Source: Pseudobdellovibrionaceae bacterium (GTDB lineage: Bacteria > Bdellovibrionota > Bdellovibrionia > Bdellovibrionales > Bdellovibrionaceae). From it: a stretch of DNA of 42,055 bases. The stretch lies in contig JBIKLL010000017.1 in assembly GCA_044359815.1 (NCBI GenBank), positions 1 through 42,055 on the forward strand, given 5' to 3'. This document shows, one piece after another, positions 1-42,055 of the stretch. Positions within the stretch are counted from its first letter, which is position 1, and each line of letters begins with the position of its first letter. A program made the position numbers and the translations under genes. Under the pieces are notes generated by a model. It saw only the letters and a program-made list of their open reading frames with translations, did no database searches and was not told the DNA's origin.

Positions 1-497
1 GTGAAGGAATTTTAAGCGCATACGCTCTTGGTTTTGCTATGAACTGTGTGGTTTTCAGGTTTGTGTCTATTTTAGGCCCCAGATACACTCACGGTCATGT
101 TTTTGATTTTATCAAAAAACTCAGCAATAATTCGAAAAAACTAGAAATTTTAGGAGACGGAAATCAAACGAAATCTTATTTGCATATCAATGATTTGATG
201 AACGGCCTGTGGACTGTGATACAAAATAAACCCGTTGGATTTAGCGTCTACAACATCGGCCATGATGACGCTCTCATCGTAAGGCAAAGTGCAAAATACA
301 TTGTGGATAAAATGAATCTTTCACCCGAGTTTCAGTTTATGGGTGGCGAAAGGGGCTGGATCGGCGATTCCCCCAGAATCCAATTGGACACGTCGAAGTT
401 AAAAAAATTGGGCTGGAAGACAACTGTCAGTTTGCAAAAGGCCGTTGAAGAAACCACTGAATATCTGCTTAAAAATCCAGAGCTGCTTAAGGATTGA
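1..497 (+). CDS. NAD-dependent epimerase/dehydratase (extended SDR), 5'-truncated by window edge
   Basis: Frame is open from base 3 (EGILSAYALGFAMNCVVFRFVSILGPR). C-terminal SDR hallmarks: GDGNQTKSYLHINDL, YNIG, GWIGD...LDTSKLKKLGW. Confidence 0.85.
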   Translation, partial: EGILSAYALGFAMNCVVFRFVSILGPRYTHGHVFDFIKKLSNNSKKLEILGDGNQTKSYLHINDLMNGLWTVIQNKPVGFSVYNIGHDDALIVRQSAKYIVDKMNLSPEFQFMGGERGWIGDSPRIQLDTSKLKKLGWKTTVSLQKAVEETTEYLLKNPELLKD

Positions 498-504
498 GGT
501 TTAA

Positions 505-1197
505 ATGTTACCGCTTTTGATTTTAGCCGGAGGCAAAGGCACCAGGCTATCGACAGTTTCAAATAATTTGCCCAAATATTTAATGCCCATATCAGATTCT
601 AAATGTTTTGCAGACATTCATTTATCCTGGTGTCGCGACCAAGGATTTAAAAAAATTTTTCTGAGCGTGGGTGTTTATTCTGAAAAAATTCAAAACTATG
701 TTGGAAATGGCAATAACTGGAATCTTGATATTGAATTCCTTTATGATGGAGACACTCCGCTGGGCACTGGTGGCGCAGTCCTTAAATCCCTAGAAAAACC
801 ATTTGAAGATTTGGCAGTTACCTATGGAGATACAATTTTAGAATTGAATGTCAGCCAGTTAATGACTGCTTATAAAGCGTCCAATGCCCAGGCTCTTATG
901 ACTGTATTCAGAAATACAGTGGCTGGCCATATTTGCAATGCAGATTGGCAAAATGGTTTTGTATCCTATGACAAAATCAATCCGAATCCAAAATGGCAAT
1001 ACATTGACTATGGGTTTATGGTTTTTAGCAGAAAATGGCTTCAACAGATTGATATTAAGCCCCCTTTTGATTTAGCCACTCCATTAAGTCAGGCTTCAAA
1101 AAATAATCAATTAGCTGGTTATTTAGCCACTAAACCTTTTTGGGAAATAGGCACCCCTAACGCTCTGGAAACGTTTAAGCAAAAGTTTGCCTTTTGA
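505..1197 (+). CDS. Sugar-phosphate nucleotidyltransferase (HddC/WcbM-like NTP transferase)
   Basis: LAGGKGTRL...PKYL motif, PLGTGGA, YGDT, C-terminal EIGTP. GAGG SD upstream. Confidence 0.85.
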   Translation: MLPLLILAGGKGTRLSTVSNNLPKYLMPISDSKCFADIHLSWCRDQGFKKIFLSVGVYSEKIQNYVGNGNNWNLDIEFLYDGDTPLGTGGAVLKSLEKPFEDLAVTYGDTILELNVSQLMTAYKASNAQALMTVFRNTVAGHICNADWQNGFVSYDKINPNPKWQYIDYGFMVFSRKWLQQIDIKPPFDLATPLSQASKNNQLAGYLATKPFWEIGTPNALETFKQKFAF

Positions 1198-1253
1198 AGG
1201 CAATTTTAATACTTTGATCCCTCATCTTTTGCTTTAAAGAAACGAGAGGTTTT

Positions 1254-1988
1254 ATGGATTTTGCGTCAATCAAATCACCCTATCAATCGAAAATAAAAAT
1301 TTACTCTGATGGTGCAGACAAAGCTTCAATGCTGGCCATGTCCAAAGACCCCTTGATTCAAGGTTTAACAACCAATCCTTCTTTGATGAAAAAAGCCGGC
1401 ATCACTAATTATAAAAGTTTTTGCCAAGATGTTTTGTCAGAAATTAAAAATAAGCCCATCAGCTTTGAAGTTTTCGCTGACGACCTTAAAGAGATGAAAC
1501 GCCAAGCTAACGAAATTAAAACTTGGGGCAGCAATGTTTATGTTAAAATTCCTATCACAAATTCAAAGGGCGAATCCTGTATCCCATTGGTAAAAGAATT
1601 GGCCCAAACAGGTGTCCGACTGAATGTCACTGCCCTGTTAACAATGGAACAGGTCACTCAAACAGTTCTGGCACTGAAAGACGGAGCTCCTTCAATAGTT
1701 TCAGTTTTTGCTGGTCGAATCGCAGATACAGGCAGGGACCCAGTTCCATTGATGACTGCAGCCAGCTATTTGTGCCGATCAGTGGATAAAAACATAGAAC
1801 TGCTTTGGGCTTCAAGCCGCGAATTTTTTAACGTCATTCAGGCTGAACAATCAGGCTGTCATATCATCACGGCAACTCCGGATTTAATCGCCAAAATCAA
1901 AATGCTAAACAAAGATTTAAGCGAGCTCAGCTTGGACACTGTGAAACAGTTTAAAAAAGATGCCGATGCTGCTGGATTCACATTATGA
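1254..1988 (+). CDS. tal: Transaldolase (short TalC/FSA-type)
   Basis: DGAD, GLTTNPSL, ISFEV, VYVKIP (Schiff-base Lys), LNVT, SVFAGRIAD. GAGG SD upstream. Confidence 0.88.
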   Translation: MDFASIKSPYQSKIKIYSDGADKASMLAMSKDPLIQGLTTNPSLMKKAGITNYKSFCQDVLSEIKNKPISFEVFADDLKEMKRQANEIKTWGSNVYVKIPITNSKGESCIPLVKELAQTGVRLNVTALLTMEQVTQTVLALKDGAPSIVSVFAGRIADTGRDPVPLMTAASYLCRSVDKNIELLWASSREFFNVIQAEQSGCHIITATPDLIAKIKMLNKDLSELSLDTVKQFKKDADAAGFTL

Positions 1989-2590
1989 TGGATTCATTTT
2001 CCAATTCTTTTATCAATGAATCAGTCAAGGTTCTTCAATCAGTTTCTGTGACTGACATTGAGGCCCTGGCTCAGCAACTGAAAAAAATCAAGTCTCAGTC
2101 TGGCAGATTGTTTATTTTAGGTGTCGGGGGCTCGGCTGGACACGCCAGCCATGCGGTAAATGATTTCAGAAAAATCTGTGGTATTGAAAGCTATGCTCCT
2201 ACAGATAATGTATCAGAACTGACAGCTCGAACTAATGATGAGGGCTGGGATACGACTTTTTCTGAATGGTTGAAGGTTTCAAATCTGAACAGCAAAGATG
2301 GAATTCTAATATTCTCTGTTGGCGGTGGTAATGCAGAAAAAAATGTTTCAATGAATTTGGTTAAAGCCATTGATTTGGCAAAAAAAGCTGGCAGCACCAT
2401 TTTAGGCATTGTTGGCAAAGACGGTGGCCATACCAAAAAATCCGCTACAGCTTGTGTTGTGATTCCTCCGCTTTTTTCTGACCATATTACTCCACACACC
2501 GAGGGATTGGCAGCAGTGGTGTGGCACCTTTTGGTTTCTCACCCAGCTATCAAAGCCCATCAAACAAAATGGGAAAGTACGGTTAAATAA
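1985..2590 (+). CDS. SIS-domain sugar-phosphate isomerase, GmhA-like but divergent
   Basis: GVGGSAGHASH, ELTARTND-EGW, SVGGGN, GKDGG. ATGA overlap with tal. Confidence 0.8.
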   Translation: MMDSFSNSFINESVKVLQSVSVTDIEALAQQLKKIKSQSGRLFILGVGGSAGHASHAVNDFRKICGIESYAPTDNVSELTARTNDEGWDTTFSEWLKVSNLNSKDGILIFSVGGGNAEKNVSMNLVKAIDLAKKAGSTILGIVGKDGGHTKKSATACVVIPPLFSDHITPHTEGLAAVVWHLLVSHPAIKAHQTKWESTVK

Positions 2591-2592
2591 AA

Positions 2593-3261
2593 GTGAAAAA
2601 ATTTTTGCTAATCGATCTTGATGACACCTTAGTAGCCTCAGAAGCCAGCTACCCCATCGCGATGGAAAAAATTGGAATTCCTCAAACAGACCCGGTTTTT
2701 TTGGAAGCCAGAGCCTTGGTTAAGGCAGGATTAACCGAACTTCACCCAAGCGCCAGATCCAGAATCTTGTACTTTAAAAAATATCTAGAAATTAAAAATC
2801 AGTTTTCAACAGATCGATTGCTTTCTTTGATTCACAAATACGAAAACGAGTTGTGTTTATTGTTAAGGGATTCTTGGAAATCACTTCAACGAGACAAACT
2901 GTTTACCGAATTGAAAACTCAATTTCAAATAATCGCGATACTGACCAACGAAACCCTCAGAATGCAGACTTTAAAACTAAATGTCTTGGATCCACAAGCC
3001 AAGTATTTCGATTTGCTGTTAACCAGTGAAGAAATTGGCGCAGAAAAACCAAGCCATAAGTTTTTTCAAACCGCAATCTCCAGACTGAAGACGCAACCGT
3101 CTGATTGTGTGATGGTTGGGGATTCTTTTGGTAAGGACATTCTGCCTTGCAAGGATCTGGGAATAACTGCTGTTAAAACAATTGAGTTCCTGAATGACGA
3201 AACCACAATGCCCTTTCACAAGGTCATTCACCGTCTGGACCAATTGCCCGAGGTGCTTTGA
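2593..3261 (+). CDS. HAD-superfamily phosphatase (subfamily IA-like)
   Basis: Motif I DLDDTL, motif II LTN, EKP, motif IV VGDSFGKDI. GTG start. Confidence 0.85.
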   Translation: MKKFLLIDLDDTLVASEASYPIAMEKIGIPQTDPVFLEARALVKAGLTELHPSARSRILYFKKYLEIKNQFSTDRLLSLIHKYENELCLLLRDSWKSLQRDKLFTELKTQFQIIAILTNETLRMQTLKLNVLDPQAKYFDLLLTSEEIGAEKPSHKFFQTAISRLKTQPSDCVMVGDSFGKDILPCKDLGITAVKTIEFLNDETTMPFHKVIHRLDQLPEVL

Positions 3262-4254
3262 TTGACTAAAAAAGTAAAATCCTTAGCCGTATCGGTATCC
3301 AAGTATTTAATAGCCGTGGGATTGATTTACTGGCTTGTAGGCTCAGGAAAACTTAATTTCCAATTACTCAAAGACGTCGCTACCCCCGTAAACGTCATTT
3401 TGATTTTTACATTAGGGGCATTTAATATTCTGTTTGCCAGTCTGCGCTGGAGAATGCTGTTACAGGATCACGTACAAAATTATCCCGTTTTGAAAATTTT
3501 TAAACTTTCCTGTGTGGGTTTGTTTTTTAATTTTGCCATGCCCGGTGGAGTCGGTGGTGACGTCATCAAGGGCTATTATCTGGTGCAGGAAAACAAACAG
3601 AAAATGACTCAAACAATCATTTCGGTACTGATGGATCGATTGGTTGGACTGTATTGCATGATTCTTATGGGCGCACTGGCAATGTTGATTGATCTTTCTC
3701 ATGTTGAAGTCGAACAGGATTTAAAACTGATTTTTACCAGCATGATTTCGATTTGGGTTATTTTTACGGTTTTTTTAATGATCTCGTTTTCAAACAGACT
3801 TCAGCAAAAGGCTTCCTTGCTGTTAAATCAGATCGAACGGTATAAAATTGGCGCTATCCTTAAGAAAATCTACTCGGCAATTTTTGAGTACTCTAAATCC
3901 AAAAAAACAGTGATTAAAGCAGTTATTCTGACTTTGGCTGCGCAAATGTTGGCCATATTAATTTTTTATATAATTGGCGAAACCTTAATGCCCGGAAAAC
4001 TGCCCCTTTCGATTTATTTTATTGCCGCACCCATTGGATTTATCATCACGGCTTTGCCAATAACCCCTGGCGGCGTGGGCATGGGGCAAGCCGCATTTTA
4101 TTATTTGTTTAATCTTTACTCTGAAGGATCTGGCCCCGTGGGAGTCACTGCTGTGACTACCCTTCAATTGATACAATTTGTTTTTGGTGTCTATGGCGCC
4201 ATCTATTTTGCCCGGCATAAAGTGTCCCCACAAATGGCCGAAAATTTGTCCTAA
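3262..4254 (+). CDS. Lysylphosphatidylglycerol-synthase TM-domain / UPF0104 putative flippase
   Basis: About 8 hydrophobic segments. Motifs RWRMLL, FFNFAMPGGVGGDVIK, DRLVGL, LPITPGGVG. TTG start abuts the HAD stop. Confidence 0.8.
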   Translation: MTKKVKSLAVSVSKYLIAVGLIYWLVGSGKLNFQLLKDVATPVNVILIFTLGAFNILFASLRWRMLLQDHVQNYPVLKIFKLSCVGLFFNFAMPGGVGGDVIKGYYLVQENKQKMTQTIISVLMDRLVGLYCMILMGALAMLIDLSHVEVEQDLKLIFTSMISIWVIFTVFLMISFSNRLQQKASLLLNQIERYKIGAILKKIYSAIFEYSKSKKTVIKAVILTLAAQMLAILIFYIIGETLMPGKLPLSIYFIAAPIGFIITALPITPGGVGMGQAAFYYLFNLYSEGSGPVGVTAVTTLQLIQFVFGVYGAIYFARHKVSPQMAENLS

Positions 4255-4274
4255 AAAGTGTTAACTTTTACAAT
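4246..4274 (+). promoter_or_regulatory. Putative sigma70 promoter for metH-metF
   Basis: TTGTCC (4246-4251), 17 bp spacer, TACAAT (4269-4274), ending 24 bp before the metH ATG. Confidence 0.45.
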
Positions 4275-4298
4275 TAGCTAAAGTACAAACAAAGACTT

Positions 4299-7200
4299 AT
4301 GACAAATTACAAACACCGCAACGCATTGTTACAGGCACAGGCTGCAAACCGAATTTTAGTTTTGGACGGAGCCATGGGTACAGCCATTCAAGATCTGAAA
4401 TTATCGGATGCTGATTTTGGCGGTGCTGACCTTGAAGGATGTAATGAAAATTTAGTTTTGACCCGCCCTGAGCTGATTCAGCAAATCCACGAAAAATATT
4501 TATCAGTTGGTTGTGACATTATCGAAACCAATACTTTTGGATCAACGCCTTTGGTGTTGGATGAATACAAATTGGGATCTAAAGCTTATGAAATTTCAAA
4601 GATTGCCGCTGAACTGGCAGTCAAAGCAGCTCAAAAATATTCTACTGATTCTCAACCCAGGTTTGTGGCTGGCTCCATTGGCCCAACGACGAAAGCCATT
4701 TCTGTAACTGGTGGAGTGACCTTTCAACAGCTGATTGATAATTACTATGTACAATGCAAAGGCCTGATGGATGGGGGCTGTGATTATTTGTTGATTGAAA
4801 CTGCTCAAGATTCCAGAAATATTAAATCAGCTTTGCTGGCCATTGAAAAACTGGAACACGAGTATCAGCAGGAAATTTTAGTGGCCGTCAGTGGCACCAT
4901 TGAAACAATGGGAACAATGCTGGCAGGCCAAAGCGTTGAAGCGTTTTTTGCAGCGGTCATGCACAAACCATTATTTTATATTGGGCTAAATTGCGCCACT
5001 GGGCCCGAGTTTATGACTGACCATATTAGGACTTTGTCAAAATTATCTCCGTTTAAGGTTGCTTGTATTCCTAACGCTGGCCTTCCTGATGAAGACGGCT
5101 GTTACGTTGAAACACCTGATTCTATGGCCAAGGTTTTAAACAACTTTATGTCCAATGGTTGGATTAATTTTATTGGCGGCTGCTGTGGAACTAATTATGA
5201 TCACATAAAAAAATTCTCGGAAATTGCTAAAAATTTTAAACCCAGAACTGTCAGTCAGGTTAAAAAATCTTATCTCAGCGGAATTGAGTTTTTAGAGGTT
5301 GGCGACGACATGAGGCCAATTATTGTTGGCGAACGTACAAATGTCATAGGCTCTAAAAAATTTAAAACTCTGATCACAAACAATTCTTTTGAAGAAGCCT
5401 CAGACGTTGGCCGTGCGCAGGTTAAATCAGGCGCTGCCATCGTCGACATTTGTCTGTCAAATCCAGACCGAAATGAAATTGAAGACATGAAAAGCTTTAT
5501 GGAAAAAGCGATTAAGGTCATCAAAGCCCCTATCATGATCGATTCGACCGATGAAAAGGTCATCGAGCTAGCATTAACCTACTGTCAGGGTAAATCCATT
5601 ATCAATTCGATAAACCTAGAAGACGGTGAAAAAAGATTTGAAGAGGTCGTACCGCTTGCAAGATCTTATGGAGCCGCCCTGGTTGTTGGAACAATTGATG
5701 AAGATCCAATCAAGGGTATGGCCGTAACTGCTGATCGTAAACTTCAGGTCGCCACAAGATCCCATAAACTACTGACTCAAAATTTTAATTTTCCCGAAGA
5801 AGACATTTATTTTGACCCCTTGGTATTCCCATGTGCTACCGGTGATGAAAATTACATCGGCTCTGCCAAAGAAACCATCGAAGGTATCAGACTTATTAAA
5901 AAACAGTTTCCATTTTGCAAAACGGTTTTAGGAATTTCTAATATCAGTTTTGGATTACCGGCCGCTGGTCGTGAAGTTTTAAATGCTGTGTTTTTAAATC
6001 ACTGCGTAGAAGCTGGTTTAGATTTGGCCTTAGTTAATTCTGAAAAGCTTGAACGCTTTGCCAATATCCCAGCCCACGAATTAGAACTTTCAAATAACTT
6101 GTTGTTCAATATCAAAACTCAAGCAAATCCTGATCCCATTGCTGCTTTTGCCGCACATTTTCGTGAACGTAAAAAAGTATCGACTGTTGATCGCACCAGT
6201 ATTCCGATTGACCAAAGACTTTCAAAAAATATTGTCGATGGTTCAAAAGAAGGCTTGTTGGAAGATCTAGAGACTTTGTCAAAAACCACCAAACCCCTTG
6301 ATATTATCAATGGCCCCTTAATGCGGGGAATGGATGAGGTTGGAAAACTGTTTAATGCTAATAAGCTGATAGTGGCAGAGGTCCTTCAAAGTGCCGAGGT
6401 CATGAAAGCCGCAGTCGCCTATTTGGAACCATTGATGGAAAAGACCGAAGCATCCAATCGGGGAAAAATCCTTTTAGCTACTGTTAAAGGCGATGTTCAC
6501 GATATCGGTAAAAATCTGGTGGATATTATTTTAAGCAATAATGGTTACCAAGTTATAAATTTAGGTATCAAGATTCCTCCTGAAGTTTTGATCGAAAACG
6601 TCAGAAAGCATAATCCTGACATCATAGGCCTTTCGGGATTGTTGGTAAAATCAGCTCAACAAATGGTAATTACCGCTGAAGATTTATCTAATGCTGGCAT
6701 CACAACCCCTATGCTTGTGGGCGGAGCCGCACTGTCCAGATCCTTTACTGAAAAAAGAATTTTGCCTGCATACAAAGGCCCTGTGCTGTACGCAAACGAT
6801 GCTATGAATGGATTGGATTTAGCCAATCAGATTCAAAACAAAGAAAAATTTAAAGCGATACTTTCAGAGATTGAAATCACTCGAAAAAATGTAGCCAATG
6901 CTGTTCAAGCTCCAAAGGCTGAAGCTAGCGCTCCAGTTACTAAATCCAGCATCGCAAACGCCAAGGACATCCCAGCACCTCCTGATTTTACCAGACATGT
7001 GATCAAGGATTTGCCCATCGACAGAATGTGGAAATTTATTAATCCTTTAATGCTTTACACAAGGCATTTGGGAATCAAAGCCAAATCTGCAAAACTGCTA
7101 GGTGATTTGGACGAGGGGCGCATCAAGGAATCTGCTGTCGCCGCAGAGGATCCAAAGGCCCTTGAGATTTGGAAACAGGTTCAAGAAATCAAATCAGAAT

Positions 7201-7808
7201 ATCGAGGCACTCAGTTATTTTCACCGAAAGCTGTGTATCAGTTTTTCAAGGCTCACAGCTTTGAATCCAAAATCTTTGTGAGTAACTCTTCAAAAGAAAT
7301 TGAGTTCGACTTTCCCAGACAAAATAAATCACCGTATCTTTGTATTTCTGACTATGTTTCAAAAACTCCCAATCAAGACAATCTAGCGATGTTTGTTGTC
7401 ACAGCTGGGAACCAAGTTCGTGAAACCGCAGAAAAGCTCAAAGAATCTGGGCAGTTTTTAAAATGCCATGCCTTACAGGCTTTAGCTCTGGAAACTGCAG
7501 AATCCACTGCTGAATGGATGCATGGATTTTTGCGCGGATTATGGGGATTTCCTGATTCAACTGAGCTCTCAATGCTTGAAAGATTTCAGGCCCGATACCG
7601 CGGTAAACGTTATTCTTTCGGATATCCCGCCTGCCCCAGATTGGATGATCAAGAACTGCTTTGGCAATTGTTAAATCCAACGGATATTGGTGTTCAATTG
7701 ACTGAAGGTTTTATGATGGACCCTGAAGCCAGCGTTTCAGCCATTGTATTTCATCACCCTGAAGCCACTTATTTTAGCGTAGGAAATCAATTAGAAGCCA
7801 GCCTATGA
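4299..7808 (+). CDS. metH: Cobalamin-dependent methionine synthase
   Basis: LDGAMGT; Zn ligands LNCATGP and GGCCGT; pterin domain GERTN; B12 motif DVHDIGKNLV...SGLL; activation domain RYSFGYPACP. Confidence 0.97.
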   Translation: MTNYKHRNALLQAQAANRILVLDGAMGTAIQDLKLSDADFGGADLEGCNENLVLTRPELIQQIHEKYLSVGCDIIETNTFGSTPLVLDEYKLGSKAYEISKIAAELAVKAAQKYSTDSQPRFVAGSIGPTTKAISVTGGVTFQQLIDNYYVQCKGLMDGGCDYLLIETAQDSRNIKSALLAIEKLEHEYQQEILVAVSGTIETMGTMLAGQSVEAFFAAVMHKPLFYIGLNCATGPEFMTDHIRTLSKLSPFKVACIPNAGLPDEDGCYVETPDSMAKVLNNFMSNGWINFIGGCCGTNYDHIKKFSEIAKNFKPRTVSQVKKSYLSGIEFLEVGDDMRPIIVGERTNVIGSKKFKTLITNNSFEEASDVGRAQVKSGAAIVDICLSNPDRNEIEDMKSFMEKAIKVIKAPIMIDSTDEKVIELALTYCQGKSIINSINLEDGEKRFEEVVPLARSYGAALVVGTIDEDPIKGMAVTADRKLQVATRSHKLLTQNFNFPEEDIYFDPLVFPCATGDENYIGSAKETIEGIRLIKKQFPFCKTVLGISNISFGLPAAGREVLNAVFLNHCVEAGLDLALVNSEKLERFANIPAHELELSNNLLFNIKTQANPDPIAAFAAHFRERKKVSTVDRTSIPIDQRLSKNIVDGSKEGLLEDLETLSKTTKPLDIINGPLMRGMDEVGKLFNANKLIVAEVLQSAEVMKAAVAYLEPLMEKTEASNRGKILLATVKGDVHDIGKNLVDIILSNNGYQVINLGIKIPPEVLIENVRKHNPDIIGLSGLLVKSAQQMVITAEDLSNAGITTPMLVGGAALSRSFTEKRILPAYKGPVLYANDAMNGLDLANQIQNKEKFKAILSEIEITRKNVANAVQAPKAEASAPVTKSSIANAKDIPAPPDFTRHVIKDLPIDRMWKFINPLMLYTRHLGIKAKSAKLLGDLDEGRIKESAVAAEDPKALEIWKQVQEIKSEYRGTQLFSPKAVYQFFKAHSFESKIFVSNSSKEIEFDFPRQNKSPYLCISDYVSKTPNQDNLAMFVVTAGNQVRETAEKLKESGQFLKCHALQALALETAESTAEWMHGFLRGLWGFPDSTELSMLERFQARYRGKRYSFGYPACPRLDDQELLWQLLNPTDIGVQLTEGFMMDPEASVSAIVFHHPEATYFSVGNQLEASL

Positions 7809-8719
7809 ATCAATTCAACACCACAGATATAAAAATGACGGAACTGATGGCTCAATCCAGTTTCACTATTTCTGCCGAAGTCATCCCCCCTCGTAACGGA
7901 GCTCCACAGGAAGAAATTTTATCACAGATCAATCAGTTGGTTGCCAGTGGCACACAATTTCTGTCTGTGACCAAGGGAGCTGGAGGAAGTCTGCGCGGTG
8001 GCAGTTTACCAATAGCTCAAACAATTAAAGATCATTTTAGGAAACCTGTAATAGCGCATTTTACTTGCCGCGATCTGACCCCTGAGGAAGTAGAGAACCA
8101 GTTAATGGATCATCATTACTTTGGCGTCAGAAATATTTTAGCACTCAGAGGCGATCCTCCGCAGGGTATCGCTGATTGGAAGGCCAATCCAAAATCCTAT
8201 TTGTATGCCTATTTGTTGATTGATCAGATTAAAAAACTCAATGAAGGACAGTATTACCACCGAGAAGGTTTCAAAGCGGGAAACACAAAGACTGACTTTT
8301 GCATTGGAGCTGCTGCTTACCCCGATGATGCTGGAACTGAACAAAGAATCGGATACTTCCTGAAAAAATATTTAGCTGGAGCTCAATACGGAATCACACA
8401 AATGGTTTATGATGTCGATTCTTATGCCAGTTTTTTGGATGAGCTGGGTAAAAATAAATGTGATATTCCAATTTTAGTAGGCACACGTGTTTTAAAAACT
8501 AAAAAGCAAGCCCATACTATGATTCAAAGATTCGGAATCAAAATTCCTAATTGGTATATAAATGCTCTGCCTGAAGTTGAAAACAAAGATAGGGCCTACG
8601 AACTTTTCCTGGAACTGGCTGAGGGCTTTAAGAAAGCCGGAGCTCCAGGCATCCATGTATTTGTTTTGTCAGATACTGAACTCAGTTGCCGAGTGATTAA
8701 AAGCCTTAAACCCAGCTAA
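7805..8719 (+). CDS. metF: 5,10-methylenetetrahydrofolate reductase
   Basis: SAEVIPPR, SVTKGAGG, AHFTCRD, ILALRGDPP, ITQMVYD, GIHVF. ATGA overlap with metH. Confidence 0.92.
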   Translation: MNQFNTTDIKMTELMAQSSFTISAEVIPPRNGAPQEEILSQINQLVASGTQFLSVTKGAGGSLRGGSLPIAQTIKDHFRKPVIAHFTCRDLTPEEVENQLMDHHYFGVRNILALRGDPPQGIADWKANPKSYLYAYLLIDQIKKLNEGQYYHREGFKAGNTKTDFCIGAAAYPDDAGTEQRIGYFLKKYLAGAQYGITQMVYDVDSYASFLDELGKNKCDIPILVGTRVLKTKKQAHTMIQRFGIKIPNWYINALPEVENKDRAYELFLELAEGFKKAGAPGIHVFVLSDTELSCRVIKSLKPS

Positions 8720-9315
8720 ATCCATTTGTCAGGAAATTTAGTGCAAACGGCATCAGCGTAATTTGCAAAATATTTTTTATGCTCGCCAATTAAATTTTCC
8801 GGCAACTTCTGAAGCTCAGGTGACACCAAACAGATTTTAAAATTTTCTTTCAACTCATTGAGCCAGCTCAAAGGGACCATTTTATTTTCGAAACAATCAA
8901 CCCAAAGCCACTGAACCTTTCCAATAAACATTTTTGCAAATTCTAAGGGTTCAACTGCAGACAGTCTGACTGACAGATTTTGTGATTTGACTTTCTTAGC
9001 ATGAATCAAATGGTAGAGCGTTGGTATCGTGGTATCTAGAAAAAAATAATTTTGAAAATCAATTTCTTTCATTTTCACAATAAGGTCTTCTTCCAAACCG
9101 TCATCTTTCGTATTTAAAATTAATGGGCCCGAAATTTTCTTGGATTTAAAAACTTCCAGCCATTGATCAAAATCTTCACCTTCAGTGAAAACATCGTGAG
9201 TGACTTTTATTTTTCTGCCTTGATCAGTCGCTCTTAAATCAATCTCTAAACCCCAGTCATTTTTGATGGTCGCCAGATCTTTAACTGAGTTCACTCTGTG
9301 TTTGATTATTTTCAC
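8716..9315 (-). CDS. Small GDPD/PI-PLC-like phosphodiesterase (TIM barrel) of polysaccharide clusters
   Basis: N-terminal HRVN, GLEIDLR, VTHD, LNTK, FFLD, WLWVDCF, ICLVSPELQ, DAVCTK. Confidence 0.7.
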   Translation of the reverse strand: MKIIKHRVNSVKDLATIKNDWGLEIDLRATDQGRKIKVTHDVFTEGEDFDQWLEVFKSKKISGPLILNTKDDGLEEDLIVKMKEIDFQNYFFLDTTIPTLYHLIHAKKVKSQNLSVRLSAVEPLEFAKMFIGKVQWLWVDCFENKMVPLSWLNELKENFKICLVSPELQKLPENLIGEHKKYFANYADAVCTKFPDKWI

Positions 9316-9316
9316 T

Positions 9317-11335
9317 CTAGCCCCTCGTTTTAGTCAGAAAATATAAAATCATCAGCTGATGTATGCCCTCTAAACCATTTCTCCATTTGGGTGGCCAATA
9401 GCTTCTGGTCAACTGTCTGATATTCAAAAACCATTTTTCTGCAAATGCTTGAATCATTTCAGCAGATGGCTTGCCGCTGATTCTGACCTTAGCCGTATCA
9501 ATACTGCCAGTATCCTGCATGATTTCTACCTGACAGGATAGCTCCTTAAGATTCATCAAAAAATCTAATACTCCAGGATCAGCTTTGATTTCATACTCAC
9601 ACTGCAAATCACGCCTTTCTCCATTTAATATCTGCTCCACACTCATGGAATCTGAAAAACAATATCTTATAACCCAATCAGATTTGCCTCTTTGTGGAAT
9701 GATATATTTTTCCCCATCTAATTTTCTGGCTTCAAAAGACTTAACAATAGAATCCCGATCATGCTTGCGGTCTTTAGAATCCCGTTCAAGCTTCCAAGCC
9801 AATCTGAGCTCAGGCTGGGGATCCAAAAATATTTTCAGATTCATTGCATCTCTAAAATCTTCTGAAAACAATGAATGCAGCCCTTGCATAACCACAGTTT
9901 TTGATGGCACCAGCTCGCGCGGCTGAGTGAACTTGCCTGTTTGATGGTTGTAATGCCGAAAGTGAAAGGACCTTCCCATACTGATCAGTCTTATATGATT
10001 CATCATTTCTTTTAGATGATTAGAAAATGGATTTAAATGAGTCAGGTATTCCCAATTGGGATCACGTCTTTCCCATTTGTGGTAGTCATCGCCTTCAATC
10101 ACTTGAACCGAGGATTCCGAAAACAGATCACTTATCAATCCAGTAAAATAATTTTTCCCAGCTCCAGAGTCTCCACTCAATCCCAAAATATAGGTCTTAC
10201 CCCGCTCAGTTATCGGGGATTCAAAAGTAATCACATAATTATATATTGAAAGCATGGCCCCCAATAGTGTCACTTGCAATGCCGTCAACACTAAGCTCTT
10301 CATCAATGGATCTGGCATTTTATTAAAAAGCTCAAAATATCCAAAATAAAGCAAAATCATGGCAGCAAATATCAACTTAGAAGCTGAATAATATCTGGCC
10401 CAAAAAATGGCAAAGAAAGGCATGACCCAAAAATACCACCCAGGCATCGGATTTGTGATCAGCAACAAAGCTCCCATTATCAAACCTGATCCAAAAAACA
10501 GCCCATCTTCACTTATCTTCGTACTAAATACCATTCTTGCAATGGTTGCGAACAACAGAAAAAGTCCAATATACAAAACGTGAGTCTCTGAAAGCTTAAA
10601 TTGCATCGCAAACACTCTGAGAGCTTCCGGTGAGCCTGCAGAAATATAATCTGCATTTTGGGCTAAAATATTTGGCAGCAAACCAAACCCAACCAGAATC
10701 AACAAAACCCCTGACCAAGTCAAAATTTTAACCAGGGCTTGCTTTAAAAAATGGGTATTCCAAATATAAGCCATAAAAAATGGGATTAAAATAATCACAT
10801 GAAACTTAGACAATATAGCTGCAGCAAAGCAAACCGAACTGCTCAGAATATTTTTCTGCATCAACTGGTAAATTGCCAACACCGTGAAAAACATCACGAT
10901 TAAATCCAACTGGCCATGCAAATAGGAAATATAAATCACAACAGGGTTGAGCCAATAATAAACCTGCAGTCTTTTGAAATTAATTTCAAATATACTAGTC
11001 AGCAATACCAAAAAACCTACATCGAAAATCAAAAGCGGAAACTTCATCAGCACGACGCTCAAAATTGAATTGCCTAAGGCCAGTTCTCCAAAAAGTGTGT
11101 AGAAAATCATTTTTGGTACAAAAAACAATACAAACAAAACTAACCCATAGGGAAAATCCGCTGGGCTAGACAGCATCCACGGATTTGCTGGAAACTGAGT
11201 GACGGCCTTATCCACAAAGGGGATAAATTTATCCATCATAAACTCTGAAGGCACCACAAACATCAACAAGATGCGGATCAGTAACCCAAACCAAAACAAT
11301 TTAGAGCTTAATATTTTTCTGAAGACTTCAATCAC
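9317..11335 (-). CDS. Fusion of a GT-C-fold polytopic membrane glycosyltransferase (GT87/DUF2029-like) with a C-terminal phosphoribulokinase/uridine-kinase-like P-loop domain
   Basis: N-terminal ~370 aa has about 11 TM segments with DFPYG, WLNPVVIYISYLHGQLD and PMPGWYFW. C-terminal domain has GDSGAGK, GDDYH, YNHQTG, GLH and WKLERD. Confidence 0.75.
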   Translation of the reverse strand: MIEVFRKILSSKLFWFGLLIRILLMFVVPSEFMMDKFIPFVDKAVTQFPANPWMLSSPADFPYGLVLFVLFFVPKMIFYTLFGELALGNSILSVVLMKFPLLIFDVGFLVLLTSIFEINFKRLQVYYWLNPVVIYISYLHGQLDLIVMFFTVLAIYQLMQKNILSSSVCFAAAILSKFHVIILIPFFMAYIWNTHFLKQALVKILTWSGVLLILVGFGLLPNILAQNADYISAGSPEALRVFAMQFKLSETHVLYIGLFLLFATIARMVFSTKISEDGLFFGSGLIMGALLLITNPMPGWYFWVMPFFAIFWARYYSASKLIFAAMILLYFGYFELFNKMPDPLMKSLVLTALQVTLLGAMLSIYNYVITFESPITERGKTYILGLSGDSGAGKNYFTGLISDLFSESSVQVIEGDDYHKWERRDPNWEYLTHLNPFSNHLKEMMNHIRLISMGRSFHFRHYNHQTGKFTQPRELVPSKTVVMQGLHSLFSEDFRDAMNLKIFLDPQPELRLAWKLERDSKDRKHDRDSIVKSFEARKLDGEKYIIPQRGKSDWVIRYCFSDSMSVEQILNGERRDLQCEYEIKADPGVLDFLMNLKELSCQVEIMQDTGSIDTAKVRISGKPSAEMIQAFAEKWFLNIRQLTRSYWPPKWRNGLEGIHQLMILYFLTKTRG

Positions 11336-12048
11336 ACGCGTTCCTTAGAAAGTTTCCAGATATAAATAATCATATTTTTGATGTGTTTAAATCTGGATTT
11401 AAACGAAGCTGCCCAGTTCGATAATCCATGGACTCTTGGCGGAAATTCCACTTGGATTGTTTGTATTTGATAACCATTTTTACGAGCGCAATACAGGACA
11501 TACAAATCAAAAGCGAAATCATATGGAGGATTAATGACTTGTTCCAGTAAACTTCGGTGAAAAACTTTAGGCTGAGCATTGATTTCGAACAAAAAATATC
11601 CCAAAAGCACCGAGGCTATGGTTTCAAAAACTCTGCTGACGACAAAATCTTTCCAGTTTCTGCCAAACCTTTTACCCTTTACCAACACTCTTCGTCTTTG
11701 AGATTTCAATTTCTTCAGGGCAACAAAAGCATCATTGGGGTCGCACTGTTGATCTGCATGTGACCAAGACACATATTCAGCCACTGTGGAACTCAAACCC
11801 TGCCACAATCCATAGCCGTAGCCTTGGTTATTGTCTATGCACACCACCCGAAACCAATCTCCCAATTCAGTCTCACGCAATTTGTACATGACCGCTCGGG
11901 AGTCGTCTTTTGAACCATTTTCTACCAACACTAAACCAAAGCTACGATGATCAAAACCATGTTTTTTAGCAGCTGAAATAGCTCTTTCTATTAATTGCTT
12001 GATGGACTTAGATTCATTGTAACATGGCAGTACTAATTCAAATTCCAT
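11332..12048 (-). CDS. GT2 glycosyltransferase, DPM1/GtrB-like (polyprenyl-phosphate glycosyltransferase)
   Basis: LVLPCYNE, VENGSKD, NQGYG, HADQQ (DxD equivalent), FAFDLYVL, RVHGLS. Confidence 0.85.
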   Translation of the reverse strand: MEFELVLPCYNESKSIKQLIERAISAAKKHGFDHRSFGLVLVENGSKDDSRAVMYKLRETELGDWFRVVCIDNNQGYGYGLWQGLSSTVAEYVSWSHADQQCDPNDAFVALKKLKSQRRRVLVKGKRFGRNWKDFVVSRVFETIASVLLGYFLFEINAQPKVFHRSLLEQVINPPYDFAFDLYVLYCARKNGYQIQTIQVEFPPRVHGLSNWAASFKSRFKHIKNMIIYIWKLSKERV

Positions 12049-13585
12049 CGCTTATGACTCCCGAAAAACGATTTCGTTTGGTTAAGCTCCGTCCACCAAA
12101 AACTTCATACCAATAAAGCGCTTCGGACATAGCTTGGGGATCTCCCCAGTTAATATAAGATTTAAGGGGACAAATTTTCACTGTCTTACCGGCCTCGATA
12201 AGGCAATTAAAAACCAAATCTAAATACAATTCACCATTGGCTCTAAGATTTTTTGCAGTCTGTAGCTCAATACCTTTTTGTAAAATCTGATTTGATTTAA
12301 ACCAAAAACTCCCTACCAACAAAGGATCTGCAGTTGGTGAATCCGAAATAGTCTTTTTGCAAGACACACTAACAACCTGTCCATTTTTTTCTGCATTTAC
12401 ATAGGCGTAAGATTCAGAATTTCTGCGGCTTCCTGGATACCCAGTTACGGTAAAAATAACGGCATCTGCTTCCGTCTTTGCCTTTTCAAATACATTTTCA
12501 TCTATAACAATCTCATGATCGCAGGCGGTAACAAAAACTTCCCGATCCATGGGCAGCTTCAAAGCACCAGCTAAAGTCGTCAGTGACTGACCTTCAGGAG
12601 TCTTTTCTATAAACAAAGATTCTTCGCCCCCCAGATACTTTCTATGCTCTTCCAGGGCAACAAACAGTTTTTTACCATCAAAGCAATTCACTGCCCTTTG
12701 ATAAATAGGTGACCCATCTATTTTTAAAAAAGGCTTAGGCACATCTGTAGTTTGCCGAAACCTCTTACCCATCCCAGCCATTGGGACCAAGATATGGGCC
12801 ATCTGAATCTTTGGACGTTTTTTAAAATAATTTTCAAAGGTTTTTTCCCAATAACAATAATCCGATAAATCTTCAGGTGTTCCCCACTGATAAAAAGCAG
12901 GGATTTCATAAACTGTTACAAAGGTCTCTGGATTTGCCTTCATCAAACTTTGCACAGTCAATGAAGTGTAGGATTCTCCATTGATAAAATTTTTCTCGCT
13001 AAATTGTAAATCTAAAGCCTTTAACAGCAACTTACCTGTTTTAAAATAATAGATTCCATTCGAGGCATACTCTTTTTCCCGATCTTGAAACCAACCTTTT
13101 TCCTTAATTTCTATGACTCTGTTATTTTCAACTCGGCTATAGGCATAGGGAGTTTCTGTGACATAGTGAGCATGATATCCAGAATAGGACACCAAACAAC
13201 AATCAGATTCTGTTTGTTCGACAAATCTTAAAAAATCATTGGCATCCCATTTCATCCCAAAATCGCAATAACTAACAATCACTGATTGATCTGTGTTTAA
13301 TTTGTCTTTGATTGACAGCAATGCTCGACCAGGCCCCTCGCTGTGCGCCGGCACATAAAAAACTTCTGACTGCGGTCGTAATTTCTTTAAGGTTTTTTCT
13401 AAATTGGTTTGCCTGTGGTTTTCCGCCAGCACAAAACAACAAGGCCAGTCGTTCGGAAAATTGTCCAACAGTCTGCTGATGATGGACTTACCATTAATCT
13501 CAATCAATGGTTTAGGTTCTAAATACCCTGCTTTTTTAAATCGACTCCCCTGACCTGACATGGGAACTACTAATAATGGCTTCAT
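12038..13585 (-). CDS. Tandem two-domain nucleotidyltransferase (BcbE-like / NTP transferase fold)
   Basis: Two copies of the PMxGxGxRF...PKP signature (PMSGQGSRF..PKPL and PMAGMGKRF..PKPF). Each domain ends with NGE.Y...WGxP. Confidence 0.8.
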   Translation of the reverse strand: MKPLLVVPMSGQGSRFKKAGYLEPKPLIEINGKSIISRLLDNFPNDWPCCFVLAENHRQTNLEKTLKKLRPQSEVFYVPAHSEGPGRALLSIKDKLNTDQSVIVSYCDFGMKWDANDFLRFVEQTESDCCLVSYSGYHAHYVTETPYAYSRVENNRVIEIKEKGWFQDREKEYASNGIYYFKTGKLLLKALDLQFSEKNFINGESYTSLTVQSLMKANPETFVTVYEIPAFYQWGTPEDLSDYCYWEKTFENYFKKRPKIQMAHILVPMAGMGKRFRQTTDVPKPFLKIDGSPIYQRAVNCFDGKKLFVALEEHRKYLGGEESLFIEKTPEGQSLTTLAGALKLPMDREVFVTACDHEIVIDENVFEKAKTEADAVIFTVTGYPGSRRNSESYAYVNAEKNGQVVSVSCKKTISDSPTADPLLVGSFWFKSNQILQKGIELQTAKNLRANGELYLDLVFNCLIEAGKTVKICPLKSYINWGDPQAMSEALYWYEVFGGRSLTKRNRFSGVISDGI

Positions 13586-14484
13586 TTTTTACCCAGCATT
13601 GAAATTCGGTGTTTTTCAGTAGGCAGTGATTCAATTTTATTCACTTCTTCCTCGTTCAGCGGCGTTAATTCAGTATGGTAATGGTCCAACACACAAGCTG
13701 AAGCAAAAATTTCTTTTAAATTTGTATCAGCATCATTCGCTAAAAAATAACTATTTCCATTTTTACTCAGCAGATTCTTTAGTTTAGATTGAACGACCGC
13801 CAAATCTGGAAAATATATTTTCCCAGACCATCCGGACTTTAAATAATCATTAATATTTTTAAATTTCTCAAGTTTTAAAAAATCAAATAACTCTGATTCA
13901 AACTGTTGGTATTTTTCAAAATCAGTCACTGAATTGCTAGCCAATATAACCCCGTGGTTCTGCAGAAAATAAACTTGCGCCAATGGGCTATTAAATATTT
14001 CTCGGCTCAATGACAATCCGGGAGTTTGCTTTTCAATCAAGGCAAAATCACCAAAGCTTGATCTCCAATTTTTTGCATACCAATCTAAAAAATTCCTTAA
14101 ATCTTTTTTGATTTTTTGATAGCAAACAATTGCGGTCAAACTGTGAAAATGGCAGACCCACTTAAATGGCAAAATGGCATGAAATGGAGTTTCCATAGAA
14201 GGTTTTGAATGGCCTGATTGCAATGCTTTGTTAAGAGCTTCCTCCAACCCACTGTCAGTAATGTCAAAATTCTTAATTTCATTTTTAACAAAGGATCCAT
14301 ACTTCAGCGGTGCCAGGTCACTCAGGCCCGATATTGAATCCAGTCTTTTACCTGAACCTTTAATCCACAGAATGTCATTGTCCTTAACTGACAGATTTCC
14401 GCCAGTTCCCTGTATCCAAAACACACCCCGATGCTGTATTTCCTTGCACATTCTCAAGAATACAGAAAAATCACTGCTTTCCAC
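13582..14484 (-). CDS. Class II aldolase/adducin-family Zn enzyme
   Basis: GTGGNLSVK, IKGSG, KPSMETPFH, HFHS, LQNHGVI (Zn-binding His triad). GTG start with AAGGA SD. Confidence 0.85.
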   Translation of the reverse strand: MESSDFSVFLRMCKEIQHRGVFWIQGTGGNLSVKDNDILWIKGSGKRLDSISGLSDLAPLKYGSFVKNEIKNFDITDSGLEEALNKALQSGHSKPSMETPFHAILPFKWVCHFHSLTAIVCYQKIKKDLRNFLDWYAKNWRSSFGDFALIEKQTPGLSLSREIFNSPLAQVYFLQNHGVILASNSVTDFEKYQQFESELFDFLKLEKFKNINDYLKSGWSGKIYFPDLAVVQSKLKNLLSKNGNSYFLANDADTNLKEIFASACVLDHYHTELTPLNEEEVNKIESLPTEKHRISMLGKK

Positions 14485-14630
14485 TTCAATTAATTCCTTT
14501 AAGCAGTACTATCTTTCAAGCCAAAACCGATGTCCAGCAGTCTAAAATCTCCCTCCATTAACTCTTTGCATAAAACGTATAATTTCCTGAATACTTTGGT
14601 TCAATGAAGCATCAGTAATTTTCAAACGGA

Positions 14631-15161
14631 GTGACCATGAGTTTAATGTTAAAACAGCTTTTTGCTTTTTTTAAGGTTCTCAATTCAGACACTGGCACTA
14701 ATCAAATAGCAGCCGGTTTAGCCATAGGAGTGGTCTTAGGCTTTTCGCCTTTGTTTTCTCTTCAAGGGCTGCTGATAATCATTTTGATTTTTTTCTTTAG
14801 ATTTCAAATGGGTGCCGCTTTTGTATCGGCCTTCTTTTTTAAATTCACCGCATTTTTGTTAGACCCAGTCACTAACAGTCTTGGCCAAAGCGTTCTTGAA
14901 AGCCAGTCCATGAGGCCTCTGTTCATTCAACTTTACAATATGCCCATAGTGCCCTTAACCAGATTTAATAATTCTATCGTCATGGGATCTGCTGTTATTT
15001 CTTTTGCGCTGGTTATTCCGCTGTTCTTTTGTTTCAAAGTTTTGGTCATTAAATACAGAGTCAATGTTGTTAATAAGTTCAAGCAGTCAAAAATTTGGAA
15101 AGCATGGACAGCCACAACGGTTTACAAAATGTACTCTAAATACAACGACCTTTACGGATAA
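14631..15161 (+). CDS. TIGR03546-like (DUF2062-related) membrane protein
   Basis: LNS..G.NQIAAG.A.G..LGF.P and LYNMPIVPLTRFNNSIVMGS; hydrophobic; directly precedes its usual partner. The real start may be the ATG at 14637. Confidence 0.75.
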   Translation: MTMSLMLKQLFAFFKVLNSDTGTNQIAAGLAIGVVLGFSPLFSLQGLLIIILIFFFRFQMGAAFVSAFFFKFTAFLLDPVTNSLGQSVLESQSMRPLFIQLYNMPIVPLTRFNNSIVMGSAVISFALVIPLFFCFKVLVIKYRVNVVNKFKQSKIWKAWTATTVYKMYSKYNDLYG

Positions 15162-15175
15162 AGCGGGGATTATAA

Positions 15176-17182
15176 ATGAACACTCCAGACAAAAAAACAA
15201 CCGATAAAAAACCAAAAGTCACAAAACCTCAAGGCCCCATCCGCACAGAAGCCATCATTCCCTTTTTGATAGTCGTGTTACTGATCGGTGGGTATTTCAA
15301 ATTTTTATTTGATCACAATTTAAAAACCTTAATTGAATGGGGCGGATACTTTGCTGTTGGTGCCGAAGTTAACGTAGGCTCTGTAAATACCAGTTTTTTA
15401 AAAGGAACTTTTCAAATTAATAATATACAAGTAACAGATGCTGAAAAGCCCAACTTTAATTCATTTGAAATTTCTGATATTCGTTTTGCCATTTTATGGG
15501 ATGGATTACTTCGCGCCCGAATCATCATTGATGAAATGGCTGCTGAGGGAATAAAAATTCAATCCCCCAGAAAGCGACCAGGCCGGGTCAGACCGCCAGA
15601 CCCCGTAAAGCCCCAGGATTCTGGCGGCTCAGTGATTGGTGAAAAAGCTCAAGAATTGAAAGACAAAGCCCTTGATAAGGTCGAAGAATCCCAATCGGAA
15701 AACATCCTAGGAGATCTGGCCAGCCTATTAGGTGGAACTTCTTCATCTGATCAAATGGGCAAAATTGAAGGCAATTTAGCCTCAAAAGCCAAAATCAAAG
15801 AATTTGAAAAGGCCTTCAAGGAAAAACAACAAAATTGGAACGCTAAAATCAAAACCCTACCCCAAGGCAAAGAAATCCAATCCATTGGTGATCGCCTTTC
15901 AAAGGTAAAGGTCAAAGATTTTAAATCCAAGGAAGAGCTTGAAGCTTCTCTGAAAGAAATTGATACGATTTTAAAAGATGCAGATGCTAAAGTTAAAACC
16001 ATCAGCGCCGCTAACTCTGAGCTAAACAGTGATTTAAAAACACTGGATCAACAGTATAAAGAGATTGATGAGATGGTTAAAAACGACATCAAAGCTCTTG
16101 AATCAAGATTTAAAATTCCCAAACTGGACGCTGCTTCATTGTCCAAAGCGCTGTTTGCCCAGTATACGGGACCCTATTTGGCAAAAGCCAATCGCTACAA
16201 ATCCATGGCTGAAAAATACATTCCTCCAAATTTAATGAAGAAAGACAAAAAAGCTCCCGAAGACGAAATCAAACCTCACCCTAGGGCAAAAGGCGTTTCA
16301 TATGAATTTGGACGTCCAAATTCATATCCTATGTTTTGGATTAAACGAATACTTATAAACTCCAAGGCGACACCTGAAGGTCTTGGCAACCTCGATGGTA
16401 AAATCACAAACATAACTTCAAACCAAAAGCTGATCAATCAACCCACAGTGATAACTTTTAATGGGGACTTTCCATCTTCACAGCTTTCAGGGTTAAAATC
16501 TTTGATATCCATCGATACCAGACCCGAAGATTCTTTGATCGATTTTGCTTTTGATGTGGGCCAATACCCTATCTCTGACAAGGATCTGGTTGCTTCAGAC
16601 GAAGTCTCCGTTGCGTTTGCAAAAGCTTCGGCGGGGTTTGTATCCAAGGGCTCATTGACCGGCCTGACGCGCTTTAAATATCAAATGGAAAATAAATTCA
16701 GTAACGTTCAATACAATGTCAAAGCCAAAAACCAAACTGTCTCCACCGTTCTGACGGATATTTTCAAGGACATTCCAACAGTGACAGTTGATGTATCAGC
16801 TTCTGGCAATCTGCCCCTACCGAATCTAAGCTTGAGCTCAAATTTGGGATCCGAACTACAGCGGGGACTTGAAAAACAGCTTCAAAAGAAAATCGATGAA
16901 GCTCGAAAAAAATTGGATGAATTTGTAAATGCTCAAATTGGCGCTGAACGTAAAAAGATTGAGGACGAGTTTAATAAATTCAAGTCTCAATACCAAGGTG
17001 AAATTTCAAAAATTCAAAACCAAATCAATGGTGAAAAATCAAAAGCTGAATCCAAGGTCAACACGGCCAAAAAAGAAGCCGAAAATGATGCCAAAAAAAA
17101 GCTTGAAGCCGAAGCCAAAAAAGCTCTTGGCGACGACGCCCAAAAGAAAATGGACGAACTGAAGAAAAAATTTAAATTTTAA
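15176..17182 (+). CDS. TIGR03545-like protein (N-terminal TM anchor, AsmA-like beta region, long coiled coils)
   Basis: Single TM, then GAEVNVGSV...GTFQINNIQVTDAEKP..N, PRAKG..YEF....YP.FWIK, and a Lys/Glu-rich C-terminal coiled coil. Confidence 0.75.
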   Translation: MNTPDKKTTDKKPKVTKPQGPIRTEAIIPFLIVVLLIGGYFKFLFDHNLKTLIEWGGYFAVGAEVNVGSVNTSFLKGTFQINNIQVTDAEKPNFNSFEISDIRFAILWDGLLRARIIIDEMAAEGIKIQSPRKRPGRVRPPDPVKPQDSGGSVIGEKAQELKDKALDKVEESQSENILGDLASLLGGTSSSDQMGKIEGNLASKAKIKEFEKAFKEKQQNWNAKIKTLPQGKEIQSIGDRLSKVKVKDFKSKEELEASLKEIDTILKDADAKVKTISAANSELNSDLKTLDQQYKEIDEMVKNDIKALESRFKIPKLDAASLSKALFAQYTGPYLAKANRYKSMAEKYIPPNLMKKDKKAPEDEIKPHPRAKGVSYEFGRPNSYPMFWIKRILINSKATPEGLGNLDGKITNITSNQKLINQPTVITFNGDFPSSQLSGLKSLISIDTRPEDSLIDFAFDVGQYPISDKDLVASDEVSVAFAKASAGFVSKGSLTGLTRFKYQMENKFSNVQYNVKAKNQTVSTVLTDIFKDIPTVTVDVSASGNLPLPNLSLSSNLGSELQRGLEKQLQKKIDEARKKLDEFVNAQIGAERKKIEDEFNKFKSQYQGEISKIQNQINGEKSKAESKVNTAKKEAENDAKKKLEAEAKKALGDDAQKKMDELKKKFKF

Positions 17183-17214
17183 TTCTTATTTACGTTTCAA
17201 AGTCTAAATCTAAT

Positions 17215-17310
17215 TCAGAATAAATAATACTGATGAATTCTATTTTTTTTCACGTACTTCATTCAAACCATCTGAATTCATCATGTTTTTACTGAACTGA
17301 TTTATTCTGA
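17215..17310. repeat. Nested inverted repeat (long hairpin)
   Basis: TCAGAATAAAT (17215-17225) pairs with ATTTATTCTGA (17300-17310). Inner TGATGAATTC (17231-17240) pairs with GAATTCATCA (17274-17283). Confidence 0.75.
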
Positions 17311-17529
17311 TATTTCTTCGATACAAACTATACGGTCTAGGCTGATCTTATTTGGACATAATCTGATATTTCTTAGATATAATCTATCCAGTCTAGCTTG
17401 ATCTTATTTAGACATAATCTGATATTTTTTAGATACAATCTATACAGTCTTGCCTGATCTTATCTAGACATAATCTGATATTTCTTAGATACAATCTATC
17501 CAGTCTAGCTTGATCTTATCTAGACATAA
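17306..17529. repeat. Direct tandem repeat, 4 x 56 bp, non-coding
   Basis: Units start at 17306, 17362, 17418 and 17474. Consensus TCTGATATTTCTTAGATACAATCTATCCAGTCTAGCTTGATCTTATCTAGACATAA. Confidence 0.95.
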
Positions 17530-17627
17530 TCTAATCATTTTATTAAATGAATCGAAACAATCTTGATTCGGAAATTTAAGCTTTTTTGTTCTTTGTTAAA
17601 ATCAATTCAGTTTTTGTGAGCTGACAA

Positions 17628-18071
17628 TTAATTACAAATCATCTCAAGGTTAATTCTTTTGCCGTTTTTAAAGACAAACTGAGCCTGAAACTGACCGCCG
17701 ATACTAAGAGTTTCAAAAGACGGAACCAAAATAAATATCAAATTTCTCAACGGCTCACCTAAGATTTTTATATCAGGAATCTTCTCGATAAACCGAAAGT
17801 CAACAGAGCTAATTATTTTTTTATCCTCTGTATTTAGAGTTCCATCTTCCTTAGAAAATCTCAGCAAATACTTCGCGCTGGCGGGTTGCTTTTCATTTCC
17901 CAAATAAACAGTGGTTTCTAAGTCAGTTTCTTCCGGAGTATAGTTTTTAAACAGCAGCTCAATTTTGTCGCTCTTAGTTTGACCGTATTCACGACAACTA
18001 AACTGAGCACCAAATGCAATCTCGCAAAATGAGCTGAATAAAAAGATAATGTGCAAAAATAAATACTTCAT
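17628..18071 (-). CDS. Hypothetical secreted protein (orphan)
   Basis: 147 aa ORF with a Sec-type signal (MKYLFLHIIFLFSSFCEIAFG-A) and a Cys near each end of the mature chain. No recognisable family. Confidence 0.65.
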   Translation of the reverse strand: MKYLFLHIIFLFSSFCEIAFGAQFSCREYGQTKSDKIELLFKNYTPEETDLETTVYLGNEKQPASAKYLLRFSKEDGTLNTEDKKIISSVDFRFIEKIPDIKILGEPLRNLIFILVPSFETLSIGGQFQAQFVFKNGKRINLEMICN

Positions 18072-18190
18072 CAGTGGATGACATTCCCAGCAGACTCTAA
18101 ATCAGTCAAACAAACCTTTAGCTGTAAAAAACTATCTAATTTCAGTGCCAAATAGGATCCAAAAGCATAAATTTACTCAATTAAAGGCTG

Positions 18191-18265
18191 ATGTATGTAT
18201 GTATGTATGTATGTATGTATGTATGTATGTATGTATGTATGTATGTATGTATGTATGTATGTATG
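18191..18265. repeat. Perfect tetranucleotide microsatellite (ATGT)18 + ATG
   Basis: Read directly from the sequence: 75 bp uninterrupted. Confidence 0.97.
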
Positions 18266-18274
18266 GGTTCAATG

Positions 18275-18296
18275 CTTCAGTCTTTAAAGACTAAAG
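18275..18296. repeat. Palindrome/hairpin adjacent to the microsatellite
   Basis: Perfect 14-bp palindrome AGTCTTTAAAGACT (18279-18292), extendable to CTT...AAG with a G-U pair on the minus strand. Confidence 0.5.
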
Positions 18297-18376
18297 ATTT
18301 CTTTAAGTATTTTCGCTTCAAAGAAAAAACAGAGTTTTATTTAATACTGAATCTTCAATTTTCTGCTAGTATTAAA

Positions 18377-18940
18377 CTATTGGTCTTCCAATGATTTCAG
18401 ATAATCCAAGGCATCTTTACTGGCCCAGTTCAACGTACCCACTACTTTTTTAACGATGCGACCTTTTTTGTCGATAATAAATGTTTCCGGAAGCCTGTCT
18501 ATTTTGAGTCGGTTTGAAAAATATTTGTCTTGGTCAAACACAATAGTAACACCTTCAGAATCTTTATCCGGAAATGCATCTAAAAATCTCTTAGCCTCAG
18601 CTTGATTTTGATCCATAGACACTGCCAACAAAGCAATTTTCCCATTGAAAAATTTCACGGCTTCAAACAGTGAGGGCATTTCTTCAACACATGGGGCACA
18701 CCAACTGGCCCATGCATTTAAAACAACCACTTTGTTTTTAAATTCTTCTTGAGTTACAGGATTTCCTGTCAAATCAGGGATACTGAATACGCCCAACCCA
18801 TCATTCTCGACAGTATCCAATGATTTAAATTTTTCGAATCCCTCTGAATTAAATGTCTGAGATCTCCAATAATAGAACCCTGTAGCCATAATTAGGGCCA
18901 CAAAGATCACAGCCATAGCAGCTTTAACGCTAATTTTCAT
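18377..18940 (-). CDS. TlpA/ResA-family thiol-disulfide oxidoreductase, membrane anchored
   Basis: N-terminal TM, VLNAWASWCAPCVEEMP, LPETFIIDKKG. Confidence 0.9.
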   Translation of the reverse strand: MKISVKAAMAVIFVALIMATGFYYWRSQTFNSEGFEKFKSLDTVENDGLGVFSIPDLTGNPVTQEEFKNKVVVLNAWASWCAPCVEEMPSLFEAVKFFNGKIALLAVSMDQNQAEAKRFLDAFPDKDSEGVTIVFDQDKYFSNRLKIDRLPETFIIDKKGRIVKKVVGTLNWASKDALDYLKSLEDQ

Positions 18941-19401
18941 TAGGCTCTTGCTTCAGCTTCGCTCTTTTTAGATTTAGCTTTAGGTGTTTTTGCTTTAGTC
19001 GATTTTTTGGCTACAGTTGCCTCAGGCTTAACTTTTGCCTTCCAATCGTAATTCACAAATTCCAAGAATGCCATTTCACTTCGATCACCAGGACGCTGAT
19101 CCAACTTAATGATTCTAGTATATCCACCGTTTCGCTCATTGAATTCTTTTGAAATCTCAGAAATTATCTTCTGAACAGTTTTTTCGTTAGGAATTCTGCT
19201 CAACAACAATCTTCTTGTAGCTACATCACCTTTTTTACCCAGGGTAATGATTGGCTCAATATGCCTTCTAAGTTCTTTAGCTTTAGAAACTGTTGTTCTA
19301 ATGCGACCGTGCTCCACCAAGGATATCATCAACCCTCTCAATAAAGCTTTGCGAGCATTAAATTTTCTACTGAAATATTTTGTTTTTCTTCTATGTCTCA
19401 T
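18940..19401 (-). CDS. rplQ: 50S ribosomal protein L17
   Basis: MRHR, IRTTVSKAKELR, RNGGYTRIIK; Lys-rich tail. Confidence 0.97.
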   Translation of the reverse strand: MRHRRKTKYFSRKFNARKALLRGLMISLVEHGRIRTTVSKAKELRRHIEPIITLGKKGDVATRRLLLSRIPNEKTVQKIISEISKEFNERNGGYTRIIKLDQRPGDRSEMAFLEFVNYDWKAKVKPEATVAKKSTKAKTPKAKSKKSEAEARA

Positions 19402-19416
19402 AAATTAGTACCAACC

Positions 19417-20448
19417 TTACTGTTGTTCCCTCTTAAATGGAGTGGCTGTATTAGGATCCCAACCTGGAGGCGGCCATCCTTCAATTTTCATTCCCAAACC
19501 CAAACCCATTTCAGATAAAATCTCTTTAATTTCATTAAGCGATTTTCTGCCGAAATTCTTTGTTTTTAACATTTCTGCTTCTGTTCTAACTACCAGCTCG
19601 CCAATAAACCTAATGTTAGCGTTTTTAAGGCAATTTGCACTTCTAACACTTAATTCCAAATCATCAACTGATCTGAACAAGTTTTCATTCAACGAAGGAT
19701 TTTTCATATCTTTTGATTCTTCGTTTGGCTCCAAAGTCTCATCAAAAGTTAAGAATATCTGCAATTGCTCTTTCATAATTTTAGAAGACAAAGACACAGC
19801 TTCTTCTGGTTTCAATGAACCATCAGTCCATACTTCCAATGCCAATGCATCGTAATCAGTTCTTTGACCAACACGAGCATTTGAAACTGAATAGTTTACT
19901 TTACGGATTGGACTGTGAAGAGCATCAACACCGATAAAACCAACTGGATAACTTTCATTTCTAATATCAGCAGAATCATAACCTCTTCCGAAAGTCACAA
20001 TTAGCTCAGCATTGAAATTTGCGCTGCCACCCAAAGTAGCTATGTGCTGATTCGGATTCAGAACTTCAACTTGATCTGTCAGTTGAATATCAGCAGCTGT
20101 CACTTTACCTGAACCTTTTTTATTGATTCTTAATGTCACTGGCTCAGATGAATACTGTCTAAATCGGACTTCCTTTAAATTCAAAATGATATCAGTAACA
20201 TCCTCTAGAACATCTGGGATGGTCGTAAACTCGTGCAAGACCCCTTCAAACTTCACAGCTGAAACAGCTGAGCCCATCATTGAGCTTAATAGGATTCGTC
20301 TCAGTGAATTACCTAAAGTCACTCCGAAACCTCGCTCAAGAGGTTTGACCGTGAACTTTGCGTAATCTTCCCTAAGACTTTCGCGATCTACTTCAAACCC
20401 TTTGGGTTTAATCAGATCTCTCCAAAATCGATAATAGTGCTCTTGCAT
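19417..20448 (-). CDS. rpoA: RNA polymerase alpha subunit
   Basis: [37 protein letters not shown]. Start reassigned to the ATG at 20448 (GGGAG SD). Confidence 0.98.
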
Positions 20449-20476
20449 AATCAGACTCCCATGATGACTAAAAAAG

Positions 20477-21103
20477 TTATCTTGAATAATACTCAACAAT
20501 CATATTTTCTTCGACTGGCAAAGAAACTTCTTCCCTAGTCGGCGCATCTTTCACAACACCTTTAAAAGCGCCATGATCAGCTTCTAACCAAGATGGCACT
20601 GTTCTTCTGGCAACAGCTTGTATAGCAGCCATGACTTTATTGTTTTCACGGCTTTTTTGCTTAACCTCAACTACATCACCTTTTTTTACGATTAAGCTTG
20701 GAATATTGGCTCTAATTCCATTTAGCATAATGTGATTGTGTTTAACTAACTGCCTTGCTTCCCGACGTGAGCTTGCAAATCCCAAAGTATAAACCACATT
20801 GTCCAATCGAGTTTCCAATAGTTTGAATAAAGCAGTTCCAGTCACATCTTTTGATCTTTCAGCTAAACTGAAATAGCGCCTAAACTGACGTTCACCCATT
20901 CCATAATATCTTTTAGCTTTTTGTTTTTCTCTTAACTGCAAAGCAAACTCAGAAAATTTCAATCGAGATTGTCCGTGCTGCCCCGGAGGATATGGCCTTC
21001 TTTCGAATGCACATTTATCTGTGAAACATCTATCTCCCTTAAGAAATAGTTTCGTATTTTCTCTTCTGCATAGCTTACAAACTGCGCTGTTTACACAACT
21101 CAC
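20477..21103 (-). CDS. rpsD: 30S ribosomal protein S4 (Zn-ribbon type)
   Basis: [15 protein letters not shown]...[18 protein letters not shown]. Start reassigned to the GTG at 21103 (AGGAG SD). Confidence 0.96.
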
Positions 21104-21113
21104 AATATTCTCC

Positions 21114-21509
21114 TTAAATTCTTCTTCGTTTAGGTGGTCGGCAACCGTTATGAGGAATTGGCGTGATATCACTCAAAGTGTTGATTCTGATTCCAGCAGC
21201 TGCAATCGCTCTAACTGCGGGTTCACGACCGGCTCCAGGTCCGTTTAGGAACAAATCCACGCTTCTCATTCCAGCTTCTAATGCCTTTTTTGCAGCGTCT
21301 TCTGCAGCTACTTGTGCAGCGAACGGAGTACCTTTTCTGGAACCTTTAAAACCCAGGTTTCCAGCTGATGCCCAGGCGATAGTTCCACCAGCAGGGTCAG
21401 TCATGGTCACGATAATGTTTCCAAAACCAGCCTGAATATAACAGTTACCAGTTGGAACATTCCTCTTAACTTTTTTCTTAACTACTTTTTTATCTTTTTC
21501 AGTATTCAC
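21114..21509 (-). CDS. rpsK: 30S ribosomal protein S11
   Basis: [28 protein letters not shown]. Confidence 0.98.
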
Positions 21510-21523
21510 CTAACGACTCCCTA

Positions 21524-21898
21524 CTAGACTACTTTTTTCTTATTCGCGATTGTTTTACGAGGACCTTTTCTTGTACGAGCATTTGATCGAGTTCTTTGAC
21601 CTCTCACTGGTAAACCTTTTCTGTGTCTGATTCCTCGATAACAGTTAACATCCATCAATCTCTTGATCGACAATCCAGTTTCTCTTCTCAAGTCACCTTC
21701 AACTTTAAAGTTTGCTTCGATATAAGCACGAATTTTTGCAGCCTGTTCGTCTGTCAAATTATCAGTGCGCAGTTCAGATGGAATTCCAACGTTAGAGCAA
21801 ATCTCTTTCGCTCTGGTTTTGCCGATCCCGTAAATATAGGTCAGCGCAATTTCCATTCTCTTATTTCTTGGTAAATCTACTCCGGATAAACGAGCCAT
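21524..21898 (-). CDS. rpsM: 30S ribosomal protein S13
   Basis: [23 protein letters not shown]. Confidence 0.98.
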
Positions 21899-21902
21899 CT
21901 AG

Positions 21903-22016
21903 CTATCCTTGTCTCTGTTTGTGTTTAGAATTTTCGCAAATCACTCTGATTACGCCTTTTCTTTTTATCACTTTACATTTGTTGCAAATTTTTTTTACTG
22001 AAGGTCGTACTTTCAT
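21903..22016 (-). CDS. rpmJ: 50S ribosomal protein L36 (not in the ORF track, below its size cutoff)
   Basis: Manual translation gives [43 protein letters not shown] upstream. Confidence 0.97.
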
Positions 22017-22125
22017 TTTGTTTCCTCAAATTTAATTCATAAAAATTATTAAGAATCTTGCCCTAAACCGAGCTAGAAACCATATCATTTACGAACAGTC
22101 AATGTCTATAAAAACAACTCTACCT

Positions 22126-22767
22126 TTATGCTCTAAAAAGCTTTTCAATACTCTTAAAAATCACTTCTGTTTCGCCCACTCCATTTACAATTTCGCACTT
22201 CTTCTGATTCAAATAAAACTCCTTCAATGGAAGTGTATTTTCAGAATAAGTTTCCAATCTCTTGCTGATGACAGTTTCTTTGTCATCTTCTCTTTGAACC
22301 AACTCAGATCCACAATTGTCGCAAATATCTGATATTTTTGGTTTTTTAGACTGCACATGGAAAATGGATCCACATTTTCTACATGTTCTACGCCCCGTCA
22401 ACCTACTCATCAATTCAGTCTTCGGAACATCTATAAAAACCGCTTTCTCAATTTTTAAGTTCATTTCATTGAGCATCGAGTCCAAAGACTCAGCTTGCTT
22501 AGCATTTCTTGGAAATCCATCCAAAATAAAGCTCTTGCCCTTTAATCCACTCAAAACGTCTTTAACCATCGCAATGGTAACGTTATCAGGTACCAGAAGC
22601 CCTTTATCCATGTAACCCTGTGCCTCTAGTCCTAAACTGGTTCCATTTTTAATATTACTTCGGAACAAATCACCCGTGGAAATCTGAACCATTTTCAATC
22701 TTTCAACTAACAAAGCAGACTGAGTCCCCTTGCCAGCCCCTGGTGGGCCAAAGAGCACAATGTTCAT
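22126..22767 (-). CDS. adk: Adenylate kinase with Zn-finger LID
   Basis: GPPGAGKGTQ, LDGFPR, CRKC...CDNC, QREDD. Confidence 0.97.
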   Translation of the reverse strand: MNIVLFGPPGAGKGTQSALLVERLKMVQISTGDLFRSNIKNGTSLGLEAQGYMDKGLLVPDNVTIAMVKDVLSGLKGKSFILDGFPRNAKQAESLDSMLNEMNLKIEKAVFIDVPKTELMSRLTGRRTCRKCGSIFHVQSKKPKISDICDNCGSELVQREDDKETVISKRLETYSENTLPLKEFYLNQKKCEIVNGVGETEVIFKSIEKLFRA

Positions 22768-24086
22768 TAATATTGTACCCTTCTACTTCTGATTTTAGCC
22801 CCTTTCATAAGGCCTTCATATTTTTGAGTCAGCAAGTAGGATTGAATCTGTTGAGAAGTATCAAGTGCGACTCCAACCAAAATCAGCAAACTAGTACCCC
22901 CAAAATAAAATGGGATGTTTGCCATACTGGTTAAAACTCCTGGCATAATGCAAATCACACTCAAATAAGTTGCACCGCCAACATTCACCCTGTCTAAAAC
23001 TTTTTTAATATAGTCCGCAGTGCTTTTTCCGGCTCTAACTCCTGGAATAAATCCACCATATTTTTTCAAATTATCAGCTACTTCGTTCGGATTAAAGACA
23101 ATCTCAGTATAGAAAAAACTGAAAAAGATAATTAATGAAACAAACAGAATATTGTAAATAGGGCCATTTGGTGACAAGTGCTCTTGAAAATTCTTAAGCC
23201 AAGCAGCTTCAGAAAATTGCGCTGCCGTAGCCGGAAACATCAATAATGAGCTTGCAAAAATTGGCGGGATCACTCCAGAAAAATTAATTTTAATTGGCAA
23301 ATGACTTGAGGGCGTTGCCATTGACTGCATACCAGCACCCCGCTGAGAATACTGAATCGGTATTCTTCGCTGAGCAACTTCCATAAAGATCACCGCAGCA
23401 ATAATTAACACCATAAACACGACTAAGCCCAAAACAACTGCTGAGCTCATTTCGCCATTTTTTAATAGTGTCCAAAGTTGCTGAGCACCACCAGGAATTG
23501 AAGACGCAATACCAGTGAAAATGATCAAAGATGCTCCATTTCCAATTCCTTTTTCAGTAATCTGCTCACCAAGCCACATTACAAAACATGTTCCTGCCGT
23601 TAGGGTTAACACTGTCATCACTTTGAAAGGAACAAAGCCAACAATAGGGGCAACCACTAGAGCCCTTTGATCAGGACTCACTGAACTCACTAGCCAAGTG
23701 CTAATAGCGCTACCTTGAATAACTGCCAAAACTACGGTTGCGTACCGAGTGTATTGATTAATTTTTTTTCGACCTTGCTCGCCCTCTTTTTTTAATGACT
23801 CTAAATATGGGATTGCAGAAGCCAAAACTTGGAAAATAATTGAAGCAGAAATGTAAGGCATAATGCCTAATGCGAAAATCGAAAACTGTGAAAGCGCTCC
23901 GCCAGAGAAAGTATTGAACAGTCCAAAAATGCTTCCGCTTTGTGCCGAAAAAAACGCCATTACGGCATTCGAATCAACTCCTGGAGTCGGCACATGAACA
24001 CCAATCCTGTAGACAGCCAACATGGCAATTGTAAAAAGAATTCGTCTTGAAAGATCATTCGACTTTGAAGCTTCTGCTGTAGCCAC
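22767..24086 (-). CDS. secY: Preprotein translocase SecY
   Basis: SIFALGIMPYISASII, WLGEQITEKGIGNG, FIPGVRAG, GGTSLLI. Confidence 0.98.
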   Translation of the reverse strand: MATAEASKSNDLSRRILFTIAMLAVYRIGVHVPTPGVDSNAVMAFFSAQSGSIFGLFNTFSGGALSQFSIFALGIMPYISASIIFQVLASAIPYLESLKKEGEQGRKKINQYTRYATVVLAVIQGSAISTWLVSSVSPDQRALVVAPIVGFVPFKVMTVLTLTAGTCFVMWLGEQITEKGIGNGASLIIFTGIASSIPGGAQQLWTLLKNGEMSSAVVLGLVVFMVLIIAAVIFMEVAQRRIPIQYSQRGAGMQSMATPSSHLPIKINFSGVIPPIFASSLLMFPATAAQFSEAAWLKNFQEHLSPNGPIYNILFVSLIIFFSFFYTEIVFNPNEVADNLKKYGGFIPGVRAGKSTADYIKKVLDRVNVGGATYLSVICIMPGVLTSMANIPFYFGGTSLLILVGVALDTSQQIQSYLLTQKYEGLMKGAKIRSRRVQY

Positions 24087-24523
24087 TATTTAATTACCTC
24101 TGCTTTGCCACCTGCTTTTTCAATTGCAGACTTCGCTTTTTCTGAGAATTTATGGGCCTTAACCGTGATTGCTGCATTCAGCTCACCATTTCCTAAAACC
24201 TTAATTAGTTTTCTTTTCATTTTACCGGCTTTTTTTAGAATTTCGGGATTCACTTCGCCTTTAAATGAATTTAAATCTGAAAGATTAATCACAGAATACT
24301 TCGTTTCAAAATCCTTATTATTAAATCCAAACTTTGGAACTCTTCTAATCAATGGACTTTGACCGCCTTCAAATCCTCTTCTAACTTTACCGCCAGAACG
24401 AGCCAGCTGCCCTTTGTTACCCTTACCAGAGGTTTGCCCTAAACCCGATCCTCGACCTCTACCTACTCTTTTTCTATAGTGCTTAGCACCTTTTGCTGAT
24501 CTTAATTTTGACAGTAAACTCAT
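24086..24523 (-). CDS. rplO: 50S ribosomal protein L15
   Basis: RVGRGRGSG, GFEGGQSPL. Confidence 0.97.
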   Translation of the reverse strand: MSLLSKLRSAKGAKHYRKRVGRGRGSGLGQTSGKGNKGQLARSGGKVRRGFEGGQSPLIRRVPKFGFNNKDFETKYSVINLSDLNSFKGEVNPEILKKAGKMKRKLIKVLGNGELNAAITVKAHKFSEKAKSAIEKAGGKAEVIK

Positions 24524-24526
24524 TTT

Positions 24527-24712
24527 CTACCTCTGAATTTCGACTTCTACTAAATGTTGAATTTTTCGGATTTGCCCGCGATTCGCAGGGTTATCATTTA
24601 CCACTACAGATTTTCCACGACTCTTAATCCCAAGAGCATTTATTGTTGCAATCTGAGTTTCCGTGCAACCGATTATTGATTTGATTAATTTTACACTAAA
24701 TTTTTTCGCCAT
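24527..24712 (-). CDS. rpmD: 50S ribosomal protein L30
   Basis: LIKSIIG...LG, DNPANRGQI..HLV; position between rpsE and rplO. Confidence 0.95.
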   Translation of the reverse strand: MAKKFSVKLIKSIIGCTETQIATINALGIKSRGKSVVVNDNPANRGQIRKIQHLVEVEIQR

Positions 24713-24721
24713 AAAAACCTA

Positions 24722-25177
24722 CTAAACTTTCTCAACTTGTCGCAGTTGCCTTAAACCATCAAGAGTGGCCCTGACTGCATTGTGAGGATTTCTTGTCCCC
24801 ACACATTTTGTTAAAATGTCTTTCACACCAACTGATTCCAAAACTGATCGTACTGCACCACCAGCAATAACGCCCGTACCAGGGGCTGCGGGTCTCATAA
24901 CAACTTTAGCTGCTCCAAAAGTACCAATCACCTCATGAGGAATAGTGCTACCTTTAAGAGAAATGCCAAAAGCATTCTTTTTAGCGCTTCTGCCAGCTTT
25001 CCCGATGGCTTCCGGAACCTCACCCGCTTTACCACTGCCAAAACCCACTGTTCCTACACCATTGCCAACTACGACTAGGGCAGCAAAAGAAAATCTACGT
25101 CCGCCTTTCACAACCTTTGTTACTCGGTTTATCGCTACTACTCTCTCTTCATAATCACCTAAAAGTTTTTCCACCAA
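24722..25177 (-). CDS. rpsE: 30S ribosomal protein S5
   Basis: [25 protein letters not shown]. Start is TTG 25177 or GTG 25174. Confidence 0.97.
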
Positions 25178-25184
25178 TTACTCC

Positions 25185-25553
25185 TTAAAATTTTAATCCA
25201 GCTTCACGTGCGCCCTCAGCTAAAGCCCTGATCCTTCCATGGTATTGAAAACCATTTCTATCAAATACAACTTCACTGATATTTTTTGATTTAGCTAGTT
25301 TAGCTATTTCAGCGCCAACTTTCTTGGCCTGCTCTACGCCTTTGTCTTTACCTTCGAATTTTAACGACGAGCTAGCCAACAATGTCTTTCCTGAAACATC
25401 GTCTACCAACTGAGCATAAATATGCTTAGCACTCTTGAACACGCTCATTCGTGGCTTTTCACCATTACCTGATATTTTTTTTCTAACTCGCATTTTTTTG
25501 ACTAATCGTGAATTAAGTCGGTCGCTTGAACGTTTTTTTATTGTTAGTCTCAT
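25185..25553 (-). CDS. rplR: 50S ribosomal protein L18
   Basis: [26 protein letters not shown]. Confidence 0.97.
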
Positions 25554-25564
25554 TTTAAAAACCT

Positions 25565-26107
25565 CTATTTAGTGGCTGATTTTCCAGCTTTTCTTCTAAT
25601 ATGTTCACCTTGATATCTCACACCTTTGCCCAAATAAGGCTCTGGCGGTCTAAAACTTCTAATTTTGCTAGCCACTTGGCCAACAAGCTCTTTGCTTGGC
25701 CCTGTAACACTAATAAGCGTTTGCTTATCTACCTTTATTTCAATGCCTTCAGGAATTGCAAAGCTGATTGGATGACTGAATCCCAAAGAGAGCTCCAGTT
25801 TTTTACCAGCAACATTTGCTCTATACCCTACACCGTGAAGTTCAAGTATCCGACTAAATCCTACGGAAACTCCAGTCACTGCATTTTGAATCAAAGCTCT
25901 GTACATTCCGTGCATTGCTTTAATTTCTTTGTCTTCTGATTTACGAATCAAAGTGATTTTTTTACCTTCAATTTTCGCTTCTACAGAAGTGTTCATAGCA
26001 ATTTTCAAATTATGCTTTGGACCCTTAACGACAACTTCATTCTGTGGAGTGATCGAGACCTGAGTCTTATCATCCAAATATATTATTGCTCTACCGATTC
26101 TTGACAT
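25565..26107 (-). CDS. rplF: 50S ribosomal protein L6
   Basis: [23 protein letters not shown]. Confidence 0.98.
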
Positions 26108-26113
26108 ATTTAC

Positions 26114-26503
26114 CTACCAAACCTTGCAAATGATTTCGCCACCAAGATTCATCCTTTTGGCTTCATTTCCATTCATAATTCCCTGATTAGTACTTAAAAT
26201 TGTAATACCTAAACCTGAACGAACCTCGGGAATTTCTAATGATTTAACATAAATTCTTCGCCCGGGTCGACTCACTCGAGAAATTGCTGAAATCGCATGT
26301 TCTCCATTTTCATTATACTTCAGGTAGATTCTCATAAATCCCTGCTTTGAATCTTTCGCTGTTTTAAAGCTTCTTATAAAACCTGAGCTAACTAAAATGT
26401 TTGCCACACCTTCACGAAACTTTGACGAAGGGATGTCAACTTTCTCGTGCCTGGCATCTCCAGCATTTCTTATTCTTGTTAAAAATTCTGAAACTGTATC
26501 CAT
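26114..26503 (-). CDS. rpsH: 30S ribosomal protein S8
   Basis: LTRIRNA, RVSRPGRRIY, GGEIICKVW. Start reassigned to the ATG at 26503 (AGGAG SD). Confidence 0.97.
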   Translation of the reverse strand: MDTVSEFLTRIRNAGDARHEKVDIPSSKFREGVANILVSSGFIRSFKTAKDSKQGFMRIYLKYNENGEHAISAISRVSRPGRRIYVKSLEIPEVRSGLGITILSTNQGIMNGNEAKRMNLGGEIICKVW

Positions 26504-26514
26504 TCTTACTCCTA

Positions 26515-26820
26515 TTACCAACTTGCTTTCGTAACGCCCGGCAGTTTTCCTACTAATGCTAATTCTCTAAATTTCATTCTAGACAGTCCAAATTTTCTGT
26601 AATTTCCTCGCGGCCTTCCAGTTAATTTACATCTGGTAGTGACTCGATTTATGGACGTATTTCTTGGCAAAGCCTGTAGCTTTTTACGAGCCAAATCTTT
26701 TTCCTCATCAGATGCTTTAACATCAACGGCTTTCTCTCTTAACTGCTTTCTGTACTCAAAATACTTAAGAGAAATTCTTAATTTTTTATCATTTTTTTCA
26801 ATACTTGCTTTTCTAGCCAA
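26515..26820 (-). CDS. rpsN: 30S ribosomal protein S14 (101-aa Zn-independent type)
   Basis: [26 protein letters not shown]. Confidence 0.97.
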
Positions 26821-26833
26821 ATGTCACCTTCCT

Positions 26834-27373
26834 TTATTTTCTAAACGGCATTCCAAGGGCTTCCAAAAGCGCTTTTCCCTGAGCATCGTTTTTTGCAGAT
26901 GTGCAAATTGTGATGTTCATTCCTCTCACTTTTTCAACTCTTTCATAATTGATTTCAGGAAATACGATCTGTTCCTTTAACCCCATGTTGTAATTCCCTC
27001 TTCCATCAAACCCTTTTCCAGGCAGACCTCTAAAGTCTCTCACTCGAGGAAGCGCCAATGTGGTCAGTCTATCTAAAAATGCCCACATTTTATGCCTTCT
27101 CAATGTCACTCTCACACCAATCGCCAAGCCTTCTCTGATCTTAAAATTTGAAATGGCTTTTTTTGCTTTTGTTATGACAGCCTTCTGACCAGTGATTGCT
27201 GTTATTTCATCAACAACTGATGGCAAGATTTTCTGATTCTGAACCGCTTCACTGGTGCAAACAGAAATAATTATCTTTTCCAGCTTTGGAACTTCCATAG
27301 TGTTTTTAAGTCCTAACTGTTGCTTAAGACTGCTTAAAATTTCTTTGTTATATCTCTCTTGGAGTCTGTTCAT
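26834..27373 (-). CDS. rplE: 50S ribosomal protein L5
   Basis: [22 protein letters not shown]. Confidence 0.98.
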
Positions 27374-27380
27374 TTTTTCC

Positions 27381-27749
27381 TCACAATACTTCTGGTGCCA
27401 ACGAAACTATTTTCAAGAATTGCTTAGCTCTCAATTCTCTTGCCACTGGTCCAAAAATCCTTGTTCCAATAGGTTCGTTGGATGCATTAATCAAAACAGC
27501 CGCATTATCATCGAATCTAATGTAACTACCATCGGGTCTTCTCAGCTTCTGAACTGTTCTAACGACCACAGCTTTGGCGACTTCACCCTTTTTCGCTTTT
27601 GAACTTGGGATAGCATCTTTTACTGATACAATGATAATATCGCCAATTGATGCGCTTCTTCTCTTTGAGCCACCAAGTACTTTTACACACATGACTTCTT
27701 TGGCTCCCGAATTATCTGCTACATTTAATCTAGTTTGCATTTGAATCAT
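27381..27749 (-). CDS. rplN: 50S ribosomal protein L14
   Basis: [27 protein letters not shown]. Confidence 0.98.
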
Positions 27750-27755
27750 AAATAT

Positions 27756-28028
27756 TTATCCCTTTTTAGCTTCTACAACTTCAACTAGCGTCCATCTTTT
27801 GGTTTTGCTAATAGGTTTTGATTCCCTAATACGAACAACATCGCCTTCTTTCGCAATGCCCTTTTCATCATGAGCCTTAAAAATCGAGCTTCTTTTCAAA
27901 TATTTTCCATACTTTGGGTGTCTAATCATTCTATAAACTTCAACGCTTATAGTTTTTTGCATTTTATTAGAAACAACTTCTCCGAGAACCTCAATTTTTC
28001 GGCCTCTCACTGATTCTTGTGTGTTCAT
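27756..28028 (-). CDS. rpsQ: 30S ribosomal protein S17
   Basis: [27 protein letters not shown]. Confidence 0.97.
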
Positions 28029-28222
28029 TTTTGCTCCTTAGCGCTTAAAGAAATTGCCGTGTTGTATCTTGCAATGTCTTTCTTCAGAAAACGAATGCTG
28101 ACAGGATTTCCCAATTGCCCAAGCTGATTTTTCATCCTGGCTTGAAACAATTCTTTTACAACTTCATTTCGTTTTTTTGTTAGTTCATTCACAGACAAAC
28201 TTTTAACATCTTTAAATTCCAT
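28025..28222 (-). CDS. rpmC: 50S ribosomal protein L29
   Basis: ELFQARM...GQL.NP..I...KKDIAR; position in operon. Confidence 0.95.
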
Positions 28223-28225
28223 AAC

Positions 28226-28633
28226 CTATTCCCTTACCAAAAACTTAGTTTTGAATGGTAACTTGTGAGCAGCCCTCAAGAATGCTTCTTGAGCTTGTTC
28301 TTTTGTAACTCCATTCATCTCAAATAAAATTTTCCCAGGTAATACTCTAGCTACCCAAAATTCAGGATTACCCTTACCAGATCCCATTCGAACCTCTGCT
28401 GGTTTTTTAGTAACTGGAATATTTGGAAATACGCGACACCAGATTTTGCCACCTCTTTTAATACTTCGGGCAATTGCAATCCTGCCTGCTTCAAGCTGAC
28501 GTGCTGTCAATCGGCCTTCCTCAGTTGCTTGCAAAGCAAAGTCTCCAAAATCAATATTGGAACCACGGTAAGCTAAACCTGTAGCTCGTCCAACAAATTG
28601 TTTTCTATGTTTTACCTTCTTAGGACTTAACAC
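28226..28633 (-). CDS. rplP: 50S ribosomal protein L16
   Basis: [20 protein letters not shown]. Confidence 0.98.
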
Positions 28634-29285
28634 GACCGGCCTCCTCTACTTCACGAGCAGACAAAATATCACCTTTATAAATCCATACTTTCATTCCAAT
28701 AATTCCATAAGCTGTTAGAGCTTCAGCTGTTCCATAATCAATATCAGCACGTAGAGTGTGCAATGGAACGCTCTTTTCATTGTACCATTCAGACCTAGCA
28801 ATCTCGGCGCCATCAAGTCTTCCTGAAACACGAATTTTTATACCTCTAACTCCGCCTTTAATAGCTGCAGCCAAGGCTTTCTTCATAGCCCTTCTCCAAG
28901 AAATACGCTTTTCCAATTGTAGCGCAATATTTTCAGCTACCAATCGAGCATCGACATCAGGTTTTCTTACTTCTTGAATATTCAAGAACACTTCGTTCTT
29001 AGTGAGTTTTTGAACATCAGCTTTTAAAGAGTCAATTCCAGTACCTTTTTTACCGATTACAACGCCGGGTCTGGCTGTTAAAATGATGATTTTAACCTTA
29101 TTTGCCGCTCTTTCGATTTCAATTTTAGCAACACCAGCATGCTTAAGTTTATCCATTAAATATTTTCTAAGCTTAATGTCTTCATGAAGATTGTCGTAAT
29201 ACAATTTTCCTTTGGCGTACCATCTTGAATCCCAAGTTCTAATTACGCCTACTCTTAAACCAATCGGATTAACCTTTTGTCCCAC
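28620..29285 (-). CDS. rpsC: 30S ribosomal protein S3
   Basis: [32 protein letters not shown]. Confidence 0.98.
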
Positions 29286-29287
29286 TT

Positions 29288-29620
29288 TTACCTCTCATCC
29301 AAAACGATGTTGATATGGCAAGTTCTTTTTCTGACTCCAAAAGCTCGCCCCTGGGCTCTAGGACGAAATCTTTTCAGAACTGGTCCTTGATCAACCCATA
29401 CTCGCTTTAAATAAAGCTTATCCACATCAATTGTTTTTTTGTAATCTGCATTTGCTACAGCTGATTCCAAAAGTTTCTTCATCAAATCGCCAGTTTTTTT
29501 ATTTAAAAACGTCAAAGTTTTCAAAGCATCACTGACTTCTTTTCCTCGAATTAAATCGGCCACTAGACGAGCTTTTTGCTCCCCAACTCGCGCATTATTT
29601 AATTTAGCTTTTACTTCCAT
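29288..29620 (-). CDS. rplV: 50S ribosomal protein L22
   Basis: [21 protein letters not shown]. Confidence 0.97.
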
Positions 29621-29632
29621 AATTACTCCAAC

Positions 29633-29932
29633 CTAATCTTTAGTCGCAGCTGCGCCGCCTGCAGGAGCTGCTTTCTTATCAGAATGACCATTAAATACTC
29701 TGGTAGGTGCAAACTCACCAAATTTATGACCAATCATATTTTCTGTAACGTACACTGGAACAAATTTTTTGCCGTTATGAACTGCAAATGTAAGTCCGAC
29801 AGCTTCGGGCAAAATAGTCGATCTTCTTGACCATGTTTTAATAACTTTTTTATCGTTTTTTTGAACCGCATGATCGATTTTCTTCATTAGTGGCAAATCT
29901 ACGAACGGTCCTTTTTTTATTGATCTAGGCAC
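29633..29932 (-). CDS. rpsS: 30S ribosomal protein S19
   Basis: [28 protein letters not shown]. Confidence 0.98.
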
Positions 29933-29943
29933 TTTCTAATCTC

Positions 29944-30762
29944 CTATTTCCTACGTTTTACAATAGTCCAGTTAGTACGTTTATTATTTCTTGTCTTATA
30001 TCCCTTACAAGGTTGCCCCCAAGGTGTCACAGGATGATGACCTTTACCGACTCCTTCACCACCACCTAGTGGATGGTCAACTGGATTCATAGCCATACCT
30101 CTGACTCCAGGTCTGATACCTCTCCACCTAGAGCGGCCAGCTTTACCCAGACTGATATTTTCATTATCTGTGTTTCCTACTTGTCCAATTGAAGCTCTGC
30201 AAATTGATTGAAAAATCTTAACTTCACCAGAAGGCAATCTAACCTGACAGGTCTCGCCATCTTTTGAGACCAACACTGCGCCCACACCAGCACCTCTAAC
30301 GTACTGAGCACCTTTACCTGGACGACCTTCCAAATTGTGAATGATCGTTCCAACAGGAATTGCGTGAAGAGGAAGTGAATTCCCGGGTTTGATATCTGCA
30401 TCTTTTGATGAAACTACTGCGTCGCCAACATTCAATCCGATAGGAGCTATAATATAAGATTTTGTTCCATCTTTGTAAAAGATCAAAGCAATTCGACAAG
30501 TTCGGTTTGGGTCGTACTCAATTGCTTTTACTACTGCGGGAACTTCTAATTTATCTCTTTTGAAATCTACGATTCTGTATCTTTTTTTATGACCTCCACC
30601 AATGTGCCTCATGGTAATCTGACCATGATTATTTCTGGCGGCTTTCCTTCTGATTGGCTCGGTTAAGCTCTTTTCAGGTTTAGTTTTTGTGATTTCAGAA
30701 AAATCAAATCCAATAACAGCTCTTAAAGCATGTGATGTTGGATTAAATACTTTTATACCCAT
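29944..30762 (-). CDS. rplB: 50S ribosomal protein L2
   Basis: [25 protein letters not shown]. Confidence 0.98.
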
Positions 30763-30765
30763 AAA

Positions 30766-31044
30766 TTATACTCCCTCAAACAGAGCGATTTTCTCGCCAG
30801 CCTTTAATTGAACAAAAGCTTTTTTCCACCTTGGCGTTCTGCCATAACCAAACTTAGTCACTTTTGCTCGGCCTCGACAGTTAGCAGTTCTTACAGAATT
30901 AACTTTAACTCCGAATGACTTCTCAACATCGCTCAGAATTTCTTCTTTAGAAGCGTCTGGCTTAACTTCAAATACGTAAACGCCTCGAGCATTATGAACA
31001 GTGTTTTTCTCAGTAATCAAAGGTCTAACAATTTTTGATTCCAT
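30766..31044 (-). CDS. rplW: 50S ribosomal protein L23
   Basis: PLITEK, FGVKV, WKKAFVQL. Confidence 0.96.
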   Translation of the reverse strand: MESKIVRPLITEKNTVHNARGVYVFEVKPDASKEEILSDVEKSFGVKVNSVRTANCRGRAKVTKFGYGRTPRWKKAFVQLKAGEKIALFEGV

Positions 31045-31667
31045 TAATCCACCTTACATCTTTCTACGATCTTGCTGACTGAGTCCTTAGAAAGAACCAG
31101 ATGATCCATTTTCAAAAGATCAAACACATTCAAACCAGCAACAGGAAAATACTTATAAGAAACTAAATTACGACTGGCTCTTTTGACTTTCTCATCAACA
31201 ACAGCATCAACCAAGAGAGCTTTCGTGCAGCCAAACTGCTTCAGGCGCTTAGCCAATTCTGCAGATTTTCCTTCAGATTTTATAGATTCTACGACAAACA
31301 GACGTCCTTCTTTATTCAAATAAGAAAGAGCCACTTTCAATCCTAATTTTCTAACTTTTTTAGGAAGTGTGAAGCTGTAGTCCTTAGGAATTGGACCAAA
31401 TAGTTTAGCTCCGCCTGGCATCAATGGACTTCTGGTTGAACCCTGACGAGCATTACCAGTGCCTTTTTGTTTGAATGGCTTTTTACCACCACCACTGACA
31501 AAGCCTCGTGTCTTTGTCATGTGTGTTCCCTGACGACGAGAAGCTAACTGCCATTCAACAACCTGTTGTAAGACATTTTGTTTTAGCTCTACTCCAAAAA
31601 CTGAATCATCAAGCTCTGTAGAGCCTACTTTTTCTTTCTTCCAATTTAATACATCTACTTTTGACAT
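31044..31667 (-). CDS. rplD: 50S ribosomal protein L4
   Basis: RQGTH.TKTR, KPFKQKGTGNARQGS. Confidence 0.97.
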   Translation of the reverse strand: MSKVDVLNWKKEKVGSTELDDSVFGVELKQNVLQQVVEWQLASRRQGTHMTKTRGFVSGGGKKPFKQKGTGNARQGSTRSPLMPGGAKLFGPIPKDYSFTLPKKVRKLGLKVALSYLNKEGRLFVVESIKSEGKSAELAKRLKQFGCTKALLVDAVVDEKVKRASRNLVSYKYFPVAGLNVFDLLKMDHLVLSKDSVSKIVERCKVD

Positions 31668-31668
31668 T

Positions 31669-32340
31669 TTATACCTTCACCAACTGAATTAATGAGTTTC
31701 TTGAACCAGGTACTGGACCCTTAATAAAAATCACGTTTTCATCTTTTAATACATCAACAACTTCAACGTTACTTCTGGTGGTTTTCTCAACTCCATAGTG
31801 TCCAGGAAACTTTTTACCCGGCATCACTCGCCCCGGCCAAGTTCTGTTACCACTTGATCCTGGTCTTCTGTGAAACTTAGATCCGTGAGATGCAGGTCCA
31901 CCCGCAAAGTTCCATCTGCGCTGAGATCCACAAAAGCCATGACCCTTTGAAACGCCAGTGACTCTTACAACATCACCCTTTTTGAGTGATTCTATGGATA
32001 CCAAAGATCCAGACTTTAACTCGTATTTACCTTGAACTTCTCTTACGAAAGCAGCACCGTTTTCAAAGCCAGCAGATTTCACCGCTACTTTATTGCTCTT
32101 AGAAGCATTTTTAGCTTTCAAAGGTTTGCATGCAATTTGAACTGCTTCATATCCGTCTTTTTCTTTAGTTTTACTTCTGACGACATACCAAGGATCAAAT
32201 CTTAAAACTGTTACAGGAATAGACTCACCTTTTTCATTAAAAATTGAAGCCATTCCTTCTTTGAACGCAAACAATCCGTTTAACAAATTGGCGCTTTTGC
32301 TTTCTGAACCTTTATTTTCATTTTCGTTATTTTCACTCAC
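31669..32340 (-). CDS. rplC: 50S ribosomal protein L3
   Basis: PVTVL, DGYEAVQ, GGPASHGS..HRRPGS, KGPVPG. Confidence 0.97.
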   Translation of the reverse strand: MSENNENENKGSESKSANLLNGLFAFKEGMASIFNEKGESIPVTVLRFDPWYVVRSKTKEKDGYEAVQIACKPLKAKNASKSNKVAVKSAGFENGAAFVREVQGKYELKSGSLVSIESLKKGDVVRVTGVSKGHGFCGSQRRWNFAGGPASHGSKFHRRPGSSGNRTWPGRVMPGKKFPGHYGVEKTTRSNVEVVDVLKDENVIFIKGPVPGSRNSLIQLVKV

Positions 32341-32355
32341 AAATCACCTCGCCAA

Positions 32356-32676
32356 TTAAATTGCTGAAAGTTTAATTTCTACATCGACACCAGCTGACAG
32401 ATCCAGCTTCATAAGCTGATCAACTGTTTGTTGTGTAGGCTCAAGAATGTCTAACAATCTTTTGTGTGTTCTGATTTCAAACTGCTCTCTTGATTTTTTA
32501 TCAACGTGAGGAGATCTCAAAACCGTAAAACGATTGATCCTAGTAGGAAGCGGAATCGGTCCTGCCACACGTGCGCCTGTTCTTCTGGCTGTGTCTACGA
32601 TTTCTTTTGTCGATTGATCCAAAAGTTTGTGATCAAAAGCTCTCAGTCTGATTCTGATTTTCTGACTCTGCTGCAT
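32356..32676 (-). CDS. rpsJ: 30S ribosomal protein S10
   Basis: [27 protein letters not shown]. Confidence 0.98.
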
Positions 32677-32841
32677 ATTTCCTTCCTTAAGCTGCTACCT
32701 TTTTTGACTTAGATTTCAAAAAAATTTCCAACTTTTTAAAAAAATAAACCACCCGTCGACCTTTACTAGTTGCTTTCAAATTTTAATTTGATGCTTAACT
32801 AAAAAGACCTGAAACGATGGTTTCTGCTTTTCAAGAGCTGG

Positions 32842-32871
32842 AATATGCCTTGCCATATTAAATAATGTCAA
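32842..32871 (-). promoter_or_regulatory. Putative sigma70 promoter of the S10 operon
   Basis: Minus strand TTGACA (32871-32866), 18 bp spacer, CATATT (32847-32842), with an AT-rich UP-like region upstream. Confidence 0.45.
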
Positions 32872-32895
32872 AGCTATTTATTTAAAATTATCTGT

Positions 32896-34998
32896 CTAGA
32901 ATCGACCCAATTTATGAAGTATTTCTTCTCGGATTTTCGGAGGGACTTCAGAGTATTCCTTAAATTCCATGGAAAAGCTGGCTCTACCTTGAGTTAAAGA
33001 TCTAACTTCGGTGGCATACCCAAACATATTTGCTAAGGGAACCTCAGCGTTTACCATTTGACCGCCACCGGGCTTGACACCTATCGATAAGACCTTGCCC
33101 CTTCGTGAATTTAAATCACTAATGACGGTTCCAATAAAGTCATCTGGTGCAGAGACTTCAATTTTAAAAAGTGGTTCCAATAAAAAGCTGGTGGCTTTCT
33201 TTAAAGCTTCCCTAAAAGCCAATGATCCCGCAGCCTTAAAGGCAATTTCAGTCGCTGATTTTTCATCTTTTATTTCAAATTTGGTCACCTTAACCTGCAA
33301 ATCAATCAAGGAAAACCCTGCTATGGCACCTACTTCAGCTGCTTCCTTAATCCCTTGCTCCGCCATTTTAACTTGATGAGCCAAGTTCGGTGGAAAAGCC
33401 CCAGTTAAAACCTTAATCCCAGAACCTCTTTGAAGGGGTTCAATGTCTAGAGTGATCTTGGCAAAATGAAGATCACCGCCTAACTCACGGTCGTAAACAT
33501 AAGTTGCTGAGGTTTTATTTGAAATAGTTTCCCTATAAGAAACCTGTGGCTTTCCAACATTTGCTGATATTTTGTGCTCTCTAAACAAGCGATCTACCAA
33601 AATCTCTAAGTGCAATTCACCCATTCCAGATAGCAAAGTCTGGCCAGATTCTAAGTCTTGTCGGATCTTGGCCGATGGATCTTCTTTAACTAATTTTTCT
33701 AAACCAATCAGCATTTTGTCCTGATCAGAGGATGATTTGGCTTCTACTGCCACAGAAATTACGGGCTCAGGGAAGGTGATGCTCTCTAGAACAATGGGAT
33801 GCTTTGAATCCACTAAGGTATCGCCTGTTCCTGAAAACTTCAGACCAATAATCGCTCCGATATCACCAGCTCTTAAAGTTTTAACTTCAGCTCGAGAATT
33901 AGCATGCATTTTGACAATTTTTTGAATTCTTTCGCGCTTATCAACCCTGGGGTTTAAAACAGATTCACCCGTTTCAATTTTGCCAGAATACACTCTCACA
34001 AAATTCAAAGTACCCGCAAAAGGATCGTTGGCAATTTTAAAAACTAACCCAACAAACGGGTCATCAAATTTTGGCTTACAAATGACTTCTTTAGTTTCAT
34101 CATCAACTTTTTTACCGCTAATCGGAGGAACATCCAAAGGGCTCGGCAAATAAAAAACTGTGGCGTCAATCAAAGGCTGAACACCTTTATTTTTAAATGC
34201 AGCTCCACATAATACTGGAAAAACTTTTAATTGAATGACAGCTTTTCTGAGGGCTTTCCGTAGCTGGTCTGCCGAAATTGACTTACCCTCTAAAAACATT
34301 TCAGTCAGTTGATCGTCAAATTCAGCGATTCTTTCGATCACGTCATTCCTGACTTGATCAACTTCATCCTTCATTTCTGAGGGAATTTCAGCTTCACGAT
34401 ATTTGTCACCCAATCCTGACGAATCCCAAATCAATGCTTTGTTTTCAAGAACATCCACGACTCCGATGAACGAGTCCTCTGATCCGATTGGCATTTGAAT
34501 TACTAAAGGATTAGCACCTAGCTTTTCTCGGATAGAATTAACACTCATCCAAAAATCAGCACCCACTCTGTCCATTTTATTAATAAAACAAATTCTTGGG
34601 ACCTTATATTTGTCGGCTTGTTTCCATACGGTTTCAGATTGAGGCTCTACACCACTGACTCCATCAAAAACCGCGATAGCACCATCCAAGACTCTTAAGG
34701 ATCTCTCAACTTCGATGGTAAAATCAACGTGTCCAGGTGTATCTATTATATTTAATCGGTGATCTTTCCAAAGCAATGTCGTCGCAGCGGCGGTGATTGT
34801 AATTCCACGCTCTTGTTCTTGCTCCATCCAATCCATGGTGGCAGCGCCATCATGGACCTCTCCGATTTTGTGACTTTTTCCAGAATAAAAAAGAATTCGC
34901 TCAGTCGTTGTCGTTTTACCCGCATCAATATGGGCCATAATTCCGAAATTGCGGGTGTACTGCAACTCGCTTTCGGTTTGTGGGTCTAACACTGACAT
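32896..34998 (-). CDS. fusA: Elongation factor G (str-operon copy, divergent domain IV)
   Basis: [49 protein letters not shown]. Confidence 0.96.
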
Positions 34999-35019
34999 AA
35001 AATATTATTTCGACTTAGT

Positions 35020-35493
35020 TTACCAATTATAATGAGAGAATGCTTTGTTAGCTTCAGCCATTTTATGAACGTCTTCACGTTTTTTGATGGCGTTGCCTTT
35101 ATTGTTAAAAGCATCCAAAATCTCACCCGCTAAACGCTGAGCATAGTTTTTTTCACCACGTTCTCTTGAATATTCAATCAGCCATCTCATTGACAAAGCA
35201 AGCCGTCTTGACGGTCTTACATCGATAGGTACTTGGTAAGTTGCTCCACCCACTCGACGAGATCTTACTTCCAAAAGAGGTTTGCAATTTTCAATGGCTT
35301 TTTTAAAAACATTGATAGGTTCTTCGGCTGGCATTTTTGTTTTAACTTCATCCAATGCTCCGTAAAACAATTGCTGGGCAGTGCTCTTTTTACCACTGTA
35401 CATCATCTTGTTAATGAACTTAGCAATGACAACATCTTTAAAAACTGCGTCTGGAATAATTTCTCTTTTATATGTTTTTTTTCTGCGAGACAT
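35020..35493 (-). CDS. rpsG: 30S ribosomal protein S7
   Basis: [25 protein letters not shown]. Confidence 0.98.
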
Positions 35494-35509
35494 TTTTAAT
35501 CCTTAATAA

Positions 35510-35884
35510 TTATTTTTTAGGTTTCTTTGCGCCATATTTAGATCGACTAGATAAACGACCATTCACACCTTGAAGATCTAAAACACCTCTGACGATGTGA
35601 TAACGAACACCTGGAAGATCTTTTACCCTGCCACCACGAATAAGAACCACCGAGTGCTCTTGTAAATTATGTCCAATACCCGGAATATAAGAAATAACCT
35701 CGAAGCCGTTTGATAAACGAACTTTGGCTACTTTTCGAAGTGCCGAGTTTGGTTTCTTGGGAGTTGTTGTGTACACTCTTGTACAAACACCTCTACGTTG
35801 GGGACAAGACGCCAGAGCTGGTGACTTGGTTTGATTTTTTTGAATCACTCTTTCTCGGCGAATCAACTGATTAATTGTTGGCAT
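35510..35884 (-). CDS. rpsL: 30S ribosomal protein S12
   Basis: [29 protein letters not shown]. Confidence 0.99.
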
Positions 35885-35937
35885 TAAAACCTCTGTAAAT
35901 CGTTAAATAGTGGACAAACATACATATTTTTTCCGTC

Positions 35938-35964
35938 AAGGGTCAACTAGTTTAGTTGACCCTT
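35938..35964. terminator. Perfect 12-bp hairpin between rpoC and rpsL (terminator-like)
   Basis: AAGGGTCAACTA-GTT-TAGTTGACCCTT. The T-rich tail is on the + strand side only. Confidence 0.55.
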
Positions 35965-35983
35965 TTAATTTCTAAATCCGTTA

Positions 35984-38900
35984 TCAAGGCTGTGTTGTTG
36001 CAGCACCAAATCCTGGCAGTGATACTGTAGGAGAATAGTCATCTTCAACAACTCTTACTTTCCAACGTTTATAAGTGGTTAGACCTGTTCCAGCTGGAAT
36101 TAATCTACCCATAATGATATTTTCCTTAAGTCCTCTTAAGCCATCAATACGAGAATTAATCGCCGCTTCAGTCAAAACTTTAGTCGTTTCTTGGAAGCTG
36201 GCAGCTGAAATCCAACTGTCTGTGCTTAGTGATACTTTTGTGATTCCCAGCAATAAAGGCTCACAAGTCGCTACCTGACCACCCTCTTTTGTGACTCTAT
36301 CTAGCTCTTCCTGGAACGCATATTTTTCAACTTGTTCACCAGCAAGGAATCTTGAATCACCAGGATTTACAACCTGAACTTTACGCAGCATCTGGCGGAC
36401 TATAACTTCGATATGCTTATCATTGATTGCAACCCCTTGAAGTCTGTAAACCTCTTGGATTTCATTCACCAAATAAGCTGCCAAAGCCTTTTCACCCAGA
36501 ACGCGCAAAATGTCATGAGGATTAGTAGGACCATCCATCAATGCTTCACCAGCTTTTACATACTCACCTTCTCTGACAGCAATGTGCTTGCCCTTAGGAA
36601 TCAAGTATTCGCGTTGTTCTCCGACTTCCGGAGTAACAATCACTCGCTGTTTACCTTTCACGTTTGATCCGAAAGTCACATAACCATCGATTTCTGAAAT
36701 GATCGCTGCCTCTTTGGGCTTACGAGCTTCAAAAAGCTCAGCAACCCTTGGAAGACCGCCCGTGATATCTTTCGTTTTAGAAGTTTCTCGGTGAAGTTTT
36801 GCAATCACATCCCCAGCGTGAACTTCTTGCTGATCAATAACCAACAATTGAGCGCCAACCGGGATTAAATATCTGGCTGGAGCATCACGGCCCGGAAGGT
36901 TTTGAACTTTTCCACTGGCATCAGTCAGCATTAGAGCTGGCTTCAGTTCAGCAGATTTAGATTCAATAATCACTTTAGTCGCAAAACCGGTCACTGAATC
37001 AACTTGTTCAGCCATGGTCACGCCTTCTTCCATATCCTGAAATTGAACTTTTGCGGAAATTTCAGAGATAATTGGATTTGCGTAAGGATCCCATTCAGCA
37101 ACGACTGCACCCTTAGAAACTTTTTGACCGTCTTTAAAGTTTAATACAGCACCGTAAACGATTTTGAATTTCTCACGTTCACGACCAGCATCATCAACGA
37201 CAATGACTTCACCGTTTCTGTTCATAACAGTCAGTTTTCCGTTTCTGTTAGTCACAGCATGAATGCCATTGAATTTGACTGTACCTTCAAATCTTGAAGT
37301 GTGAACGGATTGTTCAACGGCACGAGAAGCAGCTCCACCCAAGTGGAAGGTTCTCATCGTTAACTGAGTCCCCGGTTCACCAATTGACTGAGCTGCGATG
37401 ATACCAACAGTTTCACCCAAGTTTGCAGTGTGTCCTCTTGCTAAGTCCCGACCGTAACATCGAACACAGACGCCTCTGCCGGCTTGGCAGGTCAGTGCGG
37501 ATCTGATGAATACTTTTTCAATTCCGGCTTTATCAATTTTTGTAACATCTGTTTCAGAAACTTGATCGCCCGTTTTAACAAAGACTTCATTGCTAGAAGG
37601 GTCGACGATATCTTGCAACGCTGTTCGTCCCAATATCCTGTCACCAAGACCTTGAATGATCTCACCACCTTCGTAAAGTGGAGTGATTTCCAACCCATCA
37701 GTTGTACCACAATCAAATTGTGAAACAACAACGTCTTGGGCCACATCCACTAATCTTCGAGTAAGGTAACCTGAGTTGGCAGTTTTCAACGCTGTATCGG
37801 CCAAACCTTTTCGAGCTCCGTGAGTCGAAATAAAGTATTGCAACACTGTTAATCCCTCTCGGAAATTTGCAGTGATTGGGTTTTCGATAATTTCACCTGA
37901 AGGTTTCGCCATCAACCCCCTCATTCCTCCCAGCTGTCGGATTTGAGCCGCAGAACCCCTGGCTCCAGAATCCGCCATAATAAAGATTGGATTGAAAGAC
38001 GGACCAATAGTTTCTTTACCGTCGATGATAAACTTTTGTTTTTCGATCTGAGACATCATGTCTTTTGCAACTTTGTCCGATGTCTGAGCCCAAATATCCA
38101 CGACTTTATTGTAGCGCTCACCATCTGTGATCAATCCTTCGTCGTACTGTTGCTGAATCTCTGCAACCTGTCGCTCGGCTTCATCGATAAGTTTAATTTT
38201 TGTCTCAGGGATAATCATGTCATCTACACAAATCGACATTCCTGCTTGTGTTGAATACTTAAATCCCATCTCCATGATTTTATCAGCTAAAATACAGGTC
38301 GCTTTTGGACCCGCAAGACGGAAAGTTTTATCAATCAAAGCAGCCAATTGTTTTTTGTTCATCACTAAATTGACGTCTTCAAATGGAACTTCTCGCGGAA
38401 CAATATCACTAAGGATGGCACGACCAACTGTCGTTGATTGAATTTTTCCGTTAATCCTCACCTTACAATCTGCCTGCAGGTCAATTAAACTGGCCTCGAA
38501 AGCAAATTGGGCTTCTTGAACAGTAGCGAATATTTTCCCAGCGCCTTTTGCTCCCGGTCTGCCACGTGTTAACCAGTACATTCCCAAAACAACGTCCTGA
38601 GAAGGATTAATAATTGGTTTGCCGTTGGCAGGACTTAAAATATTGTTAGTCGACATCATCAAAACACGAGCTTCAACTTGAGCTTCGATTGACAACGGAA
38701 CGTGAACAGCCATTTGGTCACCGTCAAAGTCCGCATTGAATGCCGTACAAACTAATGGATGCAATTGAATCGCTTTACCTTCATGCAATACTAATTCAAA
38801 TGCTTGGATTCCAAGTCTGTGCAGTGTTGGCGCACGGTTCAGAAGTACTGGATGTTCTTTTACCACTTCTGCTAAAATATCCCAGACTTCTACTGACTCT

Positions 38901-40108
38901 TGATCAACCAACTTTTTAGCTTGCTTGATTGTTGAAGCCAGACCCTTTTCCTCAAGCTTATTGTAAACAAAGGGTTTAAATAATTCTAAAGCCATCTTTT
39001 TAGGAATACCGCATTGATGCAGTTTAAGTGTTGGACCGACTACGATTACAGAACGGCCCGAGTAATCCACCCTTTTTCCCAAAAGATTTTGCCTGAATCG
39101 ACCCTGCTTGCCTTTAAGCATGTCACTCAAAGATCTTAGAGGTCGCTTGTTTGGACCTGTAAAAGTTTTTCCTCGACGACCATTGTCCAAAAGCGCATCC
39201 ACAGCCTCTTGCAACATTCGTTTTTCATTTCGAATGATAATGTCCGGAGCATTAAGCTCTTGCAATCGCTTAAGACGGTTGTTTCGGTTAATCACTCTTC
39301 TGTAAAGGTCATTCAGATCAGAAGTCGCAAACCTGCCACCATCCAATGGAACCAGCGGTCTTAGATCTGGAGGCAAAACGGGAAGCGCTTCAAGCATCAT
39401 CCAATCAGGTTTGTTGATTGAGCCTTTAAATGCCTCAACAACTTTCAATCGTTTAGTTAATTTTTTAATCTGAGCATCAGATTTAGTTTCCTTAATTTCC
39501 ATTCTCAGTTTTTTAGACAAATATTCTGGATCAATTTTTCGCAGCAATTCTCGGACAGACTCTCCACCCATTCCAGCTTTGAAGTTTGGACCGTATTCAG
39601 TCAAAGCCGCTTGATAAGCTTCTTCTGCTAAAACTTGACCTTCTAACAATGCAGTTTCCATAGGATCAATGACTACATAGGCTTCACAGTAAAGAACCTT
39701 TTCAACTTCTTTAAGAGACAAATTTAACAAATTTCCGATTCTTGAGGGCAAAGACCTTAAAAACCATATATGGGCAACAGGAGTTGCAAGCTCAATGTGT
39801 CCCAGTCTCTCACGTCTTACTTTTGATTGAGTGACTTCAACACCGCATTTTTCACATACTACGCCACGATATTTCATCCTTTTGTATTTACCGCACAAAC
39901 ATTCGTAGTCTTTTATTGGACCAAAAATTTTGGCGCAGAATAGGCCGTCCCTTTCAGGTTTGAAAGTACGGTAATTAATGGTTTCTGGCTTTTTAACTTC
40001 ACCATAAGACCACTCACGAATCATTTCTGGACTGGCCAGTGATACCCTAACGGCATCAAACGAAAGTGGATCTTTTGGCTTATCGAAAAAATTTAATAAA
40101 TCTCTCAA
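35984..40108 (-). CDS. rpoC: RNA polymerase beta' subunit
   Basis: Catalytic NADFDGDQM, Zn ribbon CLCGKYK...[20 protein letters not shown]. Confidence 0.99.
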
Positions 40109-40133
40109 GTGTCACCTCTTATTTTAATTTAGT

Positions 40134-42055
40134 TTAATGTGATTGAGCTTCGCCGTTTACCTGTGGAGCAACTTCTAAAACACCTTCCAGTGCTTCTGGT
40201 TCTTCCTCAAGTTCGTCTGTTAAAATATCAGACTCAGTTAACTCAACATTCAGTCCCAATGATTGAAGCTCTTTCACCAATACATTGAAAGACTCTGGCA
40301 ATCCCGGTTCTAAAATGTTTTCACCTTTCACGATGCTTTCATACATACGAGTTCTTCCGGCAACGTCATCAGACTTAACCGTAAGAAATTCTTGTAATGA
40401 AAACGCGGCTCCATAAGCTTCAATTGCCCAAACTTCCATTTCTCCCAATCTCTGACCACCAAACTGCGCTTTACCGCCCAGGGGCTGTTGAGAAACCAAT
40501 GAATAGGGACCAATTGAACGAGCGTGAATCTTTTCTTCAACCAAGTGATGCAGTTTAAGCATGTACATGATTCCAACTGTCACAGGGTTTTGGAAAGGAA
40601 TTCCAGTTCTGCCATCAAACAACAATGCTTTACCGCTCGAAGGCAATTGAGCTGATTTCAAAAGATTTTTCACATCTGATTCACGGGCACCATCAAATAC
40701 AGGAGTTCCAACGTGGATTCCTTTTTTCATTGTATGTGCCAGCTTTTTCAGAGATTCGCTGTCAGCCTTATCAATTTTAGCATTCACTTCAGGATCTTCG
40801 ACAAAAATTGCTTTTAAGTCTTTTCTTGCCTGATCTTCATTCCACTTCTCAAGCATCTGAGTGATTTGTCTGCCCAATTCATGAGCCGCCCAACCTAAGT
40901 GCACTTCCAATACCTGTCCGATATTCATACGACTTGGTACGCCCAGAGGATTTAACACCATATCAACAGGTGTTCCATCAGCAAGATAAGGCATGTCTTC
41001 AACTGGCAATACTTTTGAAACGACACCTTTATTACCGTGTCGACCTGCAAATTTATCACCGACCTGAAGTCTTCTCTTAATGGCAACATAGACTTTTACC
41101 ATCTTGATCACGCCAGGAGGAAGCTCATCACCTTTTTTAAGTCTGTCGATTTTCTCATTGAAAACCAATTTAACAGCCTCAAGTTGGTTCCTAGAACCAT
41201 CCAAGATTTTGTTTACTTGAAATTCTAACTCTTGTTCCAGAGGAATATACGCCAACAACTCAAAAGGAACTGATTCCAAATCAGCAGTCGTGATTTCTTG
41301 TCCTTTGGCTAACAATTTCTGAGAACCGTCTTCATTCAACAGAACTCCAGTTGTCTTTTGGCCAATTAAAATTTCTTTTAATTTTTCAAGAGCGTTATTT
41401 TTAATAACGTTTTGTTCTACTGATAAATCCTTCTCTAGCTTCTTTTTCTTTTCTTCCAGAATGCTAGAAAGCCTTTCGTCACGGTCGGATCCTTCACGGC
41501 TATAAACCTGAGCATCAATGACTGTTCCGTAAACTCCAGAAGGAGCTCTCAAAGAAGTATCTCTAACGTCTCCTGCTTTTTCACCAAAGATGGCTCTTAA
41601 CAGTTTTTCCTCAGGCGACAATTGTGTTTCACCTTTGGGAGTGACTTTACCAACTAAAATGCATCCAGGTCTGACATCAGCACCAATTCTTATGATACCC
41701 GAGCTGTCCAGATCTTTTAGAGCTTCTTCACCAACATTGGCGATATCTCTAGAAATTTCTTCTTTACCTAATTTTGTATCACGGGCTACGCATTCGAATT
41801 CTTCGATGTGAATGGATGTGTAAACATCTTCTTGCAACATTCGTTCTGAAATCAAAATAGAATCTTCGAAGTTATAACCCTGCCAAGGAGTGAAGGCCAC
41901 CAAGACATTTTGTCCTAAAGCCAGTTCACCCAGTTCAGTGGATGGACCGTCTGCTATGATGTCACCTTTAAAAACCTTGTCACCTGAATTCACAATTGGC
42001 TTTTGGTTAAAGCAAGTGTTTTGGTTTGTTCTTTGATACTTGGTCAAATTGTAGA
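40134..42055 (-). CDS. rpoB: RNA polymerase beta subunit, C-terminal part (truncated by window edge)
   Basis: [38 protein letters not shown]. Confidence 0.99.

Follow-up and report, generated by a model that had tools for sequence, protein, structure and literature searches.

A five-gene operon on the minus strand and a separate HAD-family phosphatase gene, both in the window (the whole stretch of 42,055 nucleotides that was analysed), form a cassette that we read as a soluble module and a membrane module. Together these would make an activated pentulose from ribulose 5-phosphate and attach it, via polyprenyl phosphate, outside the cytoplasmic membrane; we put the probability of this reading at about 0.6. 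The analysis itself shows what the genes are, the folds of their products, how far they are conserved, their fusions and their phyletic co-occurrence. A literature search on the pathway found no paper describing it, in agreement with the first-pass annotation, which had named no characterised pathway with this gene set.

The five open reading frames listed for the window run 14484-13582, 13585-12038, 12048-11332, 11335-9317 and 9315-8716, and encode, in operon order, proteins of 300, 515, 238, 672 and 199 amino acids. The first three junctions are overlaps of 4, 11 and 4 nucleotides; between the last two genes there is a gap of 1 nucleotide. This is exactly the set of overlapping or abutting genes that the first-pass annotation had described, and its five assignments (class II aldolase, double nucleotidyltransferase, DPM1/GtrB-like GT2, GT-C::PRK fusion, and GDPD/PI-PLC-like enzyme) all stand on the domain and fold matches given below. 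The conserved unit, which it took to be these five genes, is larger: we count six, or seven with GtrA in Proteobacteria. The presumed promoter region (14485..14630) is intergenic, upstream of the first gene and between the operon and a divergent TIGR03546 gene. One promoter-like site lies at 14536-14508 on the minus strand; such sites in the region are not enriched (16, against a shuffle mean of 16.8). The metH and metF genes next to the cassette were rejected as members by comparing neighbours among the other loci.

Conservation was surveyed by seeking relatives of the fusion protein in contigs from one genome per species, which gave 113 places, of which 80 were kept. Partners were counted in the 30 related loci flanked by at least 7 kb on each side. 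All five partners of the fusion are present in 22 of these 30, from many phyla, so that the neighbourhood survey bears out a conserved set. Counted singly, the double nucleotidyltransferase (NT2) and the GT2 each occur in 28, the aldolase and the GDPD-like protein in 26 each, and the HAD phosphatase in 25. Gene order varies between phyla. In a set of 40 genomes related to this one, the fusion, the GDPD-like protein and the aldolase have their strong matches in the same three, and HAD matches fall in those three plus one further genome that is 67% complete. Cultured carriers are an E. coli IncR plasmid, Azospirillum brasilense and Hirschia baltica, where a GtrA gene also belongs to the cassette, as it does in proteobacterial plasmid copies; Bdellovibrionota-type loci have no conserved flippase and no conserved GtrA gene. 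The Azospirillum cassette adjoins ABC transporter, gmd and GT1 genes. None of the six cassette proteins scores high enough to pass the curated cut-off of any NCBIfam model with a named function.

A viral survey covered 88 loci from about 70 contigs, several of them labelled giant-virus bins. The soluble genes cluster here as well: NT2 in 82 loci, a PRK-only gene in 77, the aldolase in 66 (80 by profile) and the GDPD-like gene in 65. Matches to the fusion protein occur in 80 of the 88 but are full-length in three, and GT2 and GT-C are found in only three, their place being taken by a GT61 glycosyltransferase in 65. Gene fusions tie the parts of the cassette together: HAD::aldolase in 19 viral loci on 13 contigs, NT2::GDPD-like in L155, GT61::GDPD-like in L123 (= L170), and NT2::GT2 in L023.

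The NT2 protein (12038..13585, minus strand) carries two NTP-transferase domains in its 515 residues. The first (residues 9-201) matches NTP_transferase and NTP_transf_3; the second begins at residue 264 with an IspD-like start (264-309). The G-x-G-x-R...K-P signatures of both domains are present in 85 to 90 of 90 family members, and in L042, L063, L072 and L077 the protein is encoded by two separate genes. The last gene of the operon (8716..9315, minus strand) encodes a 199-residue protein with no match in Pfam and NCBIfam searches and no signal peptide seen. Its AF2 model (pLDDT 97.2) is a TIM barrel predicted to have the GDPD/PI-PLC phosphodiesterase fold. The best Foldseek matches are GDPD structures 2pz0 (E 2e-6, TMq 0.69) and 2o55 (TMq 0.77), followed by spider PLD and PI-PLC; plasmid homologues are named PI-PLC/GDPD family protein in RefSeq, and H6, R7, E24, D26, R28, H40 and K70 are invariant.

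These two proteins would also suit a product other than a glycoside: a ketose or polyol phosphate attached as a decoration through a phosphodiester link, comparable to ribitol-P or glycerol-P. In that case pentulose-1-phosphate would be donated from an NDP-1-linked pentulose, phosphodiesters would be trimmed or transferred by the GDPD-fold enzyme, and the sugar handled by GT2 and GT-C would be a different one. The phosphate of a ketose 1-phosphate sits on a non-anomeric carbon, the IspD family, which the start of the second NT domain resembles, uses non-anomeric phosphates, and phosphodiester metabolism is where GDPD folds are typically found. However, the cassette conserves no CDP-alcohol phosphotransferase, LicD-type or TagF-type transferase; the transferases that it does conserve are glycosyltransferases, either GT2 together with GT-C or GT61, and GT2 also occurs fused to NT2. 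We regard such a decoration as unlikely.

The preferred reading, a glycosidically attached pentulose, takes its starting compound from the kinase and the phosphatase. The fusion protein (9317..11335, minus strand) consists of a GT-C membrane domain (residues 1-376, DNA 10208-11335), a PRK-like kinase domain (residues about 380-560, DNA 9665-10189; Pfam PRK match 383-557, E 3e-31) and a C-terminal extension. In PDB comparisons the kinase domain matches phosphoribulokinases 6kev and 6hzk at E 6e-36 and uridine kinase at 8e-8, and thus is much nearer to genuine phosphoribulokinase. The alignment with class II phosphoribulokinase (plant/cyanobacterial/archaeal type) spans about 180 residues, and the P-loop, DDYH and YNH motifs are invariant (D416 and H464 in 26 of 26 sequences), but the domain differs in following a 376-residue GT-C domain and in a C-terminal part that is unmatched. 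The protein scores 176.9 bits against PRK07429, missing the cut-off of 236. A Calvin-cycle role is unlikely because a search of this genome, 91% complete, turned up no RuBisCO.

In this window the sixth conserved member, the HAD phosphatase (2593..3261, plus strand), lies 5.5 kb away from the operon; it groups with HAD genes that adjoin the cassette in 45 other loci. With the window's own sequence included in the family profile, it is the sole strong match in this genome (254 bits; next 31.7). All 41 family members match NF053830 (RuBP 5-phosphatase; best E 1.8e-58), and the haloarchaeal ribulose-1,5-bisphosphate 5-phosphatase is, by profile similarity, the closest named relative of the family. 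The best member reaches 198 bits against this equivalog, whose cut-off of 330 is reached by none. TIGR02253 slightly outscores it for the window's own copy (84.5 against 79.9 bits, the best and second-best hits), and outscores it likewise for 13 of 33 members scanned individually. Taken together, the RuBP 5-phosphatase-like HAD and the kinase domain resembling true phosphoribulokinase point to entry from ribulose 5-phosphate through ribulose 1,5-bisphosphate (RuBP) to ribulose 1-phosphate. The plus-strand operon that holds the HAD gene also encodes a transaldolase, a GmhA-like SIS isomerase and an HddC-like nucleotidyltransferase. Abutting the HAD gene is a gene for an LPG_synthase_TM/flippase-like membrane protein (3262..4254, plus strand; PF03706, E 2.8e-37; TIGR00374 'flippase-like domain', E 4.8e-22). 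It is a candidate flippase only, and its cassette membership is doubtful because a relative adjoins the cassette in just one of 80 other loci (L035).

If the kinase and phosphatase instead used another ketose phosphate, such as sedoheptulose-7-P or hexulose-6-P, the activated sugar would be a heptulose or hexulose. The company of the window's HAD gene in its plus-strand operon fits this, as do the presence in L063 of transaldolase and SIS genes close to the cassette and the failure of both kinase and HAD to reach curated cut-offs. Yet L063 is the only one of 80 other loci in which transaldolase and SIS genes accompany the cassette, and two independent similarities, to PRK and to RuBP 5-phosphatase, indicate RuBP; a larger ketose is thus quite improbable.

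For the membrane module, the GT2 (11332..12048, minus strand, 238 residues; PF00535, E 1.4e-14) is of the polyprenyl-phosphate type: each of the best seven PDB sequences for its family profile (E from 9e-22 to 1e-16) belongs to ArnC, DPMS or GtrB (sll0501). It has no transmembrane tail or membrane anchor. The GT-C domain (AF2 pLDDT 96.5 over the N-terminal 376 residues) has Gpi14/PIG-M, PIG-U, ALG6, PimE, ALG3 and ArnT as its top Foldseek matches; among 47 relatives, Pfam matches are to GT87 (11), Alg6_Alg8 (7), ALG3 (4), PIG-U (3) and PMT_2 (1). The domain could be merely an anchor or scaffold that keeps the kinase at the membrane, with final transfer by another enzyme, in the manner of PIG-U, a non-catalytic GT-C fold that is among both the structural and the Pfam matches. 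Consistent with this, the first outer loop lacks an invariant acidic residue (Asp or Glu occupies position 35 in 30 of the 47 sequences); the acidic positions that do not vary in the domain are D144 and D105. However, the outer loops are its most conserved regions (F37, P39, F40; P52, W53; F61, P62, Y63; W128, P131; Q142, D144; W303, P306). A polyprenyl-phosphate-type GT2 always accompanies the domain, viral versions lose both together, and proteobacterial cassettes include GtrA, all of which leaves a scaffold role with little probability.

The aldolase-like protein (13582..14484, minus strand, 300 residues; Pfam Aldolase_II, E 5e-14) belongs with the class II aldolase-like Zn enzymes and has a C-terminal domain specific to its family. 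E98, H102, H112, H114 and H177 are invariant in 32 members. The closest solved structure is 3m4r (E 3.5e-23), with FucA next. The N-domain of bifunctional (rhamnulose-1-P) aldolase/SDR proteins is matched by 29 of the 32 and Ru1P aldolase by only six, so the family is closer to the former. In haloarchaea, as PMC9700705 describes their non-carboxylating pentose bisphosphate pathway, a class II aldolase acts on ribulose-1-P, the product of RuBP 5-phosphatase. The cassette likewise combines a related HAD with a class II aldolase-family protein, fused in the 19 viral loci. Relative to that description, RuBP in the cassette would come from the PRK-like kinase rather than R15P isomerase, rhamnulose-1-P aldolase domains are the closer match of the aldolase-like protein, and the context, with nucleotidyltransferases and glycosyltransferases, is anabolic. 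Although the second half of the haloarchaeal pathway, as described there, uses the same three enzyme classes, it is very improbable that the cassette's kinase, HAD and aldolase serve as a catabolic shunt (Ru5P to RuBP to Ru1P to DHAP and glycolaldehyde) merely adjoining unrelated glycosylation genes: the kinase is covalently joined to GT-C, viral HAD::aldolase genes accompany NT2, GDPD-like and GT61 genes, all parts coincide in phyletic pattern, and spending ATP on RuBP only to cleave it would bring no obvious benefit.

For the anabolic pathway that we favour, we infer substrates, step order, the cyclic-phosphate step, nucleotide and acceptor as follows. The cytoplasmic PRK-like domain would convert ribulose 5-phosphate to RuBP, and the HAD phosphatase would remove the 5-phosphate to leave ribulose 1-phosphate. 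The aldolase-like enzyme would reshape this ketose 1-phosphate, most likely by epimerisation through retro-aldol and aldol reactions. The two NT domains and the GDPD-fold enzyme would yield a nucleotide-activated pentulose, possibly by way of NDP-1-ketose, 1,2-cyclic phosphate, 2-phosphate and NDP-2-ketose. The GT2 would put the sugar on polyprenyl phosphate and, after flipping, the GT-C domain would pass it to an acceptor outside the membrane. The first-pass interpretation is thus supported in part: everything in it open to computation passed, and its ketose reading is favoured by the kinase and HAD and narrowed to a pentulose, the sugar's identity still being deduced from enzyme similarities.

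In NDP-heptose synthesis, GmhA, the HddA/HldE kinase, the GmhB HAD phosphatase and the HddC/HldE nucleotidyltransferase act; phosphorylation at C1 turns a sugar omega-phosphate into a bisphosphate, the HAD enzyme strips the distal phosphate, and the 1-phosphate is activated. The logic proposed for the cassette is the same, but its kinase is of the PRK/Udk P-loop family, its substrate would be a ketose, so that C1 is not anomeric, and its aldolase-like enzyme, second NT domain and GDPD-fold enzyme have no counterpart. The decaprenyl-phosphate arabinofuranose/ribofuranose route of Corynebacteriales, which starts from PRPP and uses a UbiA-type transferase and no nucleotide sugar, shares a five-carbon furanose on polyprenyl phosphate used by GT-C transferases outside the membrane, whereas its enzymes are all absent from the cassette. 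The Gtr (GtrA/GtrB/GtrC, O-antigen glucosylation) and Arn (ArnC/ArnT, lipid A modification) systems likewise pair an ArnC/DPMS/GtrB-related GT2 with a GT-C-fold membrane protein, and the GtrA family recurs inside proteobacterial copies, though it is not conserved in Bdellovibrionota-type loci. Unlike them, the cassette fuses its GT-C to a phosphoribulokinase-like kinase, has a GT2 without a transmembrane tail, and adds four donor-making enzymes to the conserved unit. Since the gene set recurs across phyla, its association far exceeds chance. It is a conserved, widespread and uncharacterised set, of which this genome holds one copy, and its composition suggests a sugar other than a common hexose.

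Five minus-strand open reading frames encode, in order, a class II aldolase-like protein (14484-13582, 300 aa), a double nucleotidyltransferase (13585-12038, 515 aa), a GT2 glycosyltransferase (12048-11332, 238 aa), a fusion of a GT-C domain to a phosphoribulokinase (PRK)-like domain (11335-9317, 672 aa), and a GDPD-like protein (9315-8716, 199 aa). The first-pass annotation had placed these genes from the DNA sequence, and the ORF listing agrees with it on all coordinates; the five domain identities that it proposed (the second taken as a double nucleotidyltransferase) also hold in Pfam, NCBIfam, profile, and fold searches. The first four genes overlap one another by 4, 11, and 4 nt in turn, and only 1 nt parts the last two, so that the set forms a tight operon. 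It is convergent with the plus-strand gene metF (7805-8719), such that the stop-codon ends of metF and the GDPD-like gene overlap by 4 nt at 8716-8719; no terminator-like site was found at this junction. At the other end, a divergent plus-strand gene pair matching TIGR03546 and TIGR03545 (14631-17182; 176 aa and 668 aa) follows. Because rpoA, adk, secY, rplB, fusA, and rpoC occupy the window from 17 to 42 kb, the operon is located in the core chromosome.

A search for additional loci using the fusion protein as a single query found no matches, and an alignment query was needed. The alignment-based scan, in which each species was represented by a single genome, turned up 113 places encoding a protein related to the fusion; 80 of them were retained. 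The closest, at 35-45% identity, are from metagenome-assembled genomes (MAGs) labelled Bdellovibrionota; others are from MAGs labelled Elusimicrobia, Myxococcota, Armatimonadota, Acidobacteriota, and Chloroflexi, and from a Leptolyngbya, archaea, and further groups. By tblastn, the fusion gene is flanked by a GT2 gene in 67 of the 80 loci, a double nucleotidyltransferase in 66, a GDPD-like gene in 64, and an aldolase-like gene in 50, counts in which many of the misses fall at contig ends. When all ORFs were clustered, a HAD phosphatase gene present in 45 loci emerged as the sixth conserved member. Where at least 7 kb was available on both sides (30 loci), all five partners are present in 22 and four in another 4; the gene set proposed from the single operon does, then, co-occur elsewhere, in an order that differs among phyla. 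Among 40 relatives of the genome, the full-length fusion protein occurs in three, and those three hold the sole strong matches to the GDPD-like and aldolase-like profiles; the HAD profile matches the same three and one 67%-complete genome. One of the three carriers has its cassette genes on three contigs, still co-occurring. Judged by this co-occurrence among loci and relatives, the cassette is an accessory unit of patchy distribution, and its genes are passed on together.

The longest-ORF rule that we used gave apparent long fusions in the GC-rich loci L061 (1184 aa) and L069 (1034 aa), and others involving the aldolase in L049 and L080; a hand check of coordinates for L061, L069, and L049 placed the neighbor gene in another reading frame, and these fusions are taken as artefacts of the rule. 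A bacterial fusion of the double nucleotidyltransferase to GT2 occurs in L023. The commonest extra neighbor is a GDP-mannose 4,6-dehydratase-family gene (17 of 80 loci). No GtrA-family gene was found in the window, and none is conserved among the 80 loci; nor does the TIGR03546/TIGR03545 pair travel with it in any of the other 80. That metH and metF abut the operon had prompted the idea of a link to methionine metabolism, in which MtnB is a class II aldolase relative, but neither gene lies beside the cassette in any of the 80 other loci, and the idea was rejected.

The HAD phosphatase gene of the window (2593-3261, identified by ORF clustering) belongs to a separate plus-strand operon, together with an epimerase/dehydratase fragment (3-497), an HddC-like nucleotidyltransferase (505-1197), a transaldolase (1254-1988) scoring above the TIGR02134 cut-off, a GmhA-like SIS protein (1985-2590), and, beside the HAD gene, an LPG_synthase_TM flippase-like protein (3262-4254). 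Only one locus, L063 from a Neomarinimicrobiota MAG, has relatives of the transaldolase and SIS genes close to its cassette (156-1453), and a relative of the flippase-like gene adjoins a HAD gene only in L035 (3269-4177). The operon spanning 3-4254 may represent a second, heptose-like sugar pathway, or a lineage-specific extension of the cassette.

For the GT2 protein, the seven best PDB sequences by family profile are ArnC (three), DPMS from Pyrococcus, and GtrB/sll0501 (three), with E-values from 9e-22 to 1e-16. These solved relatives have 322-374 residues, whereas the GT2 of the window, at 238, ends soon after the catalytic domain and lacks their C-terminal transmembrane helices. Its score of 35 bits to ArnC model NF007986 is below the curated equivalog cut-off of 529. 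Residues 1-376 of the fusion protein are predicted to form a GT-C multi-helix membrane fold (AF2 pLDDT 96.5). The window's own GT-C domain matches no Pfam family, but the first 25 Foldseek matches are all GT-C-fold proteins (TMq up to 0.65), the best being Gpi14/PIG-M, PIG-U, ALG6, PimE, ALG3, and ArnT, and among 47 relatives Pfam recognizes GT87 in 11, Alg6_Alg8 in 7, ALG3 in 4, PIG-U in 3, and PMT_2 in 1. In GT-C glycosyltransferases, the first extracytoplasmic loop typically bears a catalytic residue that is acidic and conserved. The outer loops are the most conserved part of the domain, but across the 47 sequences no acidic residue of the first outer loop is invariant: position 35 is Asp or Glu in 30, and position 42 is Asp, Asn, or Glu in 34. 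Outside this loop, D144 is invariant (47/47), and position 105 is Asp in 44 sequences and Glu in 3.

Behind the GT-C part, the fusion protein has a kinase-like domain of the P-loop NMP-kinase fold, matched by the Pfam PRK family with an E-value of 3e-31. In an alignment of 26 sequences, the Walker A residues G388, S390, G393, and K394 are invariant, as are D416 in a DDYH motif and H464 in a YNH motif; Synechococcus PRK has the latter two motifs at the aligned positions. The catalytic dyad of PRK is described as Asp57 and His105, in Chlamydomonas numbering (PMC9978339), and motif position suggests that D416 and H464 are its counterparts. Profile comparison of residues 380-560 gives an E-value of 6e-36 to the genuine phosphoribulokinases 6kev and 6hzk, vs. 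8e-8 to uridine kinases, although the score to NCBIfam model PRK07429 (176.9 bits) is under the curated family cut-off of 236. A Calvin-cycle role was rejected, there being no RuBisCO match in the genome, which is 91% complete. Separately, a plasmid of Allomeiothermus silvanus (NC_014213.1, 50237-50806; H20 in our numbering) encodes a genuine PRK adjoining cbbX; its similarity to the fusion protein is confined to the kinase domain (residues 380-558, 36% identity), and it provides a useful natural control for the appearance of a Calvin-cycle PRK.

The HAD phosphatases of the cassette point in a similar direction. All 41 match NF053830, the model for ribulose-1,5-bisphosphate 5-phosphatase, with a best E-value of 1.8e-58 that lies 22 orders of magnitude beyond the best of the next model. 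When 33 were scanned singly, NF053830 was the top model for 17 and TIGR02253 for 13, while three had no match at an E-value of 1e-22 or better. The 13 are all of a Bdellovibrionota-type clade that includes the HAD of the window, for which NF053830 is the second-best NCBIfam match at 79.9 bits. No cassette HAD reaches the NF053830 equivalog cut-off of 330 bits, the best score being 197.9.

The aldolase-like protein belongs to Pfam family Aldolase_II (PF00596; E-value 5e-14) and carries a family-specific C-terminal domain of about 100 residues. The class II aldolase site consists of a catalytic Glu and a three-His metal site, represented in FucA by Glu73, His92, His94, and His155. All 32 aligned family sequences keep residues E98, H102, H112, H114, and H177, and four of these, E98, H112, H114, and H177, fit that site. 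Profile alignment matches these motifs with those of 3m4r, the best solved relative, and of FucA, the next. By NCBIfam, 29 of the 32 match the aldolase domain of bifunctional (rhamnulose-1-phosphate) aldolase/dehydrogenases, and only 6 of the 32 match the model for ribulose-1-phosphate aldolase.

Joint inheritance links a PRK-like kinase, a HAD resembling ribulose-1,5-bisphosphate (RuBP) phosphatase, and a class II aldolase-like protein, here in a genome with no RuBisCO match. The simplest reading of these similarities is an entry route in which ribulose-5-phosphate would be converted to RuBP, then to ribulose-1-phosphate, and then to a modified ketose-1-phosphate. The NDP-heptose pathway follows the same kinase/phosphatase logic, so that the two are alike in working principle. 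As enzymes, the proteins are similar to members of the haloarchaeal pentose bisphosphate pathway, for which a RuBP 5-phosphatase yielding ribulose-1-phosphate, followed by a FucA-type class II aldolase, has been described (PMC9700705).

Pfam and NCBIfam both find two nucleotidyltransferase domains in the 515-aa protein. Of 90 sequences from bacteria and viruses, 85-90 retain the glycine-rich signature of each, and both domains are therefore probably active; in four loci the protein is encoded as two genes. The GDPD-like protein matches no Pfam family at an E-value of 0.01 or better, hence not PF03009, and no NCBIfam model, and a sequence-profile search against PDB gave only non-significant matches, after which the fold was found by fold search. 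The protein is predicted to form a TIM barrel (pLDDT 97.2), for which Foldseek lists GDPD chains first (E-values from 2e-6, TMq 0.6-0.77) and also spider phospholipase D and PI-PLC. The catalytic and metal-binding motif of the GDPD superfamily has the form H-R ... E-x-D ... H-D. In 40 of 40 GDPD-like sequences, H6, R7, E24, D26, and H40 are invariant, as are R28 and K70, and the position of the third metal ligand is N68. The E-x-D and H-D stretch aligns with Thermotoga maritima GDPD at a non-significant E-value of 0.76. RefSeq names the plasmid-borne homologs "PI-PLC/GDPD family protein". No cassette protein attains the curated cut-off of a model with a named function, and none is therefore assigned to a characterized equivalog family.

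Scanning IMG/VR with the fusion and GDPD-like profiles found 88 viral loci on about 70 contigs; 19-20 contigs are represented twice, so that per-locus counts double-count them. Of these loci, 21 bear giant-virus-bin (GVMAG) names. The double nucleotidyltransferase is found in 82, a PRK domain without GT-C in 77, a GDPD-like protein in 65, and the aldolase in 66 by tblastn or 80 by profile. The fusion protein has a match in 80 loci, over its full length in 3, and only 3 encode GT2 and GT-C. Instead, a GT61-family glycosyltransferase accompanies the soluble set in 65 loci, a clean swap of delivery modules between a lipid carrier with GT-C in cells and a soluble GT61 in viruses. Fusions occur between HAD and aldolase (19 loci, 13 contigs), between GT61 and a C-terminal GDPD-like part (675 aa; L123:6-2033, the same as L170:6564-8591), and between the double nucleotidyltransferase and a C-terminal GDPD-like part (726 aa; L155:6423-8603). 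Of the arguments that the kinase, HAD, aldolase, double nucleotidyltransferase, and GDPD-like protein jointly make a nucleotide sugar, this modularity is the strongest. A PCNA gene is present in 12 loci, which hints at viruses of eukaryotes. In the one viral record searched for a giant-virus capsid gene, there was no match; the INPHARED phage genomes contain no relative of the 199-aa protein at an E-value of 1e-8 or better. The stand-alone viral PRK proteins (about 440-500 aa) have an extra N-terminal domain of about 190 residues, with G12, R15, R110, and D112 invariant (e.g. L084:7437-8036 and L085:3595-4194). No family was found for this region, whose best PDB profile match is non-significant (E-value 0.024); DUF7796 weakly matches 4 of 29 such domains.

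Cultured carriers also exist. By tblastn against plasmids, three named organisms have the complete cassette. A 33-kb IncR plasmid of Escherichia coli, with an IS26 element near the cassette, encodes the double nucleotidyltransferase, GtrA, GT2, PI-PLC/GDPD, a "uridine kinase" of 660 aa, HAD, and class II aldolase; a second E. coli strain has an identical cassette, also plasmid-borne, and these are the only two carriers among 5426 complete E. coli genomes. On plasmid p5 of Azospirillum brasilense MTCC4039, ABC transporter, gmd, and GT1 genes come after the cassette, and plasmid pHbal01 of Hirschia baltica ATCC 49814 has a copy as well. A GtrA gene lies within all three plasmid copies, completing the three-component logic of Gtr systems, whereas the cassette of the window is without one. 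Directly after the aldolase gene on the E. coli plasmid (NZ_CP145712.1, locus L171) lies a gene for a 586-aa hypothetical protein (13224-14984), and hypothetical genes of similar size are found near the Azospirillum and Hirschia cassettes; these could encode acceptor-specific partners. All three organisms are experimentally tractable.

We therefore favor, with a probability of about 0.6 for the outline, a two-module model in which a soluble module makes a nucleotide-sugar donor and a membrane module delivers it, the latter working much as Gtr and Arn systems do. That the sugar is a pentulose, to which two independent similarities point, we regard as an even bet. In the proposed scheme, a PRK of the Calvin-cycle type would form RuBP and the HAD phosphatase would leave ribulose-1-phosphate. 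A ketose 1-phosphate is no glycosyl donor, and this, together with the presence of exactly two nucleotidyltransferase domains, both probably active, and a cyclizing or hydrolyzing phosphodiesterase fold, fused in one virus, suggests that the phosphate may be shifted from C1 to the anomeric C2. The intermediates of the shift would be an NDP-ketose and a cyclic 1,2-phosphate, the latter formed or opened by the GDPD-fold enzyme, and a second nucleotidyl transfer would follow. The evidence for such a cyclic-phosphate step is suggestive only, and we consider it rather unlikely to be correct as drawn. Delivery would be by GT2 and GT-C in cells, or by GT61 in viruses. To our knowledge, nucleotide-sugar biosynthesis offers no precedent for the proposed chemistry. 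Literature searches found no description of the cassette pathway, in keeping with the first-pass view that it is undescribed.

We know of no donor pathway for xylulofuranose (Xulf) residues. Ketofuranosides of this kind are acid-labile; Yersinia enterocolitica O:5,27 is among the established Xulf producers, and chlorovirus PBCV-1 lacks the sugar. Xulf is present in E. coli O95 and O97, for which, in the account given in PMC7685785, genes for its nucleotide precursor were not found; L-Xulf is attached to the D-rhamnan of Yersinia enterocolitica O:10 (PMC11380512), and Xulf occurs in N-glycans of chloroviruses MT325 and TN603 (PMC9614988). It is tentatively proposed, as a possibility that we rate as rather unlikely, that the cassette is the missing route to a nucleotide-activated pentulofuranose (xylulose or ribulose), with a C1-to-C2 phosphate move, and supplies the donor for the Xulf residues of O-antigens and chlorovirus N-glycans.

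The cassette is a concrete, testable candidate for the activation of a ketopentose, such as xylulofuranose, for glycans, and it is spread across many bacterial phyla, archaeal MAGs, and contigs of viruses, several of which bear giant-virus-bin labels. If the proposal is true, a phosphoribulokinase, a RuBP phosphatase, and a GDPD-fold enzyme would join the toolkit of nucleotide-sugar biosynthesis, and annotations of "uridine kinase" or "phosphoribulokinase" outside autotrophs would gain a new meaning. Viral "phosphoribulokinase" is listed as a photosynthesis gene in two viromics papers (PMC10732071, PMC13390420). Were the proposal true, many viral PRK genes now counted as photosynthetic auxiliary genes would instead be glycan-building genes.
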